Positions 1 to 64,000 are shown, counted from the first letter of the stretch. The stretch: DNA of 64,000 nucleotides from Candidatus Nanoarchaeia archaeon (GCA_038874075.1 JAVZDD010000001.1:136701-200700), one strand, 5' to 3'. Program-made: numbers and translations. The notes: generated by a model from the letters alone, not told the origin.

Positions 1-976
1 GTGGAGGTTCCAAGTATTTTGCTATTCCTGATACGGGTACCTCTCGATAACCACCTGTAATGGATTCAATTCTTTCGTATCTTCCTAATATTGGTATATT
101 GGCATGATAAAGCATAATACCCCAAAATTGGAGACTTGCAACTAATGAAGCAGTTAAAATTACTGGAATGTTGCTTGTGTACATGAAATTTATTGGCCAT
201 CTTATACCGAAACCTCTGACCCTCCCAAAGCTCAATGGAACCTGAACGTTTATGGATTGTAGAAATGTTGCTAATGCAAAAACAATTAAAGTTGCGATGA
301 TGGATAGAAGCGGCCATGTGATTTCAATATATCTTCCTTGAATCAGTAAAGATATTATTTTGGGAATAGCGCCATAGGGAACCGAAGGATCGCTTGGGTC
401 TGAGAATGGGGAAAATCCTTGAACAAATATTTCCCTAGCAACACCTGCTACAATAAATAATGAAATACCTGAACCTATACCCCACTTACTTGATATCTCA
501 TCAAGCAACATTAGTATGAATCCACCTAAAATAAGTTGTAGTATCATAATTGCTGAAATGAGAATTGAAGGATACGCTGGAGGTAATGCTCCACTGAGTA
601 CATACATTCCATTTTCAAGAAAAATAAATGCAACTGAAAAAAGTTTATGTAGACCCTCATACATATTTTTTCCTTCTGGTGTTTGTGTATCTATCTTTAT
701 TATTTCGGCTCCCATCATTAATTGTAATACAATACTACCTGTAACGATCGGTCCAATTCCAAGCGTGATGAGAGAGCCAAATTGGGCTGCTAATAAAACA
801 GCAAGTGCTTCAAAACGGGAAACATAATTTTTATTTAAACCATAAAGTGGAATGAGAGAAAGTACAAAGTACAGAATTAGAACGATTGAAGTCCATGTCA
901 ATTTCTCTTTGAGGCTTAATCTCTTTTTTGGTTTTTCAACTTCAGGTAATAAAAATAATAAATCTTTCAATGCCAA
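1..976 (-). CDS. secY: Preprotein translocase SecY, N-terminal about 325 aa; gene runs off the window edge
   Basis: Reverse-strand translation from TTG/GTG at 976-985 gives LALKDLLFLLPEVEKP...GSLITLGIGPIVTGSIVLQLMMGAEII, the SecY signature. It lies immediately downstream of L15, the conserved L30-L15-SecY order. The ORF track misses it because it has a non-ATG start and no in-window stop. Confidence 0.8.
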   Translation of the reverse strand, partial: MALKDLLFLLPEVEKPKKRLSLKEKLTWTSIVLILYFVLSLIPLYGLNKNYVSRFEALAVLLAAQFGSLITLGIGPIVTGSIVLQLMMGAEIIKIDTQTPEGKNMYEGLHKLFSVAFIFLENGMYVLSGALPPAYPSILISAIMILQLILGGFILMLLDEISSKWGIGSGISLFIVAGVAREIFVQGFSPFSDPSDPSVPYGAIPKIISLLIQGRYIEITWPLLSIIATLIVFALATFLQSINVQVPLSFGRVRGFGIRWPINFMYTSNIPVILTASLVASLQFWGIMLYHANIPILGRYERIESITGGYREVPVSGIAKYLEPP

Positions 977-977
977 C

Positions 978-1394
978 CTACTCACCCACTATTTTTCCTC
1001 CAGCTCTCTCAATCTTTTCTTTAGCTTTTTTTGAAAATGATTTTGCTTTTACAATTATTTTTTTTGTTACATTCCCACCACTTAGTAGTTTATCATAACC
1101 CAATTTTGAGATGTCAATCACATAGTATTCTCCATCCTTACTTGCGATTCCCTTCTCTAATAAGCTTTCTATTTTTTCATCAATAAAGCCTATGTTTATG
1201 CCTCTCTCGTGTTTCTTTAATATCGGAACAAAACCTCTTTTTCCAATCGTATTACTCGCTGCGCTTGATACCTTCTGTTCCCCTCTTTTCCCCATTCCTG
1301 ACTTTCCTCTTCCACCCCGGTGGCCTGCACCTCTTCTCTTCTGTCCGAGTCTTCTGCTGTATCCTCTTTTTTTTCTTGATTTTTTTCTGCCCAT
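978..1394 (-). CDS. rpl15: 50S ribosomal protein uL15
   Basis: MGRKKSRKKRGYSRR..GAGHRGGRGKSG, the glycine/arginine-rich uL15 N-terminus; position between L30 and SecY. Confidence 0.9.
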   Translation of the reverse strand: MGRKKSRKKRGYSRRLGQKRRGAGHRGGRGKSGMGKRGEQKVSSAASNTIGKRGFVPILKKHERGINIGFIDEKIESLLEKGIASKDGEYYVIDISKLGYDKLLSGGNVTKKIIVKAKSFSKKAKEKIERAGGKIVGE

Positions 1395-1859
1395 TTAAAT
1401 CATCTTTTTTAGGAGCACATTTATCTTTTCTCCCCTGTAACCAAGCGCTCCTCCTTCTTTGAAACTTACTTTAATTCCCTTTCTCTCAAATCCACCACTT
1501 GGTGGCTTCAATCTAAAAACTTTTTTAACCCCAAGTTTCCTTATGTCTTCTTTTCCTTCAATTATAAGCTTACAAAATTCCTCTATTTCCATATTTACTT
1601 TGCTCTTCACATATTCTCTATCTATTCTCTTTCCTTTCTGGATATAGCCTCGCTTTAGTAAAAGTTGTGATAATGTATCGGCATTGATCTCTCCCCATGT
1701 AATAAAATCCTTAACCTTTTTTAACATTCCAAGATTTACTTTGTCATCATCTAAAATAACACAGCTATTTTTCTTATTAAGTCCTAATAATTTTAATGTG
1801 TATCTAATGTCATGTGGTGCTCTCACGCTACCTCTTATTCTTATCGCAGCTAACTTCAT
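1395..1859 (-). CDS. rpl30: 50S ribosomal protein uL30
   Basis: MKLAAIRIRGSVRAP..IRYTLKLLGL, a uL30/L7 family start; operon position. Confidence 0.9.
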   Translation of the reverse strand: MKLAAIRIRGSVRAPHDIRYTLKLLGLNKKNSCVILDDDKVNLGMLKKVKDFITWGEINADTLSQLLLKRGYIQKGKRIDREYVKSKVNMEIEEFCKLIIEGKEDIRKLGVKKVFRLKPPSGGFERKGIKVSFKEGGALGYRGEKINVLLKKMI

Positions 1860-2590
1860 TCTTTTTTACCCTCCACGATGCCCAAGCTCTTCTTCTGTAT
1901 TTCACCAATCTTGTAATATGAAAGTTTTTTAAGTGCATCAAAACATGCAAATGCAAGATTTATCCTTGTCCTTGTTTCACCAAATGTTTTGCTCCATACA
2001 TCACTTATACCTGCAAGGGATAAAATTTTTTTCAATTCGTTGTGAACACAGAGACCTATGCCTTTCGGTGCTGGTAATAATTCAACTCTTACACTGCTAC
2101 ACCTGCCTTTTATTTTAAATGGTATCGAGTGCGCCTCTCCACAATTGCATTCCCAACTACCACATCCTCTCTTTATTTTTATCACATTCAATTTTGCATT
2201 TCTGATCGCTTTCTCTCTTGCTGGAACTGTTTCAGGCGAAGAACCTAAACCTATTCCAACATAACCATTTCTGTTTCCAACAACAGCCAGACAGACAAAT
2301 TTTATTCTGCTCCCTTCTGCTGTTTTTTTCTGTGTTTGTCTGAAAACTTTTCTCTGTCCGCCACCAAATTTTCCCTTACTCTGTCCTATTAGAACTAGAT
2401 CACTCTCAAGATTTGGAATCAGAAAATCAACAATCTCTGGTTCCCTAATCTTTATACCTTTATCAAGTATTTCATCTATGTCAGAAATCTTTCCTTCTTT
2501 TACCAATTTCCCTATCTTTGTCTTTGGTATCCATTCTTCTTTAGTTTCCTCTTTAGTTTCCTCTTTTTCCTCCAATTGTTCCTCATCCAT
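1856..2590 (-). CDS. rps5: 30S ribosomal protein uS5 with acidic N-terminal extension
   Basis: GGGQRKVFRQTQ...GYVGIGLG core of uS5; operon position. Confidence 0.9.
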   Translation of the reverse strand: MDEEQLEEKEETKEETKEEWIPKTKIGKLVKEGKISDIDEILDKGIKIREPEIVDFLIPNLESDLVLIGQSKGKFGGGQRKVFRQTQKKTAEGSRIKFVCLAVVGNRNGYVGIGLGSSPETVPAREKAIRNAKLNVIKIKRGCGSWECNCGEAHSIPFKIKGRCSSVRVELLPAPKGIGLCVHNELKKILSLAGISDVWSKTFGETRTRINLAFACFDALKKLSYYKIGEIQKKSLGIVEGKKE

Positions 2591-3155
2591 TTTTTACACC
2601 AAAACTATCAATTATTTTCTTCTTTACTTCCTCAAAATGGTTTTCGAAGTTCTCAACATCAAAATTTGATTTTTTGTACATTGAAAACTGATTTTTCATT
2701 TCTTTCTCTTTCAGGATTTTAAAATAATTTGAAATATGTTTACCTCTTATTCGATCCTCGCTTGGAAGTACTTCTTTGTCAAATGGAACATTTATGCCAG
2801 AATCAACGAAACCCTTTAAACAAGCATAAAGCGAAGAACCTTTTGTTGGAACATGCATTCCTATGTCAAGTATTGCTTCATTGATTTTGTTTCTGGCTCT
2901 TAATCCACATAAAAGACCTGTTAAATATGCTGCTGGAATATTATTGGGATGTGCCTTCCAACCAAATTTTTTCAGCTCTAATGAATTTGCGCTCGCAATT
3001 GTTCTATCCCCTTTCTCATCATAAATCACTACTTGGGAAATAATCGAGTTCAATTTTCTTCTAACCACTAATCTTGGCTTTCCAGAAAGTAGTAGTTTCA
3101 ATCTTTTCCTATAATTTGTCTTTTTTTCTCTCCTGCGTTTGTATGCCAATCTCAT
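2583..3155 (-). CDS. rpl18: 50S ribosomal protein uL18
   Basis: MRLAYKRRREKKTNYRKRLKLL...PRLVVRRK, the uL18 N-terminus; operon position. Confidence 0.9.
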   Translation of the reverse strand: MRLAYKRRREKKTNYRKRLKLLLSGKPRLVVRRKLNSIISQVVIYDEKGDRTIASANSLELKKFGWKAHPNNIPAAYLTGLLCGLRARNKINEAILDIGMHVPTKGSSLYACLKGFVDSGINVPFDKEVLPSEDRIRGKHISNYFKILKEKEMKNQFSMYKKSNFDVENFENHFEEVKKKIIDSFGVKNG

Positions 3156-3601
3156 ACTTTCACTCCAAATTCTTTATCTATGTAAAGTTTGATGTGGGAA
3201 ATGCTTCTGAAAAATCCACCCTTCGAAAGCAAATACAATTTTCTATATTGTGTTTTTGTAATTTTTCCCGTATTTTTAAGTTCTTTTAAGAAACTTCTTT
3301 GTACTCTTATTTTATTTACCCAAACTTGAGCGTGAGGTACTCGTGCTGATTTTTTACCCTTCCTTGAACCAGGACCTCTCCTCCTACCCTTCCTCTTCTG
3401 TTCCTGAATTTTTTTGGCTCTGAATCTTGAAATACCTCTTTTCTTCTTTATTTTTATCGCTCCTTCTTCTATCAGCGCAAGTAAATCTGCTCGAGTAATC
3501 GCTTCTTTAATATCTTTAGCTCTAGCTGGATCCAACCAGATTCTCTTCTTTCCAACACCTAAGATTCTACTTATTAGCCTCTTTTGCTGATCCAGCTTCA
3601 T
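3152..3601 (-). CDS. rpl19e: 50S ribosomal protein eL19
   Basis: [26 protein letters not shown]19e family. Confidence 0.9.
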   Translation of the reverse strand: MKLDQQKRLISRILGVGKKRIWLDPARAKDIKEAITRADLLALIEEGAIKIKKKRGISRFRAKKIQEQKRKGRRRGPGSRKGKKSARVPHAQVWVNKIRVQRSFLKELKNTGKITKTQYRKLYLLSKGGFFRSISHIKLYIDKEFGVKV

Positions 3602-4016
3602 TTTTCTTCGCCTCGAATTTCTTCAAAAATTCTTCAGGTTTTTTTAAGTTGAGTATTTTAATTCCTCTTGCCATCGCTTCCTTTACAATCTCAACCTTTT
3701 TTTTCTTACCAACAGCTGCGATTCTAATCCCTTGTCTTTCTTTATCCTTAACCTTTTCCAAATCTTTAACATTTGCAACGTAAATTTCTTCCAGACCAGA
3801 GGGATGCAGGAATTTAACTTCTTTTGGTGAGGAATAACTTGGTGACGGCATCTTTGATACATATGATTTTTTCTTTCTTACCTTGCTATGCAAACCTTTT
3901 GGTCTTCTCCATACTTCCTTCAATCTTTTCCTTCGATGACATTCCCTTCTGATGAATATTGGTTTCTTTCTCTTTATCTTTCTCCTTAATTTTAAGAGTC
4001 TTTTAATTTCACTCAT
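3567..4016 (-). CDS. rpl32e: 50S ribosomal protein eL32
   Basis: [30 protein letters not shown], the L32e core. Confidence 0.85.
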
Positions 4017-4563
4017 TCACCTTCGCCTTTTCAACAATGTATATTCCGTCTTGAAAGACTCTTCTATCAAGACCTCTAATCCTTGTTGCCCTTTCAATGT
4101 TAGCGGCTGTCTGTCCCACTTTTTCTATGTCTATCCCTTCAACGCAAATCTCATTACCTTTTACTTTGACATCCACTCCCTCAATAATCTTTGCTCTTCT
4201 TGGATTTCTTTCTCCCAAAAAATTTTCAATGATCAATTCGTTGCCTTGTAATTTGACATTCATCGGAAAATGGGAAAAGCATATTTTCAGTTTACATACA
4301 AAACCTTTTCTAACACCATCGAACATGTTCCTTATATGGGCAGCAAAGGTGTTCACCATCCTCTTCTCTTTTCTTGTATCTTTTGCTGCATTAATAATAA
4401 TTTTTTTATCTTTAATCTCAATTGATATATTCGGATATGCGAATTTTCTTTTTATTTCACCCTTTTCTCCTTTTATAACTAAAAAATTTCCATCCATATT
4501 CACATCTACTCCAGTTGGTATTTCTATTTCCTTATGGATTTTTTTCTTAGTAGACATAGGCAA
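4009..4563 (-). CDS. rpl6: 50S ribosomal protein uL6
   Basis: Two-domain L6-like sequence (IEIPTGVDV..); operon position between S8 and L32e. Confidence 0.9.
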
Positions 4564-4936
4564 TTAAAACACCACCTAATTTCTTGTTTTTTGCTTCCAG
4601 GTGTGTCATCATTCCTTTATTTGTTGATACAATGATGATACCAAAATCCTTTGCTGGTAAGTATCTTTTTTCAAACTTCTCAATTTCATCAATTGTGTAG
4701 GAAAATCTGGGTTTTATTGCGCAGCATTTGTTTATCCTTGCGATCAATTTAACTTTAAAAATTCCACCTCTGTTGTTCTCAATGAATTCATAATCACCAA
4801 TGTATCCGTGTTCCTTCATTATTCTAAGTACTTCTTTTATCTGTTTCGATGCTGGTTTGATAATGCATTCACTTTTACCAGTTTTCTCAGCATTCATTAT
4901 GATTGTTAATGCATCTGCAAGTGTGTCTGTTTTCAT
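4547..4936 (-). CDS. rps8: 30S ribosomal protein uS8
   Basis: [24 protein letters not shown]...GGVLIAYVY, the S8 signature. Confidence 0.9.
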
Positions 4937-4938
4937 TC

Positions 4939-5178
4939 TTACACCTCGTGCCCATATTTTTTAAAACCTATTTCCTTTGCAATCTCCCTGAAGCATTGTC
5001 TACATACATTCAATCCATATTTCCGAATGTGTGCTCCTCTCCTTCCACACCTAGTACATCTCCTCACATCCTTACCAAATTTCTTATCCTTTGGTTTGTT
5101 ATATTTTAAAAATCGCTGTAATTTAGCAGGCTTCCTTACTAATTGTTTCAATATCTTTTCATAACTTGAGCTCGTCAT
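4939..5178 (-). CDS. rps14: 30S ribosomal protein uS14, zinc-binding type
   Basis: [25 protein letters not shown], a CxxC...CxxC zinc ribbon. Confidence 0.9.
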
Positions 5179-5699
5179 TTTTGAATCACTTCTACCCCAA
5201 AATTTTTCTTAAGGAAATCAATTACTTCTTCCTTTTTTATCATGTGTTTTTTTGATATTTTTCCACTCATTCTCTTTCTTTTTATCCTGAAACCAGGTCG
5301 CTCGAATGTAATACAAACACTTAGACCAATAATTCCTATGTTTGGATCATACTTAACCCCGGGTATGTGAATGTACTCTTCTATTCCAAATGAGAGATTT
5401 GCTCTCTCATCAAACTTTGAAATTTCTATTTTATTGTCAACTGCTTTAAATAATTTTTTGAGTATCTCAAATGCCTCTTGTTTTCTCAAAGTAACTTTGG
5501 CACCTATTTCAAGACCTTCTCGAATGTTGAATTCTGGAATTCTCCTCTTCGCTTTTGTTTTGATCGCTTTTTTACCTGTAATCATCTCTAACAGTTTTAC
5601 TGCTTTCTCCAACTTCTCTCCTGGTTCTCCGACACCAATATTCAATGTCACTTTTTCTATTCTTATTTCCCTCATTGGATTTTCATTCAATGTATTCAC
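5175..5699 (-). CDS. rpl5: 50S ribosomal protein uL5
   Basis: [17 protein letters not shown]...; operon position. Confidence 0.9.
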
Positions 5700-6399
5700 C
5701 TACTAAATTTATCATTGGTTTATCTGTGCCAATTACATACACGTATTCCTTGGATGTCTCGAAAATTTTACCTGCATCACTTCTTAAAATGACCCTTGCT
5801 GGGACCGTGTCCTTTGGTGGTATTATTTTCTCAATCACTGCAATCGTACCTATGTGCCTTCCAGAGGCAACAAATACCTTTGAACCTTCAACAAATTTGA
5901 GATGTTGTTTTATTTCTTGATTTGGTAAAGAAATTAAAAGGGAATCACCAACTTTATATTTATTATCATTTGTCAAAATACTTCTTCCATCATGCAAGTT
6001 TAGTTGTATCTTATTCTTAGGAATCGTTCTCTTTCCAATTATCTTGCATATCTTTGTATTTTCAGAAGCATCAATTTTGATCAATGAAATCCTACCTTTT
6101 CTATTGAGAATGACCCTATAGTTAAGTGCTAATTTTGGTATTGAAAGAATGTCAAAAAGACCTACGCCAAATTTTGGATCTTTTCTTATCTTAAAATCAA
6201 CTAAAACTTCACCTCTTTTCAGAATCTTCTTTGTTTCATCCGAATTTCTTGTAATTTTCAGTATATCTCGAATGATGATCAATAAAGGTATGCTTCTGTC
6301 ACTCGGGTGTGGTCCTCTCGGTTTTGGTGCAAACTTCACAATTTTTCTTGGAATCTTCCAAGCCTTCGGAATTGCGAGTCTCTTTAAATGTTTTTTCAT
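5683..6399 (-). CDS. rps4e: 30S ribosomal protein eS4
   Basis: MKKHLKRLAIPKAWKIPRKIVKFAPKPRGPHP, the S4e N-terminus. Confidence 0.9.
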   Translation of the reverse strand: MKKHLKRLAIPKAWKIPRKIVKFAPKPRGPHPSDRSIPLLIIIRDILKITRNSDETKKILKRGEVLVDFKIRKDPKFGVGLFDILSIPKLALNYRVILNRKGRISLIKIDASENTKICKIIGKRTIPKNKIQLNLHDGRSILTNDNKYKVGDSLLISLPNQEIKQHLKFVEGSKVFVASGRHIGTIAVIEKIIPPKDTVPARVILRSDAGKIFETSKEYVYVIGTDKPMINLVGEYIE

Positions 6400-6401
6400 T
6401 T

Positions 6402-6791
6402 TTACACCTTTGTAATTTTGCTTTCAATCTTGCTTTTTCTCAATTTATCATTCAAATTTAATTCAACGATCATCAAATTTGATGGTTTCAATGGATAACT
6501 TGTCTTTGTTCCATCTGCTTTCTCAATCTTTGCGACATCAACAAAAACATTACCTTTTCTCAAATCAATTCTTTCAACAGTACCAACCATTTTCTTAAAT
6601 CTTCCCTTCATAATTTTCACTTTATCACCTTTACAAATCGTTACACTTCGTCTTTTGTACTTTGCTCTCAATTCCTTTGATAGATTAACAGATAAAAACT
6701 TCCTTCTAATATGAAGTGGGGCATTATACCTATACTTACGCTGCTTGCTTGGTTTTTTGCTACTCTTCCATTTTTTACTCCAATATTTCAT
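6402..6791 (-). CDS. rpl24: 50S ribosomal protein uL24
   Basis: KOW motif KGDKVKIMKGRFKKMVGTVERID. Confidence 0.9.
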   Translation of the reverse strand: MKYWSKKWKSSKKPSKQRKYRYNAPLHIRRKFLSVNLSKELRAKYKRRSVTICKGDKVKIMKGRFKKMVGTVERIDLRKGNVFVDVAKIEKADGTKTSYPLKPSNLMIVELNLNDKLRKSKIESKITKV

Positions 6792-6799
6792 TTTTACAC

Positions 6800-7231
6800 C
6801 TAAGCCACGATACTTGCAACTTTTGAAATATTTGGAAATCTTTCGATTACTTCCTTTGCGATTGGTCCCTTCACAATCGTTGCTTGAGGATCCTTTGTCT
6901 TAAGGTCTTTTAGCAAAATTGCTGCATTGTCTTCAAACTTTACCCTTAAACCATTCGCTCTCCTGTATTCTTTTTTCTGCCTAATTATTACTGCATTCAC
7001 GATCTTATGTTTCATCTCTGGTGTTCCATCTTTAACTACTGCTGTTATTATGTCACCAACACCTCCTGCAGGATATCTGTTTTTTACACCCTTGTATCCT
7101 CTTATAGATATTACTGTAATCAATCTTGCTCCTGAATTATCCGCCACTTTTATTGTTGAATTTACCGGAATTGCTCTTGTTACGTGTGCTTTGATTGGTT
7201 TAATACCAACTGTTTTTCTTCCTACACCCAT
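6800..7231 (-). CDS. rpl14: 50S ribosomal protein uL14
   Basis: IKVADNSGARLITVISIRGYKG... Confidence 0.9.
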   Translation of the reverse strand: MGVGRKTVGIKPIKAHVTRAIPVNSTIKVADNSGARLITVISIRGYKGVKNRYPAGGVGDIITAVVKDGTPEMKHKIVNAVIIRQKKEYRRANGLRVKFEDNAAILLKDLKTKDPQATIVKGPIAKEVIERFPNISKVASIVA

Positions 7232-7236
7232 TTATC

Positions 7237-7563
7237 TCACCCTATCTTCTCAATAATGACAAATTTCTTTATTTTGCTTAAAGGTCTACATTCCATTATC
7301 CTTACCCTATCGCCTTCTTTTGCATTTATGCAGCTTGGATTATGAGCATAAACTCTTGTTTTTCTTCCTTCATATCTTTCAAATTTTTTTAGATACCTGA
7401 AATACCTCCACTCAACAATTGCGGTCTTCGCTGGCTTTGATCCAATGACTTTACCCTCGAACATTCTCCCCCTAACTCTAAGCTTACCATGAAAAGGACA
7501 GTTCCTATCTGTGCATTCCTTCGTTGGTACCTTTACATTTATTCCAATATTTCTTACCATCAA
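7237..7563 (-). CDS. rps17: 30S ribosomal protein uS17
   Basis: GKVIGSKPAKTAIVEWRYFRYLKKFERYEGRKTRVYAHNP, an OB-fold S17. Confidence 0.9.
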   Translation of the reverse strand: MMVRNIGINVKVPTKECTDRNCPFHGKLRVRGRMFEGKVIGSKPAKTAIVEWRYFRYLKKFERYEGRKTRVYAHNPSCINAKEGDRVRIMECRPLSKIKKFVIIEKIG

Positions 7564-7564
7564 A

Positions 7565-7828
7565 TCACCTTTTCAATCTATCCTCTGGTCTGCCAATTAA
7601 AAGATTCCCATCTATCCTAATCTTTCTACCTTCAATCTCAAATTCAAATATCGTGTCTTTTTTTGGAACCATTTTTTCCCTTCCCATTTGCTCGATTACC
7701 AGCATGTTCTTTGTCTCGTCCACTACTTTCCCTACAATTTTTTCGTATGAGTTATTTATGCTTTTCTTTACCTTCACTTTTAGCCCTATCAGTTCATGTC
7801 TGGTGATATTCTTCGGACTTATCATCAT
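7565..7828 (-). CDS. rnp1: RNase P protein component 1 (Rpp29/Pop4)
   Basis: 87 aa, HELIGLKVKVKKS...GKVVDETKNMLVI; conserved archaeal position between SUI1 and S17. Confidence 0.7.
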   Translation of the reverse strand: MMISPKNITRHELIGLKVKVKKSINNSYEKIVGKVVDETKNMLVIEQMGREKMVPKKDTIFEFEIEGRKIRIDGNLLIGRPEDRLKR

Positions 7829-8133
7829 GAAACTTCGATAGTTTCCGGTGCAAATCCAAGTTTTACTAGTATCTCTTTTGCTTTTTTCCTGTGATCTCCC
7901 TGCAGTTCAAGTGTATTGTTCTTGATTGTTCCACCACATGCCAATTCTGTTTTCATTTTTTTCACGATTTCTTTAAGATCTATTTGTTTTGTGTCAATCC
8001 CTGAAATCACTGTCATAAACTTGCCAAATCGTTTCTTCTCTAATTTTATCATAATTTTTGTTTGCTCCTTCGCTATTATTTCACATGCACAAATGTCCTT
8101 TGGTAAACCACACTTTGGACATGTTTCACTCAT
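7825..8133 (-). CDS. Translation initiation factor SUI1 / aIF1
   Basis: CGGTIKNNTLELQGDHRKKAKEIL, the SUI1 signature; position between L29 and Rpp29. Confidence 0.8.
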   Translation of the reverse strand: MSETCPKCGLPKDICACEIIAKEQTKIMIKLEKKRFGKFMTVISGIDTKQIDLKEIVKKMKTELACGGTIKNNTLELQGDHRKKAKEILVKLGFAPETIEVS

Positions 8134-8333
8134 TTTATTTTTTTCTCTCCCTTTAACATCAATATTCTTGCAATTGTTTTTTTAATTTCTTTTATTTTCC
8201 CTGGATTGTCCGGATTAACTTTACTTGCGATTTTTGTGCGAGCATTAATTAATTCTTTCCTGAGTTCCGAAAGTTTTTCATCTAATTCTTTTTCACTCAT
8301 TTTTCTGAGCTCTTTCATCCTTATTATTGCCAT
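8130..8333 (-). CDS. rpl29: 50S ribosomal protein uL29
   Basis: MKELRKMSEKELDEKLSELRKELINAR. True start is probably an internal Met, since the ORF-track start overlaps the S3 end. Confidence 0.85.
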   Translation of the reverse strand: MAIIRMKELRKMSEKELDEKLSELRKELINARTKIASKVNPDNPGKIKEIKKTIARILMLKGEKKIK

Positions 8334-9042
8334 TTGTCTTACCCTCCAACTCCTCTTGTTTTAATCTTTCCTCTTCTTTCTCCATTTCTTCTTTTTCTTC
8401 TTTCGTTAATTCTCCGCTCTCAACCTGAACTTCTACCTTTTTCTCTTCTACTTTCAATTTTATATCATCTGGCATTTCTACATTCGGCGGCAAGATTTTC
8501 ACAGTGACTCCAACTATTCCTGGAGGTAACAATATCGCCTTGAATCCTTTCAAAACTTGCGTCTGTGCGATTTGACCACATTTCGGGAGATAACCAGCAA
8601 AAAATCGCCAATAATTGGCTCTCTTTCCGGGCACTTTTCCTGCGATCTTAATTTCAGCTCCTATTGCACCAGCTTTCATTATTCTTTCAATGTTCTTGTG
8701 ACCTATTGCCTTGAAGCGAGAAACCCCAAATCTATAGAGTTGGTTTGCAACTCGCTCAGCCATTATTTGTGGATCGAGTTCTTGAACTTCAACTTCCTTA
8801 ACTTCAAGTTGGGGATTCTCAATATTGAATTTATTCTTCAGGGTTTCAACTATTTCATTGATGTTTGCACCCTTTCTACCCACAATTAAACCAGGTTTTG
8901 CGGCGTATATCACAATCCTAGTACCAAGTGGTACTTTTTGAATCTCAACATGACTATATCCAACATTCTTTAGTATTTCATTTAGATAATTCCTCACTTG
9001 AAATTCCTTCATCTTCTCTTTGATGAACTTGTGCGCGATCAT
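8293..9042 (-). CDS. rps3: 30S ribosomal protein uS3 (KH domain) with Glu/Lys-rich C-terminal tail
   Basis: KH motif VIYAAKPGLIVGRKGANINEI; operon position. Confidence 0.9.
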   Translation of the reverse strand: MIAHKFIKEKMKEFQVRNYLNEILKNVGYSHVEIQKVPLGTRIVIYAAKPGLIVGRKGANINEIVETLKNKFNIENPQLEVKEVEVQELDPQIMAERVANQLYRFGVSRFKAIGHKNIERIMKAGAIGAEIKIAGKVPGKRANYWRFFAGYLPKCGQIAQTQVLKGFKAILLPPGIVGVTVKILPPNVEMPDDIKLKVEEKKVEVQVESGELTKEEKEEMEKEEERLKQEELEGKTNGNNKDERAQKNE

Positions 9043-9506
9043 TTTTTCTCACTTAATTCGATTAAAACATTTGTCCCTTTACCATAACCGTACTTTTGCA
9101 TTTTTTTCTTTGAAATTCCTCTCGTAACTAATATCTTAGATATGTACAGTTTTCCTTCATCCATGTTATGGTACTTTGCATTTGCAATCGCATTTTTTAA
9201 GAGTTCTAACATGTACTTCGTGGGTTTTGTTGCATATCTGCCAGCCGCAATCCCCTTACGGTGTGGAACATCTCGCTTGTATCTCTTAAATGGAACTGCT
9301 CTCTTAAACTCCAAAACTTCTTCTAAAATCTTCTTTGCTTTTGAAACATCTTTCCCTTTGATCATCATTGCAATGTTCACACATTTCTTGAATGAGATTG
9401 GAAGTCTCCATCCTCTTGCACTTGCAACTTCTAATTTTCCCTTAACTACTTTAACCTCCTTCTTCTCTTTCTTTTCCTCTTTTTTCTCTTCTGCCATTTT
9501 GCTCAC
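9039..9506 (-). CDS. rpl22: 50S ribosomal protein uL22
   Basis: [25 protein letters not shown]... Confidence 0.9.
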
Positions 9507-9904
9507 TTTATTGGCACGAATGCACTACCCCTTGTAGCACCAACACCTGGTGCTCCATGCTGAACCCTTTTCCTTGTTAAAACAAAATCTCCTAGTCTAA
9601 ATCCAATCATCTCTGGTTTTATTTCGATTACAACGAATTCTTTTCCGTTGTGAACAGCAAACTTAAGTCCAATCATATCTGGTAAAATTATCATCTCTCT
9701 CAAATTTGTCCTAATAATCGTATCTGCGCTTAATTTACCTTTCTTTATCATCTCTATCTTCTTTAATAATTTCTTCTGCTCTTCATTGAATCCACGCAAT
9801 AAACTCCTTCTTTGTCTTGCTGGTAAAAGCTTTGCAAATTCCTTTAAATCCATCTTTTTAAGTTCTTCAATTTCATATCCACGGTATGTAAATTTCTTTA
9901 CCAT
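9503..9904 (-). CDS. rps19: 30S ribosomal protein uS19
   Basis: [30 protein letters not shown]. Confidence 0.9.
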
Positions 9905-9910
9905 TTTTCA

Positions 9911-10630
9911 TCACTTCTTCCCAGTTCTTTTAGCAGCTATGCTTCCAACTTTTGCTCCTGGTGGCTTCCTTCTTGAAACGGTTTTGTTCTTCTTCGTTCT
10001 TGAGCCTTTTCCACCATATGGATGAGCATAAGCACTCATCGCAACACCTCTAACAACTGGCCAGTATTTTCCTCGAGATTTCATTTCATACCACTTTTTG
10101 CCTGCTTTTATAAATGGTTTCTCGGTTCTACCTGCGCCTGCTATTGCGCCTATCATGGCTCTACAATTCGGATTAAAAGCTTTAAGTTCTTTTGAAGGAA
10201 GTTGGACGATCACTTTATCCGCTTCTCTGGTAATCACAGTTGCATAACCCCCACTTGCTCTAACAATTTTCCCACCATCTCCTGGTCTCAATTCAATATT
10301 AGATACCTGCGTTCCCTCTGGTATCTTCAAAAGTGGAAGTACATTACCAACTTTAATACTTGCATTGATACCACTTTCCACGACATCTCCTGTTTTTATT
10401 CCATTTGGCGCAGGAAGCAAAACTTCTTTTTTGTCTTCATATTTTATCTTCATCAAAGGCGCAGTTCTACCGGGATCATGTAAAATATCGACTACTTTAC
10501 CTCTAACAACATCTGTCCTTTCTTTTTCATCGAAGATCCTAAAACAAGCGTCCCCTAAGTATCTGAATCCATGAGTCCTAAAAACATTTGTTCCCTTTCC
10601 TCTCCTTCTTTGTTTTATCCTGTGTGTCAT
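9911..10630 (-). CDS. rpl2: 50S ribosomal protein uL2
   Basis: SGGYATVITRE..AMSAYAHPYGGKGSRTKKNKTVSRRKPPG. Confidence 0.95.
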   Translation of the reverse strand: MTHRIKQRRRGKGTNVFRTHGFRYLGDACFRIFDEKERTDVVRGKVVDILHDPGRTAPLMKIKYEDKKEVLLPAPNGIKTGDVVESGINASIKVGNVLPLLKIPEGTQVSNIELRPGDGGKIVRASGGYATVITREADKVIVQLPSKELKAFNPNCRAMIGAIAGAGRTEKPFIKAGKKWYEMKSRGKYWPVVRGVAMSAYAHPYGGKGSRTKKNKTVSRRKPPGAKVGSIAAKRTGKK

Positions 10631-10638
10631 AAAAACAC

Positions 10639-10899
10639 CTAAATCAACTTCAGTTTTGTTGCTACATCTATCGCTTTGAATTCTTTATTTAATTTTACGA
10701 TTGCTTTTTTTTCTCCCTTTATCGTGAGCATTGTCCTAACATTATCTACCTTCACGTTGAAAAGCTTTTCAACAGCATTTTTTATTTCGTTTTTATTTGC
10801 CTTTTTGTCAACGATGAAGGCAAGTTTATTCTCTTTCTCCATTAATCTAACTACCTTTTCGGTTGAAATTGCATTTTTTATTATCTCTTCTGGTTCCAT
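10639..10899 (-). CDS. rpl23: 50S ribosomal protein uL23
   Basis: 86 aa, ISTEKVVRLMEKENKLAFIVDKKANKNEIK. Confidence 0.85.
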   Translation of the reverse strand: MEPEEIIKNAISTEKVVRLMEKENKLAFIVDKKANKNEIKNAVEKLFNVKVDNVRTMLTIKGEKKAIVKLNKEFKAIDVATKLKLI

Positions 10900-10905
10900 T
10901 TTTCA

Positions 10906-11721
10906 TCACAAAAATTTATTTTTTAATTCCTCGATCGCTGATTTTGTCCATATCACAAACCTTCCTGGCTTCCCTCCAGGCGCTAGTTGTTCAACGTTCA
11001 AATCCTTTAAAATTACAGCATCGCATCCTGGAATATTCCTTGCAATTTTGTAAAGATCACAATATTTTGAAACAACGAAAAGTATCCCTTTTTTCTCTTT
11101 ATATCTCCTTCCCCTGAACTTACCTTTTCCTGCCTTTATCTTTTTCTCTTCAGTCCTTTCAAGCTCTTTTTCTAATCTGAAATTCTTTAATACTTTAATC
11201 AAATCTTTTGTTTTTTTCAGATTCTCAATTTTATCCTCGATGATAAGTGGAATTTCAGGAACATCATTTACCTTGTGTCCCCTTGATAATACGAGCTCTT
11301 TTTTTCCAGAAGCAGCAATCGCAGATCTTATTGCTTTCTTCCTCTCTTTTTTATTTATTTTTTTGAAGATTACTTTTTCTGTCCTTGGTGGATGTGCCTC
11401 TCTACCACCAACAGTATGTGGCGCAAAGGCTCCGACAAGGTGAAATTGCATTCCCCTCCTCATCAATGTCTTTCTTGGAGTTCTGCTCCTACCAGCACCA
11501 TAAACACTTTTGTATCTCCTTCTTTCTTTTGTTAACCAAACCACTTTCTTCTTTCCAGCTAGCTCATCTCTACCTTGTGTTTGTTTTTTATGTGATTCCA
11601 ATGCAATGAATACTCTTCTAATTAAATCTTCTCTTACTTCTTCACTAAAGTGCATTGGAAGTTCAACTTCGCCAATTTTTTGGCCATTTATCGAATAAAC
11701 ATTTGCGTTCATTTCATGCAC
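10906..11721 (-). CDS. rpl4: 50S ribosomal protein uL4
   Basis: 271 aa, RSRTPRKTLMRRGMQFHLVGAF; operon position. Confidence 0.9.
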   Translation of the reverse strand: MHEMNANVYSINGQKIGEVELPMHFSEEVREDLIRRVFIALESHKKQTQGRDELAGKKKVVWLTKERRRYKSVYGAGRSRTPRKTLMRRGMQFHLVGAFAPHTVGGREAHPPRTEKVIFKKINKKERKKAIRSAIAASGKKELVLSRGHKVNDVPEIPLIIEDKIENLKKTKDLIKVLKNFRLEKELERTEEKKIKAGKGKFRGRRYKEKKGILFVVSKYCDLYKIARNIPGCDAVILKDLNVEQLAPGGKPGRFVIWTKSAIEELKNKFL

Positions 11722-12712
11722 CTTTTGCTATATGGACAATTTTTGGCGCTTGTTGGAATGTTTTTCTGGATGGTCTAACTGCGAGCCTGAATCTTAAAAG
11801 TCTTTTCCTTGAGCCTGGTACAGAACCAGCAATGAGCATATAATCAGTGTTTACATTTCCATAATTTAAAAATCCACCACTTTTGTTTATCTCTGCTGGA
11901 TTGCTTGAAATTTTTAAAATTACTTTATTAAGTTCTGTTCTTGTCTGAAAGCCCATTTGACCAGCCCTACCAACACGCCATGTCTTTGTGTATGGTCTCC
12001 AAGGTGAGAGTGCTCCTGGTTTTCTTCTCACTCTCTTCGTCTTTCTTGTCAAAATCTTCATTCCATGTCTCATGATTGGCCCTTGTATTCCTTTTCCTTT
12101 CGTTACTGCGATAACGTCAACTTGTTCTCCTTCTTTCAGTACTTCATTTACTTTTATTTCCTTTCCAAGTATTGACCTGGCAAACTCAATTTTTTCCTTG
12201 ATATCCTTTCCACCAATTGCAATTTCAAATATCTCTGGTTTCTTTTTCAATTTTGCTAATCTTGGTTGTGTGTGTGCTAAAATTCGTAAATCGCATATTT
12301 TATTGATGTTTGCTTCGATTTTTTCAAATTCCTTTGCTAATTCTTTTCTCTTTTTGGGAATTTTTATCTTTCTTTCTAAATCTTTACTCAAAGAATCTGA
12401 TAGAATGTCACAAAAAACTTCTTTTTTACCTTGATCCATTCGATAGAATCTTATACCAAAAATTTTTAGTGGTGGTGTTTCAATGATTGTGACGGGTAAA
12501 GCAATTTCTCCTTTGGTTGGCGAATGCTTTCTATCATCAATTACGATCGCATGCGTCATTCCTACCTTATAACCTGCGAATCCGAGAATTCGCTTTTCTT
12601 CAATTTCAGGCCAATTCTTTATTCTAGGATAAATCCTCTTAGCCCTAACCCTAGGCCAATATGCCAAACTGCCCCTGTGTGGATATCTCTTCCTTCCTAC
12701 TTTATGTCCCAT
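11714..12712 (-). CDS. rpl3: 50S ribosomal protein uL3
   Basis: MGHKVGRKRYPHRGSLAYWPRVRAKR..FAGYKVGMTH; first gene of the operon. Confidence 0.9.
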   Translation of the reverse strand: MGHKVGRKRYPHRGSLAYWPRVRAKRIYPRIKNWPEIEEKRILGFAGYKVGMTHAIVIDDRKHSPTKGEIALPVTIIETPPLKIFGIRFYRMDQGKKEVFCDILSDSLSKDLERKIKIPKKRKELAKEFEKIEANINKICDLRILAHTQPRLAKLKKKPEIFEIAIGGKDIKEKIEFARSILGKEIKVNEVLKEGEQVDVIAVTKGKGIQGPIMRHGMKILTRKTKRVRRKPGALSPWRPYTKTWRVGRAGQMGFQTRTELNKVILKISSNPAEINKSGGFLNYGNVNTDYMLIAGSVPGSRKRLLRFRLAVRPSRKTFQQAPKIVHIAKGA

Positions 12713-12979
12713 GCATTACACCGCAATTTTTTAAATACCACTATGTTTTTAAATATTTCTATCCCAGCCGCAGAATTCCGATCAGGTTGCGTATATTAAT
12801 AAATTTTGGGTAATTTAAAAAGTTTTTCTTTTTATCATAGTTATCATTTGATAAATACAAACCCATAATCTTTTTATAGTAGTAAATAATTACGAATAGT
12901 AAAATGAAGAAATGGGTAGCTCATCTTGAGTTTCTATTTATAGCTACGATTCAGATATCTAAAAATTCTGGGGATAAAA
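12713..12979. promoter_or_regulatory. AT-rich divergent intergenic region between rpl3 (minus) and the 706-aa ORF (plus); presumed promoters with several TATA-like TTTAAATA / TTTAAAAA boxes
   Basis: 267-bp non-coding gap upstream of two divergently oriented operons. TATA-like elements are read by eye only. Confidence 0.4.
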
Positions 12980-15100
12980 ATGAAAAATAAAATCACTCTT
13001 GTGGGTCTGGGTGAGCTCGGTCTAGGCACAAAATATGGCTATCCTGAAGCGATAACGGGATTAACACATGTATTGAAAAATGAAGATATTGACGCAATAA
13101 TTATCACTGGTGGCTTATTGCCGAGGGTTCCAAGGGTTGCAAGTAAGAGAAATTCTCAATACCTAGATACGCTTGCATCAGATGAGATAGATTCTATCCA
13201 AAAAGCTTCGATTGAAAGTAAAAAAATAATTGAACCGTTAAAAAATGTCACAAAGAAAGCAAAATGGTATTATGCGTGTGGTGAAGAGGATAGAGGAAAT
13301 CTTGAAGAGCTAGTTGATGTTAGAATTGCTGAAGCATTGGACTTACCAACAATTGTTGAAAATTTGAAAACTAAAATTGCAACATTTAGTGAGCAATTAA
13401 AATCAAAAAAGAGGGAACTTGAACTTCTAAGAGAAGAATTTGAAAAATTTGGTAAGAATAATCATGATAAAAATTATTTAAGTGAATATAGGAAAAGACG
13501 GAGGGAAATAGAGAACGAAATAAAAAGAATCGATACTGAACTTAGGGAAGATGAAGCAAATCTCGTTCAGAGACAAGAGGCATTGAAGAAGTATGGTTTC
13601 ATTAAATTTACTGGACGTTATCCACTAAAAAAAGAGGAACGTGATTTATTCTTAGAAGAGGCAAAAAGAGAGTATAAAGAATTGATCTTTCATAGCATTG
13701 GTCATGATGCAAATATAATTTTACCTGATTCGGAAGCAAATATTAAAGTAAAGGGAATGGAAATTAAAGTTGCGCACAATTCTAACAGAAAATCAGACGT
13801 ACCCTTACAGGTTGGGATACAAAGAAGGGTAATGAAAAATAAATTTAAAAATGTTACAAAAGAAAATGTTCCAGAATTGGATATCGAGGGACATCATGCT
13901 GGTGGATTCAGGGTATACATCCAGCGAAAAAGAAGAAATGTTCCTGAGCAAGTCTTCTATGTTCAGCTACCAACACTTCATCACATTGGAAAACTTGAAG
14001 AAATGCTCGCAGAAGGAATTAATAATTGGGATGTTAAAAGACTTTATGAGGGATATAGCAGCGGTTATGCTTCTGGTGCAGTAATAATGAGAAAAAGAAA
14101 TGATGGTGTAAGAGAATTTGAATTCTTTTCGTCTGATGAATTGGCAAAAATAAAAGATACTGGAATCGAAAGTTTGAGAAACAAACCAATAAAGATAGAA
14201 GCGCTTGCTGATATGCACATAGGTTGTACGAATGAGCCATCACTTCCGAATTCAATGAGTAATTATGCATTGGTGGAAGCATACAAAAATTATCAAAGGA
14301 TTCATGGTTTACCAAATATTATCGTAGCGCTTGGGGATATGGTGCAAGCAGGACCATATCGTGGGGCTGAAAGTGAAAGTAGAGTGGAAATGACAAGATT
14401 CCAGCTTGAGCAAGAAAGAGCTAAAATAATGAAGAGTAATTTGAGTAACGAAGAAAAACTTAAGAAAATTGAAGAATTGGATCGAAGCTACTTGTCATAC
14501 ATACCAATCACGAACATTAGTGAGCAAAAGATGGAGTTGAGGGATAGGTGGATTAAGCCACATGTACATAAAGTACTTGACAATGGTGGAAAAGTGTTGC
14601 TCGTCAGCGGAGATCATTACAACAAAACACTTGGTGGAAAAGAAGACGAGGCAACTGAAATAGCAAATATGATTGATGAGAGATTTAGGGACAAAGTATA
14701 TGTGCTCAAAGGGAATGAGTTCGGAACCGGGAAAAAAGTAATAGACAATTTGAGAATTTACGCGCAGCATAAACCAATGTACTCAAATCAAGATGAAGTA
14801 ATTGGTGGGATGAAACACTTGATTAGAATAAATGAAGATTGCGACATTGCATTCTTTGCGAACTGGCACCATCCTGGTTTTGGTTACATAAATAGCGCTA
14901 GTGGTGGTGTTCTAATCACTGCCTTACCTTCCTTCCAACCTGATAATCCTTATGTATCAGCGATCGGCAAGCAATCTTCAACAAATGGTTTTTACAACAT
15001 CTTCGTAAAACCCGGAAGGCAATGGTTTAAGATTGAAGTTGTGACAGATGATGCGCTATTAAATTATGTGCCTGGATTAGAAAAGAAGCCAAGAGTGTGA
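12980..15100 (+). CDS. Large uncharacterized protein (706 aa). The C-terminal half carries a divergent calcineurin-like metallophosphoesterase motif set; the N-terminal region contains a coiled coil.
   Basis: Motifs in order: LADMHIG (DxH), ALGDMVQAGPYRG (GDxxD..R), LLVSGDHY and LKGNEFG (GNH[DE]-like), MKHL, FANWHHPGFGY (GHxH-like). A K/E/R-rich coiled coil spans residues about 140-230. Separated by 4 nt from the next gene, so operonic. Confidence 0.45.
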   Translation: MKNKITLVGLGELGLGTKYGYPEAITGLTHVLKNEDIDAIIITGGLLPRVPRVASKRNSQYLDTLASDEIDSIQKASIESKKIIEPLKNVTKKAKWYYACGEEDRGNLEELVDVRIAEALDLPTIVENLKTKIATFSEQLKSKKRELELLREEFEKFGKNNHDKNYLSEYRKRRREIENEIKRIDTELREDEANLVQRQEALKKYGFIKFTGRYPLKKEERDLFLEEAKREYKELIFHSIGHDANIILPDSEANIKVKGMEIKVAHNSNRKSDVPLQVGIQRRVMKNKFKNVTKENVPELDIEGHHAGGFRVYIQRKRRNVPEQVFYVQLPTLHHIGKLEEMLAEGINNWDVKRLYEGYSSGYASGAVIMRKRNDGVREFEFFSSDELAKIKDTGIESLRNKPIKIEALADMHIGCTNEPSLPNSMSNYALVEAYKNYQRIHGLPNIIVALGDMVQAGPYRGAESESRVEMTRFQLEQERAKIMKSNLSNEEKLKKIEELDRSYLSYIPITNISEQKMELRDRWIKPHVHKVLDNGGKVLLVSGDHYNKTLGGKEDEATEIANMIDERFRDKVYVLKGNEFGTGKKVIDNLRIYAQHKPMYSNQDEVIGGMKHLIRINEDCDIAFFANWHHPGFGYINSASGGVLITALPSFQPDNPYVSAIGKQSSTNGFYNIFVKPGRQWFKIEVVTDDALLNYVPGLEKKPRV

Positions 15101-15104
15101 TTTA

Positions 15105-15989
15105 ATGGTAAGGATTGTGGGAACTATTCCTCGCTATCAAAAAGACGAAAATTGTAAGATTTGTGAAATAGAGCGAATTGTGGAAAAATCTAATGGAGAC
15201 ATTATCATATTACCTGAAGAATACTTCGGTGGTCCAAAAGTAGCCTATGAAAAGGAAAGCAGCTTGGTTGACAAACTTGAAAAAATTGCAAGAGAAAGAA
15301 ACGTTGGTTTAGTTGTTGGTGTGATAGAAAAGGAAGACGATAAGAAATACCAATCAATCTGGTTCTTTAATGAAAAGGGTAAATTTCTTGGCTCTGAAAA
15401 AAAGTACAACCTTGCTGGATACGAAATGGATCCTGATTTCTACAACCTAAGTGCAAATCCATCAAAATTCTTCGAGAGAGGTGCGTATGAGATTAAGGGC
15501 ACAAAAGGAACTGGGGTCATATGTTGGGAAGTTTATGACTTACATACAAAAGTTGCATGTGATAGTGCCAACATAGACTGGATTGCTAATTTGATAAAGT
15601 TCCCAATTAATTACTTTCCTGTGTATGAAAGGAGTGGGAATAATTATGTAATAAGACAATTGGTGAAATCGGAGGAAGAGTATGTAAGATGGATGGAAAA
15701 ATTACAGGAGCTCGCGAGTGATACATTGAGTTTGGTCATCGCTTCTTGCAACCCAACTTTTCCAGGATTGGAAAATTTGGTGCCAAAGGATGCAAAGGCA
15801 TTGGCGTGTATACTACATCCAAAAAATGGTTTAGTTAGGACTACAAATTTAGAAGGTATGTTCGTTAGTTTTGATTTTGAACCTGAGACGATAAGGAATA
15901 TTAGAGAGAGTAATGATCTAAATGCAAAAGCATGGAGAATAAGACACAAATATGATAACAGAAAGGTGAAAATAGAAAGATCAGGGTGA
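15105..15989 (+). CDS. Carbon-nitrogen hydrolase (nitrilase superfamily) protein
   Basis: Catalytic triad motifs in canonical order: IILPEEYF (Glu), SEKKYNL (Lys), GVICWEVYD (Cys-Trp-Glu). 294 aa. Confidence 0.65.
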   Translation: MVRIVGTIPRYQKDENCKICEIERIVEKSNGDIIILPEEYFGGPKVAYEKESSLVDKLEKIARERNVGLVVGVIEKEDDKKYQSIWFFNEKGKFLGSEKKYNLAGYEMDPDFYNLSANPSKFFERGAYEIKGTKGTGVICWEVYDLHTKVACDSANIDWIANLIKFPINYFPVYERSGNNYVIRQLVKSEEEYVRWMEKLQELASDTLSLVIASCNPTFPGLENLVPKDAKALACILHPKNGLVRTTNLEGMFVSFDFEPETIRNIRESNDLNAKAWRIRHKYDNRKVKIERSG

Positions 15990-16868
15990 AACGAGTTCTG
16001 ATAAAATTTCAATTAAATCTTTTTGTGTTTCAGCAACCCACTTATTCAATCCAAATTGTTTATTGTGATTTGAAATTTCTGGAATTACTTCCCAATCAAC
16101 TGCATGGTCAGGAACTACTTCATATTTTCCAGCTTTTGGCCAGATGTATTTGTGTATTCCAATTACTGGTTTTGAAGATGCAATTGTGTATCCTGTTTCT
16201 ATCCAAGGACCTATGTTGTTTTCATCATCGACCCTTGTGATTATGCCATCTGACATATCAATTAAGTCTAAGCAGTATCTTGCGCCTTTTTTACCTGGCT
16301 GCACTTTCTTGAAGTTTTCTTCTGGTAGTGCAGATAGATCATTGCAGTAATTTTCATAAGGATTGTAGTTATCCACTAATTTCTGTGGATTAATCGCATT
16401 GAAGGCATATCTTTTTAAGAATTCTTCCATCCATACAAAATAACCTGTTTTATCTGCAAATCTCACATCCCCAGCGATGTAGAAAGTTGGTGGACTCTGA
16501 AATCCTTGAAAATTTCTAAAATTTTTTTTACCTCTAAAGTTCTCAATTTTTTGAAGCGTATCACTAATTTGAGAAGTTTCAGTTATGGTTATTGGTAGAA
16601 CGCCATAGAAACCGTAGCTTGGTGCTTCTTTCTTTAAATTCCAAAATGCAATGATAGGTAAATTCAGGCCGAGCGCATAACCAACCCCAGTCCATATCTC
16701 TGGTGTTCTTTGGTCTCTTCTTACGAGAACGAAATCACTATCTTTTATTTTTGAAAGTGAAAATTCAAGATTTTTATTTAAAACCTCTACGTCATTCTTC
16801 TCTAGCTCTTCAAGAACATCATCGATTACGCTTTTTCTTTCGTTTATTGCTAAGATTGTAGTTTTCAT
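15981..16868 (-). CDS. Tandem nucleoside 2-deoxyribosyltransferase-like (NDT / SLOG-fold) protein; N-terminal copy degenerate
   Basis: C-terminal domain has FYIAGDV...DMSDGIITRVDDENNIGPWIETGYTIASSKPVIGI, matching the NDT signatures (hYhAG..; D..G..E.GYA) including the nucleophile Glu. The N-terminal domain has FVLVRRDQRTPEIWTGVGYALGLNLPIIAF with the Glu displaced. Confidence 0.6.
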   Translation of the reverse strand: MKTTILAINERKSVIDDVLEELEKNDVEVLNKNLEFSLSKIKDSDFVLVRRDQRTPEIWTGVGYALGLNLPIIAFWNLKKEAPSYGFYGVLPITITETSQISDTLQKIENFRGKKNFRNFQGFQSPPTFYIAGDVRFADKTGYFVWMEEFLKRYAFNAINPQKLVDNYNPYENYCNDLSALPEENFKKVQPGKKGARYCLDLIDMSDGIITRVDDENNIGPWIETGYTIASSKPVIGIHKYIWPKAGKYEVVPDHAVDWEVIPEISNHNKQFGLNKWVAETQKDLIEILSELVSP

Positions 16869-16914
16869 TCTTTATGCAAAATGAACAACGAATATAAATT
16901 TTACTACTTAAAAA

Positions 16915-17397
16915 TTAAAAAATAATCATATAAAAATCGACTTGTGAACTGTCCTTTCTCCTTTGACCAATTTCTAGGATTACACTTTCAAGATCTTTCT
17001 TTATTTCTTTTGGGATTTTTCTAAAGATGTTACACTCTGGCATTGAATTTTCTTTTCTAAATTCATTTTCTAAGATTTCGGCAAAAAAATGCGCGATCTT
17101 TGCTCTTTCTCCCTTCTTTTTCCAAATCAATTGCGCAAACGATGGATATTTATTATAAAATCTCGGATCCTGCGAATAGCATTCCGTTATCTCGTGGACA
17201 AGAATTGCGCACCTCTCTTTAAAATCTTTGATCATCGAAAATTTATTTGGATTTAATTCTACAATTGGTGGTGTTTTCCATGGATAAGAGGTGCACGCCT
17301 CACCTATTTTATTTTCTAAAAATAAAATTGGTATATCTAAGTTTGTGAAATTTTTAACATAATTTTTTGCTTCTTCTATTTCACTAGAGAATTTCAT
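16915..17397 (-). CDS. Hypothetical protein (160 aa), translationally coupled to the upstream Cas4-like gene by an ATGA overlap
   Basis: ORF only; no recognisable motif. The 4-nt overlap with 17394..18995 indicates an operon. Confidence 0.3.
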   Translation of the reverse strand: MKFSSEIEEAKNYVKNFTNLDIPILFLENKIGEACTSYPWKTPPIVELNPNKFSMIKDFKERCAILVHEITECYSQDPRFYNKYPSFAQLIWKKKGERAKIAHFFAEILENEFRKENSMPECNIFRKIPKEIKKDLESVILEIGQRRKDSSQVDFYMIIF

Positions 17398-18995
17398 TTT
17401 AGATCAAGCGGCTCAGTAATTTGAATGCTACTTCTTAAATTGGTGACGTGTTCAAACGGAAATCTTGAAGATGCTATTCCCACGCTTTGAATTAAACCTT
17501 TTTCTTTTAGTGCTTTCTCCCTAGCTTTGAAGATTTTTTTGAGAAATGTTGTGTATGGTGTACCACATTCCCTTAACTTTTGCATCATTTCTTCTTTAAA
17601 TTCGTTCAATGCTTTTTGCTCCTTACCCACCATCTCATGCTGTTTTTTTCTTCTATAAACAACTGTTCTTTTCCTGTTAATTGGATTGATTATTTCCTGC
17701 TCTCTGACCCATCCAAGATTCTTTGCAATTTTAAGTAAAGTTGAAATCGATGTTGGTGAAATATGTGTATAGGCGCTGATTGTGGAAATTGATCTCTCTT
17801 TATTGTCTTCAAGTCCAAGGAAAAGTATTGTAAAAAGTCTTAGTGTCGAATAGTCATTTGCTTGTCTTTCCATCCATCGTAATTCACTTTCAAGCCCAGT
17901 GATATTTTTTTCTTTTGTCCAATATCGCAATGGCTTAAACTCTTCCTTTATCCTGGCCTCTTTAAGTTTTGTATTTCCATTATCAATTGCGATTTGTGTA
18001 AGCATTCCTTCAATTCCAATCGTCCTTCTTCTACCAATTATATATTCTCCATTTTCATCTTTTCTTGCCACTATCTCTCCCCTTCTCTCAACTGCTTCTT
18101 CTAAGCAAGGTGAGCATCTCTCATAGTATTCAGAATACCTGCATTTCTTCATTCTTCCTGGTTTAACATTAAATTCTTCAATTATTTCTTTTGCTAAAAT
18201 TTCATTTTTTTTCTTCAAATTTGACATTAAATCAGAAATGAATTGGAATTCGTAGAGCTCCCCTTCGCTTGGTTCGTATTCTATCATCTTCTTCGGAAAG
18301 AAAAGATAAAGTAATGATTTCCTTGAATCACCAAGTTCCCTTGCAAGTATGATCTCACCTTGCATTTGTCGCTTGACGATTGAATCAAGGAAACCATCCA
18401 ATTTCATTTCGACAGGAACCGATTGACCTTCGTGAAATTCGATTTTATCCGGTCTTCCAATTAAATTTGTTTTCTTTGAAATTATCTCTGGATTCACCAT
18501 TGCTTTAACATAAATTCCATCAAATGCTTTCTTTGAATTTAAATTTGAATAGAAAATCTCATGAAATCGCTTTGCTTCAAATTCGGATTTTGTGTGAATA
18601 AAAATATTCTTTAGTTTATCTACTTGTTCATCATTTAAGAAAACAAATTTATTGTTGTAATTGAAAATGTCTTGTAGGTATGCATCAGCAATCTTACTCT
18701 TCGTGATTTCTCTGTTTATATCAATGCTATTTCCTCGTTCTATTTTTGAAATCAGATCTGATGCTAATTTTTTATCAACATTACAAGAAATACTGAACAA
18801 ATCATGAATGAGTTTTCCCCTCTCCATAGATCTATTTAAAATTGTTCTTCCACGATTGTATTTCCAGTGCCATTCTAATGGACAATGATCGAATGTAACA
18901 ACTTCGCTAATGGTGTTAAGCATCGATTCCATTTTATTGGATACAAGATTTGGTTTTTTAAGATTTACTCTATAGTAGTAATTATAGATTTTCAC
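17394..18995 (-). CDS. Cas4-like PD-(D/E)xK nuclease with Fe-S cysteine cluster, fused to a C-terminal winged helix-turn-helix domain
   Basis: N-terminal FDHCPLEWHWKY (Cas4 YxxCPRxxW-like). GKLIHDLF; GRPDKIEF...VPVEMKLDG (D...ExK). C-terminal CRYSEYYERCSPC (CxxxxxxxCxxC), completing a 4-Cys cluster. Residues about 390-450 RLFTILFLGLEDNKERSISTISAYTHISPTSISTLLKIAKNLGWV resemble a TrmB/MarR-like wHTH. Confidence 0.6.
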   Translation of the reverse strand: MKIYNYYYRVNLKKPNLVSNKMESMLNTISEVVTFDHCPLEWHWKYNRGRTILNRSMERGKLIHDLFSISCNVDKKLASDLISKIERGNSIDINREITKSKIADAYLQDIFNYNNKFVFLNDEQVDKLKNIFIHTKSEFEAKRFHEIFYSNLNSKKAFDGIYVKAMVNPEIISKKTNLIGRPDKIEFHEGQSVPVEMKLDGFLDSIVKRQMQGEIILARELGDSRKSLLYLFFPKKMIEYEPSEGELYEFQFISDLMSNLKKKNEILAKEIIEEFNVKPGRMKKCRYSEYYERCSPCLEEAVERRGEIVARKDENGEYIIGRRRTIGIEGMLTQIAIDNGNTKLKEARIKEEFKPLRYWTKEKNITGLESELRWMERQANDYSTLRLFTILFLGLEDNKERSISTISAYTHISPTSISTLLKIAKNLGWVREQEIINPINRKRTVVYRRKKQHEMVGKEQKALNEFKEEMMQKLRECGTPYTTFLKKIFKAREKALKEKGLIQSVGIASSRFPFEHVTNLRSSIQITEPLDLK

Positions 18996-19078
18996 ATAAA
19001 AATATCAAAATGACTACAAAATGTAGTCAATTCTGAATTCCAGGAAAAAATTTATCCAAGTAAAATATTGTTTTAACC

Positions 19079-19591
19079 ATGGATCTGTTTGTTGATAAGG
19101 AAAAAATAGTATGGATATTGTTTCTGTTTCTAATTTTTTTGAATAGTGTGGTAAAGCCAGAATTGGAGGAGCAAATAGAAAGAATGGAAATAATTAGGTT
19201 AAGTTTGGAGAAATCAGCTGAAGAAATGAGGCAAACAACAGAAAGTTTCGAGAAATCAATAAAGGAATTGCAAGAAACACAGAATAAAAGTGAAGATTGG
19301 ATTAGGTTGAGGAATTTGATGGAAATAACCAGTTCGTTGAATGTAAGTAGGTGTGAAGAAATCAAAGAAGAAGTTTTTCAGATACTTTGCGTTGGATACA
19401 TAGTGAATGAAACGCAAGATTACACAAAATGTTGGCAGATAAATGAGTCTTCAATTGTCTACAATAATAGTTTAAGGGATTGGTGTTTTTATTTTAGTGC
19501 GCTTGTTGAACTAAAAAATGCTTCACTATGTAATTATGTTAGTAATACTTCTCTTAGGCAAGAATGTTTTTTAAGATCAAGAAATATTTAA
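19079..19591 (+). CDS. Small secreted/membrane-anchored cysteine-rich protein (170 aa), unknown function
   Basis: N-terminal hydrophobic segment IVWILFLFLIFLNSVV, coiled-coil middle, eight Cys in the C-terminal half. Confidence 0.3.
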   Translation: MDLFVDKEKIVWILFLFLIFLNSVVKPELEEQIERMEIIRLSLEKSAEEMRQTTESFEKSIKELQETQNKSEDWIRLRNLMEITSSLNVSRCEEIKEEVFQILCVGYIVNETQDYTKCWQINESSIVYNNSLRDWCFYFSALVELKNASLCNYVSNTSLRQECFLRSRNI

Positions 19592-21036
19592 CCCTTGCAT
19601 ACACCAATCGGTACCAACCTAACAACAAGTTTTCCTATTCCTGCTCGGTTACTGACATTGGCTACTTCATCGATGTCTTTGTAAGCGCCTGGTGCCTCTT
19701 CAGCGATCACTTCCCAAGAAGCTGCTCTGACTAAAATTCCTCTGTTCTCAAGTTCCTTTGCAACGGTTTTGCCCCAATACCTCCTTATCGCCTCATTTCT
19801 TGACATTTCTCTACCTGCACCATGCGCGGTTGAATAGAAGGTTTTCTGGGCTTCTTTGTTGCCAACGAGCACATAACTTGCCGTTCCCATGCAGCCTGGT
19901 ATCAAAACTGGTTGGCCAACACTTTGATAAGCTGCTGGTATATCTGGGTGTCCTGGTGGAAACGCTCTTGTTGCCCCTTTCCTATGAACAAAACATTTTA
20001 TTCTTTTTCCATCAATTTCGTGTTCCTCAATCTTTGCAATGTTATGAGCGACATCATAAATTAATTTTAAACCCATTTTTTCAGCATCTTTTTTGAAGAT
20101 TTCCTGAAAACTTTCTCTTACCCAATGTAAAATCATCTGTCGATTACACCAAGCATAATTGGCTGCGGCGCACATTGCGCTAAAATAACTATCTGCCAAT
20201 TCGCTATTTGATGGTGCATAAACTAATTCCCTATCGGGAAGCTTCGAAATTACTTCGTGATATTTTCGCTCTATCTCTCTCAAGTAATCACTACATACTT
20301 GATGACCCAAACCTCTTGAACCTGTGTGGATCATCACAGTTATTTGATTCTCTTCTTCTATACCAAATGTTTTTGCAACATTTTGATCATATATCTTATC
20401 GACCCTCTGAATTTCGAGAAAATGATTACCTGCGCCTAAACTGCCAAGTTGTGGCATACCTCTCTGTTTTGCATTATTGGAAACTTTTTTGGGATCAGCT
20501 TCTTCCATACATCCCTCCTCTTCCATATGCTTAATGTCTTCTTCCCAACCATAACCATTCTCTACAGCCCACTTTGCTCCAAGTCTTAGTACCTCATCTA
20601 ATTCATTCAATGAATGGACTTTCACCTTTCCTTTGCTTCCAACTCCAGATGGCACATTTCTAAATATTTTCTCCAGTAATTCTTTTAACACTGGACGAAT
20701 ATCGTTCTCCTTAAAATTAGTCCTAATTAAGCGAACACCACAGTTTATATCGTATCCAACTCCACCAGGACTAATACAACCTTCTTCATAATCTATGGCC
20801 GCTACACCACCAATTGGAAAACCATAACCTTCATGCCCATCTGGTAGTGTAATTGAATACTTGTGGATTCCTGGTAAGCAAGCAACACCTGCTGCTTGAA
20901 TCAATGTTCTATCCTGCTTCATTTTTTCTAGTAGCTTTGGACTTGCAATCACTAGGCCAGGCACTTTCATTCCTGGAATTGTACTTTGTGGTATCTCCCA
21001 TTCAATGTCATTTATTTTTTTCAATTGAATATCCAT
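19588..21036 (-). CDS. rtcB: RNA-splicing ligase RtcB
   Basis: GVACLPGIHKYSITLPDGHEGYGFPIGGVAA...GGVGYDINCGVR...HTGSRGLGHQV, the RtcB hallmarks; 482 aa. Confidence 0.95.
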   Translation of the reverse strand: MDIQLKKINDIEWEIPQSTIPGMKVPGLVIASPKLLEKMKQDRTLIQAAGVACLPGIHKYSITLPDGHEGYGFPIGGVAAIDYEEGCISPGGVGYDINCGVRLIRTNFKENDIRPVLKELLEKIFRNVPSGVGSKGKVKVHSLNELDEVLRLGAKWAVENGYGWEEDIKHMEEEGCMEEADPKKVSNNAKQRGMPQLGSLGAGNHFLEIQRVDKIYDQNVAKTFGIEEENQITVMIHTGSRGLGHQVCSDYLREIERKYHEVISKLPDRELVYAPSNSELADSYFSAMCAAANYAWCNRQMILHWVRESFQEIFKKDAEKMGLKLIYDVAHNIAKIEEHEIDGKRIKCFVHRKGATRAFPPGHPDIPAAYQSVGQPVLIPGCMGTASYVLVGNKEAQKTFYSTAHGAGREMSRNEAIRRYWGKTVAKELENRGILVRAASWEVIAEEAPGAYKDIDEVANVSNRAGIGKLVVRLVPIGVCKG

Positions 21037-21097
21037 AAGATAAATTAAATAGGAAAAGATATATAAAGTTTATAAGTGAAAGTGGGGTTTCGTTAAT

Positions 21098-21886
21098 ATG
21101 AAAAGTATTGAGGGGAAACTAGTAAAAATTGAAGGCTTAGAGAACTTAATCGTTGTTGGAGACTTACATGGTGATTTTAATAGTTTTAAAAAAATTGTTG
21201 ATGAGTGGAGAAAACAAAAAGGTTACATCATTTTTCTTGGTGATTATGCAGACCGCGGTAGCAGTGGCTTAGAAATCATAGAAAGTCTGATGGAATTGAA
21301 GAAAGATAAGAACGTAATATTGCTCAAAGGGAATCATGAAGACTACGATAAGTATGGCCGACCTTCATTTTCACCATGTACTTTGATTCATGAAGTTGAG
21401 CAAAAAATGGGTGAATGGAAATCTTATTTTTCAAAAAAATTAGAACCATTCTTAAATGAATTGAACTTGGCTGCGATTGTAGATAAAATTTTATTTGTTC
21501 ATGGTGGTATAAGTTCAAGAATAAGAAGTATCGAAGATTTGAAGCATCCTAGTAAGCAAATAGAAGAAGATGTGATATGGAGTGATCCTAAAAGTGATTG
21601 TGGGAAAGGAGAATTCCCAAATTATAGAGGTGCTGGAGTCGAATTTGGTACAGACATTGTCCAAAAAGTGTTCAGTAAGTTGGGTGTGGATTTATTAATA
21701 AGAAGTCACCAACCCACGATTGCAAAGTATGGTCCATATTTTGCGTTAAATGACATGGTTATCATAATTTCCTCTACTGACATTTATGGGGGAATACCGC
21801 ATTACTTAAACATACCAGGAAACAAAATTGATGCAATTGCCAAAAATTCAAGAGAAATTTTGAAATACACAAAATTTTTACATTAA
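21098..21886 (+). CDS. PPP-family Ser/Thr phosphoprotein phosphatase / ApaH-like metallophosphoesterase
   Basis: GDLHGD, GDYADRG, GNHE motifs in canonical spacing. Confidence 0.8.
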   Translation: MKSIEGKLVKIEGLENLIVVGDLHGDFNSFKKIVDEWRKQKGYIIFLGDYADRGSSGLEIIESLMELKKDKNVILLKGNHEDYDKYGRPSFSPCTLIHEVEQKMGEWKSYFSKKLEPFLNELNLAAIVDKILFVHGGISSRIRSIEDLKHPSKQIEEDVIWSDPKSDCGKGEFPNYRGAGVEFGTDIVQKVFSKLGVDLLIRSHQPTIAKYGPYFALNDMVIIISSTDIYGGIPHYLNIPGNKIDAIAKNSREILKYTKFLH

Positions 21887-22308
21887 ATGTCTAAGACAAC
21901 ATGAACGAAGAAATTGGAATCTTTTTTTCCAATGTCCATATTAAAGTAAGTAACTGCTTTAATTGCTGTCCTTGGCTCATGTTTATTCTCATCAAATTTT
22001 TCACCCATTGCTCTTGCTTCCAGCTTCCACACACCAGTAGTTTTCCATATTTTTATCACCTTAACTTTACCAAAGACAAGATCTTCTGCGTCATGAAATA
22101 TTAGAAACTTCTCAAGAAAATCATAAAGTAGGCTCTTCATATCCTCACTTTGTATACTAATTTCTTTTGTTGTTTTCAATTCGACTTTCTTTGTATTTAC
22201 CATCACTTCTTGAAGTGCAATTGCAGCATTTTCGAATGCTTCCTCAATCGTTTTACCTTGGGCTTCGTATTCAACATCTGCTGTGTGTCTGAAAAATTTA
22301 ATTTTCAT
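21883..22308 (-). CDS. Archease (RtcB activator)
   Basis: MKIKFFRHTADVEYEAQGKTIEEAFENAAIAL, the archease N-terminal signature; 141 aa; near rtcB. Confidence 0.85.
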   Translation of the reverse strand: MKIKFFRHTADVEYEAQGKTIEEAFENAAIALQEVMVNTKKVELKTTKEISIQSEDMKSLLYDFLEKFLIFHDAEDLVFGKVKVIKIWKTTGVWKLEARAMGEKFDENKHEPRTAIKAVTYFNMDIGKKDSNFFVHVVLDI

Positions 22309-22748
22309 TTTCTCTTTGTTATTTTTAGGATGTAATTTTTAAACTCTTCTTTTTTCTCATCATCATTTAATCCAATTTGGGTTGCATATCTATATATTAT
22401 TTCTTCTATTCCATTTCCCTTAAAAACATTGTCTGTAGAAGCAATTGGCATATCATACAACAACGATGCAATTATTAAGCTCAGATCTGCAAGGTGCTTT
22501 TTTTTACGTTCTCTTATCTGCTTGTGATACTTATCATATACTTTCATTAAGAGTGTTTCAACAGAAGGTACTCCAGACTTCTTTGGTAATATTTTCAAAT
22601 TTTTCGGTATGCGTTTTTTTGGAATTTCGGCGTAGACCGTTTGTGTGGTGTAAATTTCTTTGTCTCTAAGAAAATCTGCCAATGTTGGATCTACTTTGTT
22701 AATATCATAAAATACGTTTGTATCAACCAAAACTGCATTTTTCTTCAT
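22305..22748 (-). CDS. PIN-domain protein (VapC-like), translationally coupled to archease
   Basis: AVLVDTNVF N-terminal PIN motif, conserved acidic residues (D9, E41, D88, D105); 4-nt overlap with the archease start. Confidence 0.65.
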   Translation of the reverse strand: MKKNAVLVDTNVFYDINKVDPTLADFLRDKEIYTTQTVYAEIPKKRIPKNLKILPKKSGVPSVETLLMKVYDKYHKQIRERKKKHLADLSLIIASLLYDMPIASTDNVFKGNGIEEIIYRYATQIGLNDDEKKEEFKNYILKITKRK

Positions 22749-22799
22749 AATTATAACTGAGAAGAAGTCATTTTATATTTTTAATGGAATATAATACTT

Positions 22800-23303
22800 A
22801 TGGATATGGATGATTATTATGATAAAATAGCCAGGGGCTATGATGAACTTTACTTTGAAGAGCAAATGGACAAGTTAGAAAAGATTGAGAAGTTCGTAAA
22901 GTTTGATAAAGAGGATGTTGTACTTGACATTGGCTGCGGGACAGGTAAGATAACAAAGATAATAAAAGACAAAGTAAAGATGATTATCGGTATTGATATA
23001 TCAAGAGAAATGGCAAGGCTAACAAAAAAGAATCTCGTACCTTGCATTGTAGCAGATGCTGAAAATTTACCTTTCAAGAGGAATAAATTTGATAAAATTA
23101 TTTGTCTAACAGTAATACAGAATATTGAAGATCAGAAAATGGCAATAAATGAGATGGAAAGGGTCTGCAAAAAAGGTGGGATGATAATACTGACGATGAT
23201 GAAAAGAAGCAAGCGGGTCCACTTCTTGAGATACTTAATGGATAAGGGTACTTTATTTATTGGAGACATTGGTAAGGATTTTTTATTTATTTTGAAATTT
23301 TAG
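22800..23303 (+). CDS. Class I SAM-dependent methyltransferase
   Basis: VLDIGCGTGKIT motif I; acidic motif II; UbiE/small-MTase-like, 167 aa. Confidence 0.75.
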   Translation: MDMDDYYDKIARGYDELYFEEQMDKLEKIEKFVKFDKEDVVLDIGCGTGKITKIIKDKVKMIIGIDISREMARLTKKNLVPCIVADAENLPFKRNKFDKIICLTVIQNIEDQKMAINEMERVCKKGGMIILTMMKRSKRVHFLRYLMDKGTLFIGDIGKDFLFILKF

Positions 23304-23967
23304 GAAAATACTGGAGAATTTCACTTAGATTGTTCTTGTTTATGATAACATCCGCCACTTTTTTCAATCTTGCGTCGTTGGAATTAAATGCAATTGAAAA
23401 TGCACATTTCTTAAAAAGTAAATAGTCATTCCAACTATCTCCAATTGCTGCGCATTCATCTAACTTTATATTAAACTTTTTACATATTTTGATTAAACTT
23501 TTGAACTTTCCAACGAAATCCTTTCTATGAAAATCAGAATTTACATCTACACCAATCAGGTTTCCTCTTTGATCAAAAATTGCCTTACTACCGTGAATCA
23601 CTTCATCGACTCCTAATATTTTTTTAATGTTAATTGATACGTCTAGGCTTCCGGATATTACAACGATTTTGTACCCTCTTTTTTTCAGTTCATGAATTGT
23701 TTTTCTCACACCAGGATTAAGTTGTAGCATCACTTTTTTAAAAAAATTGAGTAAGTGGGTCTTCTTTGGTTTTGCATTTTTTATCCAGATTTTTATGATA
23801 ATTTCTGCCCACTTCTTATATGTAATCTTGTTTGCCATATACATATTAAAATATTTTTTGTCCTCTTCTTCACTAATACCAAATTTCTTATTAAGCGTAA
23901 ACCAACTAGATGAATTTTTTGTTAATATCCCTTCCAAGTCAAAAACAATCAATCTTATTTTTCTCAT
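23287..23967 (-). CDS. HAD-superfamily hydrolase, phosphoserine phosphatase (SerB)-like
   Basis: LIVFDLEGILT (DxDxT), KIVVISGS, AIGDSWNDYLLFK motifs. Confidence 0.75.
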   Translation of the reverse strand: MRKIRLIVFDLEGILTKNSSSWFTLNKKFGISEEEDKKYFNMYMANKITYKKWAEIIIKIWIKNAKPKKTHLLNFFKKVMLQLNPGVRKTIHELKKRGYKIVVISGSLDVSINIKKILGVDEVIHGSKAIFDQRGNLIGVDVNSDFHRKDFVGKFKSLIKICKKFNIKLDECAAIGDSWNDYLLFKKCAFSIAFNSNDARLKKVADVIINKNNLSEILQYFPKISK

Positions 23968-24557
23968 TTTGTTTTTGTCCTAGAAACTACTTTTGGACCA
24001 AATAGTAAAAATATGGGTGGAGTTAATAGCTCAGTTAATGTATTTAACGATTTAAAAATTTCTTCTTCATCTGTTTGTTTTAATTTATTTACATCAATGA
24101 ATAGTCTTGGTTTTCTTGGCCTTGAAATTACACTCATGTCTGGGAACCCAAGTTCTCTTGGATAAGTAAGATCTTCGATGCTTGGTACATCGTCAAAGAT
24201 ATGCGTATGGTGTATTATCACATAAAAATTGTCTTTTTTGAGCAAGGATTGCAGCGCTTGGTCTTCTTCATAATTACAATAAACTCCATCGATGTCTCTA
24301 TCAACGATCACACCCAAATCCTCAAGTTTTTCAGTAGATAAAGTTTTGATTTCAGAATCTTTATATGCAAACAAATCATATCTCTCCTTTCTTTCTTTCA
24401 ATGATTTCTCTAGGGAAGCATCCATCTCATTTATAATTTCAGTTGGAAGCGATGGTTCTGGATAGATTATAAATTTTTGAAATGTTTGCGCAGCTTCTAA
24501 AACTCTTTTATACATACCAAATGGCTTAACATTCAAATTTAACCTCATTAGAAGCAC
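23964..24557 (-). CDS. Hypothetical protein (197 aa)
   Basis: ORF with coding-like composition. Contains a near-JAMM HTH-x6-S-xx-D string, but the spacing is off by one, so no confident family call. Confidence 0.3.
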   Translation of the reverse strand: MLLMRLNLNVKPFGMYKRVLEAAQTFQKFIIYPEPSLPTEIINEMDASLEKSLKERKERYDLFAYKDSEIKTLSTEKLEDLGVIVDRDIDGVYCNYEEDQALQSLLKKDNFYVIIHHTHIFDDVPSIEDLTYPRELGFPDMSVISRPRKPRLFIDVNKLKQTDEEEIFKSLNTLTELLTPPIFLLFGPKVVSRTKTK

Positions 24558-24586
24558 ATAGAATCAAGCGTATTTAAAAATTTCCA

Positions 24587-24671
24587 CGCCAGGGCTGGGA
24601 TTCGAACCCAGGCAGGGCAGAAGCCCAACAAGCTTAGCAGGCTTGCCCCTTAACCGCTTGGGTACCCTGGC
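24587..24671 (-). tRNA. tRNA-Ser (anticodon GCU), long variable arm
   Basis: Reverse complement folds as GCCAGGG..CAAGC-CUGCUAA-GCUUG..long variable arm..CUGGG-UUCGAAU-CCCAG-CCCUGGC-G; anticodon GCU. Confidence 0.85.
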
Positions 24672-24722
24672 ACTTATTATTTAATGTAAAGGATTTAAAT
24701 CAATTTTGCTTTATTAATTTAT

Positions 24723-26678
24723 ATGGTTAAGATAAAATCGATTTGTCCTCACTGTGGATGTGGTTGCTATCTTCTATATGAAGTTGAAAATGGAAAATTA
24801 ATTAAAGTTTATCCGGATAAAAGTGATCCAGTAAGTGAAGGTAAACCTTGTATTAAGGGTTTGACTTGTTATGAAGCAATATATGAGGGTAGAATAAAGC
24901 AACCAATGATAAGAGAAAAAAAGAATTCGGAACTAAGACCTGTTTCTTGGAGGGAAGCGATTGATTTTATTTATGAAAAAACGAAGGGTATTGCACCAGA
25001 GGAAATATTTTTTAATGCATCTGGAAAAACAACGAATGAAAATAATTATATTATCCAAAAGTTTGCTAGAATTGTTTTTAAGACAAATAATGTTGATAAC
25101 TGCTGTGGTCGCCTCTGTCATTTGGCAACCGTACTCGCCGTAAAGCAAACATATGGTACTTCTATAAATCCATATTACATGAATGACTTGAGAGAATTGG
25201 ATTGTATTTTTTTAATAGGAACAAATCCAAGATCAAATTATCCGGTGGCGTTTAATAGGATTTTAGATGCAAAGAAGAAGGGTGCAAAGATAATTTCAGT
25301 ACAAAGTGTATTAAATTTGACCTCTGAATTCGCAGATCTACCAGTAACGATCGCGCATGGGACTGAGCTTGTACTCTTGAATGGTATCATAAATTTCTTA
25401 ATCAAAAATAAATTTTATGATAAGGAAGTAGAAAGCATACATGGTTTTTCTGAACTTTGTAGTACGGTTGAAAAATACGAACCTAGTTTGGTTTGTGAAA
25501 CGTGTGAAATCGATAGAAAAACATTCGATGAGATTACGAGAATGGTCAAAGAATCAAAAAATTTTGGATTAATGCACGGTATGGGAGTCACGCAGCATGT
25601 GAATGGAATAGAGAATGTTTTTGGGTTATTAAATCTAGTTCTATTGAAAAAAGGTAAGATATTGTCACTCAGGGGAGAGGTGAACGTGCAAGGCGCAGGA
25701 AATATGGGATGTCTACCTGAATTTTTACCCATTGGTCCGATGGTACTTTATAAAAAACTTGAAGAAATTTGGAATTATAAGTTGTCTTACAATAAGGGGA
25801 GGTCAATCACAGAAGCACTATTGATAAGTCCGGTCAAGGTTGCTTTTATTACAGAAATGAATCCCGCGCAGTCATTACCAAACTTAAATCAGGTACATAA
25901 AAACCTTAGAAAAATGTTTTTAGTTTACATAAATCCATTCTTCAATATTACTTCAACATTTGCAGATGTGATACTTCCATGCCCAACGATCATTGAAGAA
26001 ACAGGTACTATCACAAATGGTGAAGGTAGAATAAGGTTGGTAAACAAAGTGATTGAACCGTTTGGAGAGTCTAAATCTGTTTGGAAAATAATGAAGGAAT
26101 TAGCAGTTAAATATGGTCATGAAAAATATTTTAATTATGAAAGTGAAAGACAGATTTTCAATGAAATTACGCAGGTGATAAAAGACTACGAAGTTGATGC
26201 TGATAAGGTCTATTCTGGAGAAGAAGCGTTCATGAATAAAAAAATTAGATTTCTTAGATTTAATCCAAGTGAATTTGAGGGAGTAGAAGTAGTTAGGAGT
26301 AAAGAGTATCCATTCATCCTTGTAACTGCAAGGTCCCAGTTCCATTTTTTAACTGGAGACATCACAAGTAGATGTCCAACATTATTAAAGATGGAAAAAG
26401 AGGCACATTGTTTAATAAATAGTAAGGATGCTGGGGAACTTGGTGTCAAGGATGGAGAATTTGTAATCGTTGAATCAAGTAGTGGACAAATCAGAGTAAA
26501 ATTGAAAATAGATAATAGAATCCCGGATAAGACGATAGTAATTCCATTCCATTTCAGAAATGTACTTGTAAACAAATTGATGCCAACCCAATTTGATGAA
26601 AAAACATTCACACCAAATTATAAAGTGGTAGCAGTAAGAATAAGAAAAAAAGAAGAAGATTATTTTTCTATTGGATAG
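24723..26678 (+). CDS. Molybdopterin oxidoreductase, formate dehydrogenase-H (FdhF)-like catalytic subunit, cysteine type
   Basis: N-terminal CPHCGCGCYL...C 4Fe-4S motif. SWREAIDFI, FNASGKTTNE, VDNCCGRLCHLAT (Cys at the Sec/Cys position), and IFLIGTNPRSNYPVAFNRILDAKKKGAKII closely parallel FdhF. Confidence 0.8.
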   Translation: MVKIKSICPHCGCGCYLLYEVENGKLIKVYPDKSDPVSEGKPCIKGLTCYEAIYEGRIKQPMIREKKNSELRPVSWREAIDFIYEKTKGIAPEEIFFNASGKTTNENNYIIQKFARIVFKTNNVDNCCGRLCHLATVLAVKQTYGTSINPYYMNDLRELDCIFLIGTNPRSNYPVAFNRILDAKKKGAKIISVQSVLNLTSEFADLPVTIAHGTELVLLNGIINFLIKNKFYDKEVESIHGFSELCSTVEKYEPSLVCETCEIDRKTFDEITRMVKESKNFGLMHGMGVTQHVNGIENVFGLLNLVLLKKGKILSLRGEVNVQGAGNMGCLPEFLPIGPMVLYKKLEEIWNYKLSYNKGRSITEALLISPVKVAFITEMNPAQSLPNLNQVHKNLRKMFLVYINPFFNITSTFADVILPCPTIIEETGTITNGEGRIRLVNKVIEPFGESKSVWKIMKELAVKYGHEKYFNYESERQIFNEITQVIKDYEVDADKVYSGEEAFMNKKIRFLRFNPSEFEGVEVVRSKEYPFILVTARSQFHFLTGDITSRCPTLLKMEKEAHCLINSKDAGELGVKDGEFVIVESSSGQIRVKLKIDNRIPDKTIVIPFHFRNVLVNKLMPTQFDEKTFTPNYKVVAVRIRKKEEDYFSIG

Positions 26679-26827
26679 TTATCTATCTTTCCCCACCAGA
26701 ACATGTCTTTTATGCAATAGTATCCCCAACATCCCAACCAGCGGACTGCCAGGTCATCACCGCATTTTGGACACTTTTTAGGTACAAATGTAATCTTGAT
26801 TTCTTTTTCTTTCAAAGATTTTTTCAT
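26679..26827 (-). CDS. Small zinc-ribbon-like ORF (49 aa), below the ORF-track length cutoff
   Basis: Hand translation MKKSLKEKEIKITFVPKKCPKCGDDLAVRWLGCWGYYCIKDMFWWGKIDN with CxxC...C..C. Lies between the fdh-like gene and tRNA-Trp. Confidence 0.3.
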
Positions 26828-26840
26828 TTCATCACCTTAA

Positions 26841-26944
26841 TGGGGCTGCAGGGATTTGAACCCTGGTTTTTGGGTTTCTTCATCTTTAAATCTGCGCTCC
26901 AGTCTGCTGGAGCCCAATGTCCTACCGTGCTAGACTACAGCCCC
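26841..26944 (-). tRNA. tRNA-Trp (anticodon CCA) with an about 31-nt intron at the canonical 37/38 position
   Basis: Reverse complement GGGGCUG..UUGGG-CUCCAG[CAGACUGGAGCGCAGAUUUAAAGAUGAAGAA]A-CCCAA..CAGGG-UUCAAAU-CCCUG-CAGCCCC-A. The intron 5-prime end (CUGGAG) pairs with the anticodon region (CUCCAG), as in BHB-type introns. Confidence 0.8.
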
Positions 26945-26961
26945 ATATAAAAATATTAAGC

Positions 26962-28152
26962 TCATTTTTTAAACTTTAAGTTTATCGTTAATACAAGTAT
27001 AATAAATGAAAGCACTGCACAAAAAAGAAATGTTTTCGTATAACTAACTCTTTGGAGTAAAAAACCACCGATCAATGGTCCAGCGAATATCCCAATATCT
27101 TGTAACATTGAAAATAGACCTGTAAAAATACCACGTTGCTCATTCTTTGATATATCAACAATAATTGAATTGGTACTCAGATAAAAAATGATGTTCGAAA
27201 GGCTTATTATACCAAGTAGCAAAAAAATGATAAAGATGTTTTTAAAGAGTGGGAATAGCAAGAAAGAAATAATGTAAAGTACACAAACAATTACAATTGC
27301 ATATTTTTTTCCTCTTAAATCAATAAATTCTCCAATTTTGATTTCTGAAAATATAATTGGAAGCGTTGTTAATGCGATCAGGATCCCAATGTATTCATAG
27401 CTTAGACCCATCTCATTCAAAAAAATTGGTAAGAAATTGTTAAAGAAGCTCCATATAGAAAAAAATAAGATTATAATTAATGAAAAGGGAAGGAAAAAAT
27501 GGAACAAATTTTTTATTTGTGATATATCCTCTTTTATCAATGTGATAATGCTGTGTTTTGTTGTTATTTTCAAATCTGGAAGTTTAAAGTGCACGACCAC
27601 AAGAAGCATCAAACAGATCAAACTTAACAAATAAAATGGAAGTTGCCAATAAAAGAGCGCAATAAATCCACCAATTATCGGTGCTGTTGTACTTGCCAAA
27701 TCTGAGAAGAAAGAAAAGATACTTATTCCCTCTGTTTCATATCTTTTTTGGATTGTTCTCCTTAAATAAGTCCAAACCGAATTCCAAAATAAAACTGCAA
27801 CTATCGCATGTACAACCCTTATAATTACTAATTGTCGGAATTCATTAACAAGTGCATAAAAAATGATTAAAGGCACATATATTGTAAGAGAAAAAATTAT
27901 TATCTTTTTTAAGCTATACCTATCACAGATTAAACCTACTGGTAAATCAAATATTACTCTAACTAAACCAAAAATTGAAAATATAAATCCGGTTAGTAAG
28001 ACATCTTTAGTGATTTGTTGAATTCTGATTGAAAAGATGGGAGTAAGCAAACCCCAACCAAAAGAATATAAGAATATAATAAGAAAGAATATCATTAATT
28101 GCATGTATTTCTTCTTTTTCAATATTCCAAAATAGTACTCAACGAAAACCAT
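26962..28152 (-). CDS. Major facilitator superfamily transporter
   Basis: 396 aa, about 12 predicted TM segments, MFS-like loop motifs (GLICDRYSLKK). Confidence 0.75.
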   Translation of the reverse strand: MVFVEYYFGILKKKKYMQLMIFFLIIFLYSFGWGLLTPIFSIRIQQITKDVLLTGFIFSIFGLVRVIFDLPVGLICDRYSLKKIIIFSLTIYVPLIIFYALVNEFRQLVIIRVVHAIVAVLFWNSVWTYLRRTIQKRYETEGISIFSFFSDLASTTAPIIGGFIALFYWQLPFYLLSLICLMLLVVVHFKLPDLKITTKHSIITLIKEDISQIKNLFHFFLPFSLIIILFFSIWSFFNNFLPIFLNEMGLSYEYIGILIALTTLPIIFSEIKIGEFIDLRGKKYAIVIVCVLYIISFLLFPLFKNIFIIFLLLGIISLSNIIFYLSTNSIIVDISKNEQRGIFTGLFSMLQDIGIFAGPLIGGFLLQRVSYTKTFLFCAVLSFIILVLTINLKFKK

Positions 28153-28247
28153 TTTTTATCCCAAGTTCAAAGAATTTTAAAATAAATTCAAATTTTTAAA
28201 CATAGTTATTAGGGATAAACACATCATCAAGTGAATAATTTTAGTCA

Positions 28248-29147
28248 TTAATGCAATTCTTTGAATATGAGTTTGTTTTTTCTTCCCTTTCTTTCTTTTA
28301 TTATTATGTCCTTTTTAACAAGATCGGTTACGATTCTTGTCATTTTAGCTCTGGAAAGCTTGAGTTCTTTTCTTATTTTATTTTGATATTCAAATTTCCT
28401 TTCCATTAAAATTTGCACTACTTTTCTTTCATCTTCGCTAAATCCTTTTAAAAAGTAGGTGCTTCTTTTTTTATAAAAGTAGTAAATAAAAATTATTGAT
28501 ATGGTAACTATAAGTAGTATGAAAAATAGGAATATTTCAAGATTGAACATTGGTTCAAAATAAACTGAGAATGGAATTTCACCTTTTACATCGTACATAT
28601 TCCAACAAACAATAATTTTTTCCCCATCTGTACTCATGACACCATTTCTTGGAAAGAAACCTCCGTGAGAAATTTTAGTTCCACTTGGTAATTTGAAGCA
28701 TAAATTGAATCTCGGTGTCTCAATGGGAATTTGAACTATTGTGAAGAACAGATATTCCTCATTCCTTGTGATTAGGTCGTTCTTCCAAAATCTGATTTTT
28801 ATGTCAGTACAATTTTTTGGATAAATGTTGATATAAGAAGTACCATTAACAAAAGATACATCAAATTCTAGCCTTTTATCATTACACAGTACATAAACAT
28901 CATTTACATCCCCAAATATTACATAAGTAATCTTATCCTCAGTTAAATCTCTGATCTCAAGCTGAACAAATTCTAAAATTTTATTGTAATTGATCGCCTC
29001 CAATACAATCTCATAGTTTTGTATGGAGAAAGCATGAGTGTACGAAAATAAATAAAGAAAAATAAAAAATAAAGATAAATTCCTCAATGTCTTTGACATA
29101 TTTCTATTAATGAATTTGGCTTTATTTAAATCGTTTGATTTGGACAT
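28248..29147 (-). CDS. Membrane-anchored protein with signal peptide, extracytoplasmic domain, one TM helix and a C-terminal cytoplasmic winged-HTH
   Basis: N-terminal LSLFFIFLYLFSYTHAFS; TM IFLFFILLIVTISIIFIYYFY; C-terminal SEDERKVVQILMERKFEYQNKIRKELKLSRAKMTRIVTDLVKKDIIIKERKGRKNKLI resembling MarR/TrmB-type HTH. Confidence 0.5.
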   Translation of the reverse strand: MSKSNDLNKAKFINRNMSKTLRNLSLFFIFLYLFSYTHAFSIQNYEIVLEAINYNKILEFVQLEIRDLTEDKITYVIFGDVNDVYVLCNDKRLEFDVSFVNGTSYINIYPKNCTDIKIRFWKNDLITRNEEYLFFTIVQIPIETPRFNLCFKLPSGTKISHGGFFPRNGVMSTDGEKIIVCWNMYDVKGEIPFSVYFEPMFNLEIFLFFILLIVTISIIFIYYFYKKRSTYFLKGFSEDERKVVQILMERKFEYQNKIRKELKLSRAKMTRIVTDLVKKDIIIKERKGRKNKLIFKELH

Positions 29148-29821
29148 TCATCCACTTTTCTCCAAGTTGGTGGTACGTCACATGGTGTTGGAAATGCCAT
29201 GCAATTCCCAGTCTTAGGATTCATCGCATAGGTAATCACTTGGATGCATGCTGATTCATTTGCTCGTGTTCTATTCAATATTGCTTGATATTCTTGTCTC
29301 GTTTGAATCATCTGTAAAATCCTCTCATGTCCCCTACTAGCTCTTTCGATCACAAATGATGCTTTTAAACATGCAGTTGAGTTTGGTGCGATTTCACATG
29401 TCTTGTTTTTTACGTTTAGTAAAATTGTAATATGTTTCTCTGTTGCATTCAATGCATTGAGTAATCCGTTTATTGCTGCCTGGCCTTTCTGGACTGCTAT
29501 CTGATTATAAACCTCTGTTTTGTTTATTTCGTCCTCGTAGTCATCAATTAGGTTTTGGTATTTTTCTAGTTTTCCAAGTTTCTGCATTGCTCTTATTTCA
29601 GCTAATCGCATTTCTGCTAACCTAAGATGAAATTGTGCTCTCACTTGTTCTCTGAAAATAAATCTCTCTTGGAGTCGTTCGATGAATCGCTTAACCCCGT
29701 AGAGTGGACTGTCCGGTAAAATCCATGGTGTAGGTAGCTGATCTGTCTCGTTCTCTTGTGCATGCGCAATCGTAATTAACACAAAAAATAATGTGACGAT
29801 TGCCATAATCTTCTTTAACAT
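29126..29821 (-). CDS. Secreted protein with signal peptide, unknown function (start placed at an internal Met of the ORF-track ORF)
   Basis: MLKKIMAIVTLFFVLITIAHAQ signal; Cys-containing C-terminal half. Confidence 0.4.
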   Translation of the reverse strand: MLKKIMAIVTLFFVLITIAHAQENETDQLPTPWILPDSPLYGVKRFIERLQERFIFREQVRAQFHLRLAEMRLAEIRAMQKLGKLEKYQNLIDDYEDEINKTEVYNQIAVQKGQAAINGLLNALNATEKHITILLNVKNKTCEIAPNSTACLKASFVIERASRGHERILQMIQTRQEYQAILNRTRANESACIQVITYAMNPKTGNCMAFPTPCDVPPTWRKVDECPNQTI

Positions 29822-30137
29822 TTTTTTCACCTCTGTTATTATATAGAATGTTTCAAGTATATCTTTTTGACTTGAAACAATTGTGAAACAATTATTTCGG
29901 AGGCCGATTAGAAGCATCAATTAAAATACTCATATTATAAGATTAAATCTATGTGCCCTTATCAATTATCTTGTTTTTTATTTCTTTTTTACCAATGTTC
30001 TTTCTGAACCTTGTGATTAAGAAGCATGTATTTGCACCAAACCTAGCTAACTTTTATTAAGTGCATATAGAATCCAAGTTTATAATCTGTAGCTTCTTTT
30101 GGATATTCAGGTTTTTTAGCGCTTACATTTTCACAGT

Positions 30138-30518
30138 TCATCCAGTAAATTTTATTTTAATAAAATTTTCTTTAGATTGGAACAAAATGATACCTAAATA
30201 AACACCAATAAAATCTGCAATTAAATCAAAAAAACTAAAGATTCTATATGGAACAAAAGATTGATGTATTTCATCTGTCAGTGCATAAAAAAAACCAATT
30301 AAAATTGAAAATTTTTTGTCTCTTTTTGCATTGAAAATTAGAAAACCAAGGATTGAGTATTCAATCACGTGTAATGAAAATTTTGTTGGATCTAATAAGT
30401 CTATTATCTCTGGAAAATCTAAAGGTATTGAGGAGAGATAAAAAATAATTAACATATAAATGATAATAAGTGTGTAATTCAGCTCATTTCTACTATACTT
30501 AAATTTTATGTTTGGCAT
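30138..30518 (-). CDS. VanZ-like membrane protein
   Basis: Four hydrophobic segments and the ALTDEIHQSFVPYR motif typical of VanZ-family proteins. Confidence 0.55.
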   Translation of the reverse strand: MPNIKFKYSRNELNYTLIIIYMLIIFYLSSIPLDFPEIIDLLDPTKFSLHVIEYSILGFLIFNAKRDKKFSILIGFFYALTDEIHQSFVPYRIFSFFDLIADFIGVYLGIILFQSKENFIKIKFTG

Positions 30519-30523
30519 TTAAA

Positions 30524-30598
30524 TGGGCCCGGTGGGATTTGAACCCACGATCTACAGCTTAGAAGGCTGTCGCCTTATCCAGACTGGGCTACGGGCCC
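30524..30598 (-). tRNA. tRNA-Arg (anticodon UCU)
   Basis: Reverse complement GGGCCCG-UA-GCCC..ACAGC-CUUCUAA-GCUGU..GUGGG-UUCAAAU-CCCAC-CGGGCCC-A; anticodon UCU. Confidence 0.85.
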
Positions 30599-30679
30599 AC
30601 ATATTAGTTAAAATAATAGATATTTTATAATATTACCTATATAGAAATTCTTTTATTTTTATATTTCGTCTTTAAAAAT

Positions 30680-30940
30680 ATGTTCAATGAATTATTGACG
30701 TTTATTAGCATCGTTTTAACACTGGCTATTATTTTGGTAACGGTTGATTCATTAAGATGGTTGGTATTTGAGAAAGTTTATGTCGAAAACAAGTATTTTT
30801 GTATCACAGATAAGGACTGTGAGTCAATGTGTGCGTGCAAGAATGTAATTTATTCTTCTTACACATGCGAACCTGTCCCATTCAATGTAAATTTATCGTG
30901 TTCTTGTAGAGGATTTTATTGTGTAGCCAGAGCAACTTAG
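30680..30940 (+). CDS. Small membrane-anchored cysteine-rich protein (86 aa), hypothetical
   Basis: N-terminal TM (LLTFISIVLTLAIILVTV), then nine Cys in about 45 aa. Confidence 0.25.
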   Translation: MFNELLTFISIVLTLAIILVTVDSLRWLVFEKVYVENKYFCITDKDCESMCACKNVIYSSYTCEPVPFNVNLSCSCRGFYCVARAT

Positions 30941-30972
30941 TTTTATTGATAAAAATCAGCAAAAAATAAAAA

Positions 30973-33888
30973 GTGTATTTGACTAATTTAATGATTGGTG
31001 AATACATGCAAACAATTGAGATTGAGAGGAAATGGCAGGAGGAATGGAAAAAGGCAAAGATTTTTGAAGCAGAACCAGATAAAAGAAAAAAATTCTTCAT
31101 TACCGTACCTTACCCTTATACATCAGGTCCGTTGCACATAGGACATGGTAGGTCATATACGAACGGTGATATATTCGCTAGATATATGAGAATGCTAGGT
31201 TACAATGTTCTATTCCCAATGGCATTTCATATTACTGGAACACCAATTTTGAGTATATCAATGCGAATTGCGAATAATGAAAAGGAGACAATCAATCTAT
31301 TCAAAGAATACGTTTCTTTATATGAAAATGATCCAAAAAAGGTAAAAAAAATTGTTGAAAGTTTTAAGGAACCATGGAATGTGGCAAATTATTTTGCCGA
31401 AAAAATGATGGATGACTTTAAGTCAATTGGTTATTCAATTGATTGGAGGAGAAGATTTACCACTGGTGATAAGGCATACAAGGCATTTGTGCAATGGCAA
31501 TTTAGGAAATTGAAGGAAAGTGGGTATTTAATAAAAGGAAGTTATCCTGTGCTTTTTTGCATAAACTGTAATAATGCTGTTGGAGAGGATGATATAAAAG
31601 GTGGAGATGTAATTAAACCTGGGATATGTGAATTTTACTTGTTAAAGTTCAAGTTTGATGATCTTTATCTTGTTGCTGCCACGCTCAGACCAGAAACAAT
31701 TTTTGGTGTGACAAATCTTTGGCTAAATCCAAGTGCCACGTATAAAATAATTCAAATAGATGGTGAAAAATGGGTTGTATCTGAGGAGGCTGCTTTTAAA
31801 TTAAGTAAACAAAACAAAGAATTAAAAGAAATAGGAGAGATCAAAGCGAGCGAATTGATTGGCAAGTATTGCATTGAACCAATGAATAAAAATAAAATAT
31901 TAATTCTTCCAGCTGAATTTGTTGATACTTCGCAAGCAACAGGTGTTGTTTATTCTGTACCATCCCATGCACCATTTGATTACATAGGTTTAGTAGAAAT
32001 ATGGAATGGAAAATTCGTTGATGAATTCAAATTAAACATTAATGAAATTAAAAGTATAAAACCAATCTCATTGATAAAAGTGAAAGAGTTTGGTGATCAT
32101 CCCGCAATTGAACTTTGTGAAAGAGAAGGGATCAAGCAAGTAAGAGAAAAAGATAAGCTCGAGAAGGTGACACAAGAACTCTATAAACTTGAATTTTATA
32201 ATGGGATACTGAAAGAAAACTGCGGAAAGTTCGCTGGAAAAAAGGTATTTGATGCAAAGGAAGAGGTGTTCAGCTATCTTTATTCAATGAAATTAGCAGA
32301 TAAAATGTATGAAGTGAGTGCGATTGAAAAACCCGTGGTGTGTAGGTGTGGCGGTAATGTTATCGTATCTGTGATTTCTGACCAATGGTTTATTGATTAT
32401 GGTAACGAAGAATGGAAAAACAAGGCAAGAGTATGTTTAGATAGAATGGGGATTGTTCCTGAAATCTATAGAAAATTGTTTGAAGACACGATTGCATGGC
32501 TACATGAAAGGCCATGTGCAAGAAGGAGAGGTCTTGGCACGCCATTACCTTTTGATTCTAATTGGATAATTGAGTCATTAAGTGATTCCACTATTTACAT
32601 GTGTTTTTATATTATTTCAAAATACATAAATGAAGGTAAGATAAGAGCTGAGCAATTTGAAGATAAGGTGTTCGACTATGTTTTTCTTGGTAAGGGTGAA
32701 GTTGAGGACATAGAAGAAGACACTGGGATAAATAGGGAAATATTAAAGGCAATGCGCAAGGAGTTTGAATATTGGTACCCTGTAGATCAAAGACATACTG
32801 CGGTTGGGCACATCTCCAACCATCTAACATTTTATATATTCAATCACGTGGCAATATTTCCAAGCGATAAATGGCCGAAGAAAATTACATTAAATGAAAT
32901 GCTGATTCGCGAAGGTAGAAAAATGAGTAAGAGTTACGGAAACGTTTTACCGTTGGCCGAAATACCAAAAAAATATTCTGCTGATCTCTATCGTTTATAT
33001 GTCTCTTATGCTGCTGATTTGACTTCAACATTGGACTGGAGGGAAAATGATATAAAAAATGTTGCTGGAAAAATCGAGAGATTTTACAATATACTGGCGC
33101 ATGTAAAAAAAGGAAAATTCAGAAAAAGTATGTTAAAAAGATGGTTGATTTCAAGATTCAATAGAAAAATTAAGATGGCAGATGAATGTATAAAAAGTTT
33201 TAAGATAAGAGATTACATTCAGCATGCATTCTTTGATGTCCTGAATGACATCAATCACTTCGAACGTAGGGAAACGGACAAAAAAGAAGTTAATAGATTT
33301 TTATATTCAATTGCTGATGAATGGATAAGATTAATGTCACCAGTGATACCTCACTTATGTGAGGAACTTTGGCATTCACTTGGAAAAAAATCATTTGTTT
33401 CAATTGAAAAATGGCCGAGCGCAAATGATAAGTTGATTGATGATAAGATAGAATTAGCTGAAGAAACGATCATGAATACTCATGCCGACATTGTACAGAT
33501 AATTGAGTTAATAAAAAAACAACCAAAGAAAATAAATTTATTTATTGCAAGTGAGTGGAAATTTAAATTTTTGAATAAGTTAATCAAAATTTTTAATGAA
33601 AATAAAAAAATTGATTTTAATTTTATTATGGAAAAAATTAAAGAAGAAGATTTTTGGAAGGAAAAGAAGGAAGATGTCATTGTATTATTGAAAAAATTTG
33701 TGAAAGAGCCGGGTAAATTACCTAGTATAATCAATGAAAGAAATATCGAATTAAAGGCTTTTTTAGAAGCAAAGAATTTTTTTGAAAATGAATTTAAATG
33801 TAGTGTAGAAATAATAAAGGAAGAGAAGGCAACGATTGAAAAGGCAAGACAAGCAATGCCTGGAAAACCAGCAATATATGTGGAATAA
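30973..33888 (+). CDS. leuS: Leucyl-tRNA synthetase (archaeal type); true start possibly the internal Met at 31006
   Basis: PYTSGPLHIGHGRSY (HIGH), KMSKSYGN (KMSKS), CP1 editing-domain-like insert; 971 aa. Confidence 0.95.
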   Translation: MYLTNLMIGEYMQTIEIERKWQEEWKKAKIFEAEPDKRKKFFITVPYPYTSGPLHIGHGRSYTNGDIFARYMRMLGYNVLFPMAFHITGTPILSISMRIANNEKETINLFKEYVSLYENDPKKVKKIVESFKEPWNVANYFAEKMMDDFKSIGYSIDWRRRFTTGDKAYKAFVQWQFRKLKESGYLIKGSYPVLFCINCNNAVGEDDIKGGDVIKPGICEFYLLKFKFDDLYLVAATLRPETIFGVTNLWLNPSATYKIIQIDGEKWVVSEEAAFKLSKQNKELKEIGEIKASELIGKYCIEPMNKNKILILPAEFVDTSQATGVVYSVPSHAPFDYIGLVEIWNGKFVDEFKLNINEIKSIKPISLIKVKEFGDHPAIELCEREGIKQVREKDKLEKVTQELYKLEFYNGILKENCGKFAGKKVFDAKEEVFSYLYSMKLADKMYEVSAIEKPVVCRCGGNVIVSVISDQWFIDYGNEEWKNKARVCLDRMGIVPEIYRKLFEDTIAWLHERPCARRRGLGTPLPFDSNWIIESLSDSTIYMCFYIISKYINEGKIRAEQFEDKVFDYVFLGKGEVEDIEEDTGINREILKAMRKEFEYWYPVDQRHTAVGHISNHLTFYIFNHVAIFPSDKWPKKITLNEMLIREGRKMSKSYGNVLPLAEIPKKYSADLYRLYVSYAADLTSTLDWRENDIKNVAGKIERFYNILAHVKKGKFRKSMLKRWLISRFNRKIKMADECIKSFKIRDYIQHAFFDVLNDINHFERRETDKKEVNRFLYSIADEWIRLMSPVIPHLCEELWHSLGKKSFVSIEKWPSANDKLIDDKIELAEETIMNTHADIVQIIELIKKQPKKINLFIASEWKFKFLNKLIKIFNENKKIDFNFIMEKIKEEDFWKEKKEDVIVLLKKFVKEPGKLPSIINERNIELKAFLEAKNFFENEFKCSVEIIKEEKATIEKARQAMPGKPAIYVE

Positions 33889-33893
33889 CCATC

Positions 33894-34199
33894 ATGAAAA
33901 AAATATTGGTTTTTTTATGTTTTTTGGATATATTCTCTGGGTTCGTTCTTCTTTATAGCAATTTTTTCGTAAAGTTGGGTCTGCTTTTCATGCTGATAAT
34001 GTATTTATATATAATAAAGGGAAGCTGGTCAATTTTTTCAAGTGCAAGTGTTGGATATTATTATGATTGGATGGGTTTTGTTGACATGACTACAGGTATT
34101 TCTTTATTATTTGCCTACTACAATGTATACAATTTCAATATCTTTGGTGTAATAATGATAATAAAAGGATTATTTTGTCTCTTTAGTTTGGTTTTTTGA
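33894..34199 (+). CDS. Small integral membrane protein (101 aa), hypothetical
   Basis: Three to four hydrophobic helices, no motif. Confidence 0.3.
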   Translation: MKKILVFLCFLDIFSGFVLLYSNFFVKLGLLFMLIMYLYIIKGSWSIFSSASVGYYYDWMGFVDMTTGISLLFAYYNVYNFNIFGVIMIIKGLFCLFSLVF

Positions 34200-34200
34200 G

Positions 34201-34389
34201 TCACTCTTCTTTTTTCTTTAAAAATGTGATGTAACCTGCGATTTTATTTCTCATTTTCTTTGATGAAAATGTAATTAGTTCGTTTAATACTTGTTTATTG
34301 TGCTCAAAATCCTTTGTAAATCTATCCTGATACTTATCAAATATTTTCTTACCCTCACTTTTTATTAATTTTGTTCTGACTCTACCCAT
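34201..34389 (-). CDS. rps17e: 30S ribosomal protein eS17
   Basis: MGRVRTKLIKSEGKKIFDKYQDRFTKDFEHNKQVL, the S17e family N-terminus. Confidence 0.85.
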   Translation of the reverse strand: MGRVRTKLIKSEGKKIFDKYQDRFTKDFEHNKQVLNELITFSSKKMRNKIAGYITFLKKKEE

Positions 34390-34393
34390 TTTC

Positions 34394-35890
34394 TCACTTT
34401 ATAATGATTGGATTAATCTGTTTTAGAATATCTATTGCTTTATCAATTTTTCCCTCGCTTTCTGAATATAAAGTAAGCAATTTTTCTCTTTTTTTGACAT
34501 GGCTGTCGATGTGCTTATGTAAATATATTCCTGCTCCTTTATCTCTCGGACAACCTAATATCCTAGCAATATAAGAAATCATTGTATTGTCTATGAGTTC
34601 AACTTTCCCTGTTCTATCTGATAAAAAATCATAGGAATATTTGCCAATTGATATATCACTCACATTAACGTTTGGATTTCCATTCTGTGCTTTTATTATC
34701 TCGCGCATTTTCTTCAACGCTTTACCGGATATTAATATTTGCTCCGCTATTTTTCTACCTTTACCCCTCCTTACTTTACCACTCATTTCAAGTAGGTTCG
34801 CTGCAAGATTTAATGATTTTTCCCTAAGGTCTCTTGGTCCACGATTGTGTAAAACAAGTAAAACATCCCTTGCCTCGAGTGCTGGACCAATTCCATTACC
34901 AATTGGTTCATCACCACTTGTAAACACAGTCTGAATGTTTATGTTTAGTCTGGCGCCAAGTCTCAAGAATTGTCTTTGTAGGTGCCTTGCATGCTCAATG
35001 TCTTCAACTTTTCCTCCTTTTCCAATCGGTATATCAATCAATATATGCGTAGAACCAACAGCCATTTTCTTTGCGAGTATACTTGCCAGCATCTGTGATT
35101 CTGGGTCAAGTGAGAATGGATGCTCAATTTTTATGATCTTATCATCGGCTGGAGCTAAATTTAGACTGCCACCCCAAACAATACATCCATTTGTTTTTAA
35201 TACAATCTTTTTTAATTCATTTATATCAAAAGTTACATTCGCCAATACTTCCATTGTATCAGCAGTGCCAGCTGGTGAAGTAATCGCCCTCGAACTTGTT
35301 TTTGGTATAATCAAACCATATGCTGCGATGATGGGAACAATTATCATCGTAATTCTATTACCTGGCACACCACCTATTGAATGGAGATCCATTATTGGGT
35401 ATCTTTTAAGTTTCAATCTCTCCCCAGTATCAATCATCGCCTTCGTTAAGTGATACGTCTCTTCCAGACTCATACCTTTCATATAACAGGCAGAAACAAA
35501 GTATGTTAATTCGATTTCAGTAAGATTGTTTTTAACAATATCATTCACGATTGAATATATTTCATTTTTATTTAATTCTTCACCATTTATCTTTTTCTTT
35601 ATTGCTTCAATTGAACTTGGTTTTTCTGCAAGTTCAAATTCAATTGTATCACCGTCTCTCAATTTAAGATCTTTCCAAACTTCTCTGAATGTACCAATTA
35701 AACCTTCTCCGAGAATTACGCTCGCGAGATCAACTACCACAGTTAAACTTTTATTTCCTTTCTTTATCACTGCCCTATCCATAGGAAAAATACCAATGTT
35801 CTTTGCAAACTCCTCATTCAAAATTACGATGTGTTTTCCACCAGCGGTTAAATCAAAATTCCTCACTTTCAGCTTCATTTTAACCCCCAT
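34394..35890 (-). CDS. deoA: AMP phosphorylase (thymidine phosphorylase/DeoA family, long archaeal form)
   Basis: 498 aa with N-terminal extension; pyrimidine-nucleoside-phosphorylase family motifs (HSIGGVPGNRITMIIVPIIAA..TSSRAITSPAGTADTME); adjacent to RuBisCO III and R15P isomerase. Confidence 0.85.
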   Translation of the reverse strand: MGVKMKLKVRNFDLTAGGKHIVILNEEFAKNIGIFPMDRAVIKKGNKSLTVVVDLASVILGEGLIGTFREVWKDLKLRDGDTIEFELAEKPSSIEAIKKKINGEELNKNEIYSIVNDIVKNNLTEIELTYFVSACYMKGMSLEETYHLTKAMIDTGERLKLKRYPIMDLHSIGGVPGNRITMIIVPIIAAYGLIIPKTSSRAITSPAGTADTMEVLANVTFDINELKKIVLKTNGCIVWGGSLNLAPADDKIIKIEHPFSLDPESQMLASILAKKMAVGSTHILIDIPIGKGGKVEDIEHARHLQRQFLRLGARLNINIQTVFTSGDEPIGNGIGPALEARDVLLVLHNRGPRDLREKSLNLAANLLEMSGKVRRGKGRKIAEQILISGKALKKMREIIKAQNGNPNVNVSDISIGKYSYDFLSDRTGKVELIDNTMISYIARILGCPRDKGAGIYLHKHIDSHVKKREKLLTLYSESEGKIDKAIDILKQINPIIIK

Positions 35891-37101
35891 TTTTTAATTG
35901 CTAATTTTAATTCTTTTTTGTTTTTCATATAATCTTCGATCGGAATTCCATTGACTACTGCATCTATTGCCTGTCTCATTGCTTTTGCTCCAGAAAAAGT
36001 ACCATTTGGATGACCATGAACCCCTCCTCCAGCTTGTATAATAATATCTTTACCAAGTAATTCGATTAATTTTGGTATGGAACCTGGATGAAGTCCACCA
36101 GAGGCAACGGGGAATACAGATTTCAAACCAAAAAATTCTGATTTTAAAAACGAATTTATTTCTTTGGTTTCCTCTTCTCCACTTTCCATTTTCCCGATGT
36201 TTGCTGTGCCTGTGTGTATTTGATCTACACCAATGAGCCTTGATATTTTTGCGATTACTAACATTGAAATCCCGTGCTTTCCTTTTGTAAAAATTGCATG
36301 GCCTGCCCTGTGGGCGTGCAAAACTAATTTTAATTCATCATTCTCATTTCTTAGGGTCTGAAGCGCTGACCATCCTAATGTAATTATATCTACCATCACA
36401 TATTCATTACCAACTTCTCTAACAATCCTGGCCCTTCTCAGCATCTCCTTGACTTCAGCTGTAATATTTATCATGTAGATTTTCTTCTCTCCTGTTTCCT
36501 TCTCTGCTTTCTCCTTTGCATTGAATGTTTTTCTGAGTCTTTTTTCAAACCTATTAAACGAGAGTGAGGATAAATTCTCATCATCCTTAACGATATCAAT
36601 ACCGCCAGTCCAAGCTTCGTACGCTACTCTTGCATGTTCATTTTCGTTCAAACCAAGCTTTGGTTTTATTATCGTCCCGCATAATGGTCTATCATAAACT
36701 TTCAATAATTTTCTTATGCCATGAATTCCAAAGAGTGGACCTTTAAAAGATTTTACAATTTTTTCTGGAAAAATGATATTTTGAAGTTTCAAATTTTTGA
36801 TGATGTTCATTCCAAAGATGTTACCTGCGATACTTGAAAGAATTTGTGATATATTCCCTTCTTCAAATAATTCAATAGGATACGCGATTTTAACTTTATT
36901 TTTATCAATTTCAAAAACCTTTGCCCCCAATCTTTTTATCCTATATTTCATCGTCGCTACGTCAGTCCATGTGCCAATGCTTGACTCTGCAGCTATCTGT
37001 TCTGCAACCTTTTTAAATGGTATATCACGTGATGGTTCTACATAAAATTCTGTAATAAGGTCATTTTTTGATGGTTCATATTTTAAATTTATGTAACTCA
37101 C
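35875..37101 (-). CDS. rbcL: Ribulose-1,5-bisphosphate carboxylase large subunit, form III
   Basis: GGIDIVKDDENLSS (compare GGLDFTKDDE), IKPKLGLNENEHARVAYEAWTGG (carbamylated-Lys region), HAHRAGHA. Confidence 0.9.
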   Translation of the reverse strand: MSYINLKYEPSKNDLITEFYVEPSRDIPFKKVAEQIAAESSIGTWTDVATMKYRIKRLGAKVFEIDKNKVKIAYPIELFEEGNISQILSSIAGNIFGMNIIKNLKLQNIIFPEKIVKSFKGPLFGIHGIRKLLKVYDRPLCGTIIKPKLGLNENEHARVAYEAWTGGIDIVKDDENLSSLSFNRFEKRLRKTFNAKEKAEKETGEKKIYMINITAEVKEMLRRARIVREVGNEYVMVDIITLGWSALQTLRNENDELKLVLHAHRAGHAIFTKGKHGISMLVIAKISRLIGVDQIHTGTANIGKMESGEEETKEINSFLKSEFFGLKSVFPVASGGLHPGSIPKLIELLGKDIIIQAGGGVHGHPNGTFSGAKAMRQAIDAVVNGIPIEDYMKNKKELKLAIKKWGLK

Positions 37102-37105
37102 CTCG

Positions 37106-38029
37106 CTACCTCCTAAATAACCATGGATATTTTGATTGAATGATATGAATCAAGACTTGTGGGTGTTGGATTCCCTCCTCGCTAATTATGCCTGTTATGT
37201 ATTCATTTTCAGTCAAATCAAATGCTGGGTTTCTTATTTCTATCATTTTTCTCTTCGTCTTCCAAATTTCATTTCTATCTCTTTCCTCAATTATATAAGT
37301 TTCATCCAAACTTCTTGGATCAAACTTATATAATTCACATGCAACATAGAATGGAACCCATGCTTTTTTTGCAGCCAGCGCAATTAAAGAAGTACCAACT
37401 TTGTTTATTATCCCTTTTGGGGTGATTGCATCTGCACCAACAATGACGATATTCGCTTTCTCTATCATATAACTTGATGCGGCATCAACAATCATTGTCG
37501 TAGGTATACCAAGTGCACTTAACTCTTTTGCTGTTTTTCTTCCTTGAAATAGTGGTCTCGTCTCAGTACATATCACACTAAATCTTTTCCCGTTCTCTTT
37601 TGCCTTTTTAAGAATACCCATAACCGTTGAACTGTGGCAGTGAGTGAAGACAATTTCCTCGTCTTTTATAAGCGTGGAACCAACTTCTGCTATCTTGTTT
37701 TTTGCGCTTTCCAAATTGTGTAAAAATTCATTGGAATACAAGGATACAAGATGCTTTAGCTCTTTTATTTCATTAACGGGATTCTTTTCTAACATTGTGA
37801 TGATAAAATTCAGTGAATTTAACATCAAAGGTTCGGTTGGCCTTGATTCTGCTAAAATTTTTTTTGCCTCTTCAATTTTATTTATAAACTCATACTTATC
37901 ATTCACTTCTAATTTCTCACTAAATTCCTGTATTCTTTGAAGCGCAGATTTAGCGATATTTTCTGCTCCTTGAATCTTCAATTCTTTTATTTTACTTGCA
38001 GTTCTTTCAATAATATCGAATTGCTTCAC
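37106..38029 (-). CDS. Ribose-1,5-bisphosphate isomerase (eIF-2B alpha/beta/delta-like, e2b2 family)
   Basis: 307 aa; eIF2B-like fold signatures (IVVGADAITPKG...); gene order with AMPpase and RuBisCO III. Confidence 0.8.
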   Translation of the reverse strand: MKQFDIIERTASKIKELKIQGAENIAKSALQRIQEFSEKLEVNDKYEFINKIEEAKKILAESRPTEPLMLNSLNFIITMLEKNPVNEIKELKHLVSLYSNEFLHNLESAKNKIAEVGSTLIKDEEIVFTHCHSSTVMGILKKAKENGKRFSVICTETRPLFQGRKTAKELSALGIPTTMIVDAASSYMIEKANIVIVGADAITPKGIINKVGTSLIALAAKKAWVPFYVACELYKFDPRSLDETYIIEERDRNEIWKTKRKMIEIRNPAFDLTENEYITGIISEEGIQHPQVLIHIIQSKYPWLFRR

Positions 38030-38068
38030 AAGAAATTAATAAAAATTGATTTATTAAAAAAGTTATGA

Positions 38069-38347
38069 TTAAAATTCCTCTGTCAATCTAGTAACATCGT
38101 CAACGCTAACATCACTTATTCCTTTTATCTTCCTTATTTCCTCCTCTATTTTCTCAGTTCCACCCTTTGATTCATCCATTATAAATGTAAATACGATCGC
38201 ATTTATACCATATGCAATTGGTTGTATTCTTATATTTGCTATTTTACCGTGTTTATTTAGTATCTGTCTTGTTGCTTCCCCAATCTCTTCAAGTTTTATA
38301 TTTGGATTTTCCGGAAGTATTTTTAGTGTGACTGCAACTTGCGCCAT
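38069..38347 (-). CDS. Elongation factor 1-beta (aEF-1beta)
   Basis: MAQVAVTLKILPENPNIKLEEIGE...DVSVDDVTRL, the aEF1-beta family; 92 aa. Confidence 0.85.
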   Translation of the reverse strand: MAQVAVTLKILPENPNIKLEEIGEATRQILNKHGKIANIRIQPIAYGINAIVFTFIMDESKGGTEKIEEEIRKIKGISDVSVDDVTRLTEEF

Positions 38348-38351
38348 TTAT

Positions 38352-38891
38352 TCACCCCATTTTCTTTAGTGGAAGTTCCATCACGATTTGATTAATGTAT
38401 TTACCTTTATAAAATATTCTATTTTTTAATACGGCAACCCTCTTAAACCCTATTTTTTCATATACATGCTGCGCTACTTTGTTATTAGCATAAACAGTCA
38501 AATACAACAACTTCAGATCTCTATCTTTCTTTGCTAATTTTATAATTGCTCTTATCATCTCCTTACCAATTCCTAAGTTTCTATATTCTCTAATCACGGA
38601 CACGCCAAGTTCACCAGTATGTTTCTCCCTAAAACGACCCTTTCTTATTTCAACTGCACCAATTATTTTTCCATCAATCTCAGCAACTAAATATATCTTT
38701 CTTTTTTTATTTATGTCTTCAATAACGCCCTTCAACCACTTTCTCTCCTCTTTAAATGTCATTCTACGGTTGCAGAGTATTGGTGCATCTTCTCTTACCA
38801 GAGAGTTGATAAAATTTAGAAGTCCTTTGACATCACTCATCTTCGGTTTTCTCAGAACAACTTTTCTTCCATCCTTTGCTTTTATTATCAT
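38352..38891 (-). CDS. GNAT family N-acetyltransferase (start moved to an internal Met to avoid overlap with the Zn-ribbon gene)
   Basis: REYRNLGIGKEMIRAIIKLAKK (motif A Q/RxxGxG/A) and the typical GNAT core. Confidence 0.75.
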   Translation of the reverse strand: MIIKAKDGRKVVLRKPKMSDVKGLLNFINSLVREDAPILCNRRMTFKEERKWLKGVIEDINKKRKIYLVAEIDGKIIGAVEIRKGRFREKHTGELGVSVIREYRNLGIGKEMIRAIIKLAKKDRDLKLLYLTVYANNKVAQHVYEKIGFKRVAVLKNRIFYKGKYINQIVMELPLKKMG

Positions 38892-38892
38892 T

Positions 38893-39063
38893 TCATGGAC
38901 CTGTAAAATGGCATTCTGGACACTCATATGGAACTGCTAAAATTCTGCATTTGCCACATCTCACTATCTTGGTCTTTCCACAATTTGGGCAATTAAATAT
39001 TGTTGAATTTTCAACCGTACTTATGTCTGTTTTGCATGTACTACAGTATTCTTTGCTTCTCAT
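38893..39063 (-). CDS. Small zinc-ribbon protein of the COG2888 type (56 aa), unlisted in the ORF track
   Basis: Hand translation MRSKEYCSTCKTDISTVENSTIFNCPNCGKTKIVRCGKCRILAVPYECPECHFTGP: two CxxC pairs plus a CxxC..CPxC ribbon. This family is typically encoded next to aEF-1beta in archaea. Confidence 0.6.
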   Translation of the reverse strand: MRSKEYCSTCKTDISTVENSTIFNCPNCGKTKIVRCGKCRILAVPYECPECHFTGP

Positions 39064-39108
39064 CTGCCTAAAAAAAGCTTTTATTGTTTAAAAGTTTTTC
39101 TAAAATAG

Positions 39109-39459
39109 ATGAAACAAGTAATTGTAATAAGAAGTGACTTAAAATTAAGTAGGGGTAAGGCTTGTGTACAAGTGGCTCACGCATCATTAGTTAGTGCTTT
39201 AAAGGTACAAAAGAAGAATGAAAAACTATTCAAAAAATGGTTATTAGATGGACAAAAAAAAGTAGTACTAAAAGTAAGGGGTGAAAAGGAGCTCTTAGAG
39301 ATCTATGAAAAGGCAAGGGAAAATGATTTGGTTTGTGAAGTAATAAGGGATGCTGGGCTCACAGAGTTAGAACCTGGAACAATCACGTGTATTGGGATAG
39401 GCCCTGATGAAGAAAAAAAGATAGATAAGATAACTGGCAGCTTACCGCTTTTAAAATAA
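39109..39459 (+). CDS. pth2: Peptidyl-tRNA hydrolase, archaeal/eukaryotic type (Pth2)
   Basis: MKQVIVIRSDLKLSRGKACVQVAHAS...TVLAVGP-like core; 116 aa. Confidence 0.9.
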   Translation: MKQVIVIRSDLKLSRGKACVQVAHASLVSALKVQKKNEKLFKKWLLDGQKKVVLKVRGEKELLEIYEKARENDLVCEVIRDAGLTELEPGTITCIGIGPDEEKKIDKITGSLPLLK

Positions 39460-40086
39460 ACTTTCAAATAAATTTACCAATGAAAATTTTGCTCCAGGCC
39501 TCATTTCTTCAACTTTGTTTATTTTGTTTAAGTAAATATTTTTTTGCTGGTACTTAAGAAAATTATAATTTTTTAATCTTGCAAGTGTTTCAATTTCTTT
39601 GATTGGTATATTAAATAAAGGTCTTACAAGATTTCCATTTCTTGGTTTTATTTCATTGATCAAACTTAATTTTTTCTCAGCAAAGGCAATTATTAATTTT
39701 TCACAAGTATCCTCCAAACAATCGTTCAGGACGATTGTTTCTTTTGTCTTCCTTAATTTAAGGTTTTTTATTTCTTTAACCATCACACCATATTTTTTTG
39801 ATATTTCTTTTGCAACTTTGAGTGCTTTTTTTGTTGAAAGTAAGGTAAAACTTGTGTCTTTTCTTGATCCTAATAAATTAAATATGTGGAAGAAACAAAC
39901 AAAACTTGGAGCACTTCCATCAAAAATGAATGAAATTTTTTTATTGTTCAGCATCTTGTAGTGTTTGATATTTCTATTTATTCTCTTTCTCATTATTTTG
40001 ATGAAACAAGCATTACAAAAGTACTTTTTTAGATATGGGAGAAATATTTTTCCGTTTCTTTTTTCACAATTTCCACAAAAAATCAT
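39451..40086 (-). CDS. PP-loop superfamily (TtuA/NcsA-like) protein with N-terminal zinc finger and degenerate PP-loop
   Basis: N-terminal CGNC...CNAC; FIFDGSAPS in place of SGGKDS; NGNLVRPLF (TtuA/TilS RPL motif). Confidence 0.4.
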   Translation of the reverse strand: MIFCGNCEKRNGKIFLPYLKKYFCNACFIKIMRKRINRNIKHYKMLNNKKISFIFDGSAPSFVCFFHIFNLLGSRKDTSFTLLSTKKALKVAKEISKKYGVMVKEIKNLKLRKTKETIVLNDCLEDTCEKLIIAFAEKKLSLINEIKPRNGNLVRPLFNIPIKEIETLARLKNYNFLKYQQKNIYLNKINKVEEMRPGAKFSLVNLFESLF

Positions 40087-40087
40087 T

Positions 40088-41179
40088 TTATCTTGTAATT
40101 TCTTGTGTCTTTACAAACTCATAAAGCTCTCTTGCTTTTTTATCCTTCTCAAAATGTTCTCTTATTGGTCTTATCAATTCTTCCATTACATCAGAAACTG
40201 CGTTCTTCAAATCTTGGGGATGTAATTTTCCACTTAGAAAATCCTTTTCTAGTTTAGAATAATCAAAGTATTCAACATCTCCTCCAAATTTTGATGATCT
40301 CTTTATCAAAAATGAACTTTTTTTTCTAAATATGATGTATCTCACATATTCAAGGATTGGATTATTTTCAACTGTTTTTGGCGGGCAATAGGCATGCTGT
40401 ATTTTATTTCTAATTTCTTCGCTTGAATCGTGTACATACAAACAACTTTCAGGTATGCTTTTACTCATTTTACAACTTATTTGCTCTGATATTCGCTTAT
40501 CATCGTCGTAGAGAAAAATCTTTGATGGTTTTTTAAGACCCATCAACATATGGTGGTGTACAGCAACTGGCTTCCAAAGACCAAGTGATGGGCCAACTTC
40601 TCTTGCAAGTATGTTCGCGCGTCTTTGATCCATGCCTAACTGACATATGTCTGTTTTAAGTGTAAATATGTCTGCAACCTGCATTGCTGGATAGAACAAT
40701 TGTGATGATTCTTGAATTTCATCAATCTTTCTTCCCATGATCGTGAGACACCTAAGTATTCTTTTGAGTGTTGTTTTCTTTGCTACTTTTATTACTAGTT
40801 TCCAATAATCTGAATTTTTTACGATATCACTTGCCCAAATAACCTCAACTTTGTTTATGTCAATGCCTGCTGCCTTCCAGACTTCAATAAAATATTCACC
40901 TACTTTTCTTATCTTTTCTAAATCCCCACCCATCTTATTATTAATCCATGCATGCCAGTCAGCAAGTAGTAATTTAAATTTACAACCAGCATCCAACATG
41001 TCCTGTAATTTTATTGCCCGCAACAATGCGAAGTGAATTGGTGCTAATCCACTGGGCTCAAAACCATCATACGCAATCGGGTTGTTTTTCGTTTCTAAAA
41101 GCCTTCTAAGTTCTTCTTCAGTAATTATTTCTTCAGTTGGATCTTTTTTGATTAGTTCAATCCTTTCTTCAATGTCCAT
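40088..41179 (-). CDS. tyrS: Tyrosyl-tRNA synthetase (archaeal type)
   Basis: Co-linear with M. jannaschii TyrRS: EEIITEEELRRLL, YDGFEPSG, LLADWHAW, KKTTLKRILR, YPAMQVADI, KMSKS, AYCPPKTVENNPILEYV, KFGGDVEYFDYSKLEKDFLSGKLHPQDLKNAV. Confidence 0.9.
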   Translation of the reverse strand: MDIEERIELIKKDPTEEIITEEELRRLLETKNNPIAYDGFEPSGLAPIHFALLRAIKLQDMLDAGCKFKLLLADWHAWINNKMGGDLEKIRKVGEYFIEVWKAAGIDINKVEVIWASDIVKNSDYWKLVIKVAKKTTLKRILRCLTIMGRKIDEIQESSQLFYPAMQVADIFTLKTDICQLGMDQRRANILAREVGPSLGLWKPVAVHHHMLMGLKKPSKIFLYDDDKRISEQISCKMSKSIPESCLYVHDSSEEIRNKIQHAYCPPKTVENNPILEYVRYIIFRKKSSFLIKRSSKFGGDVEYFDYSKLEKDFLSGKLHPQDLKNAVSDVMEELIRPIREHFEKDKKARELYEFVKTQEITR

Positions 41180-41248
41180 AACTACACCTTTATTTAGGTA
41201 ATAAGTTCAAGAATAAAAATTTATTTACTTCTTTTATATTCTAGAAGT

Positions 41249-42259
41249 ATGATTGAAATAGATGGTTCAATTCTAGAAGGTGGAGGTCAAATAATTAGAA
41301 CTGCAATTGCTTTGTCCTGCATTACAAATAAACAAATACGTGTTTACAATATTAGGGCAAAAAGGGATAAACCTGGTTTGAGAGCACAACATTTACATGC
41401 GATAAAAGCTGCTTCTGAACTATGTAGTGCTGAAGTTGAAGGCTTAAAAATTGGTTCGATGGATATTAGATTTTTACCAGGTAAAATAAAAGGGAGAACA
41501 TTAAATATTGATATTGGCACTGCTGGCTCAATAAGCTTACTCCTCCAGTGTCTGATCCCAATATGTGTATTCGCGGATGACAAAGTAAGATTAAAGATAA
41601 GGGGAGGTACTGAGAACCTAAATGCGCCTTGTATTGATTATGTAAGATTTGTTATTTTACCTATGCTTGAGAAAATGGGTGTAAAGGTGAAAGTGAAATT
41701 ATTACGTAGGGGTTATTATCCGATGGGTGGTGGCTTCGTTGAGGTTTTCACTGAACCAGTGAATGATGGACAGCCACTAAATTTGGTTGACCAAGGAGAA
41801 CTGGTTGAAATTTTAGGAATATCAAATGCAAGTAATTACTTAAAAAAAGCCAATGTAGCTGAAAGACAGGAGAAAGCTGCAAGACAATTTCTGGTAAACA
41901 AATTTTTATGTCCTATTAAGATCAATGCAGAATATTGGAATTCGCTTTGCGCAGGATCAAGTATCACGCTTTGGGCAAAAACGAGCAGTGGTGCAATAAT
42001 TGGTGCTGATGCACTTGGAGAAAGAGGAAAAAGAAGCGAAGAAGTTGGGAAAGAAGTTGCAGAAAAATTGATAAGGGAAATAAAAAGTAACTCACCCGTT
42101 GATGTGCACTTGGCCGATAATTTGATATTATGGATCGCATTGTTTGGTGGTAAAATAAAAGTAAGTGAAATTTCACTGCACACAAAAACGAATATATTTA
42201 TATGTGAGGAAATACTTGGAAAAAAATTCAAGTTGGACGGGAATGTGATAGAATGTTAG
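41249..42259 (+). CDS. rtcA: RNA 3-prime-terminal phosphate cyclase RtcA
   Basis: MIEIDGSILEGGGQIIRTAIALSCITNKQIRVYNIRAKRDKPGLRAQHL, the RtcA N-terminus; 336 aa. Confidence 0.9.
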   Translation: MIEIDGSILEGGGQIIRTAIALSCITNKQIRVYNIRAKRDKPGLRAQHLHAIKAASELCSAEVEGLKIGSMDIRFLPGKIKGRTLNIDIGTAGSISLLLQCLIPICVFADDKVRLKIRGGTENLNAPCIDYVRFVILPMLEKMGVKVKVKLLRRGYYPMGGGFVEVFTEPVNDGQPLNLVDQGELVEILGISNASNYLKKANVAERQEKAARQFLVNKFLCPIKINAEYWNSLCAGSSITLWAKTSSGAIIGADALGERGKRSEEVGKEVAEKLIREIKSNSPVDVHLADNLILWIALFGGKIKVSEISLHTKTNIFICEEILGKKFKLDGNVIEC

Positions 42260-43344
42260 ATTTATTTGAAAAGATAAAAAGAGAACTTGAGGGAAAAGAA
42301 ATCGTTGTGTTTTACCATATAGATACAGATGGAATTTGTAGTGCGAAAATACTGAACGTGGCAATTAAATCACTGGGTGGAAGTGTAAAGAAATTTTTAC
42401 CTTGTTCTCCCGAGAAATTATCAAAAAGATTGAAGATGGAAAAATCTAATATTTTGTTTGTTGTTGATTTACCTTTCGACAAACTTGAAAATGAATCGAA
42501 AACAACGAGTAAAAAAATCGTTATTTTTGATCACCATCCGAGAAGCAATGTCATTGATAATGATAATATTATATTGGTTGAGCCTAGTGATATTGATTTA
42601 GATGAATATTGTCCTGCTTCAAGATTGGTTTATGAATTTTTTTCAAAATTCATAAATATGGAAATAGTTGACTGGATTGCATGTACAGGAACAATCGGAG
42701 ATGGTGGTGCAAAATATTGGAGAGACTTTATCGAAAAAACATTGAAGAAATATAATTATACAACTGGGAAAGATGAGAACTTCAATGACACATTTTTTGG
42801 TAACATTGATAAAATCATTGGATCGGGTAGAATATACAGAGGAGAAACTGGTGCAAGTGAGATACTGGATGTATTATTAAAAAGTGAAACGATTGGTGAA
42901 TTTTTATCAAAATCAAAGAAGTTTATTGAATGGAAGGAAAGAATTGAAAAAAACTTAAAGGAAATGATTTTAAAATTTGATGTAAGAAAAGAGGAGTATA
43001 AGGAAATTGAACTCTGTTTCTTTGAGATTGAAAACCCAAAATATAATATTGGTTCTGCACTTGCAAGTATGCTCAGTTATAAATTTCCAAATTTAACAAT
43101 CGTATTAATTGTTGAGAAAAGGAACTTTGCAACGGTGAATTTGAGAAGGTACGATGGGAAGATTGACTTAAATGTATTGGTAAGGGAAGCGATAAGAAAC
43201 ATCCCAAAAGCAAGTGGTGGAGGTCATAAGCAGGCGAGTGGTGCAACGATGTTAAAAGGTGATGTGAAAAAATTCAAACAGAGAATAATTGAATTATTGA
43301 AAAATTTTTATTTAGAAGAGAGCGCCAATAAGCAAAATCAATGA
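42253..43344 (+). CDS. DHH/DHHA1 phosphoesterase (NrnA-like nanoRNase / pAp phosphatase)
   Basis: VVFYHIDTDGICSA (motif I), IFDHHP (DHH), C-terminal ASGGGHKQASG (DHHA1 GGGH). Confidence 0.75.
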   Translation: MLDLFEKIKRELEGKEIVVFYHIDTDGICSAKILNVAIKSLGGSVKKFLPCSPEKLSKRLKMEKSNILFVVDLPFDKLENESKTTSKKIVIFDHHPRSNVIDNDNIILVEPSDIDLDEYCPASRLVYEFFSKFINMEIVDWIACTGTIGDGGAKYWRDFIEKTLKKYNYTTGKDENFNDTFFGNIDKIIGSGRIYRGETGASEILDVLLKSETIGEFLSKSKKFIEWKERIEKNLKEMILKFDVRKEEYKEIELCFFEIENPKYNIGSALASMLSYKFPNLTIVLIVEKRNFATVNLRRYDGKIDLNVLVREAIRNIPKASGGGHKQASGATMLKGDVKKFKQRIIELLKNFYLEESANKQNQ

Positions 43345-44547
43345 AATGATAAGCGATGCGATTGTTACACTCTTTCTTAGATTTTTATTTTCAGAATATC
43401 TCACCCAAAAAAATTTGTTTAACGTGGCTGATGAGCAGGCAATTAAGATCAACTTGCCAGCCGTTTCTATATCAATTATACCTTTTGCTGCTATTAACGC
43501 AGTACTTGCAACGACAGGACTAGAAGCGATGAATCCAGCGATAAATGAGATTAAATATAAAATATTTAATGATAAATTTTCACTTACGAATCCCATTATC
43601 AATGTCACAAAGAGGAAAAGAAGTGCAAATTTTAATGCAAACATAATTGAAAATGGTGAATGAATATTCACCTTTAACTTTGTTTTTGTTTTGATTGCTT
43701 TATAACAAAGCAATATCGCAATGATGATTGCGATTGAAGCTGGTAGAACAAAATTTCTTAGAATAAATAAAGAGCCATAGACAATCGGTGCGATGATGAT
43801 TCTATTCAAGATCATTGAAGCATTTGCCAGTATAATTCCGACAAATGCCTCATTCTCAATTCTAACATCTTTACTTTTTTCAGCGATTTTTTGTACCGTG
43901 GCTTCACTATTTATGAATCCGCCAAATATACCTGTAAGTATCAATTTGTTTTCTCCGTAACTCTTAAGTATGATGTATGTAACAAATTCTAGGAAGCTTA
44001 TTAAGACAACGACAAGCCAAAACTGTTTTGGATTTATAAAACTTATTGTTGTGTCTGGAAGAAAAGGAAATATCACAAAAGCAACAATTGCAAATTTAAT
44101 TGCATTTAAGATTTCTTCTCTTGTTAAGCCACGTACAAAACCATGTAGCTCTTCTTTAATTGCTAGAAAAGCAGTCATAATAATTGCGCTCGTCACTGCG
44201 ATTCCATATTCACCGATTCCAGCTAAGAAACCGACAATAAAAACAATTGGCATTGCCACATATGTTGTTGCACCAGTGAATTTATAAACAATCGCTCTTG
44301 TTATAAACGCAACCGTTGAAATCACTAACACTGTGGCGATACCAATTGCCAATGCACTTGTTATACCAATGGTATCAGATATAATTGCAAATAGAAAACC
44401 TAAAAGTGCGAGTAATATTGAAGTTCTTATCCCAAATATCACAATTTTCTTTTCAACTTCTTTTTTATATTCTCTTTCGATCCCGATCAAACATCCAAGC
44501 GCTAATGTCAAAACAAGTTTCTCAGCGATGTTTGCAAGTGCTACCAT
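43312..44547 (-). CDS. MgtC/SapB-family N-terminal domain plus DUF4010-like polytopic membrane protein
   Basis: N-terminal LVLTLALGCLIGIEREYKK (MgtC signature), then about 10 more TM helices; 411 aa. Confidence 0.6.
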   Translation of the reverse strand: MVALANIAEKLVLTLALGCLIGIEREYKKEVEKKIVIFGIRTSILLALLGFLFAIISDTIGITSALAIGIATVLVISTVAFITRAIVYKFTGATTYVAMPIVFIVGFLAGIGEYGIAVTSAIIMTAFLAIKEELHGFVRGLTREEILNAIKFAIVAFVIFPFLPDTTISFINPKQFWLVVVLISFLEFVTYIILKSYGENKLILTGIFGGFINSEATVQKIAEKSKDVRIENEAFVGIILANASMILNRIIIAPIVYGSLFILRNFVLPASIAIIIAILLCYKAIKTKTKLKVNIHSPFSIMFALKFALLFLFVTLIMGFVSENLSLNILYLISFIAGFIASSPVVASTALIAAKGIIDIETAGKLILIACSSATLNKFFWVRYSENKNLRKSVTIASLIISLILLIGALF

Positions 44548-44619
44548 ATTTTATTAAAGAAAATCAAAATTTTTATACTTATGTAACAAAGCTAATAAAT
44601 CTACAATTAATTAAGAAAG

Positions 44620-44871
44620 TTGATGGAATACGATATTGAATTAAAAAAAATTAAAAATGAAATTAAAAAAGCGAAAAGGATTTTGATACAGCTTCCAGAA
44701 GGAATTAGGAATAATGCATGTAAAATTGCTTGTGAAATTGAAAAAGAGAGAAAAATCGTATTTATATGGGCTGGTAGTTGCTTTGGCGCATGTGACATAC
44801 CAAATATACCTAAGAAGTTTGGAATTGACTTATTAATACATTTTGGACATAGTAAATTAAGGGGTGGGAGT
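44620..44871 (+). pseudogene. dph2: Remnant of diphthamide synthase Dph2 (N-terminal about 85 codons only), reading in-frame into the rnhB start region
   Basis: MMEYDIELKKIKNEIKKAKRILIQLPEGIRNNACKIACEIEKERKIVFIWAGSCFGACDIPNIPKKFGIDLLIHFGHSKL matches the Dph1/Dph2 N-terminal region (hLQFPEGL ... GACD ... LIHFGHS), but a full Dph2 is about 340 aa. The frame runs directly into the RNase HII N-terminus. Confidence 0.5.
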
Positions 44872-45580
44872 TTGGTTCTGAAAAAGAAAGAAACGATTTG
44901 CGGCATTGATGAGGCTGGTAGAAAGTTAAACAATGTTTAACTTACCAAAAGGCCCTCTGATCGGAAGTCTGTACATTTGTGGAATTTTAGTAGAAAAAGA
45001 TCGAATTAAAGAGTTAAAAAATATTGGTGTAAAGGATTCAAAAGAACTAAAAAAGAATGAAAGAGAAGAATTGGAATCAAAAATTAAGAAAATTGCAAAG
45101 GATTTTAAGATAGTCAAAATTACGCCAAAAGAAATAGACGAAAGGGCTTCTGTTGGTATGAACTTAAATCATTTAGAAGCAATAAAAATGGCTGAAATTA
45201 TAAATACGTTGAAACCGGACGTGGCAATCATTGATTGTCCATCACATAACACAAATGCGTTCAAGAAATTTTTGGAAAAATATCTTGAGCATAAATGTAA
45301 ACTAAAAGTCGAAAATTATGCAGATGAAAGTTATGTTACTGTTGGAGCTGCTTCAATTCTAGCAAAAGTGGAAAGAGACCGGGAGATTGAAAAAATCAGT
45401 AAAGAGTTAGGGATAGAATTGTACAATGGTTATCCGAATGATGAAAAAGCATTAGAATTGGTAAAAAATCTTGAGAAAATTCCTGGTGCTAGGAAATACA
45501 TAAGAAGCAGTTGGTACACATACAAAAGAATAGAAGAAGAAAAAAATTTAAGGAAACAAAAGAAGATTCTGGATTTCTAA
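44872..45580 (+). CDS. rnhB: Ribonuclease HII with reading frame interrupted after ...ICGIDEAGR by a 28-nt insertion (44923-44950). May be split, intron-containing or a pseudogene.
   Basis: Frame 1 ends ETICGIDEAGR-KLNNV*. Frame 2 restarts MFNLPK-GPLIGSLYICGILVEKDRIKELKNIGVKDSKEL...VTVGAASILAKVERDREIE (RNase HII core). Deleting exactly 44923..44950 yields the canonical GIDEAGRGPLIGSL in frame. Confidence 0.6.
44917..44950 (+). other. 28-nt helix-bulge-helix-loop element inserted in rnhB. It supplies a TAA stop for the upstream part and an ATG for the downstream part.
   Basis: GGUAG-AAA-GUUAAAC-AAU-GUUUAAC-UUACC: 5-bp helix with one G-U, 3-nt bulge, 7-bp helix, 3-nt loop; perfect inverted repeat GTTAAAC aat GTTTAAC at 44925-44941. 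Confidence 0.55.
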
Positions 45581-45643
45581 GCATTGGAAAATTGGTAACG
45601 CCATCAAAATATTTTAAATATTTACTGCTATTCATTAATTGGT

Positions 45644-46855
45644 ATGAAAATAAAATTTGCACATATCGGGGATACACATATTGGTGCAAGTAATTTCAAG
45701 CTAAGGGAGAGGGAAGAGGATTTTGAAAGGGCATTTGAAATAGCTGTAGACAAAATAATAGAAGAAAAAGTAGACTTTGTAATACATAGTGGAGATCTAT
45801 TTGATAGGGGGAGACCTTCACTCAAAACTTTTTTATTTTGTTTGGAACAATTAAAGCGATTAAAAAAAGCGAATATCCCAGTTTTTATCGTTCCAGGGTC
45901 CCATGACATCAGCACTGAAGGCACATCAATCTCGATCTTTGAAAGAGTTGATTTGATCAAGGATGTTTCTTCAAGGGAATTCTTTGAAATGGGTGAGGAA
46001 AAGAGTAATTTCAGTGGAATGATGTTTGAAATCAAAGGGAACAAAGTTTTCATCTGCGGTTTGCCAGGAAGAAGAGCAAGGATTAATGAAATCTATGAAA
46101 AATTTTATGTGGATTTACCAAAGGATGCATACAAGATATTTGTGTTTCACCATATTATTTCTGATATCCCAAATTCTGTGCCATTCAGTGATATCGCAAC
46201 TTCTCAGTTACCTAAGGGTTTTGATTATTATGCTGGTGGTCATTGGCATTCAAGATTTGAAATGAAATATAACAGTCATTTAATTGTCTATCCTGGATCA
46301 CTTGAATATTGCGATGTAAGAGAAATGGAATCAGATGCTGAAAAGGGTTTTTATATCGTGGAAGTTGATAATGGAAAAACAAGCTTAAAATGGATTAAAG
46401 TGAAAGTAAGAAAGATTATGGTGAGGAAATTAAACTGCAACAATTTAAGCGCTCATGAAGCGACTGAAAATTGTTTAAAATTGATAAGAGAAGAGGCAAA
46501 AAACCTAGAAAATGGCGTTCTCATACTAAAACTTGAAGGTAGATTAAAGAGTGGTAGCAGAGGAGAAATAGATAGGACAATAATAGAAAAAGTATCAAAG
46601 GAATTTGGTGTATTGATAACACAGGTTTATGTATCTGACTTACTTGACCCCACTTCAGCAATCTCTATTGACATTAGATCGAAAAGTTTAGAACAAATAG
46701 AACAAGAATATCTCGAAAGGCAGAAATATGATACGAAGATGATAAAAGTTGCAAGGGAACTCATTTCAATCCTTGGGCAAGAACTTGGTGGAGATGAAAT
46801 AGAGAGAGAAGTAAATAAGGCCTGCGAAATAATAGAAAAGGAGATACTTCAATGA
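45644..46855 (+). CDS. mre11: DNA double-strand break repair nuclease Mre11
   Basis: MKIKFAHIGDTHIG, VIHSGDLFDRGRPS, VPGSHD, GGHWHS phosphoesterase motifs; followed with a 4-nt overlap by rad50. Confidence 0.9.
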   Translation: MKIKFAHIGDTHIGASNFKLREREEDFERAFEIAVDKIIEEKVDFVIHSGDLFDRGRPSLKTFLFCLEQLKRLKKANIPVFIVPGSHDISTEGTSISIFERVDLIKDVSSREFFEMGEEKSNFSGMMFEIKGNKVFICGLPGRRARINEIYEKFYVDLPKDAYKIFVFHHIISDIPNSVPFSDIATSQLPKGFDYYAGGHWHSRFEMKYNSHLIVYPGSLEYCDVREMESDAEKGFYIVEVDNGKTSLKWIKVKVRKIMVRKLNCNNLSAHEATENCLKLIREEAKNLENGVLILKLEGRLKSGSRGEIDRTIIEKVSKEFGVLITQVYVSDLLDPTSAISIDIRSKSLEQIEQEYLERQKYDTKMIKVARELISILGQELGGDEIEREVNKACEIIEKEILQ

Positions 46856-48852
46856 TAATCAAAAGATTGAGGATCGAGAATTTAAGATCACATGAGAAGA
46901 GTGAGATCGAATTTAACAAAGGTATAACTGTTTTTACTGGTAGAACTGGTAGTGGAAAATCGTCTATTTTGATGGCAATTGAATATGCTCTTTTTGGAAG
47001 TGAAAGTGGAATCTTAAATTCAATGATAATGAGAAGGAGAAGTAACAGTACATTGATCATTCTGGAATTTGAACATATGGGTAAGAACTATAAGGTGGTG
47101 AGGGGGCTTAGGAGAAGTGGTTCGAGCATACAGGTTGATGTAAATAATTTGAAGATATTAGAAAATGATAGGCCAATAAACATACTTGCTAGAAGTACTG
47201 ACTTAAATGAGAAGATTATACAAATTTTGAATTATCCTAAGGATGTGAAACCTAGAGATTTGTTTGAAATTACTAGTTATACGAGACAAGATGAAATAAG
47301 AAAAATAATTGAGATGAAGCCACAGGAGAGACAGGTTTACATAGATAGGACACTGCAGCTCTCTAAGTATCAGAGAACATGGGAAAATATGAGGGATGTG
47401 ATAAGAAAATTTGAAAATATGGCTGAGTTGAAGGCAGTTAGAATTGAAAATTATGATTCGCTATTGAAAAAAATTGCTGAAAGAGAAGCGGAAAAAGATG
47501 AAAAAGAAAAAGAAATCGAAATAAAAAAATTAGAATATGAGAAAGCCGTTAATGATTATAGATTATGCCATGAGGAACTTATCAAATTAAAAGAAAAAGT
47601 CGAAGAAATCATTGAAAATAAACAAAGATATGATGCATTAAATGGAAAGCTAGTGAGAATAAGAGATGATATTAAAAATAATGAAAGGAATATATTATTA
47701 CTCGGAGACAAAATTAGTAAAATAAATGCTGAAAAAGACAAAATCGAAATAAAAGAAAAATTAGAGGAATTACAACACAAGAGGGGAGAGTTAAGCTCAA
47801 AGAGGGATTTCTTACTGGAAGAAAGAGAGAAAATAAAAAGAGAGGTTTCAAGGATAATGGAAATTGAAGAAGGAGAATGTCCACTCTGTAAACAGAAGGT
47901 TACCAAAGAACACATTAAAAATTTAGAGAAGGAGTACAAGCAGAGGATGGATGAAATTAAAGAAAAATTAGACGAAGTGGATGAAGAAGTAAAATTAATT
48001 TTGAAGAAAATAGAATTGGCAGAGAAGTTACAAGAGTTTGAGAGAGAATTGAACAAGTATAATTCACTTTTAAACGAGAAAAAAGAAGTTGTTAATGAGT
48101 TAATTAAAGAAGAAAATGAAATTAAAAAAGAATTAGAAAAATTGGGTGGAGAAATAAAAGATTATGAACTAGTAAAAAGAGCAATTGATGAGAAGAGCAA
48201 AATCGAGCGCGAAAGCCACATTTTTGTTGTTAGACTTGAAAGCGAAATCAAGCACTTGGAGCAAGAGATTGCTAGTCTCAATGAAGAAATTGCAGAATTA
48301 AAAAAAGAAGTTTTTGAAATTGAGAAGAATAGGAAAGAATATGAAAAATTAAAGAATTTGATTGATGTCTTAGTAAAATTAAGAGAAGACATCAGAAATA
48401 TCAGGGAAATTGTAAGGAATAAGTTTTTAGAAGATTTAAGGCGGGAATTTCAGCAAAAGTTTGAAGAAATAAGAAGATACGATCGAGAATACATCGTTGA
48501 TATAAAAAGCGATTATGAACCTGTAGCCTACACTTCTGAGGGAGAAGAAGTGCCAATTCAAAATTTAAGTGGTGGAGAAAAGACAAGTGTCGCGTTAGCT
48601 TATAGATTGGCACTTTCCAATTTGGCCGCCCAAATTTCTGGTGTGATGCAGAGTGAAATATTAATACTTGATGAACCAACAATTGGCTTCGACCGAGAAG
48701 ATATCAGGGCACTTCCGGAGGCCTTAAGGAATATTAAAACAATACCGCAAATTATTATTGTGACGCATGAGGAAGAGCTAAAAAATGCTGCTGATTATAA
48801 ATATGAAGTAAAGAAAGAGGGTGGTGTTTCAAGAATCGTTGAAGTAACCTAA
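46852..48852 (+). CDS. rad50: DNA repair ATPase Rad50 (SMC-like)
   Basis: Walker A FTGRTGSGKSSIL; long coiled coil with CPLC zinc hook (EGECPLCKQ); signature LSGGEKTSVALAYRLAL; Walker B ILILDEP. Confidence 0.9.
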   Translation: MIIKRLRIENLRSHEKSEIEFNKGITVFTGRTGSGKSSILMAIEYALFGSESGILNSMIMRRRSNSTLIILEFEHMGKNYKVVRGLRRSGSSIQVDVNNLKILENDRPINILARSTDLNEKIIQILNYPKDVKPRDLFEITSYTRQDEIRKIIEMKPQERQVYIDRTLQLSKYQRTWENMRDVIRKFENMAELKAVRIENYDSLLKKIAEREAEKDEKEKEIEIKKLEYEKAVNDYRLCHEELIKLKEKVEEIIENKQRYDALNGKLVRIRDDIKNNERNILLLGDKISKINAEKDKIEIKEKLEELQHKRGELSSKRDFLLEEREKIKREVSRIMEIEEGECPLCKQKVTKEHIKNLEKEYKQRMDEIKEKLDEVDEEVKLILKKIELAEKLQEFERELNKYNSLLNEKKEVVNELIKEENEIKKELEKLGGEIKDYELVKRAIDEKSKIERESHIFVVRLESEIKHLEQEIASLNEEIAELKKEVFEIEKNRKEYEKLKNLIDVLVKLREDIRNIREIVRNKFLEDLRREFQQKFEEIRRYDREYIVDIKSDYEPVAYTSEGEEVPIQNLSGGEKTSVALAYRLALSNLAAQISGVMQSEILILDEPTIGFDREDIRALPEALRNIKTIPQIIIVTHEEELKNAADYKYEVKKEGGVSRIVEVT

Positions 48853-49370
48853 TTTCTTACTATTTTCTTTCCTTTTTCTTGTGGAATTATCCTTACTTTC
48901 CCGTCAAACTTTTTCTCAAGCTCTTTTCCTTGAAAAAATTCATGTAAAAAAACTGCAAGTGCTGCAACTTCACTATGTGGCTGATTTGTAATTGAGACAT
49001 TAAAATCGGCAATCTCATAAACTTCTCCAGGTACTTTTGCACCCCCGACAACAATGATTTTATCTTTATTAGAGATTCTTATTTTTTCTATTAATTTGGT
49101 TATTGGTAATCCGTACATTGTTAAGTGAATAATTTCAAAACCTTCTTCCTTCTTTCTCTTTAAAAAGTTTCTCCAATTTTTTTCATAATTTATCTTGAAT
49201 TCGTCTCCCCATTCGCTCACTATTTTTTTTACGGAACAAATTAATTCTCTATCTTCATCGCCACTAAAAACTATTTCATTTGCGCAAAATGCTCTTGCTA
49301 CTAGTGCAACATGTGTAGAAATCCTTTTATCTCTCTTTATTCGATGCCCTAGACGAAGGACGACGATCAT
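48849..49370 (-). CDS. tRNA (cytidine56-2-prime-O)-methyltransferase aTrm56 (SPOUT)
   Basis: MIVVLRLGHRIKRDKRISTHVALVARAFCA, the aTrm56 N-terminal signature; 173 aa. Confidence 0.85.
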   Translation of the reverse strand: MIVVLRLGHRIKRDKRISTHVALVARAFCANEIVFSGDEDRELICSVKKIVSEWGDEFKINYEKNWRNFLKRKKEEGFEIIHLTMYGLPITKLIEKIRISNKDKIIVVGGAKVPGEVYEIADFNVSITNQPHSEVAALAVFLHEFFQGKELEKKFDGKVRIIPQEKGKKIVRN

Positions 49371-49416
49371 TTTATTATAGAAACTTTTTTAATTAAATAA
49401 AACTTTCTTCACTTTC

Positions 49417-50589
49417 ATGTACTTCTCTACAAGCACGACTGGTTTGGGTGGAAAAATAAAAAGTTTTCCTGAAGATTTCATTGTTGAGGAAATCACAGAA
49501 GAAAAAAGGATTTTAAGTGCAAATTACGGAATCATACAAAGAATTATTGATTCTCTCCCTAGGAAAAGAAAAGATTATCTACACTTCACACTTGTTAAAA
49601 GGAATTGGGACACAATAAGTGCATTAAGAGAATTGACACGGAGGTTACACATAAGTTTAAAGCGAATTGGTTATGCTGGGAACAAGGATAAATTTGCAAT
49701 CACTGCACAAAGGTGTTCAATATGGAAAATGGATGTAAGTGAGGTTAGAAGGATTAAACTAAAAGATATAATAATCAAAGACTTCGATTATTCGGATAAA
49801 AAAATTGAAATTGGTATGCTTTATGGTAATAGATTCACAGTTACAATTAGAGAAATACCTCATGATAAGAATGAAATCGCTGCGATACTTCATGAATTTA
49901 TGAAGTCTTCAGAGCACGGTATATTAAATTATTTTGGAATACAGCGATTTGGAGATAAAAGAAGTGTGAATCATCTAGTTGGCAAGGAGATTTTGAAACA
50001 TAATTTTAAAGAGGCGATTAGAATTTTTTTATGTGAGACGGATGGTGTTGAATATGGAAAAGAGGCAAGAGAGTATTTGGCAAGAAATTGGGGTAACTTC
50101 AAAGAGGTATTAAAGATTTTCCCAACCCACTTAAAACCAGAAAGGACCATCATCGCGCATCTCAGTAAATATCCAAATGATTATGTTGGTGCGCTAAGAA
50201 AACTACCAAAATTTCTTAGATTGATTTTTGTGAATTCATACCAAAGTTATTTGTTCAATTTAACATTAGACAAACTGTGGGAAAATGGGATGAGAAAAAA
50301 TGTAAAAGTACCAATGGTTGGTTATAATTTAAAATTGGGTGAAGATGAGATAAGTTGCATCATCAAGGAAATAATGAGAAGGGAAGGGATTGGATTAGAG
50401 GATTTCAAAGTAAAAAGCATGCCTGAGATGAGTGTCAGCGGATCTGAGAGGGATTATTTATTTTTTCCAGAAAATTTTGAAATATTAAAAATTTCAGATA
50501 ATTTGGTAAAGGTACGGTTCATATTGAAGAAAGGTTGTTATGCAACGACGCTATTGAGAGAGTTGATGAAAAGTGAAGATGGTAAATAA
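49417..50589 (+). CDS. truD: tRNA pseudouridine synthase TruD / Pus7
   Basis: FPEDFIVEEI, YAGNKDKFAITAQR (GxKD catalytic Asp), NYFGIQRFGDKR motifs. Confidence 0.8.
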   Translation: MYFSTSTTGLGGKIKSFPEDFIVEEITEEKRILSANYGIIQRIIDSLPRKRKDYLHFTLVKRNWDTISALRELTRRLHISLKRIGYAGNKDKFAITAQRCSIWKMDVSEVRRIKLKDIIIKDFDYSDKKIEIGMLYGNRFTVTIREIPHDKNEIAAILHEFMKSSEHGILNYFGIQRFGDKRSVNHLVGKEILKHNFKEAIRIFLCETDGVEYGKEAREYLARNWGNFKEVLKIFPTHLKPERTIIAHLSKYPNDYVGALRKLPKFLRLIFVNSYQSYLFNLTLDKLWENGMRKNVKVPMVGYNLKLGEDEISCIIKEIMRREGIGLEDFKVKSMPEMSVSGSERDYLFFPENFEILKISDNLVKVRFILKKGCYATTLLRELMKSEDGK

Positions 50590-51937
50590 AATTTTCATTT
50601 TTTTCATCATAATTTCTATTATTTTTAGATTTTCATTGATTAATTTAAATAAAGGATATTGGTGGGATGAAGTTGTTTATTTGGGGCTTGCGAAGAACTT
50701 GTATGAAAAATTTGAATTCGGGATTCCACCACCGATTGAGAGCTTCAGACCTGTTTTTTTACCAATTTTAATTGCAATCGGAAATCACTTTTATGAGATT
50801 GAAACAATTGCAAAGATAATTGTGTTATCCTTCTCCGTACTCTCACTCATCGCTGTCTTTGTACTTGCAAAAAACTTCTATGATGAAGAAACTGCATTGG
50901 TCACTTCTATCATGCTGGGTACGAATCATCTTTTTTTATTCTATGGGCAGCGGATTTTTACTGAATCTATTTTCATCACATTTTATTCTATTTCACTCTT
51001 CTCTTTTTTTATCGGCATTGAAAAGCAGAAGAAATTTTTGATCTTATCTGCAATGTCTGCTGCTATATGTGCACTAACAAAAAATTTTGGTTTTTTGATA
51101 CCAATAATCTTTATTATCTATTTCTTTCTTAGAAAGAAATTTGATCTCCTTAAAAGTTGGCAAATTTACGTGTCTATTTTACTGTATTTCATCGTGCTAA
51201 CACCTTTCTTATATTTCCTATTTTTAAACTATGGTAATTTTTTCAAATTTTTAAATGCACAAAGTAGTAATGTACCTGTAATGAACAGTGAGGTTGATTT
51301 TTATTTTACAAAATTTTTTGATGTTTTTGGATTGAATGGTATATTTATCTTGTTTGGAACTTTTTTCTTATTAAGAAAAATAGAGCATAAAAGTTTATTT
51401 TTATTACTGACAATTCTGGTTCCGATGATTGTGTTTAACACAATACTTTCACATCACAAAGAAGAGAGGTATTTAATTCCATTCTTTCCTTCTTTTTTCT
51501 TGATTGGGGCCTCATCTTTCAAATTTTTAAAAAAGGAGAAAAGAATTGCTCTTTCAGTGCTGATCTTTTTTTCAACTCTATCGTTCATTAATGGACACTG
51601 GTGGATCTTAAGTCAAGCAAATGCTGGAATAGCACTAAAGGATGCTTGTATGTTCTTAAAAGAGATTATAAAAAACAATGAATCAGTAATTTCAGAGTCT
51701 TATCCCTACGTTTTCTATTTTTCTGGGATGAATGCAATAAAACCCCCAAGTGATGAGCACGAGTTTTATAAGACAATTGAAGAAAGGAACGTTTCGGTTG
51801 TGTTGATATACTATTCAGAACCAGGAAATCCTGGATATCTAATTAAAGAATTACAAACAGAAAAATTTGAAAAATTGGGAAGTTTTATTAATGAATATAA
51901 TAGTGAAGAGGTAGCAATTTTTAGGTATAAAAAGTGA
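50573..51937 (+). CDS. GT-C fold membrane glycosyltransferase (PMT/ArnT-like, GT39/GT83-type)
   Basis: About 12 TM helices; first-loop GYWWDEVVYLGLAKN (DE motif); 454 aa. Confidence 0.55.
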   Translation: MKMVNKIFIFFIIISIIFRFSLINLNKGYWWDEVVYLGLAKNLYEKFEFGIPPPIESFRPVFLPILIAIGNHFYEIETIAKIIVLSFSVLSLIAVFVLAKNFYDEETALVTSIMLGTNHLFLFYGQRIFTESIFITFYSISLFSFFIGIEKQKKFLILSAMSAAICALTKNFGFLIPIIFIIYFFLRKKFDLLKSWQIYVSILLYFIVLTPFLYFLFLNYGNFFKFLNAQSSNVPVMNSEVDFYFTKFFDVFGLNGIFILFGTFFLLRKIEHKSLFLLLTILVPMIVFNTILSHHKEERYLIPFFPSFFLIGASSFKFLKKEKRIALSVLIFFSTLSFINGHWWILSQANAGIALKDACMFLKEIIKNNESVISESYPYVFYFSGMNAIKPPSDEHEFYKTIEERNVSVVLIYYSEPGNPGYLIKELQTEKFEKLGSFINEYNSEEVAIFRYKK

Positions 51938-53355
51938 AAAAATTGGAAAAAATAGAAAAGTGGATAATCGAACATAAATTGTTTTTTGTAGTTACTCTTT
52001 CTGTTATTTCCAGGATTTTTTTGTACAGATATTATAAGATGATGACGTGGGATGGTGCTGCATTTGTAATGAATGCTAAATATTTCTTGGGCCATAAGAT
52101 ATATTTTGAATTGATCAGACCCCCTATATTTCCTTTATTACTTGGTGTTGGTTTAGTTTTGGGTGACATTCACATTATACCGATCATAATCTCAATATTA
52201 AGCATCATTGTAACATTCCTGCTTGCTGAGAAATTGTTTGATGATAGGACTGCAATTATTTCGGTTATTTTATTGGCATTGAATCCCTTACATCTCATTA
52301 ATAGTGGATTCTTTCTAGCCGAAATCACATCACTTCTCTTCCTGATTTTATCTCTCCTTTTTTTTATTGACGTTAAGAAAATGAAAAAAGATGCTATAAA
52401 GTTGTACATTTCATCCTTTTTCTTCACTTTAAGTTTCTTAACGAAATATCAAAATTTTCTTTTCATTATTCCAGCAATTCTTATTTTGTACAAGAAAGGA
52501 ATATTGTTCAAAAAAGAGACATTTTTTTCCTCATTTATTATTTTGCTTACAGTTTCTCCATGGCTTTCATTCAATTTTATAAATTATGGTGATCCCTTCG
52601 AATCGATAAAATATGCGATACTTTATCCTAGCGAAGCGAAGCCAGAACCAATCTTCTTTTATTTAACTAAGTTACGGGAAGTCTTCGGATTTTGGTTTAT
52701 TGTTGTTTTAATATCATTAATTTTGGGTCTAAGAAAATTAAAAGAAGAAAATTATCTCATTTTGTATTCTTTTATTTTCATTTATCTTATTGCTGCTTCA
52801 ATTTTTCCTCACAAGGAGGAAAGGTATCTACTTCCAATCGTTCCGTTTCCATTGATTATCTCAGCCAAATTTTTGATTGATTTATTGAATCTTAAATTAA
52901 TGAAGAATGTACTATTGAGGAAAATGTGTGTGTCAATTTTCGTATTGCTTTTAATTTCATACTTTCCTCAAATCGCAATCGAATTAAATTCAAACAAAGT
53001 ACTCAAGTGTTATTCAAACATCATCAACGCAGCAAATTATGTGAGTGGAACAAACGGCACTGTTATCGCGCCAAATTGGCCGCTGATCGCCTATTATGGA
53101 AATGTGAAAACGATTCCATTTACATATGAACCAAAAGACTTTGATTGGTATGTAAGTTATTATAATGTCAGTTATGTAATTGTAAGTTTGGAAAGGGAGG
53201 TACTTGAAAGCTTTGGCTCAAGTGCTGGTGAAAGCATAAATTATGTGGTTAATAGAAGCTTTTTTGATCATAAAGATTACTTAGTTATGGAAAAAGAATT
53301 AAAAGATGAATGTGGTATATTCTTGATATACGGTGTTAGAAATTGGACATATTAA
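51934..53355 (+). CDS. Second polytopic GT-C-like membrane glycosyltransferase, paralogous architecture
   Basis: 473 aa, multi-TM N-terminal region with a TWDGAAFV loop and a soluble C-terminal domain; overlaps the previous gene by 4 nt. Confidence 0.45.
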   Translation: MKKLEKIEKWIIEHKLFFVVTLSVISRIFLYRYYKMMTWDGAAFVMNAKYFLGHKIYFELIRPPIFPLLLGVGLVLGDIHIIPIIISILSIIVTFLLAEKLFDDRTAIISVILLALNPLHLINSGFFLAEITSLLFLILSLLFFIDVKKMKKDAIKLYISSFFFTLSFLTKYQNFLFIIPAILILYKKGILFKKETFFSSFIILLTVSPWLSFNFINYGDPFESIKYAILYPSEAKPEPIFFYLTKLREVFGFWFIVVLISLILGLRKLKEENYLILYSFIFIYLIAASIFPHKEERYLLPIVPFPLIISAKFLIDLLNLKLMKNVLLRKMCVSIFVLLLISYFPQIAIELNSNKVLKCYSNIINAANYVSGTNGTVIAPNWPLIAYYGNVKTIPFTYEPKDFDWYVSYYNVSYVIVSLEREVLESFGSSAGESINYVVNRSFFDHKDYLVMEKELKDECGIFLIYGVRNWTY

Positions 53356-54590
53356 TATTACTGGCATTAATTGCAAACTTTTATTTACTATACTTCTCAA
53401 TATTTTGGCTCATTACTTTCTTTGAGAACAATGGGAGAATACATGAAAAAAAGAAATTGAATAGATTTCCACTTGTTTCGATTGTAATCCCAGCCCATAA
53501 TGAAGAAAAAAATATCAAAAATGCAATTGAATCTTGTTTAAATTTAAATTATCCTAAAAATAAATTAGAAGTGATCGTAGTAAATGATGGAAGTACAGAC
53601 AGGACAGTAGAGATATGTAAGAGTTACGAGGAAAAAGGATTAATAAAACTAATAAATAAGGAGAGGGGTGGCAAAGCAAGCGCCCTAAACCTTGGTCTAA
53701 AAATTGCGAAAGGTGAAATATTTGCATGTCTTGATGCTGATTCGATTTATGCGAAAGATGCGCTAATTAAAATGCTTGCTTACTTTGATGATGAAAATGT
53801 TGCCACAGTTACACCTGTGATAAAGGTTAAAGAATCATCGAATACCTTGGAAAAATTTCAATACATCGAGTACTTAATAAATGCACTGTATGCTAAATTG
53901 TACAGCTTTCTAAACTGTATATATGTAATACCTGGTCCTGGTTCTTTATATAGAAAAGAAGTATTAGAGAAATTGGGTGGATTTGATGAAAATAGCCTAA
54001 CGGAAGACATGGAAATAACATTCAGGATACATAAATATGGGTTTTGGATAAAGAACTGTTTTGATGCAATTGTATTGACGAGCACTCCGAAAAGCATAGT
54101 AAATCTGTTTAAACAAAGATTGAGGTGGAATACGGGTTTCTTGGAAACACTTTCGAAACATAAAGATGTGCTTTCGCGGGAATACGGTACATTTGGTACA
54201 TTTCTGTTACCTTCTGTGCTAATTGGTCTCGTGATATGCTTGATTTACTTATTAATCATCCTTAAACCATTCTATAATTATATCAAGAGTTTCTATCATT
54301 TTTCAAAAATAAACTTTGATATTTTTCCATTTCTAGGTGATTTCAAGATAAACATTGATGTGTTTTCAATAAATACATTAAGTTTTATTTTCTTCTGCGC
54401 ATTTCTCATATATATCTTGTACTTTTACCTAGCCACAAAACATCAAAATGAATTTACTAAAAATAGACTCAAAGATGCTGTATTCGCTTCCATTATATAC
54501 ACACCTCTACTTTCGGTCTTTGCGCTTTGCTCGCTCATTAATTTTGTGAAAAGAAGAATAAAAAGAGAGAAAGATGCGTGGAAAAAATGA
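53343..54590 (+). CDS. Family-2 glycosyltransferase, processive type (cellulose/chitin-synthase-like)
   Basis: VSIVIPAHNEE, VVNDGSTDRT, CLDADS (D,D,D) and QRLRWNTG (QxxRW), with flanking TM segments. Confidence 0.8.
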   Translation: MDILILLALIANFYLLYFSIFWLITFFENNGRIHEKKKLNRFPLVSIVIPAHNEEKNIKNAIESCLNLNYPKNKLEVIVVNDGSTDRTVEICKSYEEKGLIKLINKERGGKASALNLGLKIAKGEIFACLDADSIYAKDALIKMLAYFDDENVATVTPVIKVKESSNTLEKFQYIEYLINALYAKLYSFLNCIYVIPGPGSLYRKEVLEKLGGFDENSLTEDMEITFRIHKYGFWIKNCFDAIVLTSTPKSIVNLFKQRLRWNTGFLETLSKHKDVLSREYGTFGTFLLPSVLIGLVICLIYLLIILKPFYNYIKSFYHFSKINFDIFPFLGDFKINIDVFSINTLSFIFFCAFLIYILYFYLATKHQNEFTKNRLKDAVFASIIYTPLLSVFALCSLINFVKRRIKREKDAWKK

Positions 54591-55255
54591 AAATTCAGAA
54601 GTATGCGCTACCATTCTTACTAGCATTCTTAATATTTATTTCTGGACTTTACTTTGATTCTTTATTGAATCGTGTGAAAACATCTAAAATAGAGCAAAGT
54701 GTCGAGGATATTAAAAATTCATTGGTAAATGTTGAACTTGAATTTTTGTTCATGGATGTAATGAAGGAACAACTTTCCTGTAACTATTTCCGGGCGGAGC
54801 TATCGAAAATGTTAAAAGAGATCGATGATCTGATGTCGAAGCTTGAGAGATACGAAGAAAATAAAGGGATAGATACAACAGGATTTATCGAAGCGAAGAA
54901 GAGTTACACATTGAGTCTGGTTAAAATGTGGTTAATATTTGAGAAGGTGAAAAAAATATGCAACGAAAATTATACGACTGTACTCTACTTTTACACGAAA
55001 GACTGTGGAAATTGTCCATTGCAAGGTTTTTATCTTACTTATTACAAAAAAATAGAGCCAGACAAAATAATGGTATTTGCGCTTGAGAAGGACTTGAATT
55101 TACAAATCATCGATTCAATGATTTACAATTACAACATAACGATTTATCCCACATTAGTAATAAATGGGAAGAACAAATACGAAGGTTTTAAGGAAAGGGA
55201 TGAACTTGCTGAAATTTTTTGTAATGAAACGAATAAAACACTCGTCTTCTGTTAA
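54578..55255 (+). CDS. Membrane-anchored protein with thioredoxin-like CxxC (DCGNCP) region
   Basis: N-terminal TM (ALPFLLAFLIFISGLYF); FYTKDCGNCPLQGFY resembles a thioredoxin-fold CxxC; fold assignment is tentative. Confidence 0.35.
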   Translation: MEKMKIQKYALPFLLAFLIFISGLYFDSLLNRVKTSKIEQSVEDIKNSLVNVELEFLFMDVMKEQLSCNYFRAELSKMLKEIDDLMSKLERYEENKGIDTTGFIEAKKSYTLSLVKMWLIFEKVKKICNENYTTVLYFYTKDCGNCPLQGFYLTYYKKIEPDKIMVFALEKDLNLQIIDSMIYNYNITIYPTLVINGKNKYEGFKERDELAEIFCNETNKTLVFC

Positions 55256-55555
55256 TCATTCTACTTGCACGATTCCTATTCGCTGTATCGTCCCATTCAC
55301 ATTGCATTCGCAAGTACAAAGTATTTCAGCTTCTCTTAACATACCCTCTGGATTCACATGCTCATAAAAGCAGTTGCAGCTTTGATTTTTCTCTCTGAGC
55401 TTTTCGCTAAATTGTGCGCAATAAGCATTTCTTTGTCTTACCATCTCTTGGAATCTTATCTCCCTAAAATAATTGAAAATAAATATGGTTCCAAAAATTA
55501 GTATTGAGAGAAAGATAAAAATTTCGATGTGAGATTTCTTTATTTTGATTTTCAT
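55256..55555 (-). CDS. Small membrane-anchored cysteine-rich protein (99 aa), hypothetical
   Basis: N-terminal TM, C-terminal CNCFYEHVN...CTCECN. Confidence 0.2.
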   Translation of the reverse strand: MKIKIKKSHIEIFIFLSILIFGTIFIFNYFREIRFQEMVRQRNAYCAQFSEKLREKNQSCNCFYEHVNPEGMLREAEILCTCECNVNGTIQRIGIVQVE

Positions 55556-55593
55556 TCAAAAATTAAGGAAATAAAAAAAGAAAAAGGTTTTGT

Positions 55594-57837
55594 TTATTCT
55601 ACAACAGTTACTCCTGTGTATACGCCAGCACTTGTATCTAAGATTAATTTTGTACCTGTGAATTTTCCTGCTAATACGTCTGTACCTTGTAATTCGGCAG
55701 CAACAACCTGGCTCGCTAATACTGTGTCCTTTGCATCGTAACCTGCAATCACTAATGCTGTGTAGTCACCAAATGCATTGTCCACTAATTGTATTAGTGC
55801 TCTATTGCTTGTTAAGTTGGCAGCACATTCAGGCCATGCTTGGCTCACTCCTAATGCTCTTGCAGCTAAGGAGTTAGCACATGGACCTCCAACGATGATC
55901 ACTGGCTTTGTTGGTGTTGCAACATCAATATCTAACTTTGAAAATCCAACACCAACTGGTTTCATTACTACTCCGCCAACACTGTCCAATCTAATTGTTG
56001 TGTTTCCTACTGCTTGTTCTCCACCAACGCTCAATGTCATCGGAGTCATTACATAAGCTCCGATTGCATATGTAGCATCCTTTCTTGGGAATGTAATTGT
56101 CAATGAACCAACAGTGCTATTTAAATCTTGGAATCCATCATCCCATACAAACAACGAGCCGTATGAACTCTTCGTGTTGTTTGCTGGTAAGCTATATGCT
56201 TTTACATAGAATGCTGTTTCATTCTTGTCAAATGTAACTGTCCACTCAGCTCCATCTGGCTCCTTGAATTTAAATACAGAGCCATCAAATGCAAGAACTT
56301 CTCCGTAGCTCAATGGTTCTGTTTGTACTGTCCCGCCTTTGTATACACCACTTACTCCATATCTTATAGAGTAAGTATCACCAGCAGCACTTACTGTTGT
56401 TCCCACTGCTTTGAATGTTAATTCACCATTGCTTACTCTTACAAAGTTTGTTCCACCACTTGTCGTGTAATTGTCACCATTGCTACCCAATGCTTGTACT
56501 GTTGTGTTCTTATCTATCACCATTATGTTACCAATGAAATTTCCAGAGGTAGTGTTCACTTTGAATTGTGCGTAGCTACCATCTGCATCAACAAGTTTCA
56601 AGATGTCTCCATCACTAAGCGTCAAACCATAACCACAAGTTATTGTGTAAAATAACTCTGTTGTTGGGTCTCTCCTTTGTAGGACTGCTCCTGGCATTGT
56701 GTAGCAATCCCATGCACTAGTACTACTATTCCATTTGACTTTACCGCTCAGTTCTGATGCACTTTCACCAACTGTAATTGTGTGATTGTATGTTTCCATC
56801 TTATCTGTCTTTTCTTTGTAGTAAAATGTGAATGCATTGTTTGGTCCTGTTAGATTTCCTAAGTCTGATAAGCTTAAGTCTGCTTTGTTCTTGAGTATAA
56901 TTTTCTTTGCATCTGATAAGTCCACGGTAAATCTGGTATCAAGAGGCCAATCTTTATTGTGTTCCCATCTCGCAGTTGATGTTATTAAACCTACATTTGC
57001 TGTTCTTGTTAATGCACCTACCCATACACTGTCTACGGTTATTGTAATTCCTCCAACTGTGTGTGATGTAACACCTACAGAAGTGTTACCATCTATTGTT
57101 ATTACAGCATACCCTGTTGAATTTACATCATCAACTGAGAAGGTGTGGCCTTGCCACTCACCACTCCAGGGTATCGATGCTCTTTCATATGTTGTTTTTT
57201 CACCTAAGCTAACATTTCCATTTTGGGTGAAGTTTACAATATAATAGTTTGTCTGGGCAACACGTATTGTTTGCTCAGGTGCAAGGTTTATCAATGTTCC
57301 ATCTCTATCCAACTGAGATGTCAATGCCATGTAGCCTGCTGGTATTTTTAAACCCAGATGCTCATCCACAGTTACATTTGTTATCAATACATATTCTACG
57401 GCAGTATAATTGTGACTGTCTTTTACGTAAGTATAATTTGGTAATACAGCTATTGCATCATCAGTGCTTGCACCATAACCAGCTCTTAAATTTGGATTGT
57501 TACTAGAATATATTGGTGTGCTAGCGTCTGGTGTTCCTTTAAATGTCTTTACTGATATGCCAGCTGTTCCAGAACCTGGTCCTGTTGCTGTTGCTTTCTG
57601 CGCAAATGAGGATGCAACTTCAATTGCACCTACTATGTCGTCTGCCCTTGCATTCTTACCGACTACCACATATGCGTCAAATGTACCGTCTGTCTTTACA
57701 AATGGAGACGGAAGTGTGCTCAAGTCGCTAGCTGCGAATACACCTGCAATCGTTGCTCCAAGAATCAGTGCGCTTCCAGTCAATGCGGCTATCTTTTTTA
57801 TTGTTTTTTTAACTTTTAGTTCAAATCTTTCATCCAT
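55594..57837 (-). CDS. Large cell-surface (S-layer-like) glycoprotein candidate
   Basis: 747 aa. N-terminal hydrophobic signal/anchor (IAALTGSALILGATIAGVFAAS). Thr/Gly/Ser/Val-rich with many N-x-S/T sequons. Local GC clearly above surrounding genes. Strong GGAGG Shine-Dalgarno. Confidence 0.55.
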   Translation of the reverse strand: MDERFELKVKKTIKKIAALTGSALILGATIAGVFAASDLSTLPSPFVKTDGTFDAYVVVGKNARADDIVGAIEVASSFAQKATATGPGSGTAGISVKTFKGTPDASTPIYSSNNPNLRAGYGASTDDAIAVLPNYTYVKDSHNYTAVEYVLITNVTVDEHLGLKIPAGYMALTSQLDRDGTLINLAPEQTIRVAQTNYYIVNFTQNGNVSLGEKTTYERASIPWSGEWQGHTFSVDDVNSTGYAVITIDGNTSVGVTSHTVGGITITVDSVWVGALTRTANVGLITSTARWEHNKDWPLDTRFTVDLSDAKKIILKNKADLSLSDLGNLTGPNNAFTFYYKEKTDKMETYNHTITVGESASELSGKVKWNSSTSAWDCYTMPGAVLQRRDPTTELFYTITCGYGLTLSDGDILKLVDADGSYAQFKVNTTSGNFIGNIMVIDKNTTVQALGSNGDNYTTSGGTNFVRVSNGELTFKAVGTTVSAAGDTYSIRYGVSGVYKGGTVQTEPLSYGEVLAFDGSVFKFKEPDGAEWTVTFDKNETAFYVKAYSLPANNTKSSYGSLFVWDDGFQDLNSTVGSLTITFPRKDATYAIGAYVMTPMTLSVGGEQAVGNTTIRLDSVGGVVMKPVGVGFSKLDIDVATPTKPVIIVGGPCANSLAARALGVSQAWPECAANLTSNRALIQLVDNAFGDYTALVIAGYDAKDTVLASQVVAAELQGTDVLAGKFTGTKLILDTSAGVYTGVTVVE

Positions 57838-57849
57838 TTTTCCACCAAC

Positions 57850-57913
57850 CTCCTCCTAGGAGGGGCTAATACATTAAAATTACACTTGTTATTTAAATTT
57901 TGCTATTAGCCCC
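57850..57913. promoter_or_regulatory. Palindromic elements in the 5-prime leader/promoter of the surface-protein gene: CCTCCTAGGAGG (overlapping the SD) and inverted repeat GGGGCTAATA ...35 nt... TATTAGCCCC
   Basis: Perfect 12-bp palindrome at 57850-57861. 10-bp inverted repeat arms at 57862-57871 and 57904-57913 flank an AT-rich (TATA-like) spacer. Confidence 0.3.
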
Positions 57914-57968
57914 TTTCTGAATTGGCGCCTTGTATTAACATAATTAAAATTTCATCATTTATAAACTT

Positions 57969-58445
57969 TCATTTTTCTTTATCTTTTTCTTCGTTTTTAA
58001 TTTTATCACTTTCCTGTTGTAACAAATTTAGATTTTTTTGAAGGATGATATTGTTCGCTGTTAGTATTTTTATTTTTTGATCCATGTCATGAACTTTTGC
58101 AATCATATCATTTAGCATACTCTCTACTTCTTTACTCTTTATCTCAATTTTATCAGGTGAAAGAATTTCAATCGTGCTTGGTCCAAAATCAAAAATTATC
58201 CCTGAAAGTGTGGTAAAATCTTTAACCTCACACTCGAATTCTACAAATGATGAAAAAATTTTCTCACCAACTTTTTTTGGCTCAGCATAAAATTCTTTTT
58301 TTACAACAGCTCTTTCTTTCAATTGCTCAATTGCTTTCTTTAATGTTGCTTTCAATACTTCAGGTGGAAATCCCATTAATTCAATTATCATTCTTGTCCT
58401 TATCACTTGAATCGCCTGAATAAAATGATTAAGCTGAGCAGACAA
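57969..58445 (-). CDS. Hypothetical coiled-coil protein (probably starts at an internal Met near 58391)
   Basis: ORF with Lys/Glu-rich C-terminus; no motif. Confidence 0.3.
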   Translation of the reverse strand: MSAQLNHFIQAIQVIRTRMIIELMGFPPEVLKATLKKAIEQLKERAVVKKEFYAEPKKVGEKIFSSFVEFECEVKDFTTLSGIIFDFGPSTIEILSPDKIEIKSKEVESMLNDMIAKVHDMDQKIKILTANNIILQKNLNLLQQESDKIKNEEKDKEK

Positions 58446-59644
58446 ATGAAAAACATTGCTAAATATAAGTTTATCTGCTGCTCTTTCAATACTGAAAAAC
58501 TAGTTAATGTTACATCATGCTCATTTTTTATTAATTCGTTCGAACTTTTATTCACGCCCACAAGAACGGGTTGTACTTTGACCGGTAAGCTCATGTTCAA
58601 TTGTTTTATATCAATCAAACTATTTTCTTGGAAGAGTAGAAGGAAAACGATTGTTCTATTTGTTTGAAAAGAAAATTCCTTCGTTGTTTTTCCACCAATC
58701 AACATGTCTTCTTTCACGATTTCATCATCAATCAAAACTAAACTCGCGTTCCTGGCAATATTGCCGTGATTAACGACATCAATGAAGATGGTATTGTTTG
58801 AAAAATCTAATCTTGATATTGTCACGCTCTTTTTCACCAGAATTTTTGTTGTTAGATCATATTTTGTTTCATTTATCTTCACTCTGACCCTCAAATTGTA
58901 GTTTCCTTCGCTTGCGTTTTCAATGATTCTGTTTGAAAGAGCGATAATTGCTGATGAACCTGAAGATAAAAAAACATCTTTTTCATTCGCATTCCATGAA
59001 TAAATATAATTAAGTTTGTTCCTACCCATTGAAATAAGCTCGGTCTTGTTTTGCGAATAGTCATACACATATGAATAAACTTTAAGGCTCGCATCTTCAC
59101 CCAGGTTTGTTAAGTTAATGATGACGTCAAAGGACTGGCCTGGTGAAACTTCGCTTGGTGCGCTTAATAAACTAATTGTTACATTTGGCTTCCTCTCGAC
59201 ATAGATAACCCTTTCAGTGACCGAGTTCTTTTGGAGCATGTAGTCATCATACGCGCAGAATGTTAAATCATCAATGGTCAAATTTGCAAATAACCGGTAT
59301 AACCATGGCTCAAGCTCAGAGATTGATATCTGAAAAACACCTGTGTTTGTATTTATTTCTCGAAGAATCACTTTTTTCACATCGTAACTTCCGTAATAAG
59401 AGAAGGAATTGCTTTGCAATTGGTATTTCTCAACAAAAATATTAATTGTTGCATTCGTAAAGCTATGGTTAAAGACGTAACTCAATTCTAAATTACCGTC
59501 ACCATATTTTGGATTTAAACTTACTCTAAGTTCTTTATTTGTAGAATTGCAGCTAGCGAAAACTAATTCTAGATTCAGAAAGATTAAAACTGTGACAAAG
59601 ACGGCTCTCCGAATATCGGTATTTTTTCCCCACATTTTGGACAT
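58403..59644 (-). CDS. Secreted, C-terminally membrane-anchored protein with many N-glycosylation sequons
   Basis: Signal peptide AVFVTVLIFLNLELVFASC; C-terminal TM LYLAMFFICLLSLIILF followed by RRFK; beta-rich Asn/Ser/Thr-rich body. Confidence 0.4.
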   Translation of the reverse strand: MSKMWGKNTDIRRAVFVTVLIFLNLELVFASCNSTNKELRVSLNPKYGDGNLELSYVFNHSFTNATINIFVEKYQLQSNSFSYYGSYDVKKVILREINTNTGVFQISISELEPWLYRLFANLTIDDLTFCAYDDYMLQKNSVTERVIYVERKPNVTISLLSAPSEVSPGQSFDVIINLTNLGEDASLKVYSYVYDYSQNKTELISMGRNKLNYIYSWNANEKDVFLSSGSSAIIALSNRIIENASEGNYNLRVRVKINETKYDLTTKILVKKSVTISRLDFSNNTIFIDVVNHGNIARNASLVLIDDEIVKEDMLIGGKTTKEFSFQTNRTIVFLLLFQENSLIDIKQLNMSLPVKVQPVLVGVNKSSNELIKNEHDVTLTSFSVLKEQQINLYLAMFFICLLSLIILFRRFK

Positions 59645-60609
59645 TTTTTATCCTTTGTAATGTGATAACCTAATAAATAAACATTGTATCTCTTTATCAA
59701 AAGCTCATTGCAGTTCGGACAATAAGTATTCTCTTCTTTACTACCAGGAACATTTCCAAGATAGACATACTTCAGTCCTTGTTCCTTTGCTGTTTCGTAC
59801 ACACGCTTTAATTTTTCATAAGGTGTCGGTTTAACATCCATCATCTTATAAGATGGGAAGAAAGCAATGAAGTGAATTGGAACTTCGTCGGATAAGTTTT
59901 CCTTTATCCATGAGCAAAATTGTATGATTTCTGCTAAATCATCATTGTAACCAGGAATCACGAGATTTGTTATTTCGATCCATTTTAATGACCTGTAATA
60001 AGTTTTGAGCGCATTCAAGACTGCTTCTAGATCACCACCGCAAAATTTCCTGTAAAATTCCTTATTAAAACCTTTAAAATCAATCACTGCAGCATCCAAA
60101 TACTTTGAAATTCTTTTGATTGGCTCCTCATTTATGAATCCATTCGTGACAAAGTTCGTGTAAAAATTGTTTTCTTTCGCAATCTTCGCAATATCATAAG
60201 CATATTCATAAAATGTTGTTGGCTCGTTGTAAGTGAATGAGAACCCATTTGCACTGTATTCTTTTGCCATCTTTATTGCATCCTCCACTCTTAAATCACT
60301 TAGTGATCCATCACTGAACCTCTCCTGAGATATTTCCCAATTACAGCAATACGGGCAAGTGAAATTGCATCCAATTGTACCAATTGAAAATGACCTGGAA
60401 CCCGGATAAAAATGAAAAAATGGTTTTTTTTCAATTGGATCAATATTTATTGAAGAGACTTTTTCATAAACGATCGAATAAAGCTTATTATTGACATTCT
60501 TCCTAACACCACAAAATCCAAATTTATCTTTTAATATCGTGCACTCTCTTGGACAGAGATGGCATCTTACCTTGTCATCGATCTTCTCATAGAACATTGC
60601 TTCTTTCAT
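59584..60609 (-). CDS. Radical SAM enzyme (pyruvate formate-lyase activase-like / AmmeMemoRadiSam-type) with C-terminal zinc ribbon
   Basis: CNFTCPYCCNW (CxxxCxxC); N-terminal RCHLCPRECTILKDKFGFCGVRKN cysteine motif; C-terminal CPNC...CPKC. Confidence 0.7.
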   Translation of the reverse strand: MKEAMFYEKIDDKVRCHLCPRECTILKDKFGFCGVRKNVNNKLYSIVYEKVSSINIDPIEKKPFFHFYPGSRSFSIGTIGCNFTCPYCCNWEISQERFSDGSLSDLRVEDAIKMAKEYSANGFSFTYNEPTTFYEYAYDIAKIAKENNFYTNFVTNGFINEEPIKRISKYLDAAVIDFKGFNKEFYRKFCGGDLEAVLNALKTYYRSLKWIEITNLVIPGYNDDLAEIIQFCSWIKENLSDEVPIHFIAFFPSYKMMDVKPTPYEKLKRVYETAKEQGLKYVYLGNVPGSKEENTYCPNCNELLIKRYNVYLLGYHITKDKKCPKCGEKIPIFGEPSLSQF

Positions 60610-60689
60610 GATATTTTTAGAATTGAGTAGTAATAAAAACGTATCGGAAAGATTAATATAATAAAAATACTAAGAAAAATTGAGCTAAA

Positions 60690-61319
60690 ATGGCACTATT
60701 CGATGTTTTTAAGGGAAAGAAAAAGGAAGAAGTAGCTTTTCCTGAGCCAGTACCGGCATTTCCACAAGTAGAAAGTGCACAAACTTTTCCTGATATCAGA
60801 GCACCTGAGAGGAGACCTATGGCCCCCACTCAACCAGTGCAAACGCAACCAAGTCCATCCTTAACACTTACTCCAGAGCAAATTCCAAAGTTACCTCCAG
60901 GAGTACCGGAAGAATTGATTCCGAGACCAAGATTTTCAAGACCTGAGCTACCACCCCCACCACAACCTAGAGAAAGCTATGAAGAACCAAAATATTTACC
61001 TACGCCTCCTGAGCCAATTGTACCACCAAGAGTCAGACCAAGACCAATGGAGATGGAAAGAGCTCCTGAAACTAGAGAAAGACATGTGGAAAGGTCGTAC
61101 AAGCCATTCATGTATGTGAGGGTAAGCAGGTATAGGGAAGTTGTTGATTCAATCGATAGAGTAAGGGAAACGATCAGTGAACTAAAAAGATGTTTGGATG
61201 GAATGGCGAGAGCAGCTGAAGAAGAGAACAGAAAAATCAGTGAATGCGAGGAAATCACAAGAAGGATAGATGAAATAACAAGATTCTTTGAAAGGATATT
61301 TACACAACCAGAAGAGTAA
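60690..61319 (+). CDS. Proline-rich low-complexity protein with C-terminal coiled coil, hypothetical
   Basis: Residues 15-115 are about 30 percent Pro (PEPVPAFPQ..PPPPQPRE..PPEPIVPPRVRPRP). GC content well above neighbours. Charged helical C-terminus. Confidence 0.3.
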   Translation: MALFDVFKGKKKEEVAFPEPVPAFPQVESAQTFPDIRAPERRPMAPTQPVQTQPSPSLTLTPEQIPKLPPGVPEELIPRPRFSRPELPPPPQPRESYEEPKYLPTPPEPIVPPRVRPRPMEMERAPETRERHVERSYKPFMYVRVSRYREVVDSIDRVRETISELKRCLDGMARAAEEENRKISECEEITRRIDEITRFFERIFTQPEE

Positions 61320-61357
61320 GCTTTTTCTATTGTTTTTATTAAATAATTATATGTAGT

Positions 61358-61429
61358 GCGGTTGTAGTCTAGCGGTTAGGACCTGAGCTTCCCGAGCTCA
61401 TGACCCGGGTTCAAATCCCGGCAACCGCA
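61358..61429 (+). tRNA. tRNA-Gly (anticodon CCC)
   Basis: GCGGUUG-UA-GUCU..UGAGC-UUCCCGA-GCUCA..CCGGG-UUCAAAU-CCCGG-CAACCGC-A. Confidence 0.85.
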
Positions 61430-61948
61430 TTATGCTGTAATATTGGAAATCGTTAATGGTATTTCCTGTGCGTGGAGAACAAGCTCCTTTGCAATATATA
61501 TCTTGGAATTCGTTCTTAGTGCAATTGCAATTGCATCACTTGGTCTAGAATCTATCTGTAGCAATGTGAGGCCATCTCTTAAGTATATCGTGGCAAAAAT
61601 AGTGTTTGCCTCTTCCTTGTCAATCGTTGCAGCGATAAATTCAATGTTTTTCTTGAATAGTATTTGTTTAAACAAATCATGTGTTAATGGTCTTTCGCTT
61701 ACTTCATTTCTAAGTGCCTTTGAAATTGAATATGCTTGGTCAGGGGTTACATAGAAACTGAATGAGCCTATTTCTGTTTTCAATGTTAATTTTCCACTTG
61801 AATCAACCTCCGAAACATTCGCTGGTAGATAATTCTCTGGTGGAGAAAATGTGAATGCCTTTGTGAAGCCAAAGTAAATATTCAAAAAGAATAGTATACA
61901 TGCAATGATTACAATGGATGAAACTGTAATAAATATTAATTTACTCAT
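61430..61948 (-). CDS. Membrane-anchored DUF151 / bifunctional-nuclease (BFN) domain protein
   Basis: N-terminal TM (LIFITVSSIVIIACILFFL); C-terminal LLQIDSRPSDAIAIALR, matching the BFN DARPSDAIALA motif. Confidence 0.55.
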   Translation of the reverse strand: MSKLIFITVSSIVIIACILFFLNIYFGFTKAFTFSPPENYLPANVSEVDSSGKLTLKTEIGSFSFYVTPDQAYSISKALRNEVSERPLTHDLFKQILFKKNIEFIAATIDKEEANTIFATIYLRDGLTLLQIDSRPSDAIAIALRTNSKIYIAKELVLHAQEIPLTISNITA

Positions 61949-61987
61949 AATAAAAATAATAAAGAGGTAAAAAATAAATGTATTGAT

Positions 61988-62059
61988 GGGCTTGTGGTCT
62001 AGTGGTATGACGTTTCCCTCACACGGAAAAGGTCGCCGGTTCGATTCCGGCCAAGCCCA
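61988..62059 (+). tRNA. tRNA-Val (anticodon CAC)
   Basis: GGGCUUG-UG-GUCU..UUUCC-CUCACAC-GGAAA..GCCGG-UUCGAUU-CCGGC-CAAGCCC-A. Confidence 0.85.
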
Positions 62060-62068
62060 TGTGAGAAT

Positions 62069-62365
62069 ATGGCAAATGAAGAATTTTTTATAAAAATTGG
62101 AAATATAGAAGAGATAAACAGAAGAGTAAATGAACTAAAAAATTTGTTCAGGGGACTTGATGCATTGGAGAGAGAGATAAGGGAACTAAGGGAGCGAAGG
62201 GAAAAGTTTAAGGAGGAAGTGATTGAAAAAATAGAGCGGCTAATCAACGAATTGGATGAACTAGAAAGGAATTTACCGAGAGAAGAGGAAGAGAAAAAAA
62301 CAGAAGACGTGGGGAAACTAAGAAAAGAACTCGAAGATCTGAGGGAAAGTCTAACTTCACTGTAA
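62069..62365 (+). CDS. Small coiled-coil protein (98 aa) wedged between tRNA-Val and tRNA-Leu
   Basis: Continuous heptad-like E/R/K/L-rich sequence; starts 10 nt after tRNA-Val, ends 2 nt before the tRNA-Leu region. Confidence 0.3.
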   Translation: MANEEFFIKIGNIEEINRRVNELKNLFRGLDALEREIRELRERREKFKEEVIEKIERLINELDELERNLPREEEEKKTEDVGKLRKELEDLRESLTSL

Positions 62366-62367
62366 AA

Positions 62368-62520
62368 GCGGGGGGAAGCGGGGGTAACTTAACAATCGTT
62401 AAGTCCCCAAAGCCAAGCGGTCTAAGGCGATAGGCTCAAGAGCAGGTATCAGCTGAATGAAATGATGTTGTGATACCTATTGGCTTAGTGCCTTCGAGGG
62501 TTCGAATCCCTCCCCCCGCA
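62368..62520 (+). tRNA. tRNA-Leu (anticodon CAA) with a 34-nt canonical 37/38 intron (62441-62474) and an additional ~24-nt insertion after the acceptor 5-prime strand; GCGGGGG acceptor strand duplicated
   Basis: 3-prime half GAGGG-UUCGAAU-CCCUC-CCCCCGC-A. Anticodon arm AUAGG-CUCAAG[intron]A-CCUAU. D-arm GCC-AAGCGGUCUAA-GGC. Leu-type variable arm GGCUUAGUGCC. 5-prime acceptor GCGGGGG occurs at 62368 and 62378. Between 62385 and 62410 lies a GGGG-UA-ACUUAAC-AAUC-GUUAAGU-CCCC helix-bulge-helix-loop. Confidence 0.65.
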
Positions 62521-62587
62521 ATTTATTATTTGTCTATCCTTATTTTCGTTTAAGAACTAAATCTCTAAAAATCTACAAAAATTCTGA

Positions 62588-63037
62588 TCATTTTTTTATC
62601 TCTTCTAACGTTTGTAATCTTATTGGTTTCTCGATGCCCAATATCGCCTTAGCAAGGTGCAATCCACCTATCAATTCAGGTAGAACAAGAAGGTCCACGC
62701 CAGATTTGTAAAAGCTTTCAAGTGAGCTCTCATCGCTTACTCTTGCTGCAGTTTTTATTTTAGGATTCATTTCTTTCGCTTTGAGAATGACAAAAAGATT
62801 ATCAACATCCTTACCAAGGACGGCAATGAGCCAATCAGCGCATTCTATGTTTGCTTTCTTGAGTGTTTTTTCATCTAGTACATCACCAAGCAAAACATTA
62901 TAACCTTCTTTTTTAAAAAATCTTGCTACGTCTCGATCTCTTTCAATGATTGTAACATCTGCTCCATATTGTTTTAGTACGTTCGCCACCTTACCACCAA
63001 CTCTACCAGCACCACATACAATGTATTTTTTATTCAT
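62588..63037 (-). CDS. TrkA-N (RCK) NAD-binding regulatory domain protein
   Basis: IVCGAGRVGGKVANVL Rossmann GxGxxG; 149 aa. Confidence 0.75.
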   Translation of the reverse strand: MNKKYIVCGAGRVGGKVANVLKQYGADVTIIERDRDVARFFKKEGYNVLLGDVLDEKTLKKANIECADWLIAVLGKDVDNLFVILKAKEMNPKIKTAARVSDESSLESFYKSGVDLLVLPELIGGLHLAKAILGIEKPIRLQTLEEIKK

Positions 63038-63576
63038 TTGCTTGCACCTAAAAACTTAGTTAACAAAAAACAAACAAATGCTGCTGCAACGCCAAAAAAG
63101 CATGTTTTTATTCCTAATTTTAACATGTTCTCCTTTGAAATTTTTCCAATCAACATACCTAGTATGAATAAGGATGTAACAGATATCAAAATTGTCATTT
63201 GCAATGCAAGGTTAATATTATTGATAAACAAAAATGGTGTTATTGGAATTATGACACCTACTATCGTTGAAATCGCGTCAACAATGCTTCTCAAGTACGT
63301 CTCTGAAATCTTTTTCTTAAAAAACATCATATTTTTTATCTCTTTTTTATCAATCATCATCTTCTTCTCAAGCTCATTTATTTCTGTATACACATCTGCG
63401 CTCTCTGCGGTAACTGCACTGGCCAAATTCCCAAAACAATCTGCGATACCTCCAGAAAGTGCAGTGATGATGATAACTGTATTTGAATTAGAAATACTTG
63501 CACCCACCACGATACCAAATGCAGTAAGAATTCCATCTATCAGCCCTCTGACAAAATTTCTTAGGTATGGTTTCAT
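63034..63576 (-). CDS. VIT1/CCC1-family (DUF125) membrane transporter-like protein
   Basis: RNFVRGLIDGILTAFGIVVGAS N-terminal motif, four to five TM helices; overlaps the trkA-N-like gene by 4 nt. Confidence 0.5.
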   Translation of the reverse strand: MKPYLRNFVRGLIDGILTAFGIVVGASISNSNTVIIITALSGGIADCFGNLASAVTAESADVYTEINELEKKMMIDKKEIKNMMFFKKKISETYLRSIVDAISTIVGVIIPITPFLFINNINLALQMTILISVTSLFILGMLIGKISKENMLKLGIKTCFFGVAAAFVCFLLTKFLGASK

Positions 63577-63651
63577 ACTACTAATAAATTTTTTAATTCT
63601 TATATTCTTTATTGAGAAAAGATATATAATGATGATTTCTTTTTTAAAATT

Positions 63652-64000
63652 GTGGAATTAAAAAACATTCAATTAAGAGATTACCAAAAAAACATTTTGA
63701 ATACGGCAAGGAATGGGAATACGCTTGTTGTTTTACCGACAGGTTTGGGCAAGACACTAATTGCATTAAAACTTGCAATTGAAAGAATTAATCATTTCAA
63801 AGATCTTAAAGTATTGTTTCTTGCACCAACAAAACCACTTGTAAATCAGCATAGGAAATTTTTTCTAAATCACAGTGACTTGGAAAAAGAGCAAGTGATC
63901 GTGTTAACCGGTGCAATAAATCCAAATAAAAGAGCGAAGATGTGGAAAGATGCAATTGTGATCATGGCAACACCACAAACAATTATGAATGACTTAAAAC
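63652..64000 (+). CDS. Hef/FANCM-like (or related SF2) helicase, N-terminal fragment running off the window
   Basis: (V)ELKNIQLRDYQKNILNTARNGNTLVVLPTGLGKTLIALKLA...VLFLAPTKPLVNQH: Q-motif plus Walker A of Hef/XPF-family helicases; apparent GTG start. Confidence 0.65.
   Translation, partial: MELKNIQLRDYQKNILNTARNGNTLVVLPTGLGKTLIALKLAIERINHFKDLKVLFLAPTKPLVNQHRKFFLNHSDLEKEQVIVLTGAINPNKRAKMWKDAIVIMATPQTIMNDLK

Follow-up and report, generated by a model that had tools for sequence, protein, structure and literature searches.

How can the BHB motif of a tRNA intron form from acceptor-stem nucleotides against a competing 7-bp acceptor stem? This question is raised by a tRNA-Leu(CAA) locus in an archaeal DNA stretch of 64,000 nucleotides (the whole stretch analyzed, here called the window), in which the 5' acceptor sequence GCGGGGG is present twice, at 62368 and 62378, a doubling that the original prediction had reported correctly. 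A decoy within the leader is a simple and testable answer. We propose, with a probability of about 0.5, that the upstream copy, GCGGGGG(G), is a functional cis-acting decoy for the 3' acceptor strand CCCCCGC (62513-19), a model built on the locus sequence and its computed folds.

A tRNA-Leu gene predicted to contain two introns

The locus is organized as follows:

62368..62377 (+), leader copy: GCGGGGG plus G, spacer AA; proposed decoy pairing with 62513-62519
62378..62385 (+), exon 1: tRNA positions 1-8, GCGGGGGU (strict BHB scan, and ARAGORN spliced product with U8)
62386..62410 (+), predicted 8/9 intron: noncanonical BHB, 25 nt (BHB scan, ARAGORN, and a homologous 16-nt intron in relatives)
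62411..62440 (+), exon 2: tRNA positions 9-37, with A9 and the D arm GCCAAGCGGUCUAAGGCG (Rfam alignment, ARAGORN cloverleaf)
62441..62474 (+), predicted canonical intron: 34 nt, at 37/38 (ARAGORN, hand analysis)
62475..62520 (+), exon 3: tRNA positions 38-73, with the long variable arm UGGCUUAGUGCCUUC (Rfam, ARAGORN)

Exon 2 also contains the 5' strand of the anticodon stem (AUAGG), C32, U33, the anticodon CAA at 62437-39, and G37, and exon 3 also contains the 3' strand of that stem (CCUAU), the T arm GAGGG-UUCGAAU-CCCUC, the acceptor 3' strand CCCCCGC at 62513-19, and the discriminator A62520. We assign 62378-62520 with high confidence to a tRNA-Leu(CAA) gene that is predicted to carry two splicing-endonuclease (BHB) introns, a level of confidence that combines the reading of the leader copy as a functional decoy with that of the leader copy as a neutral scar.

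When both introns are removed in silico, the mature 5' end is G62378 and ARAGORN recognizes a canonical class II tRNA-Leu(caa) of 84 nt without CCA, and not the 85 nt given in the original prediction. Removal of 62386-62410 alone leads ARAGORN -i to report tRNA-Leu(caa) with a 34-nt intron, in agreement with the intron proposed earlier at 37/38 (62441-62474). The spliced product begins GCGGGGG-U-A-GCC..., with U8, A9, and a 3-bp D stem, and all of the tRNA-Leu class II features are present by Rfam and ARAGORN, including CAA in a 7-nt loop, U33, a purine at 37, a long variable arm, the T loop UUCGAAU, and discriminator A73. The unspliced locus yields no tRNA with ARAGORN and is missed by Rfam at the gathering threshold; in E-value mode, the Rfam alignment is confined to tRNA model positions 9-63 and scores 22.8 bits, below the 29-bit threshold, with 37 inserted nucleotides falling in the anticodon loop. 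A simpler gene model, which the original prediction had named as the alternative, was thus not found, and its proposal of a canonical intron plus a second element for endonuclease removal is sustained by the hBHBh' motif and by recognition of the spliced tRNA. The locus is not an assembly artifact, as Logan SRR27170999 and GCA_025920765.1, which were assembled independently, agree on it at every base. A split or permuted tRNA was also ruled out, because the three exons are contiguous and collinear.

Incomplete tRNA complements have been described for DPANN archaea, with a call for manual curation (PMC5829648). The tRNA-Leu gene is a worked example for such curation, being an essential tRNA in a reduced DPANN genome that standard predictors miss.

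The intron between positions 8 and 9

A compact scanner identifies a strict 3-4-3 BHB at 62380-62411 with an inner helix of 7 bp, a loop of 4 nt, and an outer helix of 2 bp, and the full hBHBh' pattern at 62378-62413 reads GC / GGGG / gua / 7-bp hairpin / CCCC / aaa / GC, with two 3-nt bulges and a 4-bp helix. The outer helix h pairs G62378-C62379 with G62412-C62413 (G1C2 with G10C11), and the central helix H pairs GGGG at 62380-83 (G3-G6) with the intronic CCCC at 62405-08. The bulges are G62384-U62385-A62386 on the 5' side and AAA (62409-11) on the 3' side, and the inner helix h' is ACUUAAC/GUUAAGU with the loop AAUC. The minimum free energy (MFE) fold of the locus contains this BHB. The intron itself thus consists of A (the third nucleotide of the 5' bulge), the hairpin ACUUAAC-AAUC-GUUAAGU, CCCC, and AA (the first two nucleotides of the 3' bulge). 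The hairpin GGGG-UA-ACUUAAC-AAUC-GUUAAGU-CCCC had been described accurately in the original prediction, and the second element is indeed present, although its length is exactly 25 nt (62386-62410, or equivalently 62387-62411 through the repeated A) and not about 24 nt.

Cleavage of BHB motifs reportedly follows the second nucleotide in both bulges (Thompson & Daniels 1990; Xue et al. 2006). Applied here, this rule excises 62386-62410 and joins GCGGGGGU to AGCC..., placing U8-A9 between the acceptor and D stems; applied to the rnhB gene discussed below, it gives the boundaries seen against an intron-less ortholog. Compact strict BHB motifs are not rarer than chance in the window (33% GC), with 4 loci compared with a mean of 3.2 hits in shuffles, and the weight of the evidence therefore lies in the context: excision leaves precisely the two nucleotides expected to separate the acceptor stem from the D stem. 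Two further compact 3-4-3 motifs, at 639-672 (+) and 39071-39101 (+), were judged to be chance occurrences; their central helices consist of A/T pairs only. A permissive BHB scan was discarded, with hundreds of chance matches, and the hairpin-motif search suggested earlier (TTAAC..GTTAA) yields no further copies within the window.

The combination of a canonical and a noncanonical BHB intron in a DPANN tRNA is of a well-known kind, and it is the proposed leader decoy that is new. The same 3-4-3 motif is found in other noncanonical and multiple BHB introns of archaeal tRNAs (Marck & Grosjean 2003; Sugahara et al. 2008; ARMAN-2, PMC3239211; PMC4090602, PMC4033280, PMC12397907), and known multi-intron archaeal tRNAs likewise have a non-37/38 intron together with the canonical one, a DPANN host, and a relaxed (hBH/BHL) variant, seen here in a relative. 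Position 8/9 is absent from the intron positions listed in reviews (3/4, 20/21, 22/23, 25/26, 29/30, 30/31, 45/46, 53/54, 56/57, 59/60 'etc.'; PMC4090602, PMC4033280, PMC12397907), which are not complete catalogues.

Conservation of the locus in relatives

Relatives were found by synteny using homologs of the neighboring TrkA_N and BFN genes, and they comprise two related sequence types, one represented by L004 and L126 (neighbor proteins 71 to 81% identical to those of the window) and the other by L125 (79%). The tRNA-Leu gene is kept only in these three and not in L003, L005, L146, and L147. All three exons are 100% identical in the window, L004, and L125, and the 3' flank diverges between the window and the relatives. 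The 8/9 intron is at the same site throughout but is 25 nt in the window and 16 nt in the relatives, which lack the 5' arm and loop of the hairpin; in helix H, the CCCC of the window is replaced by CCCU, changing a G-C to a G.U pair. The canonical intron similarly differs in length, with 34 nt in the window and 22 nt in the relatives. The leader GCGGGGG is kept at 7 of 7 positions in L004, L125, and L126, with a spacer of GAA in the window and A in the relatives. As judged from these alignments, identical exons with drifting introns are the expected behavior of real introns.

The L004-type 8/9 intron has no 5' bulge in its MFE fold and corresponds to a relaxed bulge-helix-loop; if so folded, it would need a broad-specificity endonuclease. 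Splicing of BHB introns calls for EndA, with broad specificity where motifs are relaxed, and for a ligase of the RtcB type. DPANN archaea are known for both disrupted tRNA genes and broad-specificity splicing endonucleases (PMC3239211, PMC5829648).

The canonical intron

The canonical intron is a relaxed BHB in which helix H consists of C32-G, U33.U, C34-G, and A35-U, with an inner helix of 3 bp, bulges A36 G37|A and A U|A38, and C32-G as the A-I-equivalent pair. The nucleotides proximal to the splice sites (AGC...UGUUGYGAU) are kept in L004 and L125, with a 12-nt indel in the middle. We note that the insertion of ~12 nt found only in the window creates a perfect 8-bp helix, AGGUAUCA/UGAUACCU (62445-62452 / 62472-62479, +), absent from L004 and L125; in the MFE fold this helix hides the 3' splice site and forms at the expense of the anticodon stem.

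The tRNA-Trp intron of Euryarchaeota encodes a C/D box sRNA. The canonical intron of tRNA-Leu was considered and rejected as a C/D box sRNA (RUGAUGA/CUGA), with Rfam snoRNA scores of 17 to 19 bits compared with gathering thresholds of 40 to 48, and UGAUG not conserved in L004.

Two copies of the acceptor strand

The segments 62368-62377 and 62378-62387 form a 10-nt tandem repeat with 9 of 10 positions identical (GCGGGGGGAA / GCGGGGGUAA). Elsewhere on both strands of the window (128 kb), GCGGGGG occurs only as the complement of the 3' acceptor strand 62513-19, and shuffles lead to an expectation of 0.67; with this rarity, the second copy 10 nt upstream is not a chance occurrence. The original prediction had left the exon boundary ambiguous between the two copies, but the BHB geometry fixes the 5' cut at 62385|86, which makes the 62378 copy the exon strand and places the 62368 copy in the 5' leader. 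The position 8 residue leads to the same assignment, as U8 is near-universal in tRNA.

We also considered whether the 62368 copy could be the true acceptor strand, with the second copy inside a larger intron at about 62375-62410. ARAGORN does accept a GCGGGGG+AAGCC... construct, and the MFE fold pairs the 62368 copy with the 3' strand, but position 8 would then be A or G and not U, in the window and in L004 alike. Moreover, no BHB can be drawn at that 5' splice site, because the AAA bulge and the CCCC/GGGG helix are fixed and dictate G62384-A62386 as the opposite bulge. We regard this arrangement as extremely unlikely. A third intron of 10 nt was likewise rejected on U8 and BHB geometry, and no second BHB for removal of the leader by EndA is present, with just 2 bp between the GAA spacer and the AAA bulge.

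The leader copy as a candidate decoy

With the 62378 copy as the exon strand, the 8/9 BHB and the 7-bp acceptor stem compete for the same G run, and the BHB would be lost unless the 3' acceptor strand has another pairing partner. In ViennaRNA partition functions of the window locus with its leader, the central BHB helix has a probability of 0.95 and pairing of the leader with the 3' strand a probability of 1.00; with the leader deleted or scrambled, helix H is lost (0.00) and the true acceptor stem takes over (0.99). This dependence on the leader is the same at 37, 60, and 80 C. L004 behaves similarly in ViennaRNA, with 0.98 to 1.0 for helix H and 1.00 for the leader:3'-strand pairing when the leader is present, compared with 0.02 to 0.04 for helix H and 0.98 for the true acceptor stem when it is deleted or scrambled. 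In nascent-transcript folds without the 3' strand, helix H forms with the true G run (P=0.95-0.99). These folding results suggest that the leader copy turns a transient co-transcriptional BHB into a stable conformer.

In the proposed mechanism, the BHB would form co-transcriptionally and then remain a stable conformer in the full-length precursor, with the leader copy at 62368 holding 62513-19 until splicing is done. After splicing, the true 5' strand would exchange with the decoy on the 3' acceptor strand, and RNase P would then cut the leader off, irreversibly. The decoy probably originated when a short segment at the 5' end of the tRNA was duplicated in tandem. After in silico splicing, the nearest-neighbor model favors the leader:3'-strand helix (0.87 to 1.00) over the true acceptor stem. 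Because the spliced intermediate still prefers the leader helix, removal of the leader would need tertiary tRNA folding together with kinetic trapping by RNase P, a step that we assume.

The same two-intron gene could instead carry the leader copy as a functionless scar of a short tandem duplication, generated by microhomology or slippage, with splicing occurring co-transcriptionally ahead of synthesis of the 3' acceptor strand. This is a plausible account, which we hold at well below even odds. It fits the leader and the exon/intron start being a 10-nt tandem repeat with 9/10 identity, and the behavior of nascent transcripts, in which the BHB helix is at 0.95 to 0.99 without the 3' strand; since the BHB forms co-transcriptionally without the decoy, the decoy may be dispensable. 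The leader also hampers the spliced intermediate in silico. A useless G-rich competitor of the acceptor stem should, however, be selected against, and the 7-mer is intact in two lineages in which the rest of the duplicated unit is deleted and the neighboring sequence has diverged. The sample behind the decoy evidence is small, with two closely related lineages plus one distant analog, and conservation of the 7 nt is statistically weak, having a chance probability of ~5% given how far the flanks have diverged.

The distant analog is a tRNA-Cys(GCA) of a Woesearchaeota archaeon (L060, SLQZ01000012.1, 6323-6490, +), which has an 8/9 BHB-type intron as well as a canonical intron. Its 8/9 geometry is as in the window (GC/GGAG/GUA...CUCC/AGA/GC), and its leader repeats tRNA positions 1-30 of the same gene in degenerate form and without the intron (P<2e-4). 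The central helix has a probability of 0.91 with this leader copy and 0.00 with the copy scrambled. As a decayed copy of the tRNA 5' third, the leader resembles duplication debris, as the scar account would have it. That account would nonetheless require two independent duplications, in different DPANN lineages and isotypes, both to have occurred beside an 8/9 intron, with none in about 20 other tRNAs. A perfect second copy of the 5' strand is present in 0 of those approximately 20 archaeal tRNAs in the fetched loci, which are intron-less or have anticodon-region introns; these controls comprise three tRNAs of Woesearchaeota/Nanobdellati without an 8/9 intron and about 17 other archaeal tRNAs, five of them with anticodon-region introns.

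Scans for additional examples had varied outcomes. An 18-nt D-arm pattern scan of genome contigs was unspecific, with bacterial tRNA-Cys and Woesearchaeota L028, L053, L060, and L096 among the matches listed. Metagenome scans gave 0 matches for Leu tRNAs with the window D arm and, for 8/9-type insertions, nothing but tRNAs of eukaryotes and bacteria whose upstream matches were due to chance. The viral-contig scan returned only GC-rich phage coding sequence.

Returning to the decoy reading, a leader copy of the acceptor 5' strand, acquired through partial tandem duplication, may be a general need of introns whose BHB borrows an acceptor-stem strand. We put this broader claim forward tentatively, at a little short of even odds. 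If true, the decoy would be an undescribed part of archaeal pre-tRNA architecture and would impose an order of splicing, strand exchange, and RNase P cleavage. Our literature search found no description of a conserved leader copy of an acceptor strand that is needed computationally for a BHB. The closest comparison is with the split tRNAs of Nanoarchaeum equitans (Randau et al. 2005), in which, as summarized in two reviews (PMC4033280, PMC4090602), the leaders of two transcripts pair in trans and form a helix beside the BHB. They share with the tRNA-Leu locus a pairing of non-tRNA leader sequence that enables endonuclease processing, but the tRNA-Leu leader duplicates an exon strand and would act in cis on the 3' acceptor strand, outside the BHB.

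A predicted BHB intron in rnhB

A second gene in the window, coding for RNase HII, is also predicted to have a BHB intron:

44922..44949 (+), predicted rnhB (RNase HII) BHB intron: 28 nt (BHB scan, and an intron-less ortholog)

Helix H pairs UGGU (44916-19) with ACCA (44944-47), the bulges are AGA and AAA, and the inner helix h' is 9 bp, AAGUUAAAC/GUUUAACUU, with the loop AAU. Excision by the cut rule restores GIDEAGR|GPLIG in frame. The ortholog P0022 (on L136, from the same sample as L004; 73% identical) reads MSKKICGIDEAGRGSLIG without interruption, and the DNA alignment with it has a clean 28-nt gap exactly at the predicted boundaries. The absence of the intron from the ortholog, with the gap at the predicted cuts, identifies the intron as a lineage-specific gain, and the match of the boundaries validates the cut rule. 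The rnhB intron thus varies in presence among relatives. The 8/9 intron of tRNA-Leu is shared by all three lineages. We note that a short ORF upstream of rnhB in two lineages (44620-44871, + in the window) matches only the first ~58 positions of Diphthamide_syn (Dph2); in the window its frame stays open as far as rnhB exon 1 and joins it, and in L136 (138-380) it is a separate ORF of 80 aa.

An alternative for both genes is that tRNA-Leu is a decaying pseudogene, and rnhB likewise, disrupted by small hairpin insertions that stay in the RNA. Standard predictors do miss the tRNA-Leu gene, and the 28-nt insertion breaks the rnhB reading frame, but each insertion is framed by a perfect BHB motif, and cutting at the predicted sites gives back the spacing of the tRNA and, at GIDEAGRGP, the reading frame of rnhB. 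The downstream rnhB ORF is intact (215 aa, 73% identical to its ortholog), and the tRNA exons are 100% identical in three lineages in which the introns and flanks have diverged. Decay is therefore very unlikely, and the reading as two genes with BHB introns is preferred.

The insertions in tRNA-Leu and rnhB were originally said to resemble each other strongly and to suggest a family of mobile hairpins. They do share an architecture, but the likeness in sequence is only modest; the two introns have UUAA(A)CAAU(C)GUU(U)AA in common, at a score reached by 2 to 6% of random AT-rich hairpin pairs (P about 0.02-0.06). The gain in rnhB is consistent with mobility, but two members do not establish a family. 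Taken together, the tRNA 8/9 and rnhB introns suggest that small BHB hairpin introns are spreading in this lineage, into a protein-coding gene included, for which cbf5 is the only precedent in the literature searched. Transposition of introns among tRNA genes is reported for Thermoproteales (Fujishima et al. 2010, as cited in a review, PMC4090602). By that account, there are likewise similar small hairpin introns in unrelated genes of one genome, with rnhB here a recent gain; the modest similarity, the limitation to two copies, and the location of one of them in a protein gene differ from the Thermoproteales case as there described.

The BHB intron in the cbf5 pre-mRNA of Crenarchaeota varies in presence and absence among close relatives (Watanabe et al. 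2002; Yokobori et al. 2009, PMC2738675) and, apart from an intron in the 5' UTR of HVO_1309, is the only one reported in archaeal mRNA (PMC7714728). The rnhB intron is similar in being within a protein-coding region and in its presence or absence between close relatives, but it is in the gene for RNase HII, in a DPANN archaeon and not a crenarchaeon, and is only 28 nt long. After cbf5, rnhB would be the second family of protein-coding genes in which a BHB intron interrupts the coding region.

Host and genomic neighborhood

Neighboring proteins carry the names "Candidatus Parvarchaeota archaeon" (NCBI) and "Candidatus Jingw..." (nr), which points to Ca. Jingweiarchaeum, a thermophilic DPANN lineage of the Tengchong hot springs, as the probable host. 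The GC content is 31 to 36%. An optimal growth temperature of about 66 C has been estimated for the ancestor of Ca. Jingweiarchaeum (PMC10134863).

The tRNA-Leu gene is tightly packed with a tRNA-Val gene and an ORF of 98 aa (61987-62520, +), with the ORF starting 9 nt past tRNA-Val and stopping 2 nt before the leader copy; its stop codon abuts the leader copy in L004 and overlaps it in L125. There is no TATA-like or A/T-rich box in the 40 nt upstream of tRNA-Leu that could represent its own promoter, and we infer from this that the precursor is probably a tRNA-Val-ORF98-tRNA-Leu co-transcript. The window also contains an RNase P/MRP p29 gene (7565-7828, -) between SUI1 and rpS17 in the ribosomal protein operon, which indicates that this DPANN lineage keeps a ribonucleoprotein RNase P. 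To our knowledge, Nanoarchaeum equitans is without one. A tRNA-Trp(CCA) gene at 26841-26944 (-) is missed by default ARAGORN and scores 59.7 bits with Rfam, and it has a canonical intron of ~31 nt.
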